NCBI RefSeq assembly: GCF_054482595.1
Contig: NZ_CM137008.1
DNA length: 64,000 nt
Strand: one strand, 5' to 3'
The position numbers and the translations under genes are program-made. Positions within the stretch are counted from its first letter, which is position 1. The number at the start of each line of letters is the position of its first letter. Of the stretch, positions 1 to 64,000 are shown piece by piece. The notes under the pieces were generated by a model, which did not search any database, had not been told where the DNA came from, and saw only the letters and a program-made list of their open reading frames with translations.

Positions 1-191
1 TTGCCGATGACATGACCTGGGATTTTATCAGCAACGTCAATAGCATAACCCGCAATGCGATGCTCTATGACGCGTTAAAAGCGATGAAGTTCGCTGATTT
101 CGCCGTCTGGTCAGAGGCGCGTTTTAGCGGGATGGTCAAAACGGCGCTGACGCTGGCAGTAACGACCACCTTAAAGGAATTAACGCCGTGA
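1..191 (+). CDS. yggD: MtlR-like transcriptional regulator YggD, C-terminal fragment (5' end lies outside window)
   Basis: Open frame from window edge (codon phase starting at nt 3) ending at TGA 189-191, overlapping GTG start of next gene; gene order matches yggD-yggC-epd-pgk-fbaA of E. coli. Confidence 0.55.
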   Translation, partial: ADDMTWDFISNVNSITRNAMLYDALKAMKFADFAVWSEARFSGMVKTALTLAVTTTLKELTP

Positions 192-901
192 AAATTGAAT
201 TAACGGTGAATGGGCTGAACGTGCAAGCGCAGTACCATGATGAAGAGATAGAACGCGTGCATAAACCGTTGCTGCGTATGCTGGCGGCCTTACAGACGGT
301 AAATCCGCAGCGCCGAACCGTGGTTTTTCTTTGCGCTCCGCCGGGGACGGGTAAATCTACCCTAACCACCTTCTGGGCATATCTCGCGCAACAAGACCCG
401 GAGCTGCCCGCTATTCAGACGCTCCCGATGGATGGTTTTCACCATTACAATAGCTGGCTGGATGCGCATCAATTGCGCCCCTTCAAAGGCGCACCAGAGA
501 CATTTGACGTAGCGAAACTGGCGGAAAATCTGCGCCAGGTCGTGGAAGGGGATTGTACGTGGCCGCAGTATGATCGACAAAAGCATGATCCTGTTGAAGA
601 TGCGTTGCACGTTACCGCACCACTCGTCATCGTCGAAGGAAACTGGCTATTACTGGATGATGAAAAGTGGCTGGAGTTGGCATCTTTCTGCGATTTTTCT
701 ATTTTTATTCATGCACCTGCTCAAATTCTGCGGGAGCGCTTGATTAGTCGTAAAATTGCGGGAGGATTATCGCGGCAAGAAGCCGAAGCATTTTATGCCC
801 GAACCGATGGCCCCAATGTCGAGCGTGTGCTGATGAATAGTCGTCAGGCCAATCTGATAGTAGAGATGACTGAAGAAGGCCGGTATCACTTCACAAGCTG
901 A
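188..901 (+). CDS. yggC: P-loop kinase-like protein YggC (PanK-like nucleoside/nucleotide kinase fold)
   Basis: ORF track 188..901, 237 aa, GTG start, Walker A motif APPGTGKST; synteny upstream of epd. Confidence 0.88.
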   Translation: MKIELTVNGLNVQAQYHDEEIERVHKPLLRMLAALQTVNPQRRTVVFLCAPPGTGKSTLTTFWAYLAQQDPELPAIQTLPMDGFHHYNSWLDAHQLRPFKGAPETFDVAKLAENLRQVVEGDCTWPQYDRQKHDPVEDALHVTAPLVIVEGNWLLLDDEKWLELASFCDFSIFIHAPAQILRERLISRKIAGGLSRQEAEAFYARTDGPNVERVLMNSRQANLIVEMTEEGRYHFTS

Positions 902-1185
902 CAATTTATTCCAGTTATTGCAGGGTTATTATTACGCCAGCCTGGAATAAAGCTTCCCACAAAAGGGGATAAAAGTGTGATGTGAGTCAGATAAATGTCT
1001 TCTTTGACTGGACAATCATTCCTTTTATTCCACGTTTCGCTTATCCTAGCTGAAGCGTTTCAGTCGATTAAATGTTCGACAATTAACCAATCAGTCGCAG
1101 TTTGCGACAGGTAAGGTTTCCCCGGACGATTTGCTGGATTACTCTGTCTGGCAAATTTGCTCAGGGAAAACCTTGCAGGAGATCT

Positions 1186-2205
1186 ATGACCGTACGCGTA
1201 GCGATAAATGGCTTCGGTCGCATCGGGCGTAATGTGGTTCGTGCTTTGTATGAATCCGGACGCCGGGCGGAAATTACCGTGGTGGCAATCAACGAACTGG
1301 CGGATGCTGCGGGCATGGCGCATTTGTTGAAATACGACACCAGCCATGGCCGTTTTGCATGGGAAGTACGACAGGAACGCGATCAACTTTTTGTTGGTGA
1401 TGACGCCATCCGCGTATTGCATGAACGTTCACTGCAATCGCTCCCCTGGCGTGAACTTGGCGTTGATGTAGTCCTCGACTGCACCGGCGTATATGGCTCC
1501 CGCGAGCATGGCGAAGCGCACATTGCCGCCGGGGCTAAAAAAGTGCTCTTTTCACATCCTGGCAGTAACGATCTCGACGCGACCGTTGTTTACGGCGTCA
1601 ATCAGGATCAACTTCGTTCGGAACACCGCATCGTTTCTAACGCTTCCTGTACCACGAATTGCATAATTCCCGTCATCAAATTGTTAGATGATGCGTACGG
1701 TATTGAGTCCGGCACTGTGACCACAATTCACTCCGCCATGCACGATCAACAGGTTATTGATGCATACCATCCTGACCTGCGTCGCACCCGGGCAGCCAGC
1801 CAGTCGATCATTCCGGTCGATACTAAACTGGCCGCCGGTATCACACGATTTTTTCCGCAATTTAACGATCGCTTTGAAGCGATTGCGGTACGTGTGCCAA
1901 CCATAAATGTGACGGCAATCGATTTAAGCGTGACGGTGAAGAAACCTGTAAAAGCCAATGAAGTCAACCTGTTGCTGCAAAAAGCAGCACAAGGTGCATT
2001 TCATGGTATAGTTGACTATACGGAATTGCCGTTGGTCTCTGTAGATTTTAACCACGATCCGCACAGTGCCATTGTCGATGGCACCCAAACCCGGGTCAGT
2101 GGCGCACACCTGATCAAAACGTTGGTCTGGTGCGATAACGAATGGGGCTTTGCTAACCGAATGCTCGACACGACGTTAGCTATGGCTACTGTTGCTTTCA
2201 GGTAA
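1186..2205 (+). CDS. epd: D-erythrose-4-phosphate dehydrogenase
   Basis: ORF 1102..2205 trimmed to ATG at 1186 ([20 protein letters not shown]-family N-terminus); 339 aa as expected for Epd. Confidence 0.92.
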
Positions 2206-2254
2206 GACGCAAGCAGCGTCTGCAAAACTTTTAGAATCAACGAGAGGATTCACC

Positions 2255-3418
2255 ATGTCTGTAATTAAGATGACCGATCTGGATCTTGCTGGGAAACGTG
2301 TATTTATCCGTGCGGATCTGAACGTACCAGTAAAAGACGGGAAAGTAACCAGCGACGCGCGTATCCGTGCTTCTCTGCCGACCATCGAACTGGCCCTGAA
2401 ACAAGGCGCAAAAGTGATGGTAACTTCCCACCTGGGTCGTCCTACCGAAGGCGAGTACAACGAAGAATTCTCTCTTCTGCCGGTTGTTAACTACCTGAAA
2501 GACAAACTGTCTAACCCGGTTCGTCTGGTTAAAGATTACCTCGACGGCGTTGACGTTGCTGAAGGTGAACTGGTTGTTCTGGAAAACGTTCGCTTCAACA
2601 AAGGCGAGAAGAAAGACGACGAAACCCTGTCCAAAAAATACGCTGCACTGTGTGACGTGTTCGTAATGGACGCATTCGGTACTGCTCACCGCGCGCAGGC
2701 TTCTACTCACGGTATCGGTAAATTCGCTGACGTTGCGTGCGCAGGCCCGCTGCTGGCAGCTGAACTGGACGCGCTGGGTAAAGCACTGAAAGAACCTGCT
2801 CGCCCGATGGTGGCTATCGTTGGTGGTTCTAAAGTATCTACCAAACTGACCGTTCTGGACTCCCTGTCTAAAATCGCTGACCAGCTGATTGTTGGTGGTG
2901 GTATCGCTAACACCTTTATCGCGGCACAAGGCCACGATGTGGGTAAATCCCTGTACGAAGCTGACCTGGTTGACGAAGCAAAACGTCTGCTGACCACCTG
3001 CAACATCCCGGTTCCGTCTGATGTTCGCGTAGCAACCGAGTTCTCTGAAACCGCTCCGGCTACCCTGAAATCTGTTAACGACGTGAAAGCTGACGAGCAG
3101 ATCCTGGATATCGGTGATGCTTCCGCTCAGGAACTGGCTGAAATCCTGAAGAATGCGAAAACCATTCTGTGGAACGGTCCGGTTGGCGTGTTCGAATTCC
3201 CGAACTTCCGCAAAGGTACTGAAATCGTGGCTAACGCTATCGCAGACAGCGAAGCGTTCTCCATCGCTGGCGGCGGCGACACTCTGGCAGCAATCGACCT
3301 GTTCGGCATTGCTGACAAAATCTCCTACATCTCCACTGGCGGCGGCGCATTCCTCGAATTCGTGGAAGGTAAAGTACTGCCTGCAGTAGCGATGCTCGAA
3401 GAGCGCGCTAAGAAGTAA
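2255..3418 (+). CDS. pgk: phosphoglycerate kinase
   Basis: ORF 2192..3418 trimmed to ATG 2255 ([25 protein letters not shown]); 387 aa. Confidence 0.95.
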
Positions 3419-3427
3419 AAAATCACA

Positions 3428-3452
3428 GGGCAGGGAAACCTGCCCTTGTTTC
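3428..3452 (+). terminator. putative intrinsic terminator after pgk (GNRA-looped hairpin gggcagg-gaaa-cctgccc followed by TTGTTTC)
   Basis: 7-bp perfect stem with tetraloop directly after pgk stop, U-rich tail. Confidence 0.5.
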
Positions 3453-3632
3453 AGCGCGCTTTTAGAGCACGCATTTTTTCATACTCTAAATAATTCGAGT
3501 TGCAGGAAGGCGACAAGAGAGTGAATCCCCAGGAGCTTACATAAGTAAGTGACTGGGGTGAGCGAACGCAGACGCAGCACATGCAACTTGAAGTATGACG
3601 AGTATAAGGCCCGACGATACAGGACAAGAGAC

Positions 3633-4712
3633 ATGTCTAAGATTTTTGATTTCGTAAAACCTGGCGTAATCACTGGTGATGACGTACAGAAAGTTTTCCA
3701 GGTAGCAAAAGAAAACAACTTCGCACTGCCAGCAGTAAACTGCGTCGGTACTGACTCCATCAACGCCGTACTGGAAACCGCTGCTAAAGTTAAAGCGCCG
3801 GTTATCGTTCAGTTCTCCAACGGTGGTGCTTCCTTTATCGCTGGTAAAGGCGTGAAATCTGACGTTCCGCAGGGTGCTGCTATCCTGGGCGCGATCTCTG
3901 GTGCGCATCACGTTCACCAGATGGCTGAACATTATGGTGTTCCGGTTATCCTGCACACTGACCACTGCGCGAAGAAACTGCTGCCGTGGATCGACGGTCT
4001 GCTGGACGCGGGTGAAAAACACTTCGCTGCTACCGGCAAGCCGCTGTTCTCTTCTCACATGATCGACCTGTCTGAAGAATCTCTGCAAGAGAACATCGAA
4101 ATCTGCTCTAAATACCTGGAGCGCATGTCCAAAATCGGCATGACTCTGGAAATCGAACTGGGTTGCACCGGTGGTGAAGAAGACGGCGTGGACAACAGTC
4201 ACATGGACGCTTCTGCACTGTACACCCAGCCGGAAGACGTTGATTACGCATACACCGAGCTGAGCAAAATCAGCCCGCGTTTCACCATCGCAGCGTCCTT
4301 CGGTAACGTACACGGTGTTTACAAGCCGGGTAACGTAGTTCTGACTCCGACCATCCTGCGTGATTCTCAGGAATATGTTTCTAAGAAACACAACCTGCCG
4401 CACAACAGCCTGAACTTCGTATTCCACGGTGGTTCCGGTTCTACTGCTCAGGAAATCAAAGACTCCGTAAGCTACGGCGTAGTGAAAATGAACATCGATA
4501 CCGATACCCAATGGGCAACCTGGGAAGGCGTTCTGAACTACTACAAAGCGAACGAAGCTTATCTGCAGGGTCAGCTGGGTAACCCGAAAGGCGAAGATCA
4601 GCCGAACAAGAAATACTACGATCCGCGCGTATGGCTGCGTGCCGGTCAGACTTCGATGATCGCTCGTCTGGAAAAAGCATTCCAGGAACTGAACGCGATC
4701 GACGTTCTGTAA
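3633..4712 (+). CDS. fbaA: fructose-bisphosphate aldolase class II
   Basis: ORF 3549..4712 trimmed to ATG 3633 (MSKIFDFVKPGVITGDDVQKVF); 359 aa. Confidence 0.95.
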   Translation: MSKIFDFVKPGVITGDDVQKVFQVAKENNFALPAVNCVGTDSINAVLETAAKVKAPVIVQFSNGGASFIAGKGVKSDVPQGAAILGAISGAHHVHQMAEHYGVPVILHTDHCAKKLLPWIDGLLDAGEKHFAATGKPLFSSHMIDLSEESLQENIEICSKYLERMSKIGMTLEIELGCTGGEEDGVDNSHMDASALYTQPEDVDYAYTELSKISPRFTIAASFGNVHGVYKPGNVVLTPTILRDSQEYVSKKHNLPHNSLNFVFHGGSGSTAQEIKDSVSYGVVKMNIDTDTQWATWEGVLNYYKANEAYLQGQLGNPKGEDQPNKKYYDPRVWLRAGQTSMIARLEKAFQELNAIDVL

Positions 4713-4736
4713 GTCATTCCTTTCTGCTTATCTCAA

Positions 4737-4760
4737 GGCCCGCTCTGCGGGTCTTTTTTT
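4737..4760 (+). terminator. intrinsic terminator after fbaA (cccgc-tct-gcggg + T7)
   Basis: GC stem-loop followed by run of seven T. Confidence 0.7.
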
Positions 4761-4776
4761 CGCCAAAAGAAAAATT

Positions 4777-4804
4777 GCCTGATGCGCTACGCTTATCAGG
4801 CCTA
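4777..4804. repeat. REP-type palindromic element (gcctgatgcgctacgcttatcaggc)
   Basis: Imperfect palindrome with GCCTGATG...CATCAGGC arms typical of enterobacterial REP. Confidence 0.7.
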
Positions 4805-4840
4805 CACGTATCCTGCAATATATTGAATTCGCAGGTTTTT

Positions 4841-4877
4841 GTAGGCCGGATAAGGCGTTCACGCCGCATCCGGCATG
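4841..4877. repeat. REP-type palindromic element (gtaggccggataaggcgttcacgccgcatccggcatg), forms a BIME with the preceding REP
   Basis: Canonical GCCGGATAAGGCG...CGCCGCATCCGGC REP palindrome. Confidence 0.75.
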
Positions 4878-4905
4878 ACAAAGCGCACATTGATATCTGT
4901 CTGAG

Positions 4906-4927
4906 CCCCGCTCTGCGGGGATTTTTT
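4906..4927 (+). terminator. second terminator-like hairpin (ccccg-ctct-gcgggg + T6), near-duplicate of the fbaA terminator
   Basis: Hairpin plus T-run; about 30 bp identical to 4739-4769. Confidence 0.55.
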
Positions 4928-5069
4928 CGCCAAAAGCAAGGTGATACAGATGAGAAATCTGTGATCTATTTGGCAAAATTATGCTTTATTGTTTACCCTT
5001 GTCAGACTGCCCGTCATAAGGCGGCGGAGTGTATTTCTCCATTTTGAGTCAGTTGAAAAGGAATATTGA

Positions 5070-5930
<861 letters not shown>

Positions 5931-6068
5931 TCAACGCTGAGGCCAGATAATACTCTCTGGCCTCTCTCTTATTAGTTTTTCTGATTGCCAATTAATATTA
6001 TCAATTTCCGCTAATAACAATCCCGCGATATAGTCTCTGCATCAGATACTTAATTCGGAATACCAAAC

Positions 6069-6704
6069 GTGTTTTCTTATTACTTTCAAGGTCTTGCGCT
6101 TGGCGCAGCTATGATCCTACCGCTCGGTCCACAAAATGCTTTTGTGATGAATCAGGGCATTCGTCGTCAGTACCACATTATGATTGCCTTACTTTGCGCT
6201 ATCAGCGATTTGGTCCTGATTTGCGCCGGGATTTTTGGTGGCAGCGCGTTATTGATGCAGTCGCCGTGGTTGCTGGCGCTGGTCACCTGGGGCGGCGTAG
6301 CCTTCTTGCTCTGGTATGGTTTTGGCGCTTTTAAAACAGCGATGAGCAGTAATATTGAGTTAGCCAGTGCCGAAGTCCTGAAGCAAGGAAGATGGAAAAT
6401 TATCGCCACCATGTTGGCAGTGACCTGGCTGAATCCGCATGTTTACCTGGATACTTTTGTTGTACTGGGCAGCCTTGGCGGTCAGCTTGACGTCGAACCA
6501 AAACGTTGGTTTGCGCTCGGGACAATTAGCGCCTCTTTCCTGTGGTTCTTTGGTCTGGCTATTCTCGCAGCCTGGCTGGCACCGCGCCTGCGCACGGCAA
6601 AATCACAGCGCATTATCAATCTGGTAGTGGGATGTGTCATGTGGTTTATAGCCTTGCAGCTGGCGAGAGACGGTATTGCTCATGCACAAGCCTTGTTCAG
6701 TTAG
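6069..6704 (+). CDS. argO: arginine exporter ArgO (LysE family)
   Basis: ORF track 211 aa, GTG start, [30 protein letters not shown]. Confidence 0.9.
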
Positions 6705-6796
6705 GCGCTATCTGATGGAAAAATAAAACAGAGGCGCTAAGCTTGCCTCCAGAGGTCCTGAATTTTAGGCAAGTCAAATAACACGGAGAGACTAAC

Positions 6797-7537
6797 GTGA
6801 AGTTCAAAGTTATCGCCCTGGCGGCATTAATGGGTATTAGCGGGATGGCAGCGCAGGCTAACGAATTGCCGGATGGACCGCATATTGTCACCTCCGGTAC
6901 GGCAAGCGTGGATGCGGTGCCAGACATTGCCACTCTTGCGATTGAAGTCAATGTGGCCGCAAAGGATGCCGCTACTGCCAAGAAACAGGCGGATGAGCGC
7001 GTCGCACAATACATTTCCTTCCTTGAACTCAATCAGATCGCGAAAAAAGATATCAGCTCAGCGAACTTACGCACCCAGCCAGATTATGATTATCAGGATG
7101 GTAAAAGTATCCTTAAAGGCTACCGCGCTGTGAGAACGGTGGAAGTCACGCTCCGTCAGTTAGACAAACTGAATTCCTTGCTGGATGGCGCGCTGAAGGC
7201 GGGTCTTAACGAAATTCGTTCTGTGTCGCTGGGCGTGGCGCAGCCGGATGCCTATAAAGACAAAGCACGTAAGGCAGCGATTGATAACGCGATTCATCAG
7301 GCGCAGGAACTGGCGAACGGCTTTCATCGTAAACTGGGGCCGGTATATAGCGTGCGCTACCATGTTTCCAACTATCAGCCCAGCCCAATGGTGCGGATGA
7401 TGAAAGCCGATGCCGCGCCGGTCTCAGCCCAGGAAACTTACGAGCAGGCCGCTATTCAGTTTGATGATCAGGTCGATGTGGTCTTCCAGTTAGAACCTGT
7501 GGATCAACAACCCGCTAAAACACCTGCAGCACAATAA
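6797..7537 (+). CDS. yggE: periplasmic SIMPL/DUF541 family protein YggE
   Basis: ORF track 246 aa with signal peptide MKFKVIALAALMGISGMAAQA; synteny. Confidence 0.87.
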   Translation: MKFKVIALAALMGISGMAAQANELPDGPHIVTSGTASVDAVPDIATLAIEVNVAAKDAATAKKQADERVAQYISFLELNQIAKKDISSANLRTQPDYDYQDGKSILKGYRAVRTVEVTLRQLDKLNSLLDGALKAGLNEIRSVSLGVAQPDAYKDKARKAAIDNAIHQAQELANGFHRKLGPVYSVRYHVSNYQPSPMVRMMKADAAPVSAQETYEQAAIQFDDQVDVVFQLEPVDQQPAKTPAAQ

Positions 7538-7544
7538 TACTTGT

Positions 7545-7566
7545 AGCCCGACGTATTCGTCGGGCT
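7545..7566 (+). terminator. possible terminator hairpin after yggE (agcccgacg-tatt-cgtcgggct)
   Basis: 9-bp perfect stem 8 nt after yggE stop; T-run is distal, so weak. Confidence 0.35.
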
Positions 7567-7704
7567 AATGCCTTTACCCGATATTGCCTCCTTTTTCTGT
7601 AATTTTCTGTAAAACCATGACGTAATCACCTATCTTTGCTCGCGGTTTCATCAAGGATAGGCTGACTGAAACGGTTAAGCGGACAAGGATGCGGGGGAGG
7701 GGGG

Positions 7705-8601
7705 ATGGACATTTTTATTTCGAAAAAGATGCGCAATTTCATTTTATTAGCGCAAACCAATAATATTGCCCGGGCGGCAGAAAAAATCCATATGACGGCT
7801 TCGCCATTTGGTAAAAGCATTGCCGCGCTGGAAGAACAAATTGGCTATACGCTATTTACCCGCAAAGATAATAATATCAGCCTCAATAAAGCCGGACAGG
7901 AACTGTATCAAAAACTGTTCCCGGTTTATCAACGGCTTTCTGCGATTGATAATGAAATCCATAACTCAGGGCGTCGTTCACGAGAAATTGTGATTGGCAT
8001 AGATAATACTTATCCGACAATTATTTTCGATCAGTTGATTAGTCTCGGAGATAAGTATGAAGGCGTGACCGCCCAGCCAGTTGAGTTCAGCGAAAACGGC
8101 GTTATCGATAATCTTTTTGACCGCCAGTTAGATTTTATTATCTCCCCACAGCATGTATCTGCACGAGTTCAGGAACTGGAAAACCTGACTATCAGTGAAC
8201 TACCACCGCTGCGATTGGGCTTTCTCGTTTCTCGCCGTTATGAAGAGCGTCAAGAGCAAGAGCTGCTTCAGGAGCTGCCCTGGCTACAAATGCGCTTTCA
8301 AAACCGGGCTAACTTCGAAGCAATGATTGATGCTAATATGCGACCTTGTGGGATCAATCCAACCATTATTTATCGTCCCTACAGTTTTATGGCCAAAATC
8401 AGCGCCGTGGAGCGCGGACATTTTCTGACGGTGATCCCGCATTTTGCCTGGCGACTGGTGAATCCGGCAACGCTGAAATATTTTGATGCGCCGCACAGGC
8501 CGATGTATATGCAGGAATATCTTTATTCAATCAGAAATCATCGTTATACCGCCACGATGCTTCAGCATATTGCTGAAGATCGTGACGGGACAAACCATTA
8601 A
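7705..8601 (+). CDS. ygfI: LysR-family transcriptional regulator YgfI
   Basis: ORF track 298 aa, N-terminal HTH (NNIARAAEKIHMTASPFGKSIAALEEQIG); convergent with scpC as in E. coli. Confidence 0.85.
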   Translation: MDIFISKKMRNFILLAQTNNIARAAEKIHMTASPFGKSIAALEEQIGYTLFTRKDNNISLNKAGQELYQKLFPVYQRLSAIDNEIHNSGRRSREIVIGIDNTYPTIIFDQLISLGDKYEGVTAQPVEFSENGVIDNLFDRQLDFIISPQHVSARVQELENLTISELPPLRLGFLVSRRYEERQEQELLQELPWLQMRFQNRANFEAMIDANMRPCGINPTIIYRPYSFMAKISAVERGHFLTVIPHFAWRLVNPATLKYFDAPHRPMYMQEYLYSIRNHRYTATMLQHIAEDRDGTNH

Positions 8602-10076
8602 CCCAGCATCGAGCCGGTTGCAATTAAATTACGGTGTAAGTCGAAGACGTGGCTAAGATCGTGGTGAATATGTCCGCCAGGCGCATTTTCCAGATAGCGA
8701 TGCAGATAATCCCGATACATAGGATGTGCACAATTATCAATGATCGTGCGGGCGCGTTGAAGCGGGGAAAGACCGCGCAGATCGGCGATCCCTTGTTCGG
8801 TGATGATCACTTTGACGCTGTGTTCGCTGTGATCAACATGGCTGCACATTGGCACGACGGTTGAGATCTTGCCTTCTTTAGCAATCGATGGGGCCATAAA
8901 GATCGACAGATACGCGTTGCGTTCAAAATCACCGCTGCCGCCGATGCCGTTCATCAGATCGACCCCGGCTACGTGCGTTGAGTTGGCATGCCCGTAAATA
9001 TCAAACTCCAGGCCGACGTTCAGAGCGATGACGCCCAGACGACGGATGATTTCCGGGTTATTGGAAATCTCCTGCGGACGCAACACAATGCGGCTGGCAA
9101 AGTAATCCATATTGTCGTAAATCTTGCGCAGGGAATCGGCCGAGATTGTCAGGCTGGAGGCGCTGGCCCCGCTGATTTTGCCGGTTTCCAGTAAATGCAC
9201 CACCGATTCCTGTAGCACTTCCGAATACATCATAAACGGAGGAATTTCCGGGTTTTCCCCCAGACGCGCCATTACCGCATTATTGATATTGCCCACGCCA
9301 CTTTGCAGCGGCAGAAATTCCGGCGGAATACGCCCATGCGCCATTTCCTGCAATAAGAACGTGACCACGTTATCGGCAATCTGCTGGCACATGGGATTTT
9401 GCTTATCCAGCATATTACCGGCGTCGGGCAAGTTGGTTTCCACGACGGCGACAATCTTTTTCGGATCGATTTGCACATAGCGGGTACCGACGCGATCCAT
9501 TGCATGGAAGATCGACACGCTATTACGCCGCGGTGGCGCGCCAGGAATCACAATATCTGCCAGTTCTGCAACGCGCGGATCGTGATAGTGATTAAGTTCA
9601 ATGATCACTTTCTTCGCCCGCAGCAGCCATGTCGGCGCATTACCGATCCCGCTGGTTAACCAGACTCGACCATCCGGTGCCAGTGCCGATGCTTCAATGA
9701 CGGCAACATCAATGTCGCCGAAGAAACCGTAATTGACCATTTGCGCCACTTCGCTCAAATGCAGGTCAACGAAACTCACCGCGCCCTGATTGATCTTTTT
9801 ACGTAAACCGGACGATGTTTGATATGGCGCACGCCAGGAAACAGCATCAGCGTCAGAAAGTACATCGTCAGCGGCGGCGCTGATTGACGCACCCGTCAGC
9901 AGGCGAATTTGATACGGCTTTTTGGCCTCATGCTGTTCGTTAGCTCTGCGGGCAATCGCGGTGGGTAGGGCTTTCGGTGAACCCGCTGGGGTAAAGCCGC
10001 TAAATGCCACCATGTCGTTATGCTGGATAATTTCTGCCGCTTCATCGGCGGTCATCCTTGTCCACTGAGTTTCCAT
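8598..10076 (-). CDS. scpC: propionyl-CoA:succinate CoA transferase
   Basis: ORF track 492 aa, METQWTRMTADEAAEIIQHNDMVAFSGF; last gene of sbm operon. Confidence 0.92.
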   Translation of the reverse strand: METQWTRMTADEAAEIIQHNDMVAFSGFTPAGSPKALPTAIARRANEQHEAKKPYQIRLLTGASISAAADDVLSDADAVSWRAPYQTSSGLRKKINQGAVSFVDLHLSEVAQMVNYGFFGDIDVAVIEASALAPDGRVWLTSGIGNAPTWLLRAKKVIIELNHYHDPRVAELADIVIPGAPPRRNSVSIFHAMDRVGTRYVQIDPKKIVAVVETNLPDAGNMLDKQNPMCQQIADNVVTFLLQEMAHGRIPPEFLPLQSGVGNINNAVMARLGENPEIPPFMMYSEVLQESVVHLLETGKISGASASSLTISADSLRKIYDNMDYFASRIVLRPQEISNNPEIIRRLGVIALNVGLEFDIYGHANSTHVAGVDLMNGIGGSGDFERNAYLSIFMAPSIAKEGKISTVVPMCSHVDHSEHSVKVIITEQGIADLRGLSPLQRARTIIDNCAHPMYRDYLHRYLENAPGGHIHHDLSHVFDLHRNLIATGSMLG

Positions 10077-10099
10077 TTTTACTCCTTCGTTCGCAGGGA

Positions 10100-10885
10100 T
10101 TAATGACCAACGAAATTAGGTTTACGTTTTTCGAGGAAAGCGTTCATCCCTTCCTGGTAATCTTCGCTGTCATAAACGGCGCGGCGCATCCCCTGAATAC
10201 GTTCAAATTCATCGGAGTTCATGGTGTGTGCTTCGCCCAGTACACGCAGCTCTTCTTTGATAACGGCAATGGCTAACGGCGCTTTCTCAGAGATGTGGTG
10301 CGCCATTTGTAAGGTGAAATCTTCCAGTTCTTCCACTTCCACAACATGGTTGAGGATGCCGACAGCCAGCGCGCGCTGGGCGGTGATTGGCGAAGCGGTA
10401 AAAATCAGCTCTTTGACAATGTGGAAGCCCGCGTCGCGGGTCAGGTTGTGAATGCCGACCAGGTTATACGGGACGCCGAGGTTTACAGGTGTCATTGAGA
10501 AGGTTGAGGTACTGGCGGCGATGATCAGATCGGAACTCATGATCATTTCAAATGCGCCACCCCAAACACTACCTTCCACCATCGAAATGATCGGTTTCGG
10601 GAATTTTTGGATCATGCGGGTGATTTGACGCAACGGATCATCATAGGAGAGCGGATCGCGACCGCCAGACGGCAGTTCGTGAATATCGTGACCTGCGGAG
10701 AAGACTTTGGATCCACTCGGCGCGCGCAAAATGATACAGCGAATTTCCGGTCGGTTGAGATCGCTTAATGCCTGCATAAGATCATCAATAAAGACTTTAC
10801 TTAAGGCATTAAGTTTGCGGCCATAGTTAAACTCAATGACCGCCACTTTGTTGATAGTGACAACGTTCACATACTGATAAGACAT
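10100..10885 (-). CDS. scpB: methylmalonyl-CoA decarboxylase (crotonase fold)
   Basis: ORF 10100..10927 trimmed to internal Met MSYQYVNVVTINKVAVIEFNYG giving 261 aa. Confidence 0.88.
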   Translation of the reverse strand: MSYQYVNVVTINKVAVIEFNYGRKLNALSKVFIDDLMQALSDLNRPEIRCIILRAPSGSKVFSAGHDIHELPSGGRDPLSYDDPLRQITRMIQKFPKPIISMVEGSVWGGAFEMIMSSDLIIAASTSTFSMTPVNLGVPYNLVGIHNLTRDAGFHIVKELIFTASPITAQRALAVGILNHVVEVEELEDFTLQMAHHISEKAPLAIAVIKEELRVLGEAHTMNSDEFERIQGMRRAVYDSEDYQEGMNAFLEKRKPNFVGH

Positions 10886-10895
10886 AAAAATTCCT

Positions 10896-11891
10896 TTAAT
10901 CAAAATATTGCGTCTGGATAAATTCACTGAGCTGCCGCAGGCCGGTGCGCGGTGAGAGCGTATTGTTTTTGACCGCTAAAAGCGTCTGGCGGTAATAGCG
11001 ATCGAAATCTTCATTCGCGAACAGGTGATTCAGTACTTCTTCTTCGGTTTGTTTACGCAGCCATTCCACCGATTGTTGTTGCCGCACTTGCTGTAAACGA
11101 CCACTGGCAGTTAGCGCGGTTTTGAAGTCGATGATGGCGTGCCAGATCTCATCGATTCCACGTTTTTCCAGTGCGCTACAAGTCAGAACCCGTGGCTGCC
11201 ATTCGTCGTATTTACGTCGCAGAATATGCAGGGCACTCTCGTACATATGCCGGGCAATGGCGACATTGGTATGGTTATCGCCATCGTCTTTGTTGATAAC
11301 GATCAGATCAGCCACTTCCATCAGCCCTTTTTTAATGCCCTGCAGATCATCGCCGCCACCGGCAATTTGCAACGAGATAAAACAGTCCACCATGCGGGCG
11401 ACTTCCGTTTCCGACTGCCCGACGCCAACCGTTTCGACAATCACTACGTCATAACCCGCCGCTTCGCATAACAGCATTAATTCCCGCGCTCGCTGACTGG
11501 CACCGCCCAGATGACCGGAGGATGGTACCGGGCGAATAAACGCCGTCTCGGCACGCGCCAGGTCATTCATGCGGGTTTTATCCCCGAGAATGCTACCGCC
11601 AGTGACCGGACTGCTGGGATCGACCGCAATAACCGCAACTTTTAATCCATCACGAATCAACAACATGCCAAAGGCTTCAAGAAAGGTACTTTTCCCCGCG
11701 CCGGGTGTGCCGGTAACGCCCAGTCGCAGGGCGTTACCGCAGTACGGCATAATGGCATCAAGCAGTTGCGTACTTAGCGCCTGATGACGCGGGTGACGGC
11801 TTTCCACCAGCGTCATGGCCTGGGCGAGTGTGGCACGCTCACCCTGACGTAAGCGGCGAATACTTTCTGCCAGCGTGGCTTCATTAATCAT
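10896..11891 (-). CDS. argK: methylmalonyl-CoA mutase-associated GTPase (MeaB/ArgK family)
   Basis: ORF track 331 aa, P-loop GTPGAGKST. Confidence 0.92.
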
Positions 11892-21266: not shown

Positions 21267-21410
21267 ACGGTAAAGCCCTCACCGAAGCGAGGGCTTGAAG
21301 GAGAAGGGTTATGATGCGACTTGTCATCATACTGATTGTACTGTTACTCATAAGTTTCAGCGCTTATTAACAGTCAGTCACAGGGGAGGAGCAATCCTCC
21401 CTTACCCTTA
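21267..21410 (-). ncRNA. sibC: Sib-like antisense sRNA (probably SibC), copy 2; ends approximate
   Basis: Minus-strand promoter TTGACA-N17-TAATTT (21445..21417); antisense to ibs ORF; 3' hairpin. Confidence 0.55.
21311..21370 (+). CDS. ibsC: Ibs-family type I toxin, 19 aa (MMRLVIILIVLLLISFSAY), matches my recollection of IbsC
   Basis: Short ORF with AGGAG SD; serA-ygfA intergenic location matches the sibC/ibsC locus. Confidence 0.75.
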   Translation: MMRLVIILIVLLLISFSAY

Positions 21411-21416
21411 CTCACT

Positions 21417-21445
21417 AAATTAGGTTAAAGAATCAACGATGTCAA
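21417..21445 (-). promoter_or_regulatory. Sib copy 2 promoter (TTGACA-N17-TAATTT)
   Basis: Identical to copy 1 promoter. Confidence 0.6.
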
Positions 21446-21470
21446 TCAGGGCGATGCAGGTGTGTCGCCC

Positions 21471-22019
21471 TCACCACTCCCAGACTTTCGACGGTGTAAC
21501 CACCGCAGGAAGAGGGATATCCCACTCTTCAACGGGGAGTTTTTCCACCAACTGACAATCATGCGCATAACCCACCGGTTGCATTTTATAGTGCTGCCAG
21601 TTTTGTAAGGTCCGATCGTAAAAACCTCCGCCCATTCCCAGGCGCTGACCGTACTCATCAAAGGCGACCAGCGGTGTGATCAACACGTCTAATCGGGAAA
21701 GGGGTAGCACGTCACGCACATCCAGTTTTGGCTCATGGATCTTCAACCTGTTCATCACCAGTTCACTTTGCGGATGGTAATTCAGGAACAGCAAATTACC
21801 GGCACTAAAGGGATGCAAAACTGGAAGATATACGCGCTTACCGGCGCGCCAGAGTTGTTCTATAAGCGGCTGGGTGTCGAGTTCTCCATCAAAAGAGAGG
21901 AATACAGCGACCGTATGTGCCATCACCACCGGGGGATAAGTCATCATCCGGGTAGCGGCTTGTTGACCCATTTCCTGCTGTTGTTCCGGCGTTAACGTAC
22001 GACGACGTTGCCGAATCAT
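21471..22019 (-). CDS. ygfA: 5-formyltetrahydrofolate cyclo-ligase
   Basis: ORF 21471..22217 trimmed to MIRQRRRTLTPEQQQEMGQQAA (182 aa); ORF-track N-terminal extension would run into 6S RNA. Confidence 0.82.
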   Translation of the reverse strand: MIRQRRRTLTPEQQQEMGQQAATRMMTYPPVVMAHTVAVFLSFDGELDTQPLIEQLWRAGKRVYLPVLHPFSAGNLLFLNYHPQSELVMNRLKIHEPKLDVRDVLPLSRLDVLITPLVAFDEYGQRLGMGGGFYDRTLQNWQHYKMQPVGYAHDCQLVEKLPVEEWDIPLPAVVTPSKVWEW

Positions 22020-22091
22020 TTTGCGGATTTCTTGTCGGGATAATGTCAGTGGGAGTTCTGGTAGTTGCGTCATGGCTGGTGCCAGATAAGA

Positions 22092-22277
22092 AGGGAATCT
22101 CCGAGATGCCGCCGCAGGCTGTAACCCTTGAACCCTTGGTTCAAGGTGAATGTGTCGTCGCAGTTTTAAGGCTTCTCGGACGGACCGAGCATGCTCACCA
22201 ACCGCGGAGCGCCACATTCTTGTGGTATGAAATATCGGCTCAGGGGACTGGCCCGCTTGCGAACATCTCAGAGAAAT
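22092..22277 (-). ncRNA. ssrS: 6S RNA
   Basis: Minus-strand sequence begins ATTTCTCTGAGATGTTCGCAAGCGGGCCAGTCCCCTGAGCC and ends ...CATCTCGGAGATTCCCT, matching recalled 6S RNA; sits between zapA and ygfA. Confidence 0.85.
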
Positions 22278-22318
22278 TTTGTCTTCACGGTTACTCTACC
22301 ACAGTAAACCGAAAAGTG

Positions 22319-22714
<396 letters not shown>

Positions 22715-22815
22715 CTATAGCTACCCTGATGAGAAGAGACAAGCCCTTTTCTGGTCCACCAGGGCCCAAAGTGGTAGCATATCATGAATATTCCTCCCTT
22801 TGACGACGAATGCTT

Positions 22816-23394
22816 ATGTCTATACAGAACGAAATGCCTGGTTACAACGAAATGAACCAGTATCTGAACCAACAAGGGACGGGTCTGACCCCTGCTGAGA
22901 TGCATGGTTTAATCAGTGGGATGATATGTGGCGGTAACGATGACAGCTCATGGCTGCCGCTACTTCACGACCTGACGAACGAAGGCATGGCTTTCGGTCA
23001 TGAGCTGGCACAGGCACTGCGTAAAATGCACTCTGCCACCAGCGATGCCCTGCAGGATGACGGCTTCCTTTTTCAGCTTTATCTGCCTGATGGCGATGAT
23101 GTCAGCGTTTTCGATCGGGCTGATGCACTGGCAGGTTGGGTCAATCACTTCCTGCTTGGTCTTGGCGTTACGCAACCGAAGCTGGACAAAGTGACCGGCG
23201 AAACCGGTGAAGCCATCGACGATCTGCGTAACATCGCGCAGTTGGGCTACGACGAAGACGAAGATCAGGAAGAGCTTGAAATGTCGCTTGAAGAGATCAT
23301 CGAGTACGTCCGTGTTGCCGCGCTGTTATGCCACGACACCTTTACTCATCCGCAACCGACCGCGCCAGAAGTACAAAAACCGACTCTACACTAA
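22816..23394 (+). CDS. ygfB: UPF0149 family protein YgfB
   Basis: ORF 22810..23394 trimmed to [17 protein letters not shown] (192 aa). Confidence 0.85.
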
Positions 23395-23419
23395 AAACAA
23401 AAAACGTAAGGAGAGTGTT

Positions 23420-24745
23420 ATGAGTGAGATATCCCGGCAAGAGTTTCAGCGTCGCCGTCAGGCCCTGGTGGAGCAAATGCAACCCGGCAGCGCCGCGCTG
23501 ATTTTTGCTGCACCAGAAGTAACACGTAGCGCCGACAGCGAATACCCCTATCGTCAGAACAGTGACTTCTGGTACTTCACCGGCTTTAACGAACCGGAAG
23601 CGGTGCTGGTGCTGATTAAAAGCGATGACACTCATAACCACAGCGTTCTGTTTAACCGCGTTCGCGACCTGACGGCGGAGATCTGGTTTGGCCGTCGTTT
23701 AGGTCAGGATGCCGCGCCAGAGAAACTGGGCGTTGACCGCGCACTGGCATTCAGCGAAATTAATCAGCAACTTTATCAACTACTTAATGGTCTGGATGTG
23801 GTTTACCACGCCCAGGGCGAATATGCATATGCTGATGAAATCGTGAACAGCGCGCTTGAGAAACTGCGTAAAGGTTCGCGGCAAAATCTCACCGCGCCGG
23901 CAACGATGATCGACTGGCGTCCCATTGTTCATGAAATGCGCCTGTTCAAATCGCCGGAAGAGATTGCCGTACTTCGCCGCGCGGGTGAAATCACCGCCCT
24001 GGCGCATACCCGGGCGATGGAAAAATGCCGTCCGGGAATGTTCGAGTACCACCTGGAAGGCGAAATTCACCACGAATTTAACCGCCACGGCGCGCGCTAT
24101 CCTTCCTATAACACCATTGTCGGCAGCGGTGAAAACGGCTGCATTCTGCATTACACCGAAAACGAGTGTGAACTGCACGACGGCGATCTGGTGTTGATTG
24201 ACGCGGGTTGCGAATACAAAGGTTACGCTGGCGATATTACCCGCACCTTCCCGGTCAACGGCAAATTCACCCAGGCTCAGCGTGAAATCTACGACATTGT
24301 GCTTGAGTCTCTCGAAACCAGCCTGCGCCTGTATCGTCCGGGAACTTCCATTCAGGAAGTCACCGGTGAAGTGGTGCGCATCATGGTTAGCGGCCTGGTA
24401 AAACTCGGCATCCTGAAAGGTGATGTTGATGAACTGATCGCTCAGAACGCCCATCGTCCTTTCTTTATGCATGGCCTTAGCCACTGGTTAGGACTGGATG
24501 TCCATGACGTTGGCGTTTATGGCCAGGATCGCTCGCGCATTCTGGAACCGGGCATGGTACTGACCGTAGAGCCAGGGCTGTATATTGCGCCGGATGCAGA
24601 AGTGCCAGAACAATATCGCGGTATCGGCATTCGTATTGAAGACGACATTGTGATTACCGAAACCGGTAACGAAAACCTCACCGCCAGCGTGGTGAAAAAG
24701 CCGGAAGAAATCGAAGCGTTGATGGCAGCTGCGAGAAAGCAATGA
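23420..24745 (+). CDS. pepP: Xaa-Pro aminopeptidase (aminopeptidase P II)
   Basis: ORF 23207..24745 trimmed to MSEISRQEFQRRRQALVEQ (441 aa); SD AAGGAGAG upstream. Confidence 0.93.
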   Translation: MSEISRQEFQRRRQALVEQMQPGSAALIFAAPEVTRSADSEYPYRQNSDFWYFTGFNEPEAVLVLIKSDDTHNHSVLFNRVRDLTAEIWFGRRLGQDAAPEKLGVDRALAFSEINQQLYQLLNGLDVVYHAQGEYAYADEIVNSALEKLRKGSRQNLTAPATMIDWRPIVHEMRLFKSPEEIAVLRRAGEITALAHTRAMEKCRPGMFEYHLEGEIHHEFNRHGARYPSYNTIVGSGENGCILHYTENECELHDGDLVLIDAGCEYKGYAGDITRTFPVNGKFTQAQREIYDIVLESLETSLRLYRPGTSIQEVTGEVVRIMVSGLVKLGILKGDVDELIAQNAHRPFFMHGLSHWLGLDVHDVGVYGQDRSRILEPGMVLTVEPGLYIAPDAEVPEQYRGIGIRIEDDIVITETGNENLTASVVKKPEEIEALMAAARKQ

Positions 24746-25920
24746 GCGTAATCATCGTCGGTGGCGGCATGGCGGGCGCGACGCTGGCGCTGGCTATTTC
24801 CCGGTTAAGTCACGGGGCGCTGCCGGTACATTTGATTGAAGCGACCGCGCCAGAGTCACATGCTCATCCGGGCTTTGATGGGCGAGCGATTGCGCTGGCG
24901 GCGGGTACCTGTCAGCAACTGGCGCGCATTGGCGTCTGGCAATCTCTGGCGGATTGCGCAACCGCCATCACTACCGTGCATGTCAGCGATCGTGGTCATG
25001 CCGGATTCGTCACCCTCGCCGCAGAAGATTACCAACTGGCGGCGCTGGGGCAGGTTGTCGAATTGCACAATGTCGGGCAACGGCTGTTTGCATTGCTGCG
25101 CAAAGCACCTGGCGTAACGCTGCATTGCCCGGATCGCGTGGCTAACGTTGCCCGTACTCAGAGTCATGTTGAAGTGACGCTGGAGTGTGGCGAGACGCTG
25201 ACGGGCCGCGTGCTGGTAGCCGCTGATGGCACCCATTCAGCGTTAGCCACTGTGTGCGGCGTTGACTGGCAGCAGGAGCCTTACGAACAACTGGCTGTGA
25301 TTGCCAACGTTGCGACTTCCGTTGCGCATGAAGGGCGCGCTTTTGAACGCTTTACGCAACATGGCCCGCTGGCGATGTTGCCGATGTCTGACGGACGCTG
25401 TTCGCTGGTCTGGTGTCATCCACTGGAACGGCGCGAAGAGGTGCTGTCGTGGAGCGACGAGAAGTTTTGCCGTGAACTCCAGTCGGCCTTTGGCTGGCGA
25501 CTTGGGAAAATTACCCACGCTGGTAAACGCAGTGCTTATCCGCTGGCGTTAACCCACGCCGCCAGATCTATTACCCATCGTACCGTGCTGGTGGGCAATG
25601 CGGCGCAAACCCTGCACCCGATTGCCGGGCAAGGGTTCAACCTCGGTATGCGAGATGTCATGAGTCTTGCGGAAACCCTGACTCAGGCGCAGGAGCGCCG
25701 AGAAGACATGGGTGATTACGGCGTCTTGTGCCGTTATCAGCAGCGTCGACAGAGCGATCGCGAAGCAACCATTGGCGTCACGGACAGCCTTGTACATCTT
25801 TTTGCCAACCGTTGGACGCCGCTGGTTGTCGGGCGCAACATCGGGCTGATGACGATGGAATTATTCACCCCGGCACGCGATGTGCTGGCGCAGCGCACCC
25901 TCGGTTGGGTGGCGCGTTGA
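24742..25920 (+). CDS. ubiH: 2-octaprenyl-6-methoxyphenol hydroxylase (FAD monooxygenase)
   Basis: ORF track 392 aa, MSVIIVGGGMAGATLALAIS; ATGA overlap with pepP stop. Confidence 0.92.
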   Translation: MSVIIVGGGMAGATLALAISRLSHGALPVHLIEATAPESHAHPGFDGRAIALAAGTCQQLARIGVWQSLADCATAITTVHVSDRGHAGFVTLAAEDYQLAALGQVVELHNVGQRLFALLRKAPGVTLHCPDRVANVARTQSHVEVTLECGETLTGRVLVAADGTHSALATVCGVDWQQEPYEQLAVIANVATSVAHEGRAFERFTQHGPLAMLPMSDGRCSLVWCHPLERREEVLSWSDEKFCRELQSAFGWRLGKITHAGKRSAYPLALTHAARSITHRTVLVGNAAQTLHPIAGQGFNLGMRDVMSLAETLTQAQERREDMGDYGVLCRYQQRRQSDREATIGVTDSLVHLFANRWTPLVVGRNIGLMTMELFTPARDVLAQRTLGWVAR

Positions 25921-25942
25921 AGGCGGTTTTAAGGAATAAACA

Positions 25943-27145
25943 ATGCAAAGTGTTGATGTAGCCATTGTTGGCGGCGGCATGGTGGGGCTGGCGGTTGCCT
26001 GCGGCTTACAGGGTAGCGGCTTACGCGTTGCCGTACTGGAGCAGCGCGTACCGGAACCTCTGGCGGCGGATGCTCCACCACAACTGCGCGTTTCGGCTAT
26101 CAATGCCGCCAGCGAAAAATTACTCACCCGTCTTGGTGTCTGGCAGGACATTATCTCCCGTAGAGCCAGTTGCTATCACGGTATGGAAGTGTGGGACAAA
26201 GACAGTTTTGGTCACATTTCGTTTGACGATCAAAGCATGGGCTATAGCCATCTTGGGCATATCGTTGAAAACTCAGTGATTCACTACGCGCTGTGGAACA
26301 AAGCGCATCAGTCGTCAGATATCACTCTGTTGGCCCCCGCAGAATTACAGCAGGTCGCCTGGGGAGAAAACGAAACCTTCCTGACGCTGAAAGATGGCAG
26401 TATGTTAACGGCGCGTCTGGTGATTGGCGCGGACGGCGCTAATTCCTGGTTGCGCAACAAAGCCGATATTCCGCTGACTTTCTGGGATTATCAGCATCAC
26501 GCGCTGGTAGCGACCATACGCACGGAAGAACCGCATGAAGCTGTGGCGCGGCAGGTTTTCCACGGCGAAGGCATTCTGGCCTTTTTGCCGCTTAGCGATC
26601 CGCATCTTTGCTCGATTGTCTGGTCCCTATCGCCAGAGGAAGCGCAGCGGATGCAGCAGGCAGGGGAAGACGAATTTAATCGCGCGTTAAATATCGCTTT
26701 TGATAATCGCCTTGGCTTATGCAAGGTTGAGAGCGAGCGTCAGGTGTTCCCGCTGACGGGGCGTTATGCGCGCCAGTTTGCCGCACACCGTCTGGCGCTG
26801 GTGGGCGACGCCGCGCATACCATTCACCCGCTGGCGGGGCAGGGCGTTAATCTCGGCTTTATGGACGCCGCAGAGCTGATTGCTGAACTGAAACGGTTGC
26901 ATCGTCAGGGTAAAGACATCGGGCAGTACATTTACCTGCGCCGCTATGAACGTAGCCGCAAGCACAGCGCGGCGCTGATGCTGGCTGGTATGCAGGGATT
27001 CCGCGATCTGTTTTCCGGTACCAATCCGGCGAAAAAACTGCTGCGTGATATTGGTTTGAAACTGGCCGACACGCTTCCTGGCGTTAAGCCACAACTTATC
27101 CGTCAGGCAATGGGATTAAACGATTTGCCTGAATGGCTGCGTTAA
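25943..27145 (+). CDS. ubiI: 2-octaprenylphenol hydroxylase (FAD monooxygenase, VisC)
   Basis: ORF track 400 aa, MQSVDVAIVGGGMVGLAVACGL. Confidence 0.92.
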   Translation: MQSVDVAIVGGGMVGLAVACGLQGSGLRVAVLEQRVPEPLAADAPPQLRVSAINAASEKLLTRLGVWQDIISRRASCYHGMEVWDKDSFGHISFDDQSMGYSHLGHIVENSVIHYALWNKAHQSSDITLLAPAELQQVAWGENETFLTLKDGSMLTARLVIGADGANSWLRNKADIPLTFWDYQHHALVATIRTEEPHEAVARQVFHGEGILAFLPLSDPHLCSIVWSLSPEEAQRMQQAGEDEFNRALNIAFDNRLGLCKVESERQVFPLTGRYARQFAAHRLALVGDAAHTIHPLAGQGVNLGFMDAAELIAELKRLHRQGKDIGQYIYLRRYERSRKHSAALMLAGMQGFRDLFSGTNPAKKLLRDIGLKLADTLPGVKPQLIRQAMGLNDLPEWLR

Positions 27146-27592
27146 AAATTTCTCTTCTGCTGTTTATTTGATACGCATCACACTTTCATCTCCCGGTTTT
27201 TTCGCCGGGAGATTTTCCTCATTTGAAATAAACTAATTTCACCTCCGTTTTCGCATTATATTTTCTAATGCCATGATTTTTTGATTTAGTGTTTTTTGAC
27301 ATTTTTTTAGCTCTTAATATTGTCTTATTCAAATTGACTTTCTCATCACATCATCTTTGTATAGAAACTGGTGTGTTTTTTGGTTTTTTATTCTGTCGCG
27401 ATTTTTGCATTTTTTAACCATAAGCTAATGTGATGATCAATTTTACCTTATGGTTAACAGTCTGTTTCGGTGGTAAGTTCAGGCAAAAGAGAACGATTGC
27501 GTTGGGGACCGGGAGTGGCTCCGATGCTGGGTTTTGTGGTGATAATTTCACCATGAAAAAGTTGTCAGCCCCGCTTATTCAATGAGGACAAG
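27146..27592 (+). promoter_or_regulatory. gcvTHP promoter/control region (AT-rich; site of known GcvA/Lrp/CRP/PurR control in E. coli)
   Basis: 447-bp AT-rich intergenic region upstream of gcvT; individual sites not mapped here. Confidence 0.45.
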
Positions 27593-28687
27593 ATGGCACA
27601 ACAGACTCCTTTGTACGAACAACACACGCTTTGCGGCGCTCGCATGGTGGATTTCCACGGCTGGATGATGCCGCTGCATTACGGTTCGCAAATCGACGAA
27701 CATCATGCGGTACGTACCGATGCCGGAATGTTTGATGTGTCGCATATGACCATCGTCGATCTCCGCGGCAGCCGCACCCGGGAGTTTCTGCGTTATCTGC
27801 TGGCGAACGATGTGGCGAAGCTCACCAAAAGCGGCAAAGCCCTTTACTCGGGGATGTTGAATGCCTCTGGCGGTGTGATAGATGACCTCATCGTCTACTA
27901 CTTTACTGAAGATTTCTTCCGCCTCGTTGTTAACTCCGCCACCCGCGAAAAAGACCTCTCCTGGATTACCCAACACGCTGAACCTTTCGGCATCGAAATT
28001 ACCGTTCGTGATGACCTTTCCATGATCGCCGTACAAGGGCCGAATGCGCAGGCTAAAGCTGCCACACTGTTTAATGACGCCCAGCGTCAGGCGGTGGAAG
28101 GGATGAAACCGTTCTTTGGCGTGCAGGCGGGCGATCTGTTTATTGCCACCACTGGTTATACCGGTGAAGCGGGCTACGAAATTGCGCTGCCCAATGAAAA
28201 AGCGGCGGATTTCTGGCGCGCGCTGGTGGAAGCGGGCGTTAAGCCATGCGGCCTGGGCGCGCGTGACACGCTGCGTCTGGAAGCGGGTATGAATCTTTAT
28301 AGTCAGGAGATGGACGAAACCATCTCTCCTTTAGCCGCCAATATGGGCTGGACTATCGCCTGGGAACCGGCAGATCGTGACTTCATCGGTCGTGAAGCCC
28401 TGGAAGTGCAGCGTGAGCATGGTACAGAAAAACTGGTTGGTCTGGTGATGACCGAAAAAGGCGTGCTGCGTAATGAACTGCCGGTACGTTTTACCGATGC
28501 GCAGGGCAACCAGCATGAAGGCATTATCACCAGCGGGACTTTCTCCCCGACGCTGGGTTACAGCATTGCGCTGGCGCGCGTGCCGGAAGGTATTGGTGAA
28601 ACAGCGATTGTGCAAATTCGCAACCGTGAAATGCCGGTTAAAGTGACGAAACCTGTTTTTGTGCGTAACGGCAAAGCCGTCGCGTGA
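27593..28687 (+). CDS. gcvT: glycine cleavage system T protein (aminomethyltransferase)
   Basis: ORF track 364 aa, [24 protein letters not shown]. Confidence 0.95.
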
Positions 28688-28710
28688 TTTACTTTTTTGG
28701 AGATTGATTG

Positions 28711-29100
28711 ATGAGCAACGTACCAGCAGAACTGAAATACAGCAAAGAACACGAATGGCTGCGTAAAGAAGCCGACGGCACTTACACCGTTGGCATCACT
28801 GAACACGCTCAGGAGCTGTTAGGCGATATGGTGTTTGTTGACCTGCCGGAAGTGGGCGCGACGGTTAGCGCGGGCGATGACTGCGCGGTTGCCGAATCGG
28901 TAAAAGCGGCGTCAGACATTTATGCGCCAGTAAGCGGTGAAATCGTGGCGGTAAACGACGTACTGAGCGATTCCCCGGAACTGGTGAACAGCGAACCGTA
29001 TGCAGGCGGCTGGATTTTCAAAATCAAAGCCAGCGATGAAAGCGAACTGGAATCACTGCTGGATGCGACCGCATACGAAGCATTGTTAGAAGACGAGTAA
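28711..29100 (+). CDS. gcvH: glycine cleavage system H protein (lipoyl carrier)
   Basis: ORF 28708..29100 trimmed by one codon to [16 protein letters not shown] (129 aa). Confidence 0.93.
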
Positions 29101-29217
29101 CGGCTTTATTCCTCTTCTGCGGGAGAGGATCAGGGTGAGGAAATTTACGCCTCACCCTCACTCTCTTCGTAAGGAGAGAGGTTCACAATTCACTGCACGT
29201 TTCAGGAACCATCGCTC

Positions 29218-32091
29218 ATGACACAGACGTTAAGCCAGCTTGAAAATAGCGGCGCTTTTATTGAACGCCATATCGGACCGGACGCCGCGCAACAGCAAGA
29301 AATGCTGAATGCCGTTGGCGCACAATCGTTAAACGCGCTGACCGGCCAGATTGTACCGAAAGATATTCAGCTTGCGACCCCGCCGCAGGTTGGCGCACCG
29401 GCGACCGAATACGCCGCGCTGGCGGAACTCAAGGCTATTGCCAGTCGCAATAAACGCTTCACGTCTTACATCGGCATGGGTTACACCGCCGTGCAGTTAC
29501 CGCCGGTTATCCTGCGTAACATGCTGGAAAATCCGGGCTGGTATACCGCGTATACTCCGTATCAACCTGAAGTCTCGCAGGGCCGCCTTGAGGCACTGCT
29601 CAATTTCCAGCAGGTAACGCTGGATTTAACCGGGCTGGATATGGCCTCTGCTTCTCTTCTTGACGAAGCCACCGCTGCCGCCGAAGCAATGGCGATGGCG
29701 AAACGCGTCAGCAAACTGAAAAATGCCAACCGCTTCTTCGTGGCTTCCGATGTGCATCCGCAAACGCTGGATGTGGTCCGTACTCGTGCCGAAACCTTTG
29801 GTTTTGAAGTGATTGTCGATGATGCGCAAAAAGTGCTCGACCATCAGGACGTCTTCGGCGTGCTGTTACAGCAGGTTGGCACTACCGGTGAAATTCACGA
29901 CTACACTGCGCTTATCAGCGAACTGAAATCACGCAAAATTGTGGTCAGCGTTGCCGCTGATATTATGGCGCTGGTGCTGTTAACTGCGCCGGGTAAACAG
30001 GGCGCGGATATTGTTTTTGGTTCGGCGCAACGCTTTGGCGTACCGATGGGTTACGGTGGCCCACACGCGGCATTCTTTGCGGCGAAAGACGAATACAAAC
30101 GCTCAATGCCAGGCCGTATTATCGGTGTATCGAAAGATGCAGCTGGCAATACCGCGCTGCGCATGGCGATGCAGACTCGCGAGCAACATATTCGTCGTGA
30201 GAAAGCGAACTCCAACATTTGTACTTCCCAGGTGCTGCTGGCAAACATCGCCAGCCTGTATGCCGTTTATCACGGCCCGATTGGCCTGAAACGTATCGCT
30301 AACCGCATTCACCGTCTGACCGATATCCTGGCGGCAGGCCTGCAACAAAAAGGTCTGAAGCTGCGCCATGCGCACTATTTCGACACTCTGTGTGTGGAAG
30401 TGGCCGACAAGGCGGGCGTACTGGCGCGTGCCGAAGCGGCTGAAATCAACCTGCGTAGCGATATCCTGAACGCGGTGGGGATCACCCTTGATGAAACCAC
30501 CACGCGCGAAAACGTGATGCAGCTTTTCAGCGTACTATTGGGGGATAATCACGGGCTGGACATCGACACGCTGGACAAAGACGTGGCTCACGACAGCCGC
30601 TCTATCCAGCCTGCGATGCTGCGCGACGACGAAATCCTCACCCATCCGGTGTTTAATCGCTACCACAGCGAAACCGAAATGATGCGCTATATGCACTCGC
30701 TGGAGCGTAAAGATCTGGCGCTGAATCAGGCGATGATCCCGCTGGGTTCCTGCACCATGAAACTGAACGCCGCCGCCGAGATGATCCCAATCACCTGGCC
30801 GGAATTTGCCGAACTGCATCCGTTCTGCCCGCCGGAGCAGGCCGAAGGTTATCAGCAGATGATTGCGCAGCTGGCTGACTGGCTGGTGAAACTGACCGGT
30901 TACGACGCCGTTTGTATGCAGCCGAACTCTGGCGCACAGGGCGAATACGCGGGCCTGTTGGCGATTCGTCATTATCATGAAAGCCGCAACGAAGGGCATC
31001 GCGATATCTGCCTGATCCCGGCTTCTGCGCACGGCACTAACCCTGCTTCTGCACATATGGCAGGAATGCAGGTGGTGGTTGTGGCATGTGATAAAAACGG
31101 CAACATCGATCTGGCTGATCTGCGCGCGAAAGCGGAACAGGCGGGCGATAACCTCTCCTGTATCATGGTGACCTATCCTTCCACCCACGGCGTGTATGAA
31201 GAAACGATCCGTGAAGTGTGTGAAGTCGTGCATCAGTTCGGCGGTCAGGTTTACCTTGATGGCGCGAACATGAACGCCCAGGTTGGCATCACCTCGCCGG
31301 GCTTTATTGGCGCAGACGTTTCACACCTTAACCTGCATAAAACTTTCTGCATTCCGCACGGCGGTGGTGGTCCGGGTATGGGACCGATCGGCGTGAAAGC
31401 GCATCTGGCTCCGTTTGTACCGGGTCATAGCGTGGTGCAAATCGAAGGCATGTTAACCCGTCAGGGCGCGGTTTCTGCGGCACCGTTCGGTAGCGCCTCT
31501 ATCCTGCCAATCAGCTGGATGTACATCCGCATGATGGGCGCAGAAGGGCTGAAAAAAGCAAGCCAGGTGGCAATCCTCAACGCCAACTATATTGCCAGCC
31601 GCCTGCAGGATGCCTTCCCAGTGCTGTATACCGGTCGCGACGGTCGCGTGGCGCACGAATGTATTCTCGATATTCGCCCGCTGAAAGAAGAAACCGGCAT
31701 CAGCGAGCTGGATATTGCCAAGCGCCTGATCGACTACGGTTTCCACGCGCCGACGATGTCGTTCCCGGTGGCGGGTACGCTGATGGTTGAACCGACTGAA
31801 TCTGAAAGCAAAGTGGAACTGGATCGCTTTATCGACGCGATGCTGGCTATCCGCGCAGAAATTGACCAGGTGAAAGCCGGTGTCTGGCCGCTGGAAGATA
31901 ACCCGCTGGTGAACGCGCCGCACATTCAGAGCGAACTGGTCGCCGAGTGGGCGCATCCGTACAGCCGTGAAGTTGCGGTATTCCCGGCAGGCGTGGCAGA
32001 CAAATACTGGCCGACGGTGAAACGTCTGGATGATGTTTACGGCGACCGTAACCTGTTCTGCTCCTGCGTACCGATTAGCGAATACCAGTAA
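29218..32091 (+). CDS. gcvP: glycine dehydrogenase (decarboxylating), glycine cleavage P protein
   Basis: ORF track 957 aa, [22 protein letters not shown]. Confidence 0.95.
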
Positions 32092-32116
32092 TTCACTGAT
32101 TCGACTATCTTCTAAA

Positions 32117-32135
32117 GGCGCTTCGGCGCCTTTTT
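32117..32135 (+). terminator. gcvP intrinsic terminator (ggcgc-ttcg-gcgcc + T5), A-run upstream so possibly bidirectional
   Basis: aaaggcgcttcggcgccttttt. Confidence 0.7.
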
Positions 32136-32216
32136 AGCTTGTTAATAAAGTGCGCTTTGTGTGTTTCGGCTGAGGCGTAATATAAAATCTTGCGAGCTCA
32201 ATATATTAAAAGAGTG

Positions 32217-32250
32217 CCAGGCCTGATGAGCGTATCGCATCAGGCACATC
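32217..32250. repeat. REP-like palindrome (gcctgatgagcgtatcgcatcaggc) downstream of bglA
   Basis: GCCTGATG...CATCAGGC arms. Confidence 0.5.
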
Positions 32251-32256
32251 GGCTAA

Positions 32257-33717
<1,461 letters not shown>

Positions 33718-33734
33718 TTACAGGAAATAGTACC

Positions 33735-34046
33735 ATGCAGCCAAACGACATCACTTTTTTTCAACGTTTCCAGGATGACATTCTGGCTGGGCGTAAAACC
33801 ATCACCATCCGCGACGAGTCTGAATCGCACTTCAAAACGGGTGATGTGCTTCGTGTCGGGCGTTTTGAAGATGACGGTTATTTTTGCACGATTGAAGTCA
33901 CCGCAACCTCAACCGTAACGCTGGATACGCTGACGGAAAAACATGCAGAGCAGGAAAATATGACCCTGACTGAACTGAAAAAGGTCATTGCCGACATCTA
34001 TCCCGGTCAGACACAGTTTTATGTGATTGAATTTAAATGTCTTTAA
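33735..34046 (+). CDS. yqfB: ASCH-domain protein YqfB (N4-acetylcytidine amidohydrolase)
   Basis: ORF track 103 aa, [28 protein letters not shown]. Confidence 0.88.
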
Positions 34047-34206
34047 ATTGAACTCACGCCTGTTAGTTGAAATTTCGCATTTAATTTCATGATTTTTAGG
34101 AGATTAGTCTCAAATCAGAATTTATTTTAGCTAACAGGTGTTCACTGGAACTATTCTCAGTTACGCTGGAGAGGTATACATGTGCGTGTACGTTTCTCCG
34201 GAGTAA

Positions 34207-34869
<663 letters not shown>

Positions 34870-34876
34870 TGGGTAT

Positions 34877-34939
34877 GCCTTTGTAGGCCTGATAAGACGC
34901 GCCAGCGTCGCATCAGGCGATAAATGCCTGATGCGACAC
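34877..34939. repeat. REP/BIME-type palindromic repeats between yqfA and ygfZ
   Basis: gcctttgtaggcctgataagacgcgccagcgtcgcatcaggcgataaatgcctgatgcgacac contains REP consensus arms. Confidence 0.65.
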
Positions 34940-34945
34940 AGAGAT

Positions 34946-35926
34946 TTACTCTTCGAGCGAATACGGCAGCGGCTCGATATGCAATGTATTCGCATCGTCA
35001 CGTACGCGGAAGATGCTGTCCGGTTCCATATCGTTATTCATCACTACCTGTACCACGACCTGACCATCTTCCAGTTTTACCGCAGCCAGCACTGTACCGG
35101 TACGACGCCAGTTCTCGCCCATTTTCAGCTCTAAGTCTTCACCAGCTTCCGGCAGTCGGCTGGCACTACCTGTCAGCAACCAGAGCGCACGTTTATTGGC
35201 ACCACGGAATTTTGCTCGCGCCACCATCTCTTGTCCGGTATAACAGCCTTTCTTAAAGCTGATACCGCCCAGCGCCTGGAGATTGGTCGCCTGTGGGATA
35301 AACTGCCCGCTGTTCGCGGCATCAATCACCGGGAAACCCGCTTCAATGTTTAATGCCAGCCACTGTTGGCTATTGTTCAGTTCCGCTTCACCGCGCAGTT
35401 TATCGGTCAGCATATTGGCAGTAGCTTCATCGGTTACGATCAGGAAACGTTCTGCCGGGTGTTCAAACCATAGCAAAGTGGTCGCGCCTTCTTTAACTAC
35501 CTGTTTTTCTCTCGAAGGTAGTTCACTAAAGAGATTGGCCAGCGCGGCGCGCGCCTGAAAACCGGCAACACCAAGCAGCACACGCTCGTCGTCTGGCGCG
35601 ATGGTCACTTTAGAGAACACCGCATATTTTTTCAGTTCAGTCAGCTGCGGTTCACGCACGCTGCGCCGTTCAATCCACGCAAAGCCATCGCCGTCGCGGA
35701 ACAGACGTAAATTGCTCCACATTTTACCTTTGGCGTCGCAATGGGCGGCGAGCAGGTGCTGATTTTCTGTCATCTGGCTGACATCTGCTGTCACCTGGCC
35801 CTGCATATATTTTTCGCTGTCCGCGCCAGTAATGGTGGCAAGCGCCCAGTCATCAAGCGTCATCAGCGTCAGCGGTAAACGGGCAGAAGCCGTAGGCTGA
35901 CGTGGAGGAAAAGGTGTAAAAGCCAT
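34946..35926 (-). CDS. ygfZ: tRNA-modifying folate-binding protein YgfZ (Fe-S cluster repair)
   Basis: ORF track 326 aa, [44 protein letters not shown]. Confidence 0.92.
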
Positions 35927-36156
35927 AATAGAGTCCTGAGTTGCTTAACGGCGTATTAATAACTAATGGTAAAAGAGCTATGAGGCAATGCAAGTGCTTT
36001 CACTACGCGATCTGTGCCTTCTGCGAGGCGACTTCCAAAAAAATGAAGCCCTTGAATTGTTGTGAATTAATTTCGCGATCGCGATTGTGTTTACTGATAT
36101 TCCCGTAAAAGAAGTCGAAAAACACGTTACAATAGCGGGGTACTGGATTTTCGTGA

Positions 36157-36823
<667 letters not shown>

Positions 36824-36862
36824 AGATGACGGCAAAGCATATGCGCTAAGCCGTCAGTGACA

Positions 36863-37384
36863 TCAGGCGTAATGCTCTGCCATTTCGTTGAGGATTTGCT
36901 CGCACCAGCTCTGAATACGCTCGTCGCTAAGGTCATACTGGTTAGTTTCATCCAGCGCCAGACCCACGAACAGTTGCCCGTCAGCAATCACCGGTTTCGG
37001 GCTGGTAAATTCATATCCTTCCGTTGGCCAGTAGCCGACGAACTTCACGCCTTTGGTAGAAAGTTTGTCATGCAGCATCCCTAGCGCATCGAGGAACCAT
37101 TCACCGTACCCGAGTTGATCGCCAAGCCCATACAGCGCAACAATTTTACCTTCGAGGTTCAGGTCGTCGAGCTGATCCCAGACGGCTTCCCAGTCTTCCT
37201 GGATTTCGCCAAAATCCCAGGTCGGGATACCCAGAATGAGCACATCGTACTGCTCCATTAATTTCGGGGAGTCGTCCTTGAGGTTATGTAAGGTCACCAG
37301 TTCTGGGCCGATAATATCGCGGATTTTTTCTGCCGCCATTTCGGTGTAACAGGTGCTGGAACCGTAAAAAAGACCCATATTCAT
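36863..37384 (-). CDS. fldB: flavodoxin 2
   Basis: ORF track 173 aa, [23 protein letters not shown]. Confidence 0.92.
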
Positions 37385-37495
37385 AACGTAAGCTTCTCGA
37401 TTCTGCTGTGGCTTTTGCGGCTAGTGTATCAGAATCGCTTTAGTCACGGCACAATAAGGCATAATGGATCAAATGAGTGACCATAAGGGGCGCAA

Positions 37496-38392
37496 GTGAA
37501 ACAGGATCTGGCACGCATCGAGCAGTTTCTTGATGCTCTGTGGCTGGAAAAAAATCTGGCTGAAAATACGTTGAACGCTTACCGTCGCGATCTGTCAATG
37601 ATGGTGGAGTGGTTGCATCACCGCGGGTTGACGTTGGCGACGGCGCAAAGTGACGATTTGCAGGCATTACTGGCAGAACGGCTGGAGGGCGGGTATAAAG
37701 CCACCAGCTCAGCGCGTTTGCTGAGTGCAGTGCGCCGATTGTTCCAGTATCTTTATCGCGAAAAGTTTCGTGAAGACGATCCCAGTGCGCATCTCGCTTC
37801 ACCGAAATTGCCCCAGCGTTTGCCAAAAGATTTAAGCGAAGCGCAGGTCGAACGTTTATTACAGGCACCATTAATTGATCAGCCACTGGAGCTACGCGAT
37901 AAAGCCATGCTTGAAGTGTTGTATGCTACCGGGCTGCGTGTCTCTGAACTGGTCGGACTGACAATGAGTGATATCAGCCTGCGTCAGGGCGTAGTGCGGG
38001 TCATTGGTAAAGGCAACAAAGAGCGCCTGGTGCCGTTAGGTGAAGAGGCGGTTTACTGGCTGGAAACCTATCTGGAACATGGGCGTCCGTGGCTGCTGAA
38101 TGGTGTGTCAATTGACGTGTTATTTCCCAGTCAGCGTGCGCAGCAGATGACGCGACAGACCTTCTGGCACCGCATTAAACATTATGCCGTGCTGGCGGGT
38201 ATCGACAGCGAAAAGCTGTCACCGCATGTGTTGCGTCACGCTTTTGCCACTCATTTATTAAATCATGGTGCGGATTTACGCGTGGTGCAGATGCTACTGG
38301 GCCACAGCGATCTTTCCACCACGCAAATTTATACGCATGTCGCTACCGAGCGTCTGCGGCAACTTCATCAACAGCATCACCCGCGGGCGTGA
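37496..38392 (+). CDS. xerD: site-specific tyrosine recombinase XerD
   Basis: ORF track 298 aa; C-terminal HxxR...Y catalytic region (LRHAFATHLLNHGADLRVVQMLLGHSDLSTTQIYTHV). Confidence 0.93.
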   Translation: MKQDLARIEQFLDALWLEKNLAENTLNAYRRDLSMMVEWLHHRGLTLATAQSDDLQALLAERLEGGYKATSSARLLSAVRRLFQYLYREKFREDDPSAHLASPKLPQRLPKDLSEAQVERLLQAPLIDQPLELRDKAMLEVLYATGLRVSELVGLTMSDISLRQGVVRVIGKGNKERLVPLGEEAVYWLETYLEHGRPWLLNGVSIDVLFPSQRAQQMTRQTFWHRIKHYAVLAGIDSEKLSPHVLRHAFATHLLNHGADLRVVQMLLGHSDLSTTQIYTHVATERLRQLHQQHHPRA

Positions 38393-38416
38393 TGTCTGAA
38401 AAGAACGGGAAGATTT

Positions 38417-39127
38417 ATGAAGAAAGGTTTTATGTTGTTTACTTTGTTAGCGGCGTTTTCAGGCTTTGCTCAGGCTGATGACGCGGCAATTCAACAAACG
38501 TTAGCCAAAATGGGCATCAAAAGCAGCGATATTCAGCCCGCGCCCGTAGCTGGCATGAAGACAGTTCTGACTAACAGCGGTGTGTTGTACATCACCGATG
38601 ATGGTAAACATATCATTCAGGGGCCAATGTATGACGTTAGCGGCACGGCTCCGGTCAATGTCACCAATAAGATGCTGTTAAAGCAGTTGAATGCGCTTGA
38701 AAAAGAGATGATCGTTTATAAAGCGCCGCAGGAAAAACACGTCATCACCGTGTTTACTGATATTACCTGTGGTTACTGCCACAAACTGCATGAGCAAATG
38801 GCAGACTACAACGCGCTGGGGATCACCGTGCGTTATCTTGCTTTCCCGCGCCAGGGGCTGGATAGCGATGCTGAGAAAGAAATGAAAGCTATCTGGTGTG
38901 CGAAAGACAAAAACAAAGCGTTTGATGATGTGATGGCAGGTAAAAGCGTCGCACCAGCCAGCTGCGACGTGGATATTGCCGACCATTACGCACTTGGCGT
39001 CCAGCTTGGCGTTAGCGGTACTCCGGCAGTTGTGCTGAGCAATGGCACACTTGTTCCGGGTTACCAGCCGCCGAAAGACATGAAAGAATTCCTCGACGAA
39101 CACCAAAAAATGACCAGCGGTAAATAA
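38417..39127 (+). CDS. dsbC: periplasmic disulfide isomerase DsbC
   Basis: ORF track 236 aa, signal peptide, active site CGYC. Confidence 0.93.
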   Translation: MKKGFMLFTLLAAFSGFAQADDAAIQQTLAKMGIKSSDIQPAPVAGMKTVLTNSGVLYITDDGKHIIQGPMYDVSGTAPVNVTNKMLLKQLNALEKEMIVYKAPQEKHVITVFTDITCGYCHKLHEQMADYNALGITVRYLAFPRQGLDSDAEKEMKAIWCAKDKNKAFDDVMAGKSVAPASCDVDIADHYALGVQLGVSGTPAVVLSNGTLVPGYQPPKDMKEFLDEHQKMTSGK

Positions 39128-39132
39128 TTCGC

Positions 39133-40866
39133 GTGAAACAACAGATACAACTTCGTCGCCGTGAAGTCGATGAAACGGCAGACTTGCCCGCTGAATTGCC
39201 TCCCTTGCTGCGCCGTTTATACGCCAGCCGAGGAGTACGCAGTGCGCAAGAACTGGAACGCAGTGTTAAAGGTATGCTGCCCTGGCAGCAACTGAGCGGT
39301 GTCGAAAAGGCCGTTGAGATCCTTTACAACGCCTTTCGCGAAGGAACGCGGATTATTGTGGTCGGTGATTTCGACGCCGACGGTGCCACCAGCACGGCTC
39401 TAAGCGTGCTGGCGATGCGCTCGCTTGGTTGCAGCAATATCGACTACCTGGTACCAAACCGTTTCGAAGACGGTTACGGCTTAAGCCCGGAAGTGGTCGA
39501 TCAGGCCCATGCCCGTGGCGCGCAGTTAATTGTCACGGTGGATAACGGTATTTCCTCCCATGCGGGGGTTGAGCACGCTCGCTCGTTGGGCATCCCGGTT
39601 ATTGTTACCGATCACCATTTGCCAGGCGACACATTACCCGCAGCGGAAGCGATCATTAACCCTAACTTGCGCGACTGTAATTTCCCGTCGAAATCACTGG
39701 CAGGCGTGGGTGTGGCGTTTTATCTGATGCTGGCGCTGCGTACCTTTTTGCGCGATCAGGGCTGGTTTGATGAGCGTAACATCGCAATTCCTAACCTGGC
39801 AGAACTGCTGGATCTGGTCGCGCTGGGGACAGTGGCGGACGTCGTGCCGCTGGACGCTAATAATCGCATTCTGACCTGGCAGGGGATGAGTCGCATCCGA
39901 GCCGGAAAGTGCCGTCCGGGGATTAAAGCGCTGCTTGAAGTGGCAAACCGTGATGCACAAAAACTCGCCGCCAGCGATTTAGGTTTTGCGCTGGGGCCAC
40001 GTCTCAATGCTGCCGGACGACTGGACGATATGTCCGTCGGTGTGGCGCTGTTGTTGTGCGACAACATCGGCGAAGCGCGCGTGCTGGCAAATGAACTCGA
40101 TGCGCTAAACCAGACGCGAAAAGAGATCGAACAAGGAATGCAAATTGAAGCCCTGACCCTGTGCGAGAAACTGGAGCGCAGCCGTGACACGCTACCCGGC
40201 GGGCTGGCAATGTATCACCCCGAATGGCATCAGGGCGTTGTCGGTATTCTGGCTTCGCGCATCAAAGAGCGTTTTCACCGTCCGGTTATCGCGTTTGCGC
40301 CAGCAGGTGACGGTACGCTGAAAGGTTCCGGTCGCTCCATTCAGGGGCTGCATATGCGTGATGCGCTGGAGCGATTAGACACACTCTACCCTGGCATGAT
40401 GCTGAAGTTTGGCGGTCATGCGATGGCGGCGGGTTTGTCGCTGGAAGAGGATAAATTCAAACTCTTTCAACAACGGTTTGGCGAACTGGTTACTGAGTGG
40501 CTGGACCCTTCGCTATTGCAAGGCGAAGTGGTATCAGACGGTCCGTTAAGCCCGGCCGAAATGACCATGGAAGTGGCGCAGCTGCTGCGCGATGCTGGCC
40601 CGTGGGGGCAGATGTTCCCGGAGCCGCTGTTTGACGGTCATTTCCGTCTGCTGCAACAGCGGCTGGTGGGCGAACGTCATTTGAAGGTGATGGTCGAACC
40701 GGTCGGCGGCGGTCCACTGCTGGATGGTATTGCTTTTAATGTCGATACCGCCCTCTGGCCGGATAACGGCGTGCGTGAAGTGCAACTGGCTTATAAGCTC
40801 GATATCAACGAGTTTCGCGGCAACCGCAGCCTGCAAATTATCATCGACAATATCTGGCCAATTTAG
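39133..40866 (+). CDS. recJ: ssDNA-specific 5'-3' exonuclease RecJ
   Basis: ORF track 577 aa, DHH motif (VTDHH). Confidence 0.93.
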   Translation: MKQQIQLRRREVDETADLPAELPPLLRRLYASRGVRSAQELERSVKGMLPWQQLSGVEKAVEILYNAFREGTRIIVVGDFDADGATSTALSVLAMRSLGCSNIDYLVPNRFEDGYGLSPEVVDQAHARGAQLIVTVDNGISSHAGVEHARSLGIPVIVTDHHLPGDTLPAAEAIINPNLRDCNFPSKSLAGVGVAFYLMLALRTFLRDQGWFDERNIAIPNLAELLDLVALGTVADVVPLDANNRILTWQGMSRIRAGKCRPGIKALLEVANRDAQKLAASDLGFALGPRLNAAGRLDDMSVGVALLLCDNIGEARVLANELDALNQTRKEIEQGMQIEALTLCEKLERSRDTLPGGLAMYHPEWHQGVVGILASRIKERFHRPVIAFAPAGDGTLKGSGRSIQGLHMRDALERLDTLYPGMMLKFGGHAMAAGLSLEEDKFKLFQQRFGELVTEWLDPSLLQGEVVSDGPLSPAEMTMEVAQLLRDAGPWGQMFPEPLFDGHFRLLQQRLVGERHLKVMVEPVGGGPLLDGIAFNVDTALWPDNGVREVQLAYKLDINEFRGNRSLQIIIDNIWPI

Positions 40867-40956
40867 CGTCATCTTCTCTATAAAAAAGAGCGTGGATTGG
40901 GTACAATCCCGCTCTTATCACCGCATTTTGACTAGCTCAATAAAAGAAATCAGACC

Positions 40957-42055
40957 ATGTTTGAAATTAATCCGGTAAATAATCGCATTCAGGACCTCAC
41001 GGAACGCTCCGACGTTCTTAGGGGGTATCTTTGACTACGACGCCAAGAAAGAGCGTCTGGAAGAAGTAAACGCCGAGCTGGAACAGCCGGATGTCTGGAA
41101 CGAACCCGAACGCGCACAGGCGCTGGGTAAAGAGCGTTCCTCCCTCGAAGCCGTTGTCGACACCCTCGACCAAATGAAACAGGGGCTGGAAGATGTTTCT
41201 GGTCTGCTGGAACTGGCTGTAGAAGCTGACGACGAAGAAACCTTTAACGAAGCCGTTGCTGAACTCGACGCCCTGGAAGAAAAACTGGCGCAGCTTGAGT
41301 TCCGCCGTATGTTCTCTGGCGAATATGACAGCGCCGACTGCTACCTCGATATTCAGGCGGGGTCTGGCGGTACGGAAGCACAGGACTGGGCGAGCATGCT
41401 TGAGCGTATGTATCTGCGCTGGGCAGAATCGCGTGGTTTCAAAACTGAAATCATCGAAGAGTCGGAAGGTGAAGTGGCGGGTATTAAATCCGTGACTATC
41501 AAAATCTCCGGCGATTACGCTTACGGCTGGCTGCGTACAGAAACCGGCGTTCACCGCCTGGTGCGTAAAAGCCCGTTTGACTCCGGCGGTCGTCGCCATA
41601 CGTCGTTCAGCTCCGCGTTTGTTTACCCGGAAGTCGATGACGATATTGATATCGAAATCAACCCGGCGGATCTGCGCATTGACGTTTATCGCGCGTCCGG
41701 CGCGGGCGGTCAGCACGTTAACCGTACCGAATCTGCGGTGCGTATTACTCACATCCCAACCGGGATCGTGACCCAGTGCCAGAACGACCGTTCCCAGCAC
41801 AAGAACAAAGACCAGGCCATGAAGCAGATGAAAGCGAAGCTTTATGAACTGGAGATGCAGAAGAAAAATGCCGAGAAACAGGCGATGGAAGATAACAAAT
41901 CCGACATCGGCTGGGGCAGCCAGATTCGTTCTTATGTCCTTGATGACTCCCGCATTAAAGATCTGCGCACCGGGGTAGAAACCCGCAACACGCAGGCCGT
42001 GCTGGACGGCAGCCTGGATCAATTTATCGAAGCAAGTTTGAAAGCAGGGTTATGA
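40957..42055 (+). CDS. prfB: peptide chain release factor 2, made by programmed +1 frameshift (frame 1 40957..41031, then 41033..42055)
   Basis: [25 protein letters not shown] then in-frame TGA at 41032-41034; downstream frame (ORF track 41174..42055) carries GGQ motif (SGAGGQHVN); 365 aa total. Confidence 0.9.
41017..41035 (+). promoter_or_regulatory. prfB autoregulatory +1 frameshift site (internal SD AGGGGG, then CUU UGA C)
   Basis: cttagggggtatctttgac. Confidence 0.85.
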
Positions 42056-42064
42056 GGAACCAAC

Positions 42065-43582
42065 ATGTCTGAACAACACGCACAGGGCGCTGACGCGGTA
42101 GTCGATCTTAACAATGAACTGAAAACGCGTCGTGAGAAGCTGGCGAACCTGCGCGAGCAGGGGATTGCCTTCCCGAATGATTTCCGTCGCGATCATACCT
42201 CTGACCAATTGCACGCAGAATTCGACGGTAAAGAGAACGAAGAACTGGAAGCGCTGAACATCGAAGTCGCTGTTGCTGGCCGCATGATGACCCGCCGTAT
42301 TATGGGTAAAGCGTCTTTCGTTACCCTGCAGGATGTGGGTGGCCGCATTCAGCTGTACGTTGCCCGTGACGATCTGCCGGAAGGCGTTTACAACGAGCAG
42401 TTCAAAAAATGGGACCTCGGCGACATCCTCGGCGCGAAAGGTAAACTGTTCAAAACCAAAACCGGCGAACTGTCTATCCACTGTACCGAGTTGCGTCTGC
42501 TGACCAAAGCACTGCGTCCGCTGCCGGATAAATTCCACGGCTTGCAGGATCAGGAAGCGCGCTATCGTCAGCGTTATCTCGATCTCATCTCCAACGATGA
42601 ATCCCGCAACACCTTTAAAGTGCGCTCGCAGATCCTCTCTGGTATTCGCCAGTTCATGGTGAACCGCGGCTTTATGGAAGTTGAAACGCCGATGATGCAG
42701 GTGATCCCTGGCGGTGCCGCTGCGCGTCCGTTTATCACCCACCATAACGCGCTGGATCTCGACATGTACCTGCGTATCGCGCCGGAACTGTACCTCAAGC
42801 GTCTGGTGGTTGGTGGCTTCGAGCGTGTATTCGAAATCAACCGTAACTTCCGTAACGAAGGTATTTCCGTACGTCATAACCCAGAGTTCACCATGATGGA
42901 ACTCTATATGGCTTACGCAGATTACAAAGATCTGATCGAGCTGACCGAATCGCTGTTCCGTACTCTGGCACAGGATATTCTCGGTAAGACGGAAGTGACC
43001 TACGGCGACGTGACGCTGGATTTCGGTAAACCGTTCGAAAAACTAACCATGCGTGAAGCGATTAAGAAATATCGCCCGGAAACCGACATGGCGGATCTGG
43101 ACAACTTCGACTCTGCAAAAGCGATTGCTGAATCTATCGGTATCCACGTTGAGAAGAGCTGGGGTCTGGGCCGTATCGTTACCGAGATCTTCGAAGAAGT
43201 GGCAGAAGCACATCTGATTCAGCCAACCTTCATTACTGAATATCCGGCAGAAGTTTCTCCGCTGGCGCGTCGTAACGACGTTAACCCGGAAATCACAGAC
43301 CGCTTTGAGTTCTTCATCGGTGGTCGTGAAATCGGTAACGGCTTTAGCGAGCTGAATGACGCGGAAGATCAGGCGCAGCGCTTCCTGGATCAGGTTGCCG
43401 CGAAAGATGCAGGTGACGACGAAGCGATGTTCTACGATGAAGATTACGTCACCGCACTGGAACATGGCTTACCGCCGACAGCAGGTCTGGGGATTGGTAT
43501 CGACCGTATGGTAATGCTGTTCACCAACAGCCATACCATCCGCGACGTTATTCTGTTCCCGGCGATGCGTCCGGTGAAATAA
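42065..43582 (+). CDS. lysS: lysyl-tRNA synthetase (constitutive)
   Basis: ORF track 505 aa, [33 protein letters not shown]. Confidence 0.95.
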
Positions 43583-43603
43583 GCATTACGTTATGCTCAT
43601 AAC

Positions 43604-43627
43604 CCCGGCAAATGTCGGGGTTTTTTA
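43604..43627 (+). terminator. lysS intrinsic terminator (ccccggcaaatgtcgggg + T6); overlaps idi stop codon
   Basis: Hairpin plus TTTTTT. Confidence 0.7.
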
Positions 43628-44173
43628 TTTAAGCTGGGTAAATGCAGATAATCGTATTCTGGCTTCGCGATTTGTCGCCTGCATCACCATCCACGGACTG
43701 AATGCCCACGGCGTGGCATCAATACCGCGTAATACATCTGCTAAATCACACCATTGATAATCCATCACTTCATCATCGTTGATCTGTAACGCACTGGTGG
43801 TGCGTGCGGCAAATACCGGACACACTTCATTTTCCACAATGCCATTCGGATCGGTGGCGCGATAGCGAAAGTCAGGATAGATAGATTCAGGAGGCGTAAT
43901 TTCCACGCCAAGCTCATAACGGCAACGGCGGATCACCGCGTCTTCGTTGCTTTCTCCCAGTTGTGGGTGCCCACAAACCGAGTTAGTCCACACGCCAGGC
44001 CATGCTTTTTTGCTCAGAGCGCGACGGGTAACTAATAATTGTCCTTTGGCATTAAACAGCCAACTGGAGAACGCGAGATGTAAGCGGGTGTCTGCCGTGT
44101 GTGCGGCATACTTTTCCAGCGTACCCGTGGGAACTCCCTGTGCATTCAATAAAATGACGTGTTCCGTTTGCAT
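43625..44173 (-). CDS. idi: isopentenyl-diphosphate delta-isomerase
   Basis: ORF track 182 aa, [25 protein letters not shown]. Confidence 0.92.
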
Positions 44174-44422
44174 AATTTCTCACATGTAATTCTGATCACT
44201 CATCATTATAGATAATTGAAGAGTGAAATGATTAACCAAGTGAGCGTTTATCGACAACCGCCCGTTTTGAGCGGATGTCGACAGGTAAAAACCATTTAAA
44301 AAAGTAGCATCATATATTTGAAGCGACTTTCAATGGCCATTGCAACACAGTCAGAAATGACAGGAATAGAGAGAGTAAAAAGCAACAACAGACTGAATAT
44401 AGCGCGCATTAAAAAATTCATA

Positions 44423-45871
44423 TTATTCTCCATGCTCATTTTTCTTCAGCTTGCGCATCAGAAGCCACATACGTACTGTCCTGACTTTTAAATCTTTATC
44501 AGAGACGGATTCCTTCACCAGGTCAGCATGATGCTGGTAGCCATTAAAGAAGACATTCAGCACAACGGCGCTAAGGGTTGCGAGCATAATGCCGCTATGC
44601 AGCAACGGTTGCAGTACGGCCGGTAACTTAGAAAAGAAATCGTGAGAGAGCGTTGGAGTCATGCCAACGCCGAGACTGATCGCCACAATATAGAGGTTGT
44701 AACGGTTGGTGGTGTAGTTACAGCGCGACAGAATTCGAATCCCTGTCGCCAGTACCATGCCGAACATCACCAGACCAGCGCCGCCCAGCACAAATTGCGG
44801 AATGGAGGCTACCAGCACCGCCATTTTTGGCACCATGCCAAACAGGATTAATATAATTCCCGAAGAAATACACACCCAGCGGCTATGAACGCGCGTCACG
44901 CTAACCAGGCCAACGTTTTGAGAAAATGACGTGTGGGGGAAGCTGTTAAACGTGCCACCAATCATTGTCCCTACGCCATCGACACGCAGCCCGCGAATAA
45001 TATCGTGCGAAGAGAGTTTACGACCGACTATTTCACCCAGTGCCAGGAACATCCCCATCGACTCGATAAACACGATGATTAACACGGCAGTCATGGTCAG
45101 AATGGAAACGGGATCGAAAATCGGCATACCAAACGACATCGGGGTGACAATCGCAAACCACGAGGCATCATGTAGCCCGGATAAATTGACTTCATTCATC
45201 ATCCACGAAAGTAAAAAGCCAAATACAATCCCCAGTAATACGGCGACGTTGGACATAAATCCTTTCGCATAGCGAGTAATGAGCAAGATAAAAATTAAGA
45301 CGGCAAAGGAGATACCTAAATAAACGGGATTACCATATTGCGGATTCCCTTTACCTCCGGCGGCCCAGTCAATACCCACCTGAATGATGCTAAGCCCGAT
45401 AGAAGTAATAACCACACCGGTAACCAGTGGCGGGAATAAAGGCATCAAGCGACCGATAAGTGGCGCTAATAATGTGGTGATAAAACCCGCGGCGATAGTG
45501 GCACCAAATATCCCCAGCAGGCCGATATCCGGGTTCATCCCAATGGCTATCATTGGTGTTACAGCAGCAAACGTCACCGACATAATCACCGGCAGGCGGA
45601 TCCCCATAAAGCGGCCGATACCGATACATTGCAATAATGTGACGATCCCGCAGCAAAAGAGATCCGAGCTAATGAGCATCGCAATAGCTTCTTTTGAGAG
45701 GCCCAGTCGGTCACCAATCATAAGAGGAACAGCGACTGCACCTGCGTACATGACAAGGACGTGTTGCAGACCGAGTATGATCAGCTTTCCTGGTGATAAT
45801 ATGCGGTCAACCTCATCAGTTGGGCGGTCTTGCCCAGAAGATGAGGGAAGTTGGGAATCTATGGCGCTCAT
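44423..45871 (-). CDS. uacT: uric acid/xanthine permease (NCS2/NAT family)
   Basis: ORF 44423..46000 trimmed to MSAIDSQLPSSSGQDRPTDEVDRILSP (482 aa). Confidence 0.87.
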   Translation of the reverse strand: MSAIDSQLPSSSGQDRPTDEVDRILSPGKLIILGLQHVLVMYAGAVAVPLMIGDRLGLSKEAIAMLISSDLFCCGIVTLLQCIGIGRFMGIRLPVIMSVTFAAVTPMIAIGMNPDIGLLGIFGATIAAGFITTLLAPLIGRLMPLFPPLVTGVVITSIGLSIIQVGIDWAAGGKGNPQYGNPVYLGISFAVLIFILLITRYAKGFMSNVAVLLGIVFGFLLSWMMNEVNLSGLHDASWFAIVTPMSFGMPIFDPVSILTMTAVLIIVFIESMGMFLALGEIVGRKLSSHDIIRGLRVDGVGTMIGGTFNSFPHTSFSQNVGLVSVTRVHSRWVCISSGIILILFGMVPKMAVLVASIPQFVLGGAGLVMFGMVLATGIRILSRCNYTTNRYNLYIVAISLGVGMTPTLSHDFFSKLPAVLQPLLHSGIMLATLSAVVLNVFFNGYQHHADLVKESVSDKDLKVRTVRMWLLMRKLKKNEHGE

Positions 45872-46306
45872 CAGTGTTTCTCCTTTCGCCCGCCAGAGTA
45901 AAAAGCAACCGTTTACGTTAATGAAACTGTCTAAACACATGCTCGTGGAGTGCCAGTTTTTGCGAGGAAGGGGAGTTAGAGACAGGAATTGCGGAGGCAA
46001 TCACATAATTGTGGTTAAACCACGAAAATGAGAAGAGAACCTGACAATGGAATTATCTGTAATTTTCTCATATTGATATTTCATTAATCATTCTGGCATG
46101 TCGCACTCTCGCATTTAATCGTTTTTATCTGGATAGCGCTCTTTTGATCGGCAATGTTGAAATAATGAAAGCGGCATAGTTTGAGGGGCAATAATTTGAA
46201 CTCAGTCGCAAAATTATAATTAAAACGGTCATGCTACCTAATATATGCCCGTTTATTGCATCGCGAAATTTGAGAAGACATAACTCATTAAATGAAAGGG
46301 ATGCAA

Positions 46307-48226
46307 ATGAATAAGTTTATCGCTGCTGAAGCTGCGGAATGTATAGGCTGTCATGCTTGTGAAATTGCCTGTGCGGTGGCACACAATCAAGAAAACTGGC
46401 CGCTGAGTCACAGTGACTTTCGACCGCGTATCCACGTTGTAGGGAAAGGCCTGGCTGCGAATCCGGTGGCCTGCCATCACTGCAACAATGCCCCTTGCGT
46501 TACGGCTTGTCCGGTTAATGCTCTGACTTTCCAGTCCGATAGCGTACAACTGGACGAGCAAAAATGTATTGGTTGTAAAAGATGCGCAATCGCTTGCCCC
46601 TTTGGCGTCGTTGAGATGGTCGATACGATTGCGCTGAAATGCGACCTTTGTAACCAGCGCAGTTCCGGCACGCAAGCCTGTATTGAAGTCTGCCCAACAC
46701 AGGCGTTACGGCTGATGGACGATAAAGGGTTACAGCAGATAAAGGTGGCCCGCCAGCGCAAAACGGCAGCAGGAAAAGCGTCATCAGACGCTCAGCCATC
46801 TCGCAGTGCAGCGTTGCTCCCCGTTAACTCGCGTAAAGGCGCAGATAAAATTTCAGCGAGTGAACGGAAAACCCACTTTGGCGAAATCTATTGCGGGCTG
46901 GATCCACAACAAGCGACTTATGAGAGTGACCGCTGTGTTTATTGTGCCGAAAAAGCTAACTGCAACTGGCATTGCCCGCTGCATAACGCTATTCCGGATT
47001 ACATCCGTCTGGTACAGGAAGGAAAGATTATTGAAGCGGCAGAACTTTGCCACCAGACCAGTTCCTTACCAGAAATCTGCGGCAGGGTATGCCCACAGGA
47101 CCGTCTTTGTGAAGGCGCATGTACTTTGAAAGATCACTCTGGCGCAGTCTCTATCGGTAATCTGGAACGCTACATCACCGATACCGCGCTGGCGATGGGC
47201 TGGCGTCCCGATGTCAGCAAAGTTGTTCCCCGTATCGAGAAAGTGGCGGTGATTGGCGCTGGGCCTGCAGGGTTAGGGTGTGCTGATATTCTGGCGCGCG
47301 CAGGAGTTCAGGTCGATGTCTTTGATCGCCATCCAGAAATTGGCGGTATGCTGACTTTTGGCATTCCTCCTTTCAAACTCGATAAAACGGTATTAAGCCA
47401 GCGGCGAGAGATATTCACCGCAATGGGAATCGACTTTCATCTTAACTGTGAAATTGGCCGCGATATTACCTTTAGCGATTTAACTTCTGAATATGATGCA
47501 GTTTTCATCGGCGTGGGGACTTACGGGATGATGCGAGCTGATCTGCCGCATGAAGATGCGCCCGGTGTCATTCAGGCTCTACCGTTCTTGACTGCCCATA
47601 CCCGCCAGCTCATGGGGTTGCCGGAGTCTGAAGAGTATCCGCTGACGGACGTGGAAGGTAAGCGAGTCGTGGTATTGGGCGGTGGCGATACGACAATGGA
47701 TTGTTTGCGGACTTCCATCCGCCTCAATGCCGCCAGCGTGACCTGCGCGTATCGTCGTGATGAAGTCAGTATGCCGGGCTCGCGCAAAGAGGTGGTCAAT
47801 GCGCGCGAGGAAGGTGTCGAGTTTCAATTCAATGTTCAGCCGCAATATATCGCTTGTGACGAAGATGGGCGTTTAACTGCGGTGGGCCTGATTCGTACCG
47901 CCATGGGTGAGCCGGGGCCGGATGGTCGCCGTCGTCCTCGTCCGGTTGCGGGTTCAGAGTTTGAATTGCCCGCCGATGTTCTCATTATGGCCTTTGGTTT
48001 CCAGGCGCATGCCATGCCGTGGTTGCAGGGCAGCGGAATTAAACTCGATAAATGGGGCCTGATTCAAACCGGCGACGTTGGGTATTTACCTACCCAGACG
48101 CATCTGAAAAAAGTATTTGCTGGTGGGGATGCAGTTCATGGCGCGGATCTGGTTGTCACTGCCATGGCCGCAGGAAGGCAGGCGGCGCGCGATATGTTAA
48201 CTCTGTTTGATACGAAGGCATCGTGA
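46307..48226 (+). CDS. ygfT: fused Fe-S (4Fe-4S ferredoxin-type) / FAD-NAD(P) oxidoreductase YgfT
   Basis: ORF 46292..48226 trimmed to [22 protein letters not shown] (639 aa); multiple CxxCxxCxxxCP motifs then GltD-like dinucleotide domain ([10 protein letters not shown]). Confidence 0.87.
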
Positions 48227-48714
48227 TGAAATCGTTAATTATCGTTAATCCGGCTGACTGTATTGGCTGCCGTACTTGTGAAGTGGCCTGTGTGGTCGCT
48301 CACCCTTCAGAACAAGAGTTGAATGCCGATGTCTTTTTACCCCGGCTGAAGGTACAGCGACTGGACTGCATCAGTGCGCCGGTGATGTGCCATCAGTGTG
48401 AAAACGCCCCTTGTGTTGGCGCTTGCCCCGTGGGGGCGCTGACGATGGGCGAGCAGGTGGTGCAGACCAATTCTGCCCGTTGTATTGGCTGTCAGAGTTG
48501 CGTCAGTGCGTGCCCGTTTGGAATGATCACCATTCAGTCGTTGCCGGGGGATACCCGGCAACAAATCGTGAAATGCGATCTCTGTGAACAGCGGGAAGAG
48601 GGGCCTGCCTGCGTTGAATCTTGCCCAACACAGGCGCTGCAGTTGCTTACTGAAAGAGAACTCAGGCGAGTCCGCCAGCAGCGTATTGTTGCCAGCGGTG
48701 AGAATCCTCTGTGA
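48223..48714 (+). CDS. ygfS: 4Fe-4S ferredoxin-type protein YgfS
   Basis: ORF track 163 aa (true start may be second Met); [11 protein letters not shown] and [12 protein letters not shown] motifs; ATGA overlap with ygfT. Confidence 0.85.
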
Positions 48715-48749
48715 AAGAAATCTCCGCGCTGAAAGGCGCGGAGAATCTA

Positions 48750-50117
48750 TTAGATTGCCCAACCACCCGCGTAAAATGCGACCAGTGCGGCAGTAATGAT
48801 CACCGTACCAATATTCAGCTTTTGCCATTCGCGTGCAAAGACGCGGCCTACGACCAGTGTCACAAAGCCCAGCATAATACCGGTAACGATATTACAAGTC
48901 AGAACGATGAACACGGCACACACCAGGCCAGCCATAGCGTCAATAAAATCATTGAAATCCAGCTTCGAGACGTTACTTAACATCAGCAAACCTACGTACA
49001 TCAGAGCGGGTGCAGTGGCGTAACCAGGGATCAAAAATGACAGCGGTGATAAGAACAGAATCAGCAGGAATAACGCCCCCACTACGGTTGCGGTTAACCC
49101 TGTTTTACCCCCGGCGGCGGTTCCTGCCGCTGATTCGATATAAACCGCTGCGGGCGCTGCGCCCACCAGGCCGGAGAATATTGAACTTACTGAGTCACTG
49201 GTCAGGGCTTTGCCGCCGTTGATGATCTGGTTGTCTTTATCCAACAAATTCGCCTGACCGGCGACGGCACGGATGGTGCCAGTAGCGTCGAACACTGCGG
49301 TCATCACCAATGCCAGTACACTCGGAAGTACAGTTGGCTGGAGTGCGCCCATAATATCGAGGCTGAAAATCAGAGACTTACCATCTTCGCCAGTCAGGCT
49401 TGGCATCGCCACCAGACCGTGGTATTTCACCGCTGGGTCAAAGATTAAGCCGATGATCGAAATTGCAATAATCACCAACAAGATCCCGCCGGGTACGCGA
49501 CACTTCTCCAGACCGAAGATGACCGCCAGCCCCAGCAAGCTCATCATCACCGGGAAGGAGGTAAACGCACCGAGCGCCACTGGCAAGCCTTCAATCGGGT
49601 TTTTGATAACCATTCCCACACCGTTAGCAGCAATCAGCAGCAGAAACAGCCCGATACCGATACCTGTACCGTGAGCGATCCCCATCGGTAAATTACGTAA
49701 GATCCAGGTACGCACACCGGTTACGGAAATGGCGGTGAAGATGACGCCCATCAGAAATACCGCGCCCAGTGCGACAGGAACGCTAATTTGTTGCCCGAGT
49801 ACCAGACTGAATGCGGTAAACGCCGTCAAGGAAATCGCGCAACCAATCGCCATTGGCAAATTGGCCCATAATCCCATCAGCAACGAGCCGAAGCCCGCGA
49901 CCAGACAGGTGGCAACAAACACAGCTGCGGGAGGAAAACCTGCTTTGCCCAGCATTCCCGGAACGACGATAACGGAATAAACCATGGCCAGAAAGGTCGT
50001 TAAGCCAGCCAGTACTTCCTGACGAACGGTACTGCCACGAGCGGTAATTTTAAAATAATTATCCAGCGCGCCCTGTGGCTTTGGTGCGTCCGGTGTTTGT
50101 AGGATGTCTCCAGACAT
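48750..50117 (-). CDS. ghxQ: guanine/hypoxanthine permease (NCS2 AzgA-like)
   Basis: ORF track 455 aa, [34 protein letters not shown]. Confidence 0.87.
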
Positions 50118-50152
50118 AATGATGTCCTCACGAGGATGTAAAAGTTTTATTA

Positions 50153-51472
50153 TTAGTTGCGTTCGTACACCAGACGACCATCAACGTAGGTGCGGTAGAT
50201 CGAACGGTCATCGCCCAACGTCATCATCACGAACAATTTGTCGACTAAAGAAACAGAGTTGTCATAGCGCAGCTGCTGTAGCGGAGTGGCGGTGGGTTCC
50301 ATCACCACGAAATCAGCCTCTTTGCCAGGTAAAAAGTTGCCAATCAAATCGTCAAGGCCCAGAGATTTCGCTCCGCCGAGCGTTGCCAGGTAAAACGCTT
50401 CATATGCCGAGAGGCGATAGCCTTGTAATTGCAACACTTTGTAGGCTTCGTTCAGCGTTTGCAGCATGTTGAAAGTGGTTCCGGCACCGATATCCGTTCC
50501 CATGCCCACTTTGACTTTCTTCTGCCATGCTTTTTTCAAGTTGAATAAGCCGCTGCCGAGGTAAAGGTTGGAGGTCGGACAGAAAGCAATGCTGGATTTG
50601 GTTTCGCTGAGACGATCCCACTCTTTTTCTTCGAGATGGACGCAGTGAGCAAAGACACAGTTTTTACCGGTCAGGCCGTACTGATGGTAAACATCCAGAT
50701 AACCATCATGGTCAGGATAAAGCGATTTCACCCAGGCAATTTCATCTTTGTTTTCACAGAGATGGGTATGTACCCACGTATCCGGATATTCCTCTTTCAG
50801 GCGTTGCGCCATCGCCATCTGTTCAGGAGAAGAAGTAGGGGCGAAGCGTGGCGTAATCGCATATAGCAGACGACCATTTTTGTGCCAGCGTTCAATCAGT
50901 TCTTTGCTTTGGTGATAGCTGCTTTCGGCAGTGTCGAGCAGATAATCCGGTGCGTTACGGTCCATCATCACCTTACCGGCAATCATACGCATATTGATAT
51001 GACTGGCGGCTTCAAACAGCGCATCAACGGATTGCGGATGAACAGTGCCAAACACCAGCGCCGTGGTGGTTCCGTTACGTAAAAGCTGCTTGATGAAGAA
51101 CGCCGACATTTCGCGGGCGTACTCTAAATCCTCATAACGACGTTCAGTAGGGAAGGTGTGTTTATTCAACCACTCCAGCAATTGCTCACCATAGGCCCCC
51201 ACCATTTCACTTTGCGGATAATGGATATGTGTATCGACAAAGCCCGGTACTATCAGTTTGCCGCGATAGTCGCGCACGCGAATGGTGTCAGGAATTTGAT
51301 GCTTTCCGTTTTCCCATTCGCCAAACCATTCCACTTTTCCCTGTTTAATGAGTAATAAACCATCCTCAATAAACCGCAGCGCAGAGGCAATCTCTTCCGG
51401 GTTATCGACCGTACGGGTGACATCAATAAAACTGCCTCGTACCGCTTTTAACGTGTGTTCTCCTGACATCAT
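50153..51472 (-). CDS. guaD: guanine deaminase
   Basis: ORF 50153..51592 trimmed to [15 protein letters not shown] (439 aa); amidohydrolase motif [12 protein letters not shown]. Confidence 0.9.
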
Positions 51473-51486
51473 TGACTCCTTTACTG

Positions 51487-52887
51487 TTAATCCATATCTT
51501 CCGCTGAGGTAATACCAGGCAGAACGTTTTCCTGTCGGTAGCCACCAGGGAGGATAATATTTAATAAAATCGCAGTTAACCCGCCAGCACAAATAGGGTT
51601 TTCAACTAATACATAAATAGAGGCTGGCAATATTTTAAAAATTTCGGGATCGTAGGAGACGCCAAGCCCTAAACCTAAAGAAGTGGCGACAATAAGTGTT
51701 TCACGCCGCTTTAATCCGTTGGTGATGATGATGCGAATCCCAGCGATGGCAATCATGGAAAACATCAACGTCATTGCGCCTCCCAGAACTGCCGAGGGAA
51801 TGGTCGTGAAGAAGCCGCCAATCATCGGAAATAAGCCGAGGATAACCAGCATTACCGCGATGGTTCGCCCGACATAACGTGAAGCGACGCCAGTCATCTG
51901 AATAACCCCATTATTTTGCGCAAACGTGGTTAATGGTAATGAACCAACAGCGGAGGCGATAACAGAAACCAGACCATCTGCCAGCACGCCGCCTTTCAGT
52001 CGGGACTGATACTCTTCCCCCTGAATGGGGCGGCGGGAAACCATTGCCGTGGCGGTGATATCGCCGACTGCTTCCAGCACGCTAAGCAGATAAATCGTGC
52101 CAACCACCAGGAACTGATGGAAGCTAAAACTAAAGCCGTATTTGAACGGATGTGGGATGGTGATTAACGGCAAATTGCGCATACTGCTGAAATCCACCAT
52201 GCCCAGGCATAACGATGCGATATAGCCGACACATAGCCCAATGGCGATCCCTCCCATGCGTAGCAACGGACTGCGACAGCAGTTAAAGCCGATCACCACA
52301 ATCAAAACCAATAAACCAACGCCGAGATGTTCGTAATTGCCGAACGTACCGCTGCTTTTGGCTGCAAATCCTCCACCAAAATCGATAATGCCGACTTTAA
52401 TCAGGCTTAAGCCGATCATCAGTACCACAATACCGCTGACAGTAGGCGTAATAACCCGACGTAAATAGGGCAGGATAAAAGAAGAGCCGACAACCAGAAA
52501 TGCGCCAACGAAGGAGACGCCGAGAAGCGACGACATGATTAACTCTTCGTGAAAACCGTCGCTTTTCATGCTGCTGCCCAGCGCAATCATGACCGTAACA
52601 AATGAAAAATTGACTGACTGAATTGAGAGTAGGCCAGAACCGACGATGCCGTAGCGGTTTACTTGTAACCAGGTACCAATACCAGAGGCGATCATCGCCA
52701 TAGAAACAAGATAGGCGGTTGTTTCAGCGGAAAGCTGTAAGGCCGCACCCACGATTAACGCGGGGGTTACCATCGGAACGAAAATTGCCAACAGATGGGT
52801 AATGGCACCAACGAGAGCCTGATGAAAGGGAGGGCGATCCTCCAGTTCAAATATAAGGTCAGAACCTGCATGGTTTATATCAGACAT
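51487..52887 (-). CDS. xanQ: xanthine permease (NCS2/NAT)
   Basis: ORF 51487..52944 trimmed to MSDINHAGSDLIFELEDRPPFHQ (466 aa). Confidence 0.87.
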   Translation of the reverse strand: MSDINHAGSDLIFELEDRPPFHQALVGAITHLLAIFVPMVTPALIVGAALQLSAETTAYLVSMAMIASGIGTWLQVNRYGIVGSGLLSIQSVNFSFVTVMIALGSSMKSDGFHEELIMSSLLGVSFVGAFLVVGSSFILPYLRRVITPTVSGIVVLMIGLSLIKVGIIDFGGGFAAKSSGTFGNYEHLGVGLLVLIVVIGFNCCRSPLLRMGGIAIGLCVGYIASLCLGMVDFSSMRNLPLITIPHPFKYGFSFSFHQFLVVGTIYLLSVLEAVGDITATAMVSRRPIQGEEYQSRLKGGVLADGLVSVIASAVGSLPLTTFAQNNGVIQMTGVASRYVGRTIAVMLVILGLFPMIGGFFTTIPSAVLGGAMTLMFSMIAIAGIRIIITNGLKRRETLIVATSLGLGLGVSYDPEIFKILPASIYVLVENPICAGGLTAILLNIILPGGYRQENVLPGITSAEDMD

Positions 52888-53004
52888 CCCTTCACTCCTT
52901 TTAAAGTAAATTTGATCATCTGAATTAGTAAAATAAATTCCCACGAATTTGGGGCGCAGGACGCCTTGAGAACGGCTTATCTCATTTTCGCAGTCACTAT
53001 TTAG

Positions 53005-53042
53005 TCATCGTTCAAACAGAGAAACAGGCCGCCGAAGCGGCC
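53005..53042 (-). terminator. xdhD terminator (ggccgc-cgaa-gcggcc followed on minus strand by TGTTTCTCTGTTTG)
   Basis: Perfect 6-bp GC stem 10 nt after xdhD stop, T-rich tail. Confidence 0.55.
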
Positions 53043-53051
53043 ATTTATTAC

Positions 53052-55922
53052 TTATATTTTTTCCAGCGCGGTGAGTATTTTCTCCGGTGTGAAATGCCAT
53101 TCGCGTAACCAGATGCCGCAGGCATCGTGAATTGCGGTAGCAATCGCCGGAGCTGCGCCATTTACACCAATTTCCGAGATCGATTTCGCCCCGAACGGGC
53201 CGACTTTATCGTCGCTCGGCACCAACACAGCGCGGAAATCACGCGGAATGTCACCAATTTTCGGTGCGCCGTAACTGCGTAAATCACGCGTTAACGGGTG
53301 ACCTTCGGCGTCATAAATGATCTCTTCGCTCATACTGTGGCCGATAGCACGCAGGGTGGCACCGTAGATTTGTCCCAACGCTAACTCTGGATTGACCGGT
53401 GTACCGCAGTCCAGCAGGGCGTAGAATTTATCCAGGCGGATTTCACCCGTACGCGTGTTGACGGCAACTTCAGCGAAGTTTGCGCCATACGGGAAAGCGA
53501 AATCAGGCGTGATATAACTGCCAGTTCCCACCAGTGAACCAAAGCCGGTGCCGGTTTCGCCTTTATGGGCAATATCCCCGAAACTAACTTCGCCTTTCTT
53601 GCCGCGCACGACGCCCGGCGTTGCTAGTTGAACATCTGCCACTGGCTCACCCAACATTTGCGCGCCGTGGAACAGAATTTTCTCCCGCAGATTTTCCGCT
53701 GCCAAACGCGCCGCGTTACCCGAGAAGCAAGTACCGGACGAGGCATATGCGCCTTTATCAAACAACGCATGATCGGTATCACCGGAGATAACATGCACGT
53801 CCTGCGGTGGGCAGTGCAGCACTTCTGCTGCCAGTTTCGTCACTACAGTATCCAGACCAGTACCAATATCCGCACCGCCAGAATGAACGATAAAGGTGCC
53901 GTCCGATTCCAGTTTGATCATGCAGTTAGCCTGATCGATATCCGGGATACCCGATTTCTGCATGATAATGGCGACGCCGCGACCGATGTGCCAGTCACCA
54001 TTTTGCGGTTTCGGTGAAGACCATTGGATCATCTCGCGACCCTGACGCAGGATCTCTTCCAGTGCGCAGCTGGCGGCGGAAGGAACGGAGGTTGGCGCTT
54101 TACCTTCACCAATTGCACCGAGAATTTTCAGCTCTTGCCCTTCGTGTACCCGGTTACGTTCGATAATTTCCAGTTGGTCGATCTGTAACTGTTCAGCAAG
54201 TTCCGCTAATGCCATGGTGATAGCGAAGTTACCTTTCGGTGCGCCATAACCCTGATAAGCACCATTTGGGCAAATGTTGCTGTAGTAGGTGGTGACCTGG
54301 AAATCGACGTTATCGCACGGATATAAGGGCAGCGACAGCGCCGGTCCGTTACACGGTACGGTGAGTGAGTGGTTGCCGTAAGGGCCAGTGTTGGCGCGGA
54401 AATCCATCTTCACTGCCGTCAGGCGACCATCTTTTTTCGCTCCCAGTTTGACGGTGACTTTCGCGACGTGACGAGAGGTGTTAGCAATAAACTCTTCTTC
54501 ACGGGTGTAGCGGAACAGTACCGGACGCCCGGTCACGCAGGTTGCCCATGCGCACACTTCTTCCAGCAGGATGTCCTGTTTGGAACCAAAACCGCCGCCA
54601 ACTCGCTCTTTAATGACATGAACTTTATGCTGTTTCATGCCCACGAGGCGCGCGACCTGGCGGCGTAAGTGCCATGGTACCTGGGTGGAGGCGTGGATAA
54701 CCAGACGATCGCCATCCATGCGGGTAAAGCAGATATGTGTTTCAGTCGGGCACTGCTGCGCCTGCGTTGAGTTATAGGTTCGCTCAATGATCACATCGGC
54801 ATCGGCAAAGCCTTTGTCCATATCGCCAATATGACCATGAATACTGGCGGCGATATTTTTGCGGGGGCGAGAACCGATCGGGAAGTTAATGATCATATGC
54901 TCGCCGCGCTGGGCTGCATGGCTGTTATCGTCTTCCAGAGTATCTGGCGCACCAGCAACATACACCACCGGTTCATCGTGCACGACAGGCGCATCTTCCG
55001 CCATTGCTTCGTCGATCGACATTACCGGCTTAAGCACTTCATATTCAACGTCGATGAGCTTCAGTGCTTCGAGCGCAATTTCTTCACTTTCAGCGACGAC
55101 TGCAGCAACACGATCGCCGACGTGACGCATTTTCTTGCCGAACATACGGCGGTCAAGCGGTGACGGTTCCGGTGCGCTCTGACCACCCGGGGTATAGTAG
55201 ATATCCGGGCAATTCAGGTGAGTAATAACGTGAACGACGCCCGGTAAGGCTTCAGCTTTGCTGACATCCAGATGAGTAATCAGTGCGTGAGCGTGTGGGC
55301 TACGTAACATTTTAATGACGCAGGCGTCAGCCGTTACGCGGTCTTCAACATAGCAGGGCTTCGCCTGCACCATTTTTGCGGCATCAGTTTTAGGATAATG
55401 CTTACCAATGACTTCAAGGTCGTCACGGAAAGTCGGAGCGATATCAATGGTGGCCTGCGGATTATTTTTACGTGCAACCGCCAGTTCAATGACCTGATAG
55501 TATTGCTGCCAGCCAGCATCGCGGCTAAACAGACCTGAGAGCGAGTCGTCGATCTCTTCGCGGGTAGGTGCGGCGATGCGATCGAGAAGATCGGTGATAA
55601 TCAGAGCCGCAGCTGGATCGTTATAACCAGACTGCACCACGCCAACATCAACCATTGCCTGTTGAACCAGACTTAACTCGTTCCATTTGCCCAGAGATTC
55701 TGCGGTACGAATATCTGCCTTCTCTAACTGTGCGGCAATAAGCAAGGACGCGTTAACGATATTACCGTTAAAGATAATTGCGTCAGAACCGGCAAACCCG
55801 AAGCCATCATCACTGTTGCGTACAGAGTGCATTCCCATGTTAAACAACAGCTTTTGCACGTTTTCGCCTGGATTAACGGTTAGCTCCTGAGGCGCGCCAT
55901 TTAAAGTAAAGTGGATGATCAT
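53052..55922 (-). CDS. xdhD: molybdopterin-dependent hydroxylase (xanthine-dehydrogenase family), fused Fe-S/Mo subunit XdhD
   Basis: ORF track 956 aa, MIIHFTLNGAPQELTVNPGENVQKLLF. Confidence 0.9.
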   Translation of the reverse strand: MIIHFTLNGAPQELTVNPGENVQKLLFNMGMHSVRNSDDGFGFAGSDAIIFNGNIVNASLLIAAQLEKADIRTAESLGKWNELSLVQQAMVDVGVVQSGYNDPAAALIITDLLDRIAAPTREEIDDSLSGLFSRDAGWQQYYQVIELAVARKNNPQATIDIAPTFRDDLEVIGKHYPKTDAAKMVQAKPCYVEDRVTADACVIKMLRSPHAHALITHLDVSKAEALPGVVHVITHLNCPDIYYTPGGQSAPEPSPLDRRMFGKKMRHVGDRVAAVVAESEEIALEALKLIDVEYEVLKPVMSIDEAMAEDAPVVHDEPVVYVAGAPDTLEDDNSHAAQRGEHMIINFPIGSRPRKNIAASIHGHIGDMDKGFADADVIIERTYNSTQAQQCPTETHICFTRMDGDRLVIHASTQVPWHLRRQVARLVGMKQHKVHVIKERVGGGFGSKQDILLEEVCAWATCVTGRPVLFRYTREEEFIANTSRHVAKVTVKLGAKKDGRLTAVKMDFRANTGPYGNHSLTVPCNGPALSLPLYPCDNVDFQVTTYYSNICPNGAYQGYGAPKGNFAITMALAELAEQLQIDQLEIIERNRVHEGQELKILGAIGEGKAPTSVPSAASCALEEILRQGREMIQWSSPKPQNGDWHIGRGVAIIMQKSGIPDIDQANCMIKLESDGTFIVHSGGADIGTGLDTVVTKLAAEVLHCPPQDVHVISGDTDHALFDKGAYASSGTCFSGNAARLAAENLREKILFHGAQMLGEPVADVQLATPGVVRGKKGEVSFGDIAHKGETGTGFGSLVGTGSYITPDFAFPYGANFAEVAVNTRTGEIRLDKFYALLDCGTPVNPELALGQIYGATLRAIGHSMSEEIIYDAEGHPLTRDLRSYGAPKIGDIPRDFRAVLVPSDDKVGPFGAKSISEIGVNGAAPAIATAIHDACGIWLREWHFTPEKILTALEKI

Positions 55923-56698
55923 ACGGCTTCCTCCCCAGCCTGTTGGCAGTCGGCATACAGGTCGGCTACCAGAACTCCCGTGATATAGCGTTTATAGGCC
56001 ACGCTGCCCCGCAAATCTTCCTGCGGGAAAATGGCGTTGGCGACAGCCTGTTCAAGTGCATTGCCTTCCAGATTTTGTTTTTCGACATCGTGCAGACGCA
56101 GTGCTTTACTGGCGACGCCATCCAGCGCAATTCGCATACCGTCGTGGTCTGTCATTGCAACGGCTGCCGTCACGACGGTTAAACCTGCCTGAGAACGGCT
56201 AATTTTCCGGGTCGCACAGGTGCGATACGGATCTTTAATGATAATTTCGGTTAGCAGGCGATCGCATGGGCAGGCCAGGTAGTCCTCGATTGACAGCGTT
56301 TCGCCGTTGCCAAAAACCAGTTCAGCATCCAGTGCCAGCAGGACGGGAAGCAGCACCGACTCTTCCTGGCGGGCGGCGATTTCACCACCAATGGTCGACT
56401 GATTACGAACATGGCGTGAGTAAACAAAACCGAGGGCTTCACGCAGCGCTGCAGGAATAAATCGCGCATCACGCAGTGGCTGCAAGCGAGACATTGCGCC
56501 AATCCGCAGTGCACCGTTATCCCAGTCAACCCAGTCTAGCTCCAGATCCTGTAAGGAAATGGCAATCTTTTTATCGGTACGGGTTGGTGTAGCATTGAGT
56601 TTGCTGCCCCCGGCGAACCAGACGGCTTCATCCTGGTAGCGGCGCTTCAGTTCCAGCGCCTGTTCGACAGAGTCGGGCCTGAAAAATTGTTCAATCAT
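55919..56698 (-). CDS. ygfM: FAD-binding subunit of molybdo-hydroxylase (CO dehydrogenase flavoprotein-like) YgfM
   Basis: ORF track 259 aa; 4-nt overlap with xdhD start. Confidence 0.87.
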   Translation of the reverse strand: MIEQFFRPDSVEQALELKRRYQDEAVWFAGGSKLNATPTRTDKKIAISLQDLELDWVDWDNGALRIGAMSRLQPLRDARFIPAALREALGFVYSRHVRNQSTIGGEIAARQEESVLLPVLLALDAELVFGNGETLSIEDYLACPCDRLLTEIIIKDPYRTCATRKISRSQAGLTVVTAAVAMTDHDGMRIALDGVASKALRLHDVEKQNLEGNALEQAVANAIFPQEDLRGSVAYKRYITGVLVADLYADCQQAGEEAV

Positions 56699-56748
56699 CT
56701 TCTTTCCTTATTTAACCCTCTTCCCTGCGGGAAGAGGGCATCTGTCAT

Positions 56749-58077
56749 TTATGCCAGCGCATCCATCCGACGCCACATACTGGCAGCGGCTTTTCTGGCT
56801 TGTGCATAAATGGAATCGCAATCGAAGTTAAACTGACGGTCTTCATAGACCATCACACCATTGACCATCACGCTGTGAACGCTGCCTGAGCCCATACCGA
56901 AAGCGATATGCCCGGCGATATTGTCTGCCAGCAGCGGCGTCGGCGAGTTGTAATCGCAAATGGTTAAATCAGCTTTGTAACCGGCTTCCAGAAGCCCAAA
57001 TTTCGCGCCAAAGTTGCGGCTCATCAGTTCGTTACCGTTAGTCAGGGCTTTGGCAAAACTGTCAGGCCACAGCGGACCACCCGCATCGCGATGTTTAAAG
57101 AAGGCAAATTTCATCTCTTCAAACATGTCCGAACCAATGCCGTCCGTTCCCAACGCCAGATTGCGGATGTCGCTAAGGTGATGGTTGTAGCCGACATGGT
57201 TGTTCATGTTTGAACGGGCGTTATGCACCAGGAACGCATCGCGCTGATTGAGTAGGGTGATGTCATCTTTCGACAAGTACAGCCCATGAGCGACCAGTGT
57301 TTTGCTGTCGATGAGATCGAATTGCGCCAGTCGTGCCAGCAGGTCTTTGCCGTACCAGTGGTGACTGTAGGAAACGTCGTAAAGGTCTTCCGCAGCGTGA
57401 ATATGCAAACCACGGCCTGTGGCTTTCACGGCTTCACGCAGCATCTCCAGACCGGCATCTGGCACGGTAAACGGCGCGTGAGCACCGATATGTGCTTCCA
57501 CCAGATACGGCTCGGTTGCTGCTTTCTTCGCCTCATCAATCTGACGGGCGAAGCGGATGTTTTCTTCTACACCTTCCTGCAACTCTTTGATGCCGTTGTT
57601 ACGGTCAGTAGTTTCAAAACAGGTCATCGCGCGCAGGCCAACTTTTAAAAATGCGTCGCGCAATGTGGAGAGCGACCCGCCGATATACGCCGGAGAGGCA
57701 TGGTGATCGATAACCGATGTACATCCGCTCTTAATCGCTTCCAGGGAACAAATCAGTCCGCTGTAATAGAGCGACTCTTCATCAAGGGCGCGATCGAGCC
57801 GCCACCAGAGATTTTTCAGCGTTGAGATGAAATCCGGGCAAGGGGCGATGTTTGCCATAATTCCGCGGGAAAGCCCCGAGTAAAAATGGTTGTGCGAGCA
57901 GACAATCCCTGGCATCACAATCCGGCCATGCATCTCTTTGAAGCTGGCGTCGGGGTAGCGTTGCGTCAGGGCATCGCCGATAGCGACAATCACATCGTTT
58001 TCGATGGCGATATCAACGCCTTCCTGCACTTTTGCCGGGTGTAGCTGTACCGCAGTGACATTCTTCAGAATCAACAT
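56749..58077 (-). CDS. ssnA: amidohydrolase-family protein SsnA (chlorohydrolase/aminohydrolase-like)
   Basis: ORF 56749..58143 trimmed to MLILKNVTAVQLHPAKV (442 aa); metal-binding HNHFY motif. Confidence 0.87.
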   Translation of the reverse strand: MLILKNVTAVQLHPAKVQEGVDIAIENDVIVAIGDALTQRYPDASFKEMHGRIVMPGIVCSHNHFYSGLSRGIMANIAPCPDFISTLKNLWWRLDRALDEESLYYSGLICSLEAIKSGCTSVIDHHASPAYIGGSLSTLRDAFLKVGLRAMTCFETTDRNNGIKELQEGVEENIRFARQIDEAKKAATEPYLVEAHIGAHAPFTVPDAGLEMLREAVKATGRGLHIHAAEDLYDVSYSHHWYGKDLLARLAQFDLIDSKTLVAHGLYLSKDDITLLNQRDAFLVHNARSNMNNHVGYNHHLSDIRNLALGTDGIGSDMFEEMKFAFFKHRDAGGPLWPDSFAKALTNGNELMSRNFGAKFGLLEAGYKADLTICDYNSPTPLLADNIAGHIAFGMGSGSVHSVMVNGVMVYEDRQFNFDCDSIYAQARKAAASMWRRMDALA

Positions 58078-58079
58078 GA

Positions 58080-64000: not shown

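Follow-up and report, generated by a model that had tools for sequence, protein, structure and literature searches.

Organisation of the fbaA-mscS spacer

The window analysed here, a 64 kb stretch of Escherichia coli DNA, has the gene order pgk, fbaA, mscS, argO, yggE. The ORF list and the RefSeq annotation of identical DNA placed fbaA, which encodes a class II fructose-bisphosphate aldolase and belongs to the upstream transcription unit, at 3633 bp–4712 bp (+). The downstream gene, mscS, was placed by the same two sources at 5070 bp–5930 bp (+), leaving a spacer of 357 nucleotides. Strain XH990 was 100% identical to the window across a 561-nucleotide query around the spacer, and look-ups with FbaA returned E. 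coli only. The spacer arrangement found in the window is referred to below as the long allele.

The spacer contained two copies of the fbaA terminator, at the coordinates and with the sequences given by the original prediction. Copy 1 was AGGCCCGCTCTGCGGGTCTTTTTTTCGCCAAAAG at 4736 bp–4769 bp and copy 2 was AGCCCCGCTCTGCGGGGA-TTTTTTCGCCAAAAG at 4904 bp–4936 bp; a repeat search recovered them as two direct-repeat blocks with spacings of 168 bp and 167 bp. Combining the repeat search with a terminator scan and folding, copy 1 (4735 bp–4769 bp, +), the left direct repeat, was resolved into a hairpin (4735 bp–4755 bp), a U-tract (4756 bp–4762 bp) and a tail, CGCCAAAAG, extending to 4769 bp. Copy 2 (4904 bp–4936 bp, +), the right direct repeat, was resolved in the same way into a hairpin (4906 bp–4920 bp), a single A, a U-tract (4922 bp–4927 bp) and the CGCCAAAAG tail. 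The predicted fold of copy 1 had a free energy of −14.1 kcal/mol, a 9 bp stem and a U7 tract, and that of copy 2 had −11.6 kcal/mol, a 6 bp stem and an A followed by U6. Both copies had the sequence features of an intrinsic terminator in the terminator scan, namely a GC-rich hairpin and a U-tract 3′ of a gene, and two consecutive terminators between fbaA and mscS are predicted at the level of sequence. A literature search on fbaA, mscS and terminator together returned no match.

Alignment of the two copies showed that they differ at three positions and by one T, and that through two of these changes a G.U pair becomes C-G. The base following copy 1 is C in most long alleles, including that of K-12, so that in these alleles the repeat extends to ...CGCCAAAAGCAA. 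The 13-nucleotide hairpin core CCCGCTCTGCGGG occurred twice in the 64 kb (0.06 expected), as did the 15-nucleotide tail TTTTTTCGCCAAAAG (0.01 expected), and in neither case were two matches obtained in any of 100 shuffles, which ruled out chance similarity of the copies. In one E. coli long allele (GCA_031444745.1) copy 2 was CCCCGCTCTGCGGGGCTTTTTTT, whose C and extra T match both E. albertii and copy 1; this hints at either an ancestral state or conversion between the copies. Window position 4946, 10 nucleotides past copy 2, had three alleles (the window carries A, K-12 and O157 carry T, and CH4796, ST131 and SCU-171 carry G), and the states of this site occurred with both long alleles and those lacking the second copy.

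A block 5′ of mscS, TGTGATCTATTTGGCA...TTGTTTACCCTT (4969 bp–5003 bp of the window), was conserved from E. coli to Citrobacter, Kluyvera, Enterobacter and Pluralibacter and lies just downstream of copy 2. It contains TGTGA-N6-TGGCA, which resembles a CRP-type half-site pair. Additionally, some E. coli, among them CH4796, TUM13867 and one further genome (L100), encoded an MscS variant of 291 amino acids, downstream of which a convergent TRAP-transporter (DctP family) gene replaces argO, a different downstream context on a long-allele background.

A BIME-1 element between the terminator copies

The two REP palindromes that had been proposed to lie between the copies were both recovered with the published palindromic unit (PU) pattern. 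A Y-type unit was found at 4774 bp–4806 bp (+) with no mismatches, and a Z1-type unit, inverted relative to the Y unit, at 4840 bp–4877 bp (−) with two mismatches. Both units align base for base with the BIME-1 copies at entD-fepA and mog-satP, and it is on alignment with these paralogues, not on a consensus, that the Z1 (not Z2) assignment rests. Between the units lies the L linker core TGCAATATATTGAATTCGCA (4814 bp–4833 bp, +), which was invariant in paralogous BIME-1 copies. On the reverse strand of the linker, ATTCAATATATTG is one mismatch from the IHF consensus, WATCAANNNNTTR, and is a candidate IHF site. BIME-1 L linkers frequently carry an IHF site (PMC3333891). To the right of the Z1 unit, outside the palindrome, alignment to paralogues identified a BIME-1 right arm, GACAAAGCGCACATTGATATCTGTCTGAG (4878 bp–4905 bp, +), as a diverged copy of the family end ...GAACAAAGCGCACTTTGTCAACAATCTGA. 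A longer terminator duplication reaching back to the fbaA stop codon (CATT...TCTG...TCT) was rejected, as the stretch before copy 2 is this right arm and is common to the paralogous copies.

From its sequence, the block between the terminators is a BIME-1 (also RIP or RIB), with a Y unit, an L linker carrying the candidate IHF site, a Z1 unit and arms that match those of the family in part. Published BIME-1 architecture comprises a Y and a Z1 unit with a long conserved linker, present as a single copy (PMC3333891), and the fbaA element agrees with the BIME-1/RIP/RIB description in having one Y and one inverted Z1 unit, a long conserved L linker, a single copy and an extragenic position at the 3′-end of a transcription unit. 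It consists of one Y-L-Z unit with no tandem array, lying between the fbaA stop codon (4712 bp) and the mscS start (5070 bp). The sole other REP in the 64 kb window was a lone Y-type unit at 34,882 bp–34,921 bp (−). Rfam family ES036/CssrF matched 4798 bp–4840 bp (−) with a score of 42.5 bits (gathering score 37.6), and this sRNA family may in effect describe the BIME-1 linker repeat.

The entD-fepA and mog-satP alignment gave a family unit of about 150 bp that reads ...AGACTGATGACAAACGCAAAAC, Y unit, linker with TGCAATATATTGAATTNGCA, Z1 unit, CATGAACAAAGCGCACTTTGTCAACAATCT.... The family-specific outer arms read ...AGACTGATGACAAACGCAAAAC on the left and ...GAACAAAGCGCACTTTGTCAACAATCT on the right, and the arm tips read AGAYTGNTGACAAA. 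The arms are inverted repeats to their tips: the left arm and the reverse complement of the right shared 43–45 identical positions of 55/65 at three canonical loci and 39 at fbaA. The right arm at fbaA is present but diverged, and in the left arm the match to the family starts at about motif position 11, the terminator tail taking the place of the outer part.

In E. coli TUM13867 (NZ_AP025657.1) an IS1397-family, IS3-like element was inserted in the loop of the Z1 unit (spacer positions about 2220–3640, equivalent to about 4862 in the Z1 unit of the window) with a 3 bp TTC duplication. Bachellier et al. are said to have associated IS1397 with BIMEs in 1997, and the TUM13867 insertion fits this. 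Approximately 60 of 5,425 genomes covered <80% of a 224-nucleotide query made from the allele lacking the block, and these may carry IS1397-like insertions.

Long and short alleles in E. coli

At least 80% of the 561-nucleotide long-allele query was covered in 3,719 of 5,426 complete E. coli genomes. The sampled remainder carried a version of 394 (or 391) nucleotides, 167 bp shorter than the query, which is referred to as the short allele. It was found in approximately 30% of the 5,426 genomes and in about 18 of 60 evenly spaced genomes. The short allele reads ...AAGGCCCGCTCTGCGGGTCTTTTTTTCGCCAAAAG|CAAGGTGATA..., with a single terminator and no palindromic unit, and its terminator has exactly the copy-1 form, joined to the sequence 3′ of copy 2. 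Allele alignments showed that the presence/absence unit (4770 bp–4936 bp, unstranded) is the BIME-1 plus one copy of the repeat, with boundaries that can slide within the repeat. Long alleles were encoded by K-12, O157:H7, O104:H4 and O111:H8, and short alleles by ST131, ST95, E2348/69 and ECONIH strains, being frequent in B2 lineages. The 136-nucleotide insert had its best match in short-allele genomes at a paralogous locus (positions 2–123 or 2–126, 88–93% identity).

The original prediction held that the REP block had inserted with duplication of the terminator, or that recombination between repeats had copied it. Insertion with duplication is supported by the alleles, since E. coli genomes without the block are exactly 167 bp shorter and have one terminator, and an alignment of the spacer across enterobacteria likewise gave one terminator copy in genomes without the block. 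Recombination between the repeats does not account for the origin of the block, and is instead the likely cause of its secondary loss in approximately 30% of E. coli. The two repeats make the 167 bp unit precisely deletable, by slippage or recombination between the copies, which would leave precise empty alleles and is the most likely source of the single-terminator allele. A chimeric short allele, with the left half of copy 1 and the right half of copy 2, was absent from 5,425 E. coli genomes, in which the best match was 98.7%. Recurrent deletions, if they occurred, must therefore without exception have been resolved in the last 15-nucleotide identical block.

Outgroups, age and polarity

The spacers of Citrobacter, Kluyvera, Enterobacter, Pluralibacter, Phytobacter and Superficieibacter had a single terminator and no palindromic unit, and these non-Escherichia outgroups were collinear with the short allele as far as the conserved block upstream of mscS. 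E. albertii encoded the long allele with an identical spacer length of 357 nucleotides, and three further E. albertii contigs agreed. Copy 1 differed by one base between E. coli and E. albertii and copy 2 by several, so that copy 2 has evolved faster than copy 1. E. albertii copy 2 shared GGGG with E. coli copy 2 at a position where copy 1 has GGGT. The presence of the long allele in E. albertii indicates that the insertion is old, and the shared copy-2-specific GGGG indicates that the duplication predates the separation of the two species. The contig scan for outgroups returned E. albertii and did not return E. fergusonii, E. marmotae or Salmonella, a search with the E. albertii sequence found no cryptic-clade genome in the E. 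coli collection, and a protein search with MscS gave E. coli variants alone. E. albertii (contig L110, 2398 bp–3327 bp, −; also L111) had an extra gene of 309 amino acids between mscS and argO, with no Pfam hit, which was absent from E. coli.

At least three flanking haplotypes carried the short allele in some genomes and the long allele in others; one of the markers, a TC/AT dinucleotide, lies only about 50 bp away from the indel. In a local fbaA and mscS tree rooted on E. albertii, short alleles fell into two clades. Both results are consistent with recurrent loss of the block. The most economical reading is that the block inserted long ago and was probably lost since then by one or more precise deletions between the repeats, the polarity of the short allele resting on one close outgroup (E. 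albertii) and a shallow, weakly resolved local tree.

The reverse polarity, in which the short single-terminator allele is ancestral in E. coli and the long allele came by horizontal transfer and homologous recombination into E. coli or E. albertii, was judged unlikely. Under it the polymorphism would be a gain and not a loss, and the duplication would still have arisen with BIME-1 insertion, in another lineage. It draws on the collinearity of the short allele with all non-Escherichia outgroups, on the frequency of the short allele in B2 lineages, which are early-branching in E. coli, and on the pure copy-1 form of every short allele, with no chimeras. Transfer of the long allele is also favoured by the divergence of the element, which differs by about 5% between E. 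coli and E. albertii where mscS differs by 11%. Against this, the long alleles of the two species share their junctions, their length and the copy-2-specific substitution and differ at several other positions, as vertical descent predicts. Also against the reverse polarity are the several flanking haplotypes, down to the nearby dinucleotide, on which both alleles occur, and the local tree, where one short-allele group was sister to a long allele. We retain old insertion and later deletion in what follows.

Flanking repeats across the BIME-1 family

The BIME-1 copy at mog-satP was also found to have similar hairpins on both sides, and other BIME-1 loci were therefore sampled for flanking repeats. 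One metagenome scan with the linker motif was clustered into about 25–27 distinct loci. For loci with both arms complete, 45–55 nucleotides outside the left tip were compared with those outside the right tip, all mismatched pairs of left-i and right-j flanks serving as controls. In a first pass, six of 16 loci, including fbaA (score 40), scored above all 240 mismatched controls. A wider re-scan placed six of 17 complete loci above all 272 mismatched controls, the control maximum being 19: L215 (50), chbG-katE (30), metE-ysgA (30), rutG-ymdF (29), srmB-yfiE (25) and mog-satP (23). The lpdA-yacH flanks scored 18, a value equalled or exceeded by 1.5% of controls. fbaA lacks the left tip, and for this reason alone it was omitted from the re-scan set.

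What the two flanks shared was, in every case, a locus-specific GC-rich hairpin. Recognisable flank repeats were present at approximately 40% of the complete loci, and the others had a hairpin on one side or none. Since a palindromic unit reads alike in both directions, direct and inverted copies are indistinguishable at most loci; fbaA is the clearest direct-repeat case. On these flank comparisons, terminator duplication appears to characterise BIME-1 as a family.

Empty and filled alleles at other loci

Five loci were found with both alleles: fbaA-mscS, metE-ysgA, rutG-ymdF, srmB-yfiE and lpdA-yacH. At the last four, the palindrome found on either side of the element at filled sites was present exactly once in the empty allele. 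The filled order was palindrome, 1–3 bases, element, 1–3 bases, palindrome. rutG-ymdF was filled in 1,734 of 5,426 genomes (174 bp longer when filled, duplicated unit of 23 nucleotides), srmB-yfiE in 2,525 of 5,426 (176 bp longer, 23–24 nucleotides) and lpdA-yacH in 494 of 5,426 (21 nucleotides). The filled metE-ysgA allele, about 170 bp longer with a duplicated unit of 19–21 nucleotides, was present in none of the 5,426 genomes and occurred only in a lineage of about 93% identity, which favours insertion as the direction of change there.

The duplicated unit at these four loci was the whole stem-loop. Duplication lengths were about 19–24 bp at the four loci, 27 bp at L215 and 31 bp–34 bp at fbaA, and so were not fixed; they varied with palindrome size in the target. 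The four canonical sites have no duplicated U-tract: the element follows the upstream copy, and the U-tract stays with the downstream copy. The U-tract lay to the right of the element, with the element in the same orientation, at at least four of the five loci. With the upstream copy lacking a U-tract, the transcript should extend across the element and terminate at the second copy, and this predicted read-through matches the known location of BIME-1 in 3′ UTRs.

At chbG-katE a shorter allele was rejected as an empty site, since it is a replacement by unrelated sequence (E. coli M8; L240 compared with L152), and this spacer has had a more complex history. The rhlE-ybiA and cysM-yfeS loci, which have BIME-1 without flank repeats, had no simple empty allele in E. 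coli and are hence silent on hairpin-less targets.

These loci bear on two other explanations of the repeats. The terminator might first have been duplicated in tandem, by slippage or unequal crossing-over, with BIME-1 later landing between the copies. Tandem terminators do occur, and E. coli commonly has small segments with direct repeats at their borders (PMC2884548). However, no spacer with two terminator copies and no BIME-1 was present among the sampled E. coli genomes and outgroups, and the bracketed architecture at no fewer than six other BIME-1 loci, each with a different palindrome and with one-copy empty alleles, would require a repeated coincidence. We regard prior tandem duplication as the least probable of the explanations considered. 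Hardly more probable is that the flank similarity is convergent or selected, paired GC-rich hairpins being kept for mRNA 3′-end protection or bidirectional termination. The retention of hairpin potential by both fbaA copies despite their divergence would fit such selection, as would paired stem-preserving changes, the G.U to C-G change at fbaA and that from CCAGG/CCTGG to CCGGG/CCCGA at srmB-yfiE. The sharing nevertheless extends to loops and non-pairing tails (TTTTTTCGCCAAAAG at fbaA, the 27-nucleotide unit at L215), and the empty alleles hold that locus-specific sequence exactly once. Selection may explain why both hairpins were retained, not how they originated.

Insertion of BIME-1 with duplication of its target is the reading that we prefer. 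We consider it likely that a BIME-1 inserted at the Rho-independent terminator of fbaA before E. coli and E. albertii split, duplicating the terminator, and that such duplication is a trait of the BIME-1 family. From the sequences compared, family-wide duplication of the palindrome is well supported as a description, and its mechanism is one that we infer.

The fbaA site compared with canonical sites

The fbaA copy differed from other BIME-1 copies in its missing outer left arm and its unusually long duplication, which includes the U-tract. The repeat runs through the U-tract and CGCCAAAAG(CAA), 9–12 bases past the U-tract and 31 bp–34 bp in total, and the element is without the outer 14–20 nucleotides of the left arm. 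The total gain at fbaA, 167 bp, is close to the 174 bp–176 bp at canonical sites, and the stretch now in place of the outer arm is nearly equal in length to what it replaces (24 and 23 nucleotides). Additionally, CGCCAAAAGCAAAA resembles the arm sequence TGACAAACGCAAAA.

The left junction could be read in two ways. It could reflect a non-canonical insertion with a wider stagger, or a canonical insertion followed by a conversion that copied the sequence after copy 2 onto copy 1, in which case the conversion tract would end in the CGCCAAAAGCAAAA/TGACAAACGCAAAA microhomology. Under either reading the sequence of copy 1 at fbaA is that of a complete terminator, unlike the upstream copy at canonical sites. 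Copy 1 is predicted to be a complete, strong terminator with the BIME-1 lying past it, outside the fbaA 3′ UTR, and copy 2 is predicted to be a backup terminator ahead of the mscS promoter. Among polymorphic BIME-1 sites fbaA-mscS is ordinary except for its tandem terminators, an unusual outcome.

Proposed mechanism and comparison with known systems

Duplication of a whole palindrome would follow most simply if the two strands were cut on opposite sides of it, such as at the base of a hairpin or cruciform that has been extruded, the element were joined in, and gap repair then copied the entire palindrome. Were the cuts made by a hairpin-recognising enzyme acting on a cruciform or on single-strand hairpins, the stagger would track palindrome length. 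Insertion into the hairpin loop was rejected because each flank has a complete hairpin, not half a stem. A more tentative proposal, to which we give somewhat less than even chances, is that BIME-1 and REPINs integrate specifically at the palindromes of Rho-independent terminators, opposite-side strand cuts duplicating the whole palindrome.

A similar outcome is known from spacer integration by Cas1-Cas2, in which a partly palindromic repeat (about 28 bp) is attacked in staggered fashion on its two sides and gap repair then leaves two flanking repeats, IHF assisting in E. coli. The comparison is an analogy only. BIME-1 targets are dispersed terminators and not a CRISPR array, and nothing points to Cas proteins taking part.

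The REP-associated Y1 transposase TnpA(REP) would be the obvious candidate enzyme. It binds REP hairpins and cuts at CT dinucleotides (PMC3333891), and CT was present at both BIME-1 tips. BIME-1 also resembles the units of the REPIN/RAYT TnpA(REP) system in consisting of two inverted REPs plus flanks as one unit. The IS200/IS605-type Y1 transposases, relatives of TnpA(REP) that transpose as single strands, make no target duplications (PMC2817692), whereas BIME-1 is bracketed by a duplicated palindrome of 19 bp–34 bp, and the assignment to TnpA(REP) is weak for this reason. Ton-Hoang et al. found that strains without tnpA(REP) all fall in the B2 clade, and a preprint describes a fall in REPIN numbers after RAYT loss; the frequency of the short fbaA allele in B2 lineages may be connected with this. 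In REPINs, two inverted REPs and their flanks form a long hairpin that is thought to be the mobile unit, and excision and loss have been documented (PMC3116915; PMC3333891), with the mechanism of movement stated to be unknown (PMC3116915).

REPs have been reviewed as lacking the signatures of MITEs (PMC3184786). In common with MITEs, BIME-1 is non-autonomous, about 150 bp long, has inverted-repeat arms that reach its tips, and is flanked by a direct target duplication with one-copy empty sites. In contrast to typical MITE duplications, which are short and of fixed length, that of BIME-1 tracks the palindrome (19 bp–34 bp), and its target is a structured terminator hairpin. The flank duplication and one-copy empty sites across loci make BIME-1 look MITE-like, with an insertion that duplicates the whole terminator palindrome (19 bp–34 bp).

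Presence and absence of whole BIME-1 copies among isolates has been documented, as summarised in later accounts (Bachellier 1997, as cited in PMC1187871; PMC3333891). Touzain et al. (2010) reported that about 10% of small variable E. coli segments are flanked by repeats, some with deletion variants and with palindromic unit loci included (PMC2884548); they treat the repeats as deletion substrates and draw no link to BIME-1 insertion or to terminators. No description of a duplicated terminator palindrome at BIME-1 borders was found in the literature outside the primary BIME, RIB and RIP papers of 1991–1997.

Implications

Two tandem terminators and an element with a putative IHF site separate a very highly expressed glycolytic operon from mscS in about 70% of E. 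coli, and a single terminator does so in about 30%. The long and short alleles of fbaA-mscS form a natural allele pair for studies of insulation against read-through, and by itself the locus is of modest interest.

How REP, BIME and REPIN sequences move has been an open question for decades, and a reproducible footprint makes it accessible to test. Such a footprint is given here by a terminator palindrome as the target, by duplication of that palindrome in full and by a single copy at empty sites. It predicts the structures that would be cut by the REP-associated transposase or another nuclease, and the sites of new insertions. If the interpretation is correct, BIME-1 would duplicate its target under the direction of DNA structure and over a variable length, as no bacterial transposase described so far does, and this would be the first concrete footprint of the spread of REPs and BIMEs. 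It would also explain why BIME-1 is found in 3′ UTRs, since at canonical sites the upstream hairpin loses its U-tract and the element would be transcribed into the 3′-end of the mRNA.

Follow-up and report, generated by a model that had tools for sequence, protein, structure and literature searches.

The window, that is, the whole 64-kb stretch of DNA that was analyzed, comes from Escherichia coli and contains the gcvTHP genes, all of them on the plus strand. The feature studied here lies in the spacer between gcvH and gcvP, whose surroundings are as follows:

27593..28687, plus strand: gcvT
28711..29100, plus strand: gcvH coding sequence, 129 amino acids plus stop (from the open reading frame list, the sequence, matches to GcvH relatives, and the RefSeq annotation of identical E. 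coli loci)
29182..29217, plus strand: conserved gcvP leader (GTTCACAATTCACTGCACGTTTCAGGAACCATCGCTC), outside the repeat described below (from spacer comparison and alignment)
29218..32091, plus strand: gcvP coding sequence, 957 amino acids, downstream of the spacer

The limits of the spacer (117 nt) were as the original prediction had drawn them, with the gcvH stop codon at positions 29098 to 29100 and the gcvP ATG at 29218. The Shine-Dalgarno (SD) sequence of gcvP (AGGA, 29204 to 29207) falls inside the 36-nt leader, to which conservation of the spacer across Enterobacteriaceae is confined. A literature search for a described gcvH-gcvP stem-loop, or for a mention of gcvH in the main texts of Term-seq studies, yielded nothing relevant.

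Three inverted repeats had been noticed in the spacer from the sequence alone, and our check of the sequence found all of them in place: cctct/agagg (29111-29115 with 29124-29128), gggtgagg/cctcaccc (29133-29140 with 29150-29157, a perfect 8-bp stem), and ctctct/agagag (29161-29166 with 29175-29180). The actual stems are somewhat longer than first described, with 8, 9, and 8 bp, respectively:

29110..29129, plus strand: hairpin 1, TCCTCTTC-TGCG-GGAGAGGA, 29110-29117 pairing with 29122-29129 (8 bp, one U.G wobble)
29132..29158, plus strand: hairpin 2, AGGGTGAGG-N9-CCTCACCCT, 29132-29140 pairing with 29150-29158 (9 bp, -15.2 kcal/mol)
29161..29180, plus strand: hairpin 3, CTCTCTTC-GTAA-GGAGAGAG, 29161-29168 pairing with 29173-29180 (8 bp, one U.G wobble)

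The minimum free energy structure of the 117-nt spacer consisted of exactly these three hairpins (-44.4 kcal/mol). The fold had a z score of -4.36, with none of 200 dinucleotide shuffles folding as well, and ensemble folding in a 200-nt context gave stem pairing probabilities of 0.86 to 1.0. Taken singly, hairpin 1 had an energy of -11.8 kcal/mol as sense RNA and -6.5 as antisense, and hairpin 3 had values of -12.2 and -6.8, respectively. The pattern GGGTGAGG-N3-15-CCTCACCC occurred once in the 64-kb window, versus 0.00 occurrences expected. The hairpins had also been described as lacking a U-run and, hence, as something other than canonical intrinsic terminators, and this agrees with a terminator scan that called no plus-strand site between 29101 and 29217; the same scan does call sites in the Providencia and Photorhabdus spacers. 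When positions 28000 to 30000 were scanned against Rfam 15 at permissive E values, only chance-level matches appeared and none reached the gathering score, the best being whalefall-1 (19.8 bits, gathering score of 37) and MIR5516 (19.9 bits, gathering score of 93).

Two further regularities of the spacer had been missed. Hairpins 1 and 3 repeat one another (direct repeat D1), and the whole 72-nt block is one large imperfect palindrome (I1, with 29-nt arms). Such symmetry is the hallmark of two repeat units in inverted arrangement. The family it recalls, known as BoxC, PIT, or TMECO, has reportedly been treated also by Bachellier/Gilson in the 1990s and by Hoyne and Maher in 2000. All three names stand for one dispersed intergenic palindromic repeat of enterobacteria, with the TMECO unit consensus 5'-CCCTCNCCC-N3-6-GGGNGAGGG-N3-GGGNGAGGG-3', and for MG1655, 23 strict copies have been listed, along with five sites at which two units face each other (Holder et al. 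2015, PMC4666352). In the canonical unit, CCCTCNCCC and GGGNGAGGG form a hairpin, and a third block, again GGGNGAGGG, comes after it. Thus, two converging units generate three hairpins, one from each unit and, between them, one from the facing third blocks, and the same three-hairpin architecture was found in the four K-12 canonical pairs that we read (1+2, 7+8, 10+11, and 12+13).

The gcvH-gcvP spacer follows this plan. Its blocks come in the order pyrimidine arm, loop, GGAGAGG, 3-nt linker, GGGTGAGG, centre, CCTCACCC, linker, and mirror hairpin, and the three-block unit (pyrimidine arm, loop, GGGAGAGG, 3-nt linker, and GGGTGAGG) is that of the BoxC family. Hairpin 1 corresponds to blocks 1 and 2 of a forward unit and hairpin 3 to blocks 1 and 2 of a reverse unit, while hairpin 2 is built from the two facing third blocks (GGGTGAGG), its loop being the variable centre of the pair. 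As in the K-12 pairs at the five sites mentioned above, the element is intergenic and its two units converge and share the central hairpin. We searched for such units with a covariance model (R1), a single-unit model made from 12 K-12 TMECO copies, all of them at other loci, which was run over the whole window without filters. Its only two full-length matches were the two converging units of the spacer:

29110..29142, plus strand: forward BoxC/PIT/TMECO-like unit (R1, 18.7 bits, E = 0.003, model positions 1 to 36)
29148..29180, minus strand: reverse BoxC/PIT/TMECO-like unit, converging with the former (R1, 16.3 bits, E = 0.012, model positions 1 to 36)

Elsewhere in the window, the model gave only a partial match to the hairpin half (56713-56739), and with an nhmmer profile of all 23 TMECO copies, the best match in the window was also in the spacer (E value of 0.012).

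The scores of the E. coli units were modest (16 to 19 bits, versus 37 to 53 for canonical copies). We also applied R1 to 80 gcvH loci of other species (269 kb; Salmonella, Klebsiella, Escherichia albertii, and Escherichia fergusonii are outside this set), and every match fell inside the gcvH-gcvP spacer, with canonical pairs of 37 to 53 bits at the same spacer position in Enterobacter cloacae, E. asburiae, Pseudocitrobacter, Buttiauxella, and others. Over its first 81 nt, the E. coli spacer aligned end to end with the canonical spacer of E. cloacae (61 of 81 positions identical, z = 21), and alignments to canonical BoxC-pair spacers had z values of 15 to 21, in contrast to values between -2 and 0 for REP-type or other spacers. 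The identity rose to 67 of 81 positions with the spacer of a cryptic-clade Escherichia, which has TTA linkers, and intermediate BoxC forms were found at locus L004 (TTA linkers) and in Siccibacter.

Measured against the strict TMECO consensus, the forward unit had 7 mismatches and the reverse unit 6, each over 24 specified positions, and the significance of a scan on this basis is weak, with ca. 0.2 sites of 6 mismatches or fewer expected per shuffled window. We considered the strict scan too rigid and the covariance model, combined with alignment to orthologous canonical pairs, more informative. Several features set the E. coli gcv copy apart from canonical BoxC. Its stems are enriched in AT and contain U.G wobbles, its central loop has 9 nt rather than 16 to 27, and its linkers are TCA and TGA, neither type A (TTA) nor type B (CCG), so that the rule pairing a TTA with a CCG linker does not hold. 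Nor does the genome contain a close paralogue of this variant. When 90 nt of the spacer were used as a blastn query, 5425 of 5426 complete E. coli genomes gave one match each; thus, this variant is not itself a multicopy subfamily, although the family is multicopy. The gcvH-gcvP element is absent from the list of 23 MG1655 TMECO copies. K-12 pair 10+11, located just downstream of gcvP, is a different, canonical pair, and the window strain lacks both this pair and ygfF just downstream of gcvP. Given the departure from the strict consensus on the one hand and the homology on the other, the stretch from 29110 to 29180 is, as judged by sequence comparison, a decayed family member, that is, a diverged single-copy descendant of an inverted BoxC pair and not a canonical copy.

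An identity as REP/BIME was also considered and rejected. The E. coli spacer lacks the REP consensus (of the GCCGGATG...CATCCGGC type, with a conserved GTAG/CTAC end), and alignment to the REP-type spacers of Citrobacter and Lelliottia gave z values of -2.1 to -0.9.

Across species, the position behind gcvH was filled in different ways. About a dozen species had BoxC pairs or single BoxC hairpins; REP/BIME elements were found in Citrobacter, Lelliottia, Trabulsiella, and some Enterobacter, and ERIC-like elements in C. koseri, C. youngae, and Kluyvera. Outside the core Enterobacteriaceae (Photorhabdus, Providencia, Yersinia, Pectobacterium, Dickeya, Pantoea, Shewanella, Alishewanella, and Aliidiomarina), a GC-rich hairpin with a T-run behind it, resembling an intrinsic terminator, was found 30 to 45 nt past the gcvH stop. 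Erwinia and Rosenbergiella have almost no gcvH-gcvP spacer, and every locus retrieved with the exact GcvH sequence had the E. coli-type 117-nt spacer. The E. coli element resembles these terminators in its position after the gcvH stop and in its strong GC-rich hairpin, but it has no T-run and consists of three repeat-derived hairpins instead of one. Among the 76 spacers of at least 25 nt, 75% had a fold z score below -2 (median of -2.8) despite their unrelated sequences, so that structure in this slot is nearly universal and its sequence is not. These comparisons show behind gcvH a slot that turns over between repeat types and terminator-like hairpins.

This turnover bears on the proposal, contained in the original prediction, that the hairpins modulate gcvP translation. 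A dedicated cis-regulator of this kind, controlling ribosome access to gcvP or translational coupling, would be in keeping with the stability of the hairpins and with their location in the gcvP 5' leader within the operon. However, the last hairpin ends 23 nt upstream of the gcvP SD, ensemble folding predicted no pairing of any hairpin with the SD or the AUG, and there is no match to an Rfam family. What is conserved alongside gcvP is the 36-nt leader and not the hairpins, since in sister genera, the upstream part of the spacer is taken up by unrelated repeats of the REP or ERIC-like kind or by a hairpin resembling a terminator. We therefore regard translational control of gcvP as very improbable. 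Occlusion of the SD by the hairpins was examined by ensemble folding and discarded, since local contacts keep the SD mostly paired whether the hairpins are there or not. The element is thus neither a sequence-specific regulator of gcvP nor a gcv-specific riboregulator.

Among BoxC-type spacers, pairing is maintained: 86.7% of cells were paired, versus 56 to 73% in slid controls, and 7 pairs had changed on both sides. As this count does not distinguish selection at the RNA level from the palindromy of a DNA repeat, it was given little weight.

The other role that had been suggested, in mRNA processing or stability, receives backing from published Term-seq data for MG1655, in which a curated RNA 3' end lies at position 3049097 on the minus strand (Adams et al. 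2021, Supplementary file 1). We transferred this end to the window and verified the mapping:

29162, plus strand: equivalent of the MG1655 3' end 3049097(-), the T of CCUCACCCUCACU, with the RNA ending in ...CCUCACCCUCACU-3'

The dominant in vivo end is therefore located 4 to 5 nt past hairpin 2. It has three listings in the three-condition table, with two scores of 412,219 and 171,112, and is ca. 11 times higher than the end at the operon terminator behind gcvP (score of 36,065) (Adams et al. 2021). Its classification as "orphan" is due only to its distance of more than 50 bp from gcvH (Adams et al. 2021). The end at gcv is one of the strongest near gcv among such "orphan" or "antisense" ends. 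At least five other BoxC-type copies adjoin 3' ends in the same Adams 2021 dataset, four of them 3 to 5 nt past the hairpin (847200, 3781065, 3959467, and 4231270) and one ca. 11 nt past it (632098). Thus, a 3' end beside the hairpin appears to be a property of the BoxC family and not a peculiarity of gcv.

Ends of this kind are known in E. coli, where steady-state 3' ends sit directly past stable stem-loops without U-tracts that shield the RNA from PNPase and RNase II (Dar and Sorek 2018, PMC6061677). The gcv end, a few nucleotides past a stem-loop without a U-rich stretch, has the position typical of this exonuclease-protective class, with the differences that it is internal to the operon and not operon terminal and that no Rho dependence was found at the coordinates searched. 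There is also a likeness to REP/BIME, which are likewise dispersed palindromic repeats transcribed within operons, with stable hairpins lacking a U-run and an RNA 3' end just downstream, and which fill the same gcvH-gcvP slot in the genera listed above; the E. coli spacer differs in having neither the REP consensus (GCCGGATG..., ...CCGGCCTAC) nor any similarity to REP-type spacers. An mRNA-stabilizing role of intercistronic REP, e.g., in malE-malF, was reportedly described by Newbury et al. in 1987.

These data led us to the following model. Since the block lies inside the gcvTHP transcript, it is transcribed and folds into three stable RNA hairpins. After endonucleolytic cleavage or termination further downstream, the hairpins would block 3'-to-5' exonucleases, in the manner of REP elements and of the protective stem-loops of Rho-dependent transcripts, and the product would be an abundant RNA ending 4 to 5 nt past hairpin 2, the strongest of the three. 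We infer that exonuclease stalling, rather than termination, makes the 3049097 end, and we consider it probable, although well short of certain, that the element is a decayed BoxC pair whose transcribed hairpins act as an exonuclease barrier defining a stable 3' end. One observation counts against a barrier: an exonuclease should meet hairpin 3 before hairpin 2, yet the curated end follows hairpin 2. Given that the Term-seq dataset keeps only the strongest peak within 100 bp, the order of the two hairpins lies beyond its resolution. Nor does the peak speak to the length of the RNA, which could be a short inert decay remnant.

In order to put a possible effect on gene expression into perspective, we used synthesis rates from ribosome profiling, which amount to 941 copies per generation for GcvT, 4002 for GcvH, and 836 for GcvP (Li 2014, via Mori 2021 Dataset EV6). 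GcvH is made 4 to 5 times more than GcvP, but GcvT, which is also encoded upstream of the element, is made at about the GcvP rate. The near equality of GcvT and GcvP argues against a strong polarity effect on functional mRNA, and a large effect on the translated message is unlikely. A putative effect on GcvT/GcvH/GcvP output would favor the upstream gcvT-gcvH message.

The same rates weigh on another explanation of the 3' end, namely, that hairpin 2 or the whole block acts as an internal attenuator, causing partial termination or pausing, so that the end would be the primary termination product. The great strength of the E. coli end speaks for it, as do the pyrimidine-rich tail past hairpin 2 (UCACUCUCUU) and the terminator-like hairpin with T-run found in the same slot in relatives outside the core Enterobacteriaceae. 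On the other hand, GcvP is synthesized at about the rate of GcvT, the spacer has no U-tract and no called terminator, and the 3049097 end is not in the table of Rho-termination regions for the coordinate prefixes searched (Adams 2021 Supplementary file 2). PIT elements had earlier been found to act neither as promoters nor as terminators and to leave RNA polymerase unaffected (according to Holder et al. 2015, PMC4666352). On balance, we hold attenuation to be unlikely.

More weight attaches to the view that the block is an inert relic, a decaying selfish or neutral repeat without consequence for gcv expression, with the Term-seq signal as a nuclease-resistant decay fragment. For BoxC copies, no link to gene function, orientation, or distance to open reading frames is seen, and earlier functional assays were negative (Holder 2015, PMC4666352). 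The drift of the sequence from the family consensus, the presence of different repeats or none at this site in different genera (Erwinia and Rosenbergiella being almost without a spacer), and the nearly equal synthesis of GcvT and GcvP all point in the same direction. Against this view stands the pattern of variation within E. coli. The eight core pairs per stem were invariant in every allele read, while the loops varied, that of hairpin 2 with five variants and that of hairpin 3 with GTAA or GCAA; one allele had a changed linker base plus a changed closing A-U pair of hairpin 2. In both decayed unit hairpins, a U.G wobble on the mRNA strand corresponds to a C.A mismatch on the other strand, and because both stems keep these wobbles, pairing being retained on the mRNA strand only, the sense RNA folds better (-40.6 kcal/mol) than the antisense (-29.8 kcal/mol). 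As a sign of constraint, the sense-strand wobbles are suggestive, with only two events to count. Nearly every lineage, moreover, keeps a strong hairpin in the slot (the median fold z score of -2.8 given above), in many cases a terminator-like one. Together, these observations are suggestive of selection on structure and not of neutrality alone, and we rate the inert relic as possible but less than likely.

The repeat might instead act as DNA, in a non-B form (an intrastrand triplex or a cruciform) with an effect on replication, on recombination, or on the stability of the genome at this place. In vitro, intrastrand triplexes are formed by TMECO oligonucleotides (of the purine motif, with 9 triads in canonical copies), and TMECO loci have undergone more rearrangement among E. 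coli strains; no triplex was found in vivo (Holder et al. 2015, PMC4666352). In the forward unit, a hand count gave 7 of 9 allowed triads (G*G-C, A*A-T, and T*A-T), one of them over a T.G mismatch, and the T.G mismatches in the DNA hairpins count against such a role. In one E. coli genome (VTB96775v), a palindrome-mediated inversion with duplication has taken place within this very element, and the lack of the canonical pair and ygfF behind gcvP in the window strain would also fit a DNA-level role. The VTB96775v rearrangement echoes the instability that Holder et al. 2015 tied to TMECO repeats. Yet, the element is almost invariant and occurs once in 5425 of the 5426 complete genomes, so that this copy must be called stable rather than unstable. 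A DNA-level role thus seems decidedly unlikely here, and it would be compatible with the exonuclease barrier that we favor.

Extending that barrier model beyond E. coli, we put forward, tentatively and with more doubt than conviction, that the slot is under selection for a strong 3'-end-forming hairpin throughout Gammaproteobacteria. An ancestral terminator or attenuator would have been replaced repeatedly by BoxC, REP, or ERIC-like elements that landed there, BoxC would generally be a REP-like determinant of mRNA 3' ends and stability, and the E. coli copy would be kept as an RNA structure, as its sense-strand U.G wobbles hint, while its identity as a DNA repeat decays. Should the hairpins stabilize the message upstream of them, terminator, REP, ERIC-like, and BoxC sequences would be interchangeable in the gcvH-gcvP slot, which would offer a clean natural experiment.

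What had looked like a conspicuous structure in a textbook operon is thus explained as derived from a repeat and not as a dedicated riboregulator, which guards against overinterpretation, and a published 3' end at gcvH-gcvP that had been left uninterpreted acquires a context. It also has a practical side, as expression constructs carrying gcvTHP, e.g., for engineering of the reductive glycine pathway, take along the element and its 3' end. To our knowledge, BoxC/PIT/TMECO repeats have no known function, none having been demonstrated for 30 years. The analysis newly connects this apparent lack of function with another published fact, the strong "orphan" and "antisense" Term-seq 3' ends just past BoxC hairpins. 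Two observations are worth following up, namely, the apparently general coincidence of stable RNA 3' ends with BoxC hairpins and the convergent filling of the post-gcvH slot by terminators, REP, ERIC-like elements, and BoxC. If the upstream message is indeed stabilized by the hairpins, BoxC would, like REP, be a domesticated element of mRNA ends.

The 36-nt gcvP leader (window 29182-29217) is nearly invariant in Enterobacteriaceae, and alignment of the spacers showed that all sequence 5' of it is swapped. RNA folding predicted for this leader a small local hairpin (UUCACUG...CAGGAA) in which the Shine-Dalgarno sequence would be partly sequestered. Among the alleles of the gcvH-gcvP element, that of E. 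coli VTB96775v (L090; NZ_CP178634.1, 855422-855582) is rearranged and ca. 50 nt longer, with hairpin 3 apparently inverted and followed by an extra copy of hairpin 2, an arrangement that looks like the product of a template-switch or palindrome-mediated event. Another locus, L096 (GCA_046506925.1), had a 1-nt deletion in the spacer together with fragmented gene calls for gcvT and gcvP. Since these defects are most likely homopolymer sequencing errors, the locus was left out of the allele comparison.

Scanning the window with the BoxC covariance model, built from 12 K-12 TMECO copies at other loci, also matched the following features.

20880-21340: two tandem copies of a unit, at a spacing of 392 nt, each encoding the 19-aa peptide MMRLVIILIVLLLISFPAY
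56713-56739: perfect 10-bp hairpin, CCCTCTTCCC-TGC-GGGAAGAGGG, in a 50-nt gap separating two minus-strand ORFs

The tandem copies were detected as identical weak matches, and their unit resembles a type I toxin-antitoxin repeat in which an Ibs toxin is paired with the cognate Sib antisense RNA. At 56713-56739, it was the hairpin half of the model that matched, on both strands, with E values of about 0.001 to 0.003; read on the minus strand, the hairpin is followed by TTA. By size and synteny, the flanking ORFs look like ssnA and ygfM, with xdhD next. This hairpin may be a solo BoxC remnant at another intercistronic site.

Published Term-seq data for K-12 MG1655 (Adams 2021) place further RNA 3' ends in the gcv operon, at 3050723(-), ca. 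56 nt before the gcvT start codon (roughly window 27537), at 3050602(-), ca. 66 nt into gcvT (roughly window 27658), and, within gcvP, at 3048758. These ends could arise if transcripts terminate prematurely, or are processed, within the leader of gcvT. Supplementary file 1 of the same study lists a 3' end at 2945855(-), where we found a partial BoxC-like sequence, TTAGGGTGAGGG-ATAA-CCTCGCCC, followed by TTTTT. Here, a terminator-like hairpin appears to have recruited a BoxC third block.

Downstream of gcvP, 3' of its terminator, ca. 1 kb of the K-12 sequence (L001; 3045158-3046100) is missing from the window, comprising ygfF and the canonical TMECO/BoxC inverted pair 10+11. In its place are ca. 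94 bp (window 32138-32231) that contain a REP-like palindrome, gcctgatgagcgtatcgcatcaggc, and are immediately followed by bglA. The absence of ygfF and pair 10+11 fits the published variability near BoxC loci.

Follow-up and report, generated by a model that had tools for sequence, protein, structure and literature searches.

An inverted repeat upstream of trhA (yqfA) in Escherichia coli probably reflects two mirrored FabR-type boxes

Gene context and the inverted repeat

The repeat described here lies between yqfB and trhA in the window, i.e., the whole stretch of 64,000 nucleotides that was analysed. The upstream neighbour yqfB (33,735–34,046, plus strand) encodes an N4-acetylcytidine amidohydrolase, and the regulated gene trhA, also named yqfA (34,210–34,869, plus strand), encodes a PAQR-family membrane homeostasis protein. 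The region around the repeat is that of E. coli, and the 163-nt spacer separating the two coding sequences is identical to that of K-12 MG1655, so that a K-12 coordinate (NC_000913.3) is obtained as 3077358 minus the window position. On the minus strand, the locus is flanked by bglA (32,257–33,714) on one side and by ygfZ (34,946–35,926), which is convergent with trhA, on the other. Between the convergent trhA and ygfZ, the segment 34,886–34,962 gave a weak Rfam match to naRNA4 that stayed below threshold, at 37 bits where the gathering score is 59.5; naRNA4 is REP-derived, and the element may be of the REP type. Additionally, a supplementary table of PMC7815308 lists, among its entries, a 3′ end antisense to yqfA at K-12 3042772 (plus strand), corresponding to approximately 34,586 on the minus strand of the window, which probably stems from ygfZ read-through into the convergent trhA and possibly from Rho-dependent termination.

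The trhA loci of 80 species were fetched for comparison. Among the yqfB-bearing loci (n = 33, comprising the window and 32 fetched sequences), the spacer measured approximately 158–167 nt in most cases, and its two conserved blocks coincided with the two arms of the repeat. Some loci had a different upstream neighbour: in two of them (L003 and L020), yqfB was missing beside trhA and a divergent gene encoding an RpiR/MurR-like regulator was located about 260 nt upstream instead, while two others (L012 and L022) likewise had no yqfB match upstream of trhA. All four of these loci kept the trhA control region, including the distal box described below. A 112-nt region of the E. coli locus was present as a single copy per genome in 5,425 E. 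coli genomes, and an origin from a repeated element such as REP, BIME, ERIC or MITE was therefore rejected. One of the 5,425 places matching yqfB–trhA was on a plasmid record, and in genome EC22 (hit H30) the match fell into two separate places, suggesting that yqfB or the spacer is disrupted there.

The first-pass annotation had placed the arms of a perfect 8-nt inverted repeat at 34,069–34,076 and 34,131–34,138, with 54 nt between them. The arm sequences, CCTGTTAG and CTAACAGG, are indeed exact reverse complements, and the right arm is situated at 34,131–34,138 (plus strand) as described; the left arm lies ten bases further leftward, at 34,059–34,066 (plus strand), and the gap is therefore 64 nt, not 54. 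The sequence CCTGTTAG occurs at two places only in the window, on opposite strands. Taken alone, the perfect 8-mer inverted repeat is no more than chance would give: there are 187 perfect 8-nt inverted repeats with gaps of 3–100 nt in the window, and one or more turn up in 15% of shuffled spacers. The complementarity extends further, to arms of 18 nt, namely ACGCCTGTTAGTTGAAAT at 34,056–34,073 and ATTTTAGCTAACAGGTGT at 34,124–34,141 (both plus strand), which match by Watson–Crick pairing at 15 of the 18 positions (83%). The remaining three mismatches would all be G.U pairs in a plus-strand RNA, and the resulting 18-bp helix is the longest uninterrupted helix of Watson–Crick and G.U pairs with a loop of up to 100 nt on either strand of the window, the runner-up having 16.

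Both arms were unchanged in five other aligned E. coli strains. The perfect 8-mer is broken in E. albertii, whose left arm has the sequence CCCGTTAG, and conservation of the 6-nt core TGTTAG/CTAACA reaches more genera than that of the 8-mer. Poor conservation in close relatives, which the first-pass annotation had named as what would refute its reading, applies to the perfect 8-mer, which is specific to E. coli, and not to the motif pair, which is conserved over several genera.

The proximal FabR operator and the predicted trhA promoter

The right arm is located within the published FabR operator of trhA/yqfA, an experimentally validated site that we refer to as the proximal box (AGCTAACAGGTGTTCACT, 34,129–34,146; K-12 3043229–3043212). 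This box is an 18-bp imperfect palindrome like those of fabA and fabB and matches the core ACAnnTGTnnnnT given in PMC4804515. When scored with a matrix built solely from the FabR operators of fabA (AGCGTACACGTGTTAGCT) and fabB (GGCGTACAAGTGTACGCT), both read from K-12, the proximal box reached 16.0 bits and was the only position in the 64 kb scoring at least 14 bits; likewise, it provided the sole match to ACANNTGTNNGNT in the window. A FabR box was found upstream of trhA in all 80 of the 80 species loci, from Escherichia to Erwinia and Pantoea, with scores of 13–21.6 bits.

The gene trhA/yqfA has an established place in the FabR regulon (PMC9017321, PMC4804515, PMC11481535). The FabR box of trhA was mutated in PMC9017321 with the primer CAGAATTTATTTTAGCTAGTGGGTGTTCACTGGAAC, which, when compared to the window, changes ACA to GTG at 34,134–34,136, i.e., inside the right arm. 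According to that study, the mutation raised trhA expression and abolished the response to fabR deletion and oleate in a GFP reporter, the placement of the box with respect to the mapped start agreed with repression, and the response of trhA to FabR was as strong as that of fabB. Binding of FabR at the Salmonella yqfA promoter was reported by ChIP-chip and ChIP-qPCR (PMC4804515), and yqfA was derepressed in fabR deletion mutants of both Salmonella (PMC4804515) and Klebsiella (PMC11481535). Earlier in vitro work, as cited in PMC4804515, indicated that FabR binding depended on flanking DNA. Control of FabR and oleate repression by the proximal box is thus established by published experiment; as the documented FabR operator of trhA, the right arm brings no novelty.

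Regarding the promoter itself, a sigma-70 consensus scan of the locus returned no promoter match, and the promoter predicted here, which agrees with the consensus at 6 of 12 positions, was detected only by cross-species conservation. At a fixed offset of 15 nt past the proximal box, 99% of 79 distinct species contexts have a hexamer that fits TANNNT, with 12 different hexamers represented, and conservation of both sequence and length stops just past it; this combination is the signature of a −10 element. In the window, the predicted −10 hexamer is TACGCT (34,162–34,167, plus strand), and the 17-bp spacing places the predicted −35 hexamer TGTTCA at 34,139–34,144 (plus strand), in the right half of the proximal box. 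Two alternative −10 hexamers were rejected, namely TATTTT (34,123), since TANNNT fitted in 67% of the species only, and TATTCT (34,152), since the A at its second position was lost in several genera. The predicted trhA start site would be located at approximately 34,173–34,175 (K-12 ~3043184, minus strand). Relative to this start, the proximal box would span about −45 to −28, a classic position for a repressor, with the right arm at −43 to −36 and the left arm at −115 to −108. Because the box overlaps the predicted −35 hexamer, FabR bound at the proximal box would block RNA polymerase and thereby repress trhA, and unsaturated acyl thioesters or oleate would strengthen this binding.

Other conserved elements surround the predicted promoter. 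The A/T tract (A)TTTATTTT (34,120–34,128, plus strand) abuts the proximal box upstream, is near-invariant in all genera and, at about −54 to −46 from the predicted start, is possibly UP-element-like. The segment between the box and the predicted −10 hexamer, GGAAYCATTCTCAGT (34,147–34,161), which belongs to the predicted −35/−10 spacer, was near-invariant in about 80 species, from Escherichia to Erwinia; such conservation is far above what a promoter spacer usually needs and may mark a further protein contact, e.g., flanking contacts of FabR, or another factor. Further downstream, an 8-codon upstream open reading frame (34,180–34,206; ATG TGC GTG TAC GTT TCT CCG GAG TAA) overlaps the trhA Shine–Dalgarno sequence in E. 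coli. This reading frame was set aside as not conserved: E. albertii lacks the ATG, and the Citrobacter sequence differs.

The distal FabR-like box and the island between the boxes

The left arm is contained in a second, FabR-like sequence, the distal box (AACTCACGCCTGTTAGTT, 34,051–34,068), whose centre is situated 78 bp upstream of that of the proximal box. In E. coli, this box scored 6.8 bits with the fabA/fabB matrix, a matrix for which 68 positions in the 64 kb scored at least 6 bits; only its core and right half match, and its outer left half is not conserved. With a richer matrix composed of fabA, fabB and 34 distinct proximal boxes, and a background of 433,721 windows, the E. coli distal box had p = 2.2e-4 per window, or 0.0035 when corrected for 16 positions. 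By the same scoring, the best window located 75–78 bp upstream of the proximal box had p < 1e-3 and ranked in the top 0.05% of the background in 35 species, all belonging to the clade of Escherichia, Citrobacter, Salmonella, Klebsiella, Enterobacter and Kluyvera, and no comparable distal box was present in Kosakonia, Buttiauxella, Cedecea, Pantoea or Erwinia. The distance between the two boxes was 77 bp in 20 of these species, 76 in 8, 78 in 5 and 75 in 2; the proximal box, for its part, stood at a distance of 60–67 from the ATG in these species.

Scores at the distal position were considerable in several genera. With the fabA/fabB matrix, many species had a second box, located −146 to −151 from the ATG and scoring up to 17.6 bits; this highest score corresponded to Kluyvera ascorbata (TGCGTACATGTGTTAGCT), within a Kluyvera range of 13.7–17.6 bits, while Citrobacter gave 12.8–16.0 bits in several loci and lower values in others, Enterobacter gave 14.8–15.6 bits in two species, and two Klebsiella-group loci gave 11.6 bits. 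With the richer matrix, the distal boxes of Kluyvera and Citrobacter reached 16–25 bits and included near-consensus full palindromes such as AGTGTACACCTGTTAGCT (24.9 bits). Taking both matrices together, the distal position scored 10–25 bits in Citrobacter, Kluyvera, Enterobacter and Klebsiella. The distal box was also kept where a divergent RpiR-like gene replaces yqfB, and it is therefore part of the trhA control region and not of the 3′ end of yqfB.

The distal consensus gaACAnnTGTtAGtTGAAAta mirrors the reverse-complemented proximal consensus GAACACCTGTTAGCTAAAATA, and the two units are mirror copies over approximately 21 nt (GAACAnnTGTTAGCTRAAA), which is why the arms extend to 18 nt. Each arm belongs to a separate FabR-type box, an 18-bp palindrome, and forms the half of it that is better conserved. 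The earlier suggestion of a pair of half-sites was thus correct in recognizing the arms as half-sites and mistaken only in making them the halves of one site. The inverted repeat would arise from a FabR half-site with its flank (GAACAnnTGTTAGCT-RAAA) standing in mirror orientation in the two 18-bp palindromic boxes. When compared across genera, the boxes share one motif, are conserved and keep a fixed spacing, and covariation expected of a paired RNA is absent (see below); we consider two mirrored FabR-type boxes in DNA, and not an RNA stem, to be the source of the repeat, with a probability of roughly three in four.

As for its function, the distal box, at about −115 from the predicted start, would most likely be an auxiliary FabR operator, held at 75–78 bp from the main one, the DNA in between carrying a conserved IHF-like bend site. 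FabR would occupy the distal box, and the balance leans modestly towards the left arm marking such an auxiliary operator; in E. coli, the box may be a partly decayed one. No published FabR binding to the distal box was found in the literature searched, and a search for either box sequence returned irrelevant primer matches only. Likewise, no description of the distal box or of the island was found in a search whose scope did not extend to the primary FabR papers, so that an earlier description is possible.

The most serious alternative is that the conserved distal block (ACRnnTGTTAGYTGAAA) is the target of another protein or a promoter element, e.g., a −35 hexamer TTGAAA, its likeness to a FabR operator being incidental. 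Conservation runs past the 18-bp box into TGAAA, and another factor could therefore be involved; the unconserved outer left half-site and the weak E. coli score point in the same direction, and TTGAAA agrees with the −35 consensus at five of six positions. However, no conserved TANNNT follows 16–18 bp downstream of TTGAAA, where the conserved bases are TGATT, and a second promoter using TTGAAA (34,067–34,072) was rejected for want of a conserved −10 element at the proper distance. Moreover, the invariant bases AC..TGT..G are the high-information positions of FabR boxes, and the orthologous boxes of Kluyvera and Citrobacter are full palindromes close to the consensus, neither of which suits an incidental likeness. 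The FadR consensus is also a poor fit, with about 7 of 14 specified positions in a manual comparison with the fabA and fabB FadR sites, and on the same manual grounds a FadR site was rejected both at the distal box and in the conserved −35/−10 spacer. We therefore regard a target unrelated to FabR as unlikely.

The sequence between the boxes is AT-rich and otherwise poorly conserved, with the exception of an island of the form TAA-N4-(T/A)TGATT (34,082–34,094, minus strand), located near the midpoint of the box centres (34,098.5). Read on the reverse strand as AATCAT-N4-TTA, the island is near the IHF consensus WATCAANNNNTTR, from which the E. coli sequence departs by one mismatch (AATCAT). 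Among 38 species, 8 matched this consensus perfectly and 26 with one mismatch, compared with 1.2% and 21% of shuffles, respectively. The island co-occurs with the distal box across species, and this co-occurrence, together with the fixed spacing, indicates one clade-specific module. IHF may bind at the island, whose place midway between the boxes hints that they may form an auxiliary-operator or looping system. Beyond E. coli, the lineages of Klebsiella, Raoultella, Pluralibacter and Kluyvera (loci L015, L016, L021, L026, L038 and L060) have in common an extra conserved block, (G)TTTACAAATATTCATC, which lies between island and proximal box, is missing in E. coli and Citrobacter, and may be a lineage-specific regulatory site.

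A compound operator can be envisaged for the Escherichia, Citrobacter, Salmonella, Klebsiella, Enterobacter and Kluyvera clade, in which two mirror FabR boxes spaced 77 ± 1 bp apart, with an IHF-type bend midway, would allow two dimers and the bent DNA to form a loop or a wrapped complex. Both this arrangement and, more generally, cooperative or looped repression assisted by a bend protein are tentative proposals that we hold to be rather improbable. Auxiliary operators and looped repression with a bend site between the operators are known from lac O1/O3, from gal OE/OI with HU, and from IHF-assisted loops. Like those systems, trhA has two copies of one operator motif at a conserved distance, an AT-rich spacer and an IHF-like island near the midpoint; in contrast to them, its 77-bp spacing corresponds to about 7.3 helical turns, a non-integral number, and the likeness is one of sequence. 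TetR-family dimers, those of FabR and DesT among them, are not known to form tetramers, a point that weakens the looping model. DesT of Pseudomonas aeruginosa is a FabR homologue of the TetR family that senses the saturation of its acyl-CoA ligand, and its dimer binds one palindromic operator overlapping the promoter. It shares with FabR the use of one dimer per palindromic, promoter-overlapping operator, and it differs in the organism and in the target, desCB; dual mirrored boxes are not known for DesT. If true, the compound operator would be an architecture undescribed for FabR or other TetR-family lipid regulators.

When compared to the other FabR targets, the boxes of fabA, fabB and trhA are alike in being imperfect palindromes of 18 bp that contain the core ACAnnTGT and the half-site TGT(W)(M)GCT, and the right half of the fabA box, TGTTAGCT, is identical to the arm motif of trhA. 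Each of the three boxes overlaps the core promoter of a FabR-repressed membrane-lipid gene. Their organization differs in three respects: the box of fabA and fabB occupies the 17-bp spacer that separates the −35 hexamer TTGTTC from the −10 element, whereas that of trhA overlaps the predicted −35 hexamer; a FadR activator site adjoins the boxes of fabA and fabB, whereas none was found at trhA; and trhA has a second, FabR-like box 78 bp upstream, whereas fabA and fabB have none at about 77 bp. Weak FabR-like matches, probably due to chance, were located about 157 bp upstream of the fabB box (GGGAAACAGGTGTACCCT, 5.8 bits, locus L084) and about 234 bp upstream of the fabA box (AGTGAACTGGTGAAAGCG, 3.5 bits, locus L083).

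RNA structure, coincidence and implications

The first-pass annotation had also proposed that the repeat could form a large stem-loop in the 5′ leader of yqfA and had named covariation across species as a check. On the E. coli sequence alone, an RNA hairpin looked plausible because of the strong plus-strand fold (−28.9 kcal/mol, z = −5.2, with none of 200 shuffles folding as well) and the length of the helix. An 86-nt hairpin of this kind would have to belong to a yqfB–trhA read-through transcript or to a long trhA leader starting upstream of 34,056, and could serve in processing, for instance as an RNase III substrate, in stabilisation of the yqfB 3′ end, or in attenuation. Several features of E. 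coli speak for it: the minus-strand fold is weaker (−20.3 kcal/mol, z = −3.3), the 18-bp helix is uninterrupted when G.U pairs are counted, the occurrence of all three arm mismatches as G.U pairs on the plus strand mildly favours RNA in E. coli itself, and read-through from yqfB into trhA is possible since no terminator was found between the genes.

The comparison across species, however, goes against a conserved RNA. In the 38-species alignment, the 18-bp helix paired in 83.6% of cells, against 83.4 ± 0.6% when partners were shuffled; the covariation score was 0.102 compared with 0.100 for shuffled partners, and there were 3 pairs with a double change against a shuffle mean of 3.6, the variable pairs mostly breaking. 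Uncompensated arm changes were present in many lineages, such as CTTACA in Kluyvera and TGTGAG/CGAACA elsewhere, and the perfect 8-mer is already lost in E. albertii. RNAalifold did not predict the 18-bp helix from the species alignment, an Rfam scan of 33,000–35,200 at E ≤ 10 gave no match in the spacer, no terminator-like sites were found within 33,600–34,400, and no conserved structure was found in the predicted real leader (34,168–34,221). Since the covariation, RNAalifold, Rfam and terminator tests were all negative, the complementarity of the arms is conserved as sequence and not as structure.

The position of the repeat is equally unfavourable to an RNA element. The predicted start near 34,174 is downstream of both arms, so that neither arm would be part of the trhA leader, and the motif pair is kept in species without any gene transcribed into it. 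The Term-seq tables of PMC7815308, as far as their entries go, show no 3′ end assigned to yqfB, which is a weak negative for a hairpin at the yqfB 3′ end. An intrinsic terminator of yqfB was rejected as well, given a loop of 50–64 nt, the lack of a T run after 34,141 and the lack of a terminator-like site. With structured 5′ leaders, riboswitches and attenuators, the locus shares a long predicted hairpin upstream of a coding sequence; in contrast to them, the trhA arms show neither covariation nor an Rfam family and stand upstream of the predicted promoter. A stem-loop in the yqfA leader is thus unsupported, and a hairpin in any longer transcript seems to us decidedly improbable. Pure coincidence, i.e., an 8-nt inverted repeat arising in an AT-rich spacer with no shared cause, would fit the abundance of such repeats in the window and in shuffled spacers but is very hard to reconcile with arms that fall in the two most conserved spacer blocks, with pairing of 83.6% in register against 32–47% when the partner is slid by 1–3 columns, and with a box spacing conserved across genera.

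Returning to the two mirrored FabR-type boxes, the case is mostly one of ordinary, known FabR regulation, to which a probable, apparently undescribed auxiliary box is added. The modest new value resides in the left arm, which points to a FabR-type box conserved at a fixed distance, apparently undescribed, accompanied by a conserved island resembling a bend site. A caution follows for similar loci: where palindromic operators are duplicated, a promoter region can yield a long hairpin that folds well as a by-product. If functional, the distal box could help to explain why the response of trhA to FabR is as strong as that of fabB (PMC9017321) and, as far as the account cited in PMC4804515 goes, why FabR binding depended on flanking DNA. 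With a simple reporter, the trhA boxes would also allow cooperative binding by a lipid sensor of the TetR family to be tested.

Follow-up and report, generated by a model that had tools for sequence, protein, structure and literature searches.

Anatomy and conservation of the prfB +1 frameshift site in an E. coli chromosome

The +1 frameshift in E. coli prfB, and the autoregulation of RF2 that goes with it, were described by Craigen and Caskey in 1986 and are reviewed in PMC12421855. In the mechanism set out there, RF2 competes with a CUU-to-UUU slip, which is promoted by an internal Shine-Dalgarno (SD) sequence and involves displacement of the E-site tRNA. The autoregulatory function has been established for the exact E. 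coli sequence (PMC12421855, PMC5373646). Ribosome profiling at the native locus gave about 28% frameshifting with the RF2 of K-12 and about 21% with Ala246 (B-type) RF2 (PMC5373646). The motif is also widespread: a survey of 12,753 genomes found it in 64% of them, with the consensus AGGGGG-N3-CTTTGAC and never with TAG as the stop codon (PMC12421855). The prfB site is the classic example of a gene that senses the activity of its own product via recoding. The frameshift efficiency in vivo is about 20-30%.

We describe here the prfB site in a window of E. coli DNA, the window being the whole stretch of 64,000 nucleotides that was analyzed. The site is an already known, textbook case, and it lies in an ordinary E. 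coli chromosome.

Anatomy of the frameshift site

The letters at 41017-41035 of the window are CTTAGGGGGTATCTTTGAC. The original prediction, made from the letters of the window, held that an intact prfB frameshift site lies here, that frame 0 ends at UGA after a CUU as codon 25, and that AGGGGG precedes this stop. All of these points were borne out. The frame-0 ORF of prfB (40957-41034, plus strand) consists of an ATG and 24 more codons, followed by TGA (41032-41034) as codon 26. The TGA stands directly behind CTT (codon 25, Leu, 41029-41031), and AGGGGG was found at 41020-41025, 3 nt upstream of CUU and 6 nt upstream of the stop. The cassette AGGGGG-UAU-CUU-UGA-C is complete and exact, and spans codons 22-26. 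Its 3-nt spacer UAU (Tyr24, 41026-41028) would occupy the E site while CUU occupies the P site, and the spacing is that given in PMC12421855. The slippery CUU U occupies 41029-41032, and U41032 would remain undecoded, which agrees with solved RF2, where the product reads ...RGYL-DYD.... The premature UGA is an RF2-specific stop and is followed by C at 41035; the resulting weak UGA-C context (41032-41035) also agrees with PMC12421855.

The remainder of RF2, including GGQ, had been assigned to the +1 frame, and this too was correct. The +1 frame has no stop codon from 40979 until the TGA at 42053-42055 and carries both the SPF and the GGQ motifs. Upstream of 41174 it has no ATG, GTG, or TTG, and for this reason the ORF lister gives just 41174-42055, the truncated piece of 293 aa that the prediction had mentioned. 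The two frames are jointly open in one stretch of 56 nt only, 40979-41034, which has the cassette at its 3' end. Because this stretch is unique, the change of frame must fall there.

The window contains a single copy of the 16-mer AGGGGGTATCTTTGAC; by chance, 0.02 matches would be expected even with two mismatches tolerated. Its AGGGGG forms the strongest predicted anti-SD duplex in the prfB mRNA (-11.7 kcal/mol), and in anti-SD binding it belongs to the top 0.09% among all 10-mers of the window. Folding of 41000-41120 gave z = -0.49 relative to shuffled sequences, that is, no signal of a downstream RNA structure. The known prfB mechanism requires no such structure, and the result agrees with it.

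By analogy with published E. coli work on the identical sequence, the shift at this site would respond to RF2. Ribosomes would start at 40957 and translate 25 codons, after which the P site would contain CUU paired with peptidyl-tRNA-Leu and the A site would contain UGA-C. If RF2 is plentiful, UGA would be read and a 25-residue peptide would be released; if RF2 is scarce, the ribosome would pause. During the pause, AGGGGG would pair with the 3' end of 16S rRNA (the anti-SD) at an unusually short spacing of 3 nt, and this SD-anti-SD pairing would displace the E-site tRNA. The tRNA-Leu would then re-pair from CUU to UUU and GAC would be read next, and translation of the remaining 340 codons in the +1 frame would give RF2 of 365 aa. 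We consider it very unlikely that the 25-residue peptide released at UGA has a function of its own. None of the findings here supported a separate function, and the 25 residues are conserved because the segment is the N-terminus of RF2.

The joined product and its surroundings

Joining 40957-41031 to 41033-42055 skips T41032 and gives a prfB product of 365 aa, with SPF at residues 205-207 and GGQ at residues 250-252, in which the junction peptide is ...DVLRGYLDYDAK.... The first segment (40957-41031, plus strand) provides RF2 codons 1-25; its start agrees with the start of the RefSeq CDS, and residues 1-25 align to RF2 in the PDB. The second segment (41033-42055, plus strand) provides codons 26-365 and the TGA. 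When the joined product was compared with the E. coli RF2 chains of PDB entries 1gqe and 1ml5, residues 1-365 aligned with E values of about 1e-240 and one substitution each, and both alignments were continuous over the Leu25-Asp26 junction. The NCBIfam model TIGR00020 (prfB) matched residues 12-362 in a single stretch that includes the junction, with 525.9 bits against a cut-off of 370, whereas RF1 models scored under their cut-offs. A comparison with annotated prfB had been proposed as a check. On identical DNA of strain XH990 (NZ_CP019359.1), RefSeq records prfB between recJ and lysS as a two-piece joined CDS with the label 'programmed frameshift'. The joined product is full-length RF2, and no single-frame ORF encodes it, as the original prediction had maintained.

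Residue 246 of the joined product is Ala (RASGAGGQ; codon 246 lies within 41690-41700). E. coli B and the majority of strains share Ala246, and the laboratory K-12 lineage has the less active Thr246 (PMC5373646). The presence of Ala246 rather than Thr246 therefore indicates that the window does not come from a K-12 strain. The RF2 encoded here also has Leu298, where 1gqe has Val.

Downstream of prfB, lysS (42065-43582) begins after 9 nt on the same, plus strand; it is part of the context and lies outside the recoding site. The terminal stop of prfB (42053-42055) is again the RF2-specific UGA. An SD-like GAGGAA that would serve lysS, with its ATG at 42065, overlaps this stop (region 42053-42067). 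A scan of 40600-43800 for promoters and terminators returned one promoter-like site inside the gene and one terminator-like hairpin after lysS, with nothing above shuffle expectation, and a simple scan upstream of prfB found no sigma-70-like promoter. The first terminator-like hairpin after prfB (43601-43622) lies behind lysS, as would fit a shared transcript of the two genes. The 90-nt spacer between recJ and prfB contains an inverted repeat, AAGAGCG...CGCTCTT (40884-40917), which the terminator scan picked up on the minus strand only.

The 64-kb window as a whole is colinear with the chromosome of strain XH990 (NZ_CP019359.1), with 3 mismatches in total. Rfam gave no family at the frameshift site, and its matches in the window were limited to 6S RNA, two SIB RNAs, and ES036. 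The 6S RNA (ssrS, 22094-22277, minus strand, 139.8 bits) and the small RNA ES036/CssrF (4798-4840, minus strand, 42.5 bits, just over the gathering score) are both expected for an E. coli region. The SIB RNA/Ibs type I toxin-antitoxin system is present in two tandem copies between serA and fau (20903-21053 and 21295-21445, minus strand); the ibsC ORFs (20919-20978 and 21311-21370) are on the plus strand. Many genomes, including K-12-derived records, have a single copy at serA-fau, and the copy number of SIB/Ibs therefore differs between strains. Between argP and rpiA (15150-18520) there is a block of four genes, which encode a ferric/ferredoxin-reductase-like membrane protein, a DUF1471 protein, an FMN-dependent NADH-azoreductase, and a LysR regulator. 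Of 5,426 complete E. coli genomes, only 232 have this block at full length, and most of the others retain just a remnant of 4-9%.

Conservation of the cassette and alternative explanations

The DNA of prfB in the window is 100% identical to that of many E. coli chromosomes. A search of 5,426 complete E. coli genomes found the 71 nt around the site as exactly one copy per genome in 5,425, with an identical sequence in 4,407. The common variant that we inspected is a synonymous TAC>TAT change at Tyr27, downstream of the cassette. The weakest match in E. coli came from BH100 substr. MG2014 (NZ_CP024650.2, locus 163-285), which has AGGGG in place of AGGGGG. Its prfB is in a single frame (...LRGIFDYD...) and is recorded as a plain CDS. 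This run of four G reflects either a frameshift that was lost naturally or an assembly error in a homopolymer. If it is real, the frameshift would not be strictly indispensable; it has no bearing on the window in either case.

We also examined other bacteria. Species-representative genomes were scanned with a degenerate pattern for the codons of GGQHVNRTE, which lie about 680 nt downstream of the site, so that the sample was chosen via the GGQ codons and independently of the frameshift site. The scan returned 120 loci; 78 of them had SPF upstream of GGQ and were taken as RF2, and 72 had enough upstream DNA to be assessed. The cassette (YTTT-stop in the junction frame) was present in 61 of these 72 RF2 genes, with an SD-like run just upstream in 60 of the 61. 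In 54 genes the distance from the motif to the GGQ codons downstream is exactly 676 nt, the same as in the window, and the identical 16-mer occurs in 27 of the 72. The stop codon of the cassette was TGA in 59 of the 61, TAA in 2, and TAG in none. CTTT was invariant or nearly so across the sample, AGGGGG had near 2 bits per position with wobble positions included, and the spacer TAT was kept in 47-48 of 50 sequences. At wobble positions the 54 genes gave on average 1.87 bits of information within the cassette, compared with 0.25 in the sequence that precedes it and 0.42 in the sequence that follows. Since wobble positions are near-invariant, the nucleotides themselves are under selection, beyond the amino acids that they encode. 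This is in line with the survey of 12,753 genomes cited above (PMC12421855). Two variant cassettes were noticed in the sample, one in the Pantoea sp. Brub symbiont, a low-GC insect symbiont (L040), which has AGGGGGTAT-TTTTGAC with a Phe codon replacing Leu, and one at a second locus (L100), which has AGGGGGTAT-CTTTAAC with TAA replacing TGA. Variants of both types are described in PMC12421855.

We then weighed three other ways in which the two frames could be accounted for. Restoration of the frame in the RNA, through slippage of RNA polymerase on the G5 or the T3 run, is highly improbable. The short homopolymers GGGGG and TTT are indeed present, but at 3-5 nt they fall on the short side for slippage of this kind. 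Moreover, the elements that are conserved are translational: the stop is RF2-specific and in no case TAG, C comes directly next, and an SD-like sequence keeps a constant distance of 3 nt (PMC12421855). Ribosome profiling also shows that ribosome occupancy drops at the prfB UGA, as partitioning during translation predicts (PMC5373646). Transcriptional slippage was rejected because the conserved elements are all translational signals.

If the sequence had been misread or misassembled, or if a mutation had disabled the gene, prfB would really be a single-frame gene or else a pseudogene. A break of 1 nt near a G5 homopolymer is a typical sequencer error, and a public E. coli record, NZ_CP024650.2, differs by exactly one G in this run. 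Nevertheless, we regard the chance of this as negligible. Essentially every one of the 5,425 complete genomes of E. coli has the two-frame layout, once per genome; the cassette stands at the same position in the 61 RF2 genes from other bacteria; and the break coincides with the 16-nt cassette that is conserved at wobble positions. In addition, prfB is single-copy and essential. Error and pseudogene were rejected on the near-universal conservation of the cassette and of the two-frame layout.

Two separate products, namely a 25-aa peptide from frame 0 and an N-truncated RF2 initiated internally, for example at the ATG at 41174 from which the ORF lister draws its 293-aa ORF, were likewise rejected as having practically no chance, because homology to RF2 extends through the open +1 frame from codon 26 onward, upstream of 41174, because solved RF2 and TIGR00020 both match residues 26-72 in one stretch with the frame-0 residues 12-25, because the +1 frame has no start codon of the three kinds from 40979 to 41174, and because purified E. 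coli RF2 in the PDB has 365 aa and starts with MFEINP.

Taken together, the anatomy of the sequence, the identity of the product, the annotation, and the conservation support a canonical prfB site. All sequence-level features that define a prfB +1 frameshift site were found at this locus: identity as the class-I release factor RF2, the stop codon, CUUU, the following C, the SD-like sequence, the continuation in the +1 frame, and conservation. No sequence evidence against this reading was found. We therefore put the probability that the site is the canonical programmed +1 ribosomal frameshift of E. coli prfB, autoregulating RF2, at about 0.98. The split frame of prfB and the 293-aa ORF are what is expected of such a site, and an annotation should not treat them as signs of a pseudogene, of an erroneous frameshift, or of a new small ORF.

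Comparison with known systems

E. coli dnaX shares with prfB the use of programmed ribosomal frameshifting and an internal SD-like stimulator. In dnaX, however, the ribosome shifts by -1 at the heptamer A AAA AAG, which has a stem-loop downstream, whereas the shift in prfB is +1, at a stop codon, and has no significant predicted structure. Compared with the bacterial prfB motif, the window has the consensus throughout, with the SD-like AGGGGG, the 3-nt spacer, CTTT, TGA, and C (PMC12421855). The variants that prfB carries elsewhere, such as CGGGGG, GGAGG, TTTTTGAC, and a TAA stop, are absent from the site in the window. The closest known system is prfB of E. coli K-12 and B, which has the same gene order recJ-prfB-lysS and the same 365-aa product, with DNA that is 95-100% identical across E. 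coli. RF2 of K-12 differs in having Thr246 where the window has Ala246, but the cassette AGGGGG UAU CUU UGA C at codons 22-26 is the same, and the site itself is without differences.

Follow-up and report, generated by a model that had tools for sequence, protein, structure and literature searches.

The ygfT-ygfS pair beside uacT in Escherichia coli: a probable electron-transfer module of anaerobic uric-acid degradation with candidate sigma-54 control

The window analyzed in the present study, a stretch of 64,000 nucleotides, came from an E. coli chromosome. Many E. coli chromosomes matched the segment at 45500-50500 with 100% identity, and 80% or more of it was present in 5178 of 5426 complete genomes. 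The ygfT-ygfS gene pair has already been described, and its link to urate is known from the literature and from RefSeq product names; the linkage to fdhF and the control-region elements reported below are the additions of this analysis. The genes and boundary features of the locus were as follows.

44423-45871, minus strand: uacT (ygfU), encoding a urate/H+ symporter, the divergent neighbour of ygfT (mapped RefSeq annotation).
45872-46306: spacer of 435 bp between uacT and ygfT (RefSeq gene boundaries).
46307-48226, plus strand: ygfT (uacF), full coding sequence of 639 aa (RefSeq; NF009451 equivalog, 1499.7 bits).
48226-48714, plus strand: ygfS, 162 aa, encoding a four-cluster HycB/HydN-like ferredoxin and coupled translationally to ygfT (RefSeq, Pfam).
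48721-48744, no strand assigned: GC-rich, terminator-like hairpin between the convergent ygfS and ghxQ, with a T-tract on the ghxQ side only.
48750-50117, minus strand: ghxQ (mapped RefSeq annotation).

The RefSeq genes matched exactly the original prediction, which had placed the pair at 46307-48714 and described it as divergent from uacT across a 435-bp spacer. The ygfT start at 46307 was backed by an AAGGGA Shine-Dalgarno sequence and by an alignment with HycB that ran from residue 1 to residue 1. The hairpin downstream of ygfS had a 9-bp stem and was called as a terminator on the minus strand (RNA fold of -21.8 kcal/mol, z = -4.3). Translational coupling through an ATGA overlap had also been proposed, and the coupling held up but the type of overlap did not. 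The E. coli junction reads GTGATGA, in which the ygfT stop codon TGA (48224-48226) and the annotated ygfS ATG (48226-48228) share 1 nt (TGATG), with a GAAGG Shine-Dalgarno sequence 8 nt upstream, inside ygfT; a 4-nt overlap would arise in E. coli only if the alternative GTG at 48223 were used. A true ATGA overlap was found in most orthologues (in 7 of 12 junctions, and in Citrobacter MGH106 as well once its frame was taken into account), and all 12 junctions examined showed either a 1-nt or a 4-nt stop/start overlap. The overlap is thus kept among orthologues, indicating that translational coupling holds and is conserved. The ygfS gene was present in 12 of the 14 full loci; it was missing from those of Citrobacter sp. 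R56 and Arsenophonus and is therefore dispensable in some lineages.

The architecture of YgfT was resolved into two parts.

46307-46756, plus strand: HycB/HydN-like ferredoxin domain with four Cys4 motifs (4 x [4Fe-4S]), ygfT codons 1-150 (Pfam Fer4 families, HycB match).
46868-48175, plus strand: GltD-like module, consisting of Fer4_20 with 2 x [4Fe-4S] and the FAD and NAD(P)H Rossmann folds, ygfT codons 188-623 (PF14691, PF07992).

According to Pfam, YgfT contained Fer4 dicluster domains at about 1-150, Fer4_20 at 188-298 (PF14691, E=7e-37), and Pyr_redox_2 at 312-623, in agreement with the predicted fusion of a multi-cluster ferredoxin to a GltD-like FAD/NAD(P) domain, and YgfS was Fer4 throughout. 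YgfT scored 1499.7 bits over residues 1-639 against the NCBIfam equivalog NF009451 (cut-off 1154), and its N-terminal ferredoxin domain was 44% identical to YgfS. Conservation was scored over 14 orthologues of YgfT (57-93% identity) and 9 orthologues of YgfS. All 24 cluster-binding Cys residues of YgfT were invariant, comprising the sixteen of the ferredoxin domain (C12...C129), arranged in four CxxCxxCxxxC(P)-type motifs, and the two Cys4 motifs of the GltD-like module (C210/213/219/223 and C258/262/268/272), which align to GltD. The sixteen Cys residues of YgfS (C12...C133), in four motifs of the same type, were likewise invariant in its 9 orthologues. The motifs G317-A-G-P-A-G322 (FAD), G458-G-G-D-T462, and Y482-R-R484 (NAD(P)H) were invariant or nearly so in the 14 YgfT orthologues (A321 and G460 at least 90%). 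These results indicated that YgfT carries the motifs of a GltD-like Fe-S flavoprotein, both for its clusters and for the predicted FAD and NAD(P)H sites. No FMN/DHODH-like, molybdopterin, or amidohydrolase domain was found in YgfT among its Pfam, NCBIfam, and PDB sequence matches. The literature yielded no purified-protein biochemistry for YgfT or YgfS.

The gene neighbourhood was then compared among other Enterobacterales. A scan of genome contigs with a single protein reached close relatives only (12 loci), and the wider context came from exact-protein look-ups. In the loci examined, ygfT-ygfS lay within a urate island, beside XDH-type genes, ygfK-ssnA, ygeWXY, and a sigma-54 activator. A Xan_ur_permease gene was the divergent partner of ygfT in Citrobacter, Klebsiella, Salmonella diarizonae, and Arsenophonus, and in Arsenophonus the uacT<>ygfT pair stood alone, with no other urate-pathway gene within 10 kb. 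The fdhF gene adjoined or shared an operon with ygfT-ygfS in 6 loci: Erwinia oleae, Pantoea sp., and Erwinia sp. had a ygfT-ygfS-fdhF operon, in which fdhF overlapped ygfS by 8 nt in two of the three, and K. aerogenes, K. michiganensis, and S. diarizonae had the order fdhF-uacT<>ygfT-ygfS. FdhF matched TIGR01591 at 891.8 bits (cut-off 666) and PDB 1aa6 over its full length, which confirmed its identity, and an in-frame TGA was present in the K. aerogenes gene. In E. coli itself, fdhF was unlinked to ygfT-ygfS. The linkage in other Enterobacterales supports an electron wire from FdhF through YgfS to YgfT.

We further analyzed the uacT/ygfT spacer using an alignment of 5 Escherichia/Citrobacter sequences (A1). 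Three elements stood out.

45940-45956, minus strand: candidate sigma-54 (-24/-12) promoter for uacT, CTGGCACTCCACGAGCA, the best sigma-54 PWM match in the spacer and a weak one.
46066-46078, no strand assigned: candidate enhancer (UAS), the inverted repeat TCTCATATTGATA of the form TATCA-N3-TGAGA, a proposed YgeV site common to both divergent promoters.
46244-46260, plus strand: probable sigma-54 site and promoter of ygfT, TATGCCCGTTTATTGCA, based on a ChIP-seq site and on conservation; invariant in A1.

The ygfT element corresponds to the ChIP-seq sigma-54 site OS32, 36 nt upstream of ygfT (FAT 3, a weak peak; PSSM 4.5; PMC4591121, Table 1). In TATGCCCGTTTATTGCA, the -12 element is the consensus TTGCA and the -24 element has TGC instead of GGC; the site scored 6.8 bits with the PWM (rank about 110 of 128k) and was 1 nt off the potF site in the same ChIP table. 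In 8 of 9 genera, a site with the conserved -12 TTGCA preceded the ygfT ATG by 33-46 nt. The uacT candidate CTGGCACTCCACGAGCA scored 6.9-7.0 (rank about 104 of 128k window positions), its TGGCA...GAGCA was conserved in A1, and strong sigma-54 sites occupied the equivalent position and orientation in Klebsiella (12.5) and Salmonella (17.3). The E. coli sites, at about 7 bits, were not above chance by PWM alone, as about 0.75 such matches are expected per 435 bp. The PWM does not single out the E. coli sites; thus the case for them rests on ChIP-seq and positional conservation.

For the candidate enhancer, the 12-mer CTCATATTGATA also occurred exactly upstream of the ygeW and xdhA sigma-54 sites, giving three exact copies, and about 0.009 copies would be expected by chance in the 76 kb searched (uniform-base estimate). 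Upstream of ygfK, a perfect palindrome, TATCATTATGATA, of the TATCA-N3-TGA(G/T)A type was found. The repeat was invariant in A1, and each of the 9 genera examined had a match, with at most 1 mismatch, located 170-340 bp ahead of ygfT. Because the same type of repeat precedes ygfT, ygfK, ygeW, and xdhA, we regard it as a candidate YgeV site; the literature yielded no binding consensus for YgeV/IsrR. Previous studies have reported that ygfT expression is reduced in a ygeV mutant and that ygfT and uacT belong to the YgeV iModulon. The two -24/-12-like elements and the enhancer repeat were the most conserved blocks of the spacer. Collectively, these elements give the spacer the appearance of a pair of divergent sigma-54 promoters that share an inverted-repeat enhancer lying between them. 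The two promoters would face away from an enhancer that is probably bound by YgeV in response to urate, and the ygfT-ygfS operon and the divergent uacT would be switched on together.

Previous work, as summarized by other authors, has reported that ygfT (uacF) and its paralogue aegA are needed for formate- and FdhF-dependent anaerobic urate degradation. For the reductive pathway published in 2025, in-vitro assays and mutants attributed the two reductions to XdhD-YgfM and YgfK; both work in vitro with NADH and without YgfT, and each bears its own FAD/NAD(P)H module. The original prediction had proposed an anaerobic role in urate or purine reduction. The role was supported by the published formate-dependent uric-acid degradation genes, by urate induction, and by the YgeV iModulon shared with uacT. 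As to the reducing activity, the pathway link stood, and the idea that YgfT is itself the reductase is very unlikely, since YgfT has no substrate-reducing domain. The remark that the enzymology was not settled was fair, as YgfT/UacF was still termed an uncharacterized oxidoreductase in 2025. It has also been reported that glucose represses urate degradation in the wild type. A bacterial two-hybrid study gave no convincing AegA-FdhF interaction, and deletion of aegA left the dye-linked activity of FDH-H unchanged.

Based on these results, we propose, with a probability of roughly 60%, that ygfT-ygfS is a soluble electron-transfer module of the reductive anaerobic uric-acid pathway, which is fed by FdhF, delivers to NAD(P)+, and is co-induced with uacT via sigma-54 and YgeV. 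YgfT more likely feeds electrons into the pathway than acts as the purine reductase, because it lacks a substrate-reducing domain and because XdhD-YgfM and YgfK are active in vitro without it. In the proposed route, formate would be oxidized by FdhF, and the electrons would pass to YgfS and then to the ferredoxin domain of YgfT through a putative FdhF-YgfS-YgfT contact. They would presumably flow onward to the two [4Fe-4S] clusters and the FAD of the GltD-like module, where NAD(P)+ would be the most likely acceptor; the conserved YRR motif suggests NADP+. The reduced nucleotide would then drive XdhD-YgfM (urate to 2,8-dioxopurine) and YgfK (ring reduction). The main alternative output would be a direct Fe-S hand-off to XdhD-YgfM or YgfK, but the FAD/NAD(P)H modules and the NADH activity of these enzymes favour nucleotide reduction. 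Since both enzymes are active in vitro with NADH alone, the module is not strictly required for catalysis. A more specific form of the proposal is that FdhF, YgfS, and YgfT constitute a dedicated soluble formate:NAD(P)+ oxidoreductase that powers the reductive urate pathway and is co-induced with uacT from divergent sigma-54 promoters sharing one YgeV enhancer (TATCA-N3-TGA(G/T)A). We hold this form only tentatively, with the odds somewhat against it. If true, it would give FDH-H a second physiological home beyond formate hydrogenlyase, and we know of no other formate-to-NADPH route in E. coli.

The direct hand-off was weighed as a mechanism in its own right. Electrons from FdhF would run via the YgfS and YgfT clusters and enter the Fe-S chain of XdhD (or YgfK) directly, with no pyridine nucleotide in between; low-potential electrons would make urate reduction favourable, and the FAD/NAD(P)H site of YgfT would be an auxiliary entry or an Nfn-like bifurcation/confurcation site. 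Such wiring is consistent with ygfT-ygfS being divergent from or adjoining XDH-family genes in Erwinia, Pantoea, Mixta, Serratia, Buttiauxella, and Klebsiella. It also agrees with textbook redox potentials, by which NADH is a marginal donor for urate reduction and formate is a good one. Solved complexes wire GltD-like modules to other partners (NfnI; long chains deposited as NfnA, molybdopterin oxidoreductase, and formate dehydrogenase-O major subunit), and the roles put forward in the literature include bifurcation or a transfer 'directly to uric acid'. However, XdhD-YgfM and YgfK have their own FAD/NAD(P)H input domains and are active in vitro with NADH, the invariance of the NAD(P)H site in YgfT argues that this site is used, and no NfnA-type small-subunit gene was found in the neighbourhood. 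On balance, we consider direct wiring rather unlikely.

The proposed control of the pair by sigma-54 and YgeV also had to be set against an alternative arrangement, in which the spacer would be an ordinary sigma-70 divergent promoter region under FNR and CRP. Two further boxes in the spacer may be relevant to its regulation.

45903-45918, no strand assigned: PurR-like palindrome AAGCAACCGTTTACGT of putative function, flanked by the uacT start codon (ATG) and the candidate promoter of this gene.
45990-46011, no strand assigned: conserved block AAATGCGGAGGCAATCACATAATTG, CRP-like (TGCGGAGGCAATCACA) and/or IHF-like, based on motif match and on conservation in all 5 A1 sequences.

The original prediction had suggested testing this spacer for FNR/CRP dependence. 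The CRP-like box at 45990-46005 was indeed present and conserved, with 2 mismatches to the CRP core and an overlapping IHF-like match with 1 mismatch, neither of which alone was enriched over chance. The glucose repression of urate degradation fits this box, and the paralogue aegA is reported to be responsive to anaerobiosis and nitrate. However, the spacer contained no FNR site (TTGAT-N4-ATCAA) at up to 2 mismatches, and no sigma-70-like -35/-10 pair was found in it, the single match of the region falling inside ygfT. The sigma-54 ChIP-seq site (PMC4591121), the ygeV dependence and iModulon membership, and the best-conserved blocks all argue against this arrangement, and an ordinary sigma-70 region is improbable. 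There were no NarL heptamers or ModE-like motif in the spacer, no other IHF match in it, and none between the enhancer and the ygfT promoter. The PurR-like box had 3 mismatches to ACGCAAACGTTTGCGT and was the best match in the 64-kb window; chance would give 0.10 sites per 435 bp when up to 4 mismatches are allowed. Its core AAGCAACCGTTTAC was invariant across the 5 A1 sequences, and the next base varied in Citrobacter MGH106. In the literature, no link between PurR and ygfU/uacT was found beyond one incidental co-mention.

That YgfT, together with YgfS, would itself catalyse the reduction of urate or purines is very improbable: the conserved uacT<>ygfT core (alone within 10 kb in Arsenophonus), the label 'formate-dependent uric acid oxidoreductase' in one review, and the strong induction of ygfT by urate could be read in this way, but YgfT contains electron-transfer modules only, the homologous module in GltS, DPD, and YgfK only feeds a separate catalytic domain, and both reductive steps are already given to XdhD-YgfM and YgfK.

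Host urate levels are affected when gut Enterobacteria break down urate anaerobically, and this capacity is being built into probiotics against gout. The published reductive pathway covers the carbon and nitrogen chemistry and leaves the need for formate and FdhF, and the roles of YgfT/YgfS and AegA, unexplained. If FdhF-YgfS-YgfT is the electron-input module, engineered strains could gain flux when given this module and a source of formate. For understanding or de-repressing the island, the predicted divergent sigma-54 promoters and YgeV enhancer offer concrete mutation targets.

Among known systems, residues 176-631 of YgfT aligned end to end with GltD, the small subunit of GltS (6s6s_G; also 2vdc_G), with E=3.7e-108. 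The two proteins share both [4Fe-4S] Cys motifs, the FAD motif GAGPAG, and the NADPH motifs GGGDT and YRR; YgfT differs in its extra N-terminal four-cluster ferredoxin domain. No gltB-like large subunit was found within 45 kb of ygfT or at any orthologous locus examined, and a glutamate synthase identity, despite older annotations, was rejected for want of this subunit nearby. The same GltD-like fold was matched in the large subunit of NfnB/NfnI (5jca_L) and in a Thermotoga chain deposited as dihydropyrimidine dehydrogenase subunit A (4ylf_B), with E of about 1e-85 each. Ferredoxin:NADP oxidoreductases of the NfnB/NfnI and SudA types exchange electrons between NADP(H) and low-potential Fe-S carriers, and we propose this reaction for YgfT. 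The ferredoxin of YgfT is, however, built in or co-encoded, and nothing here indicates bifurcation. Membership of the Nfn family was rejected, the partner small-subunit (NfnA-type) gene being missing from the ygfT neighbourhood. YgfK and dihydropyrimidine dehydrogenase have the Fer4_20 and Pyr_redox_2 GltD-like module in common with YgfT, and YgfK belongs to the same pathway and island; these enzymes add an FMN catalytic domain for heterocycle reduction, whereas YgfT has no such domain.

The ferredoxin parts resembled HycB of formate hydrogenlyase (7z0s_B), with E=1e-30 for the YgfT domain and E=2.7e-31 for YgfS. The nanowire subunits HycB3/HycB4 of the hydrogen-dependent CO2 reductase (HDCR) matched as well, and the HycB family as a whole gave E from 1e-27 to 1e-31. 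Within formate hydrogenlyase, HycB provides the docking site for FdhF, and HycB and HycB3 take electrons from FdhF in solved complexes. In contrast to these systems, no hydrogenase genes adjoin ygfT-ygfS, and a flavoprotein module takes the place of the hydrogenase as output. HydN proper (NF007658) was rejected as an identity: YgfS scored 134.7 bits and the YgfT N-terminus 119.1 bits against a cut-off of 260, so both are paralogues. The E. coli paralogue AegA (NF009408) consists of the same two modules, a HycB-like four-cluster ferredoxin followed by a GltD-like module, and YgfT scored 948 bits on its model, below the AegA cut-off and above its own equivalog cut-off. The two differ in that ygfT lies beside uacT in the purine island and is coupled to a ferredoxin gene; aegA of E. 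coli K-12 we take to lie elsewhere on the chromosome, without a ygfS-like partner. Strong induction by urate has been reported for ygfT and not for aegA. In Serratia and Buttiauxella, the island copy is of the AegA type and has a ygfS-like partner.

The ygfT-ygfS locus has been experimentally implicated in anaerobic urate metabolism. Urate consumption by anaerobic E. coli was reported to require formate, aegA, ygfT and ygeV, and urate strongly induces ygfT. A flavoenzyme review also gives AegA, the E. coli paralogue of YgfT, a part in a reductive breakdown of urate that depends on formate and FDH-H. These reports bear out the anaerobic urate activity proposed in the original prediction, which thus restates published knowledge; the reading is sound, and the locus is named, annotated and experimentally implicated. 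Its remark that the enzymology is not settled was fair, as a 2025 pathway paper still labels AegA and UacF (YgfT) 'uncharacterized oxidoreductases'. The RefSeq annotation mapped onto the window, with which the six-frame ORF list was consistent at the ygfT locus, gave the following arrangement:

44423-45871, minus strand, uacT
45872-46306, uacT/ygfT spacer, 435 bp
46307-48226, plus strand, ygfT, 'formate-dependent uric acid utilization protein YgfT'
48226-48714, plus strand, ygfS
48721-48744, GC-rich hairpin closing the ygfT-ygfS operon against the convergent ghxQ
48750-50117, minus strand, ghxQ, then guaD, xanQ, xdhD, ygfM, ssnA and ygfK

The annotated strands confirmed the divergence from uacT, and the predicted 435-bp spacer matched exactly. 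Translational coupling of ygfT and ygfS also held, but the ATGA overlap proposed for it, the sole inaccuracy in the description of the locus, did not apply to E. coli. The junction there reads GTGATGA: the ygfT stop TGA (48224-48226) and the annotated ygfS ATG (48226-48228) share one base (TGATG), with a GAAGG Shine-Dalgarno sequence 8 nt 5' of the ygfS start. A literal ATGA overlap was observed at 7 of the 12 junctions compared, and Citrobacter sp. MGH106 provided an eighth by frame, its ygfT being one codon longer with the stop inside ATGA. Since all 12 junctions overlapped by 1 or 4 nt, the coupling is real and conserved. The surrounding 5-kb stretch matched many E. coli chromosomes at 100% identity and was covered to at least 80% in 5178 of 5426 complete genomes. 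In one Escherichia genome (L008, 10001-10876), only residues 1-292 of YgfT were matched and the contig ran on past the match; in another, ygfT was divided between two contigs. These cases (L008 and L007/L014; Escherichia sp. MOD1-EC7003 and E. coli SCPM-O-B-8794) may be disruptions or assembly breaks. Elsewhere in the window, prfB is annotated at 40957-42055 (plus strand) with a programmed +1 frameshift, and the ORF list gave only its downstream 293-aa frame.

Table 1 of a sigma-54 ChIP-seq study (PMC4591121) lists a weak site 36 nt 5' of ygfT. We scored the spacer with a PWM built from 41 sites of that table and aligned five Escherichia and Citrobacter spacers, which had a mean identity of 82%. 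Both sigma-54-like elements and three further blocks were invariant:

45903-45918, PurR-like box, core invariant, one base differing in Citrobacter MGH106
45940-45956, minus strand, candidate uacT-facing sigma-54 site CTGGCACTCCACGAGCA, PWM 6.9
45990-46011, CRP/IHF-like block, invariant
46067-46078, conserved 12-mer CTCATATTGATA, invariant
46244-46260, plus strand, ygfT sigma-54 site TATGCCCGTTTATTGCA, ChIP-seq OS32 (PMC4591121), PWM 6.8

Neither sigma-54 site exceeded chance by PWM score alone; their conservation supports both as putative promoters. The two best spacer matches kept the same pattern in 8 of 9 genera, and Mixta had no plus-strand site. The minus-strand site facing the divergent gene scored 11.8-18 outside Escherichia and Citrobacter, and the plus-strand site, with a -12 TTGCA and a degenerate -24, preceded the ygfT ATG by 33-46 nt. 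Expression of ygfT was reported to be lower in a ygeV mutant, and the YgeV iModulon includes ygfT and uacT. Neither a sigma-70-like promoter nor an FNR-like site was found in the 435-bp spacer; the CRP-like box, together with the reported glucose repression of urate degradation, leaves room for CRP input. In the same Table 1, the potF site OS08 (TATGCACGTTTATTGCA) differs from OS32 by a single base, and both lack the canonical -24 GG. The window's top sigma-54 PWM score (15.7; CTGTCGCGATTTTTGCA, 27393-27409, plus strand) fell about 185 bp 5' of gcvT, which starts at about 27593 and has a PurR-like box (AAGAGAACGATTGCGT, 27487-27502) about 100 bp upstream. This match was not among the intergenic entries covered from the ChIP-seq table (PMC4591121) and may be a PWM artefact.

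Motif discovery upstream of the island's four sigma-54 sites recovered the exact 12-mer 5' of ygfT, ygeW and xdhA, and a perfect palindrome 5' of ygfK. The summed match was 34/36 versus at most 30 in shuffled controls, and a uniform-base estimate gave about 0.009 expected exact copies of the 12-mer in the 76 kb searched. The inverted repeat T(A/C)TCA-N3-TGA(G/T)A was located between both promoters in all nine genera. Such a form would be expected of an enhancer serving YgeV, the island's sigma-54 activator, and the repeat is a candidate for that role; our literature search found no published YgeV site. The related elements were as follows:

61251-61267, minus strand, ygfK sigma-54 site
61436-61448, ygfK-upstream palindrome TATCATTATGATA, proposed YgeV enhancer type, about 170 bp 5' of the ygfK sigma-54 site
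61477-61492, second PurR-like box ACGCAATCGTTTAACT, 4 mismatches, about 30 bp past the palindrome
1539-1551, 1637-1649, 7357-7368 and 7378-7390 of L002 (E. coli ygeV-ygeW/xdhA region), enhancer-type repeats

PurR-like boxes are therefore present in two sigma-54 control regions of the island. The ygeW and xdhA copies of the 12-mer each have a weaker companion repeat at a distance of 10-90 bp (TATCATCATGATC close to the ygeV start, TATCACATTGATT close to xdhA), an indication that the activator sites come in pairs and that ygeV may be autoregulated.

YgfT-type proteins (60-93% identity) are spread across Enterobacterales, and we compared gene order at 14 loci outside E. coli. The E. coli arrangement was retained in Escherichia species and Citrobacter sp. 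MGH106. In Klebsiella aerogenes, K. michiganensis and Salmonella enterica subsp. diarizonae, the order was fdhF-uacT<>ygfT-ygfS (<>, divergent), with ssnA-ygfK immediately after it. In this type, the gene adjacent to uacT has 715 codons and an in-frame TGA at the selenocysteine position, and it matched E. coli FDH-H over its full length (1529 bits). This selenocysteine-type fdhF (CCARV*HGPS; L015 5708-7855 in K. aerogenes, also L016 and L023) had no Pfam entry in the collection used, presumably due to the internal stop. In Erwinia oleae, Pantoea sp. BAV 3049 and Erwinia sp. BNK-24-b, a ygfT-ygfS-fdhF operon was divergent from a fused XDH operon. Its fdhF, a Cys variant, exceeded the Fdh-alpha equivalog cut-off (891.8 vs 666) and matched 1aa6 at 1045 bits; two of these three genomes show an 8-nt overlap between it and ygfS. 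The loci of Mixta, Serratia fonticola and Buttiauxella read XDH<>ygfT-ygfS and lacked fdhF. ygfS was missing at 2 of the 14 loci: Citrobacter sp. R56 had uacT<>ygfT without it, and Arsenophonus retained only uacT<>ygfT. No description of the ygfT-ygfS/fdhF synteny was found in the literature searched. In Buttiauxella (L013) and Serratia fonticola (L020), the island gene beside the ygfS-like ferredoxin passed the AegA cut-off and not that of YgfT. The AegA/YgfT naming split thus does not follow genomic context. This AegA-type island copy also suggests that aegA of E. coli arose from an island gene as a paralogue now dispersed.

The domain analysis assigned YgfT a Fer4-type dicluster region (about 1-150), Fer4_20 (188-298) and Pyr_redox_2 (312-623), and YgfS Fer4 throughout. 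YgfT exceeded the NCBIfam YgfT equivalog cut-off (1499.7 vs 1154 bits) and fell slightly under that of AegA (948 vs 1003). Among 14 YgfT/AegA-type orthologues (57-93% identity), all 16 + 8 cluster cysteines, the FAD and NAD(P)H motifs and Y482-R483-R484 were invariant or nearly so, and the 16 cysteines of YgfS were invariant in 9 of 9 orthologues. Together, the two proteins are predicted to form a chain of ten [4Fe-4S] clusters with a FAD/NAD(P)H site at its end.

We consider it reasonably probable (about 0.6) that YgfT-YgfS is an FdhF-fed electron-input module, in which formate electrons would pass from FdhF through YgfS to YgfT. Repeated adjacency to fdhF, and translational coupling with it, are the strongest sequence-level support found for this path; a published two-hybrid test of AegA against FdhF gave no clear signal. 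In the simplest model, the module would regenerate reduced pyridine nucleotide from formate. XdhD-YgfM, which converts urate to 2,8-dioxopurine, and YgfK, which reduces the ring, each contain an FAD/NAD(P)H input domain and worked with NADH in vitro (2025), and YgfT has an invariant NAD(P)H site. The product would be NADPH, as suggested by the YRR motif. The chief rival to this model is direct Fe-S transfer from YgfS/YgfT to XdhD or YgfK. In keeping with it, XDH genes frequently adjoin ygfT-ygfS, and formate is thermodynamically a better electron donor than NADH for urate reduction; nevertheless, given an FdhF-fed module, nucleotide reduction is more likely than a direct wire. YgfT is unlikely to be the urate-reducing enzyme itself, as the domain content of YgfT and YgfS includes no purine-binding or purine-reducing domain. 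The electron-module model leaves one locus unexplained, unless its partner genes are encoded at another site: insect-associated Arsenophonus (L017, Logan SRR27931713 contig, 7967-11950) has the divergent uacT<>ygfT pair alone, with neither ygfS nor other urate-pathway genes found within 10 kb, and still carries enhancer-like repeats together with sigma-54-like sites. Both the electron route and the regulation are directly testable from the fdhF synteny and the map of promoters and enhancer.

Solved-structure alignments agreed with Pfam on the predicted fusion of an N-terminal multi-cluster ferredoxin to a GltD-like FAD/NAD(P) domain. The alignment of YgfT 176-631 with the small subunit of glutamate synthase (6s6s_G, E=3.7e-108) ran from end to end and matched both Cys4 motifs, GAGPAG, GGGDT and YRR. 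The same region aligned at about 1e-85 with the NfnI subunit 5jca_L and with Thermotoga 4ylf_B, deposited as dihydropyrimidine dehydrogenase subunit A. YgfS, YgfT, AegA, HydN, YsaA, HycB and HyfA have been described as one paralogous ferredoxin group, and the YgfT N-terminus is 44% identical to YgfS. Residues 1-107 of YgfT matched the formate hydrogenlyase protein HycB (7z0s_B, 1e-30) as well as HycB3/HycB4 from the hydrogen-dependent CO2 reductase, and YgfS matched the same ferredoxin structures.
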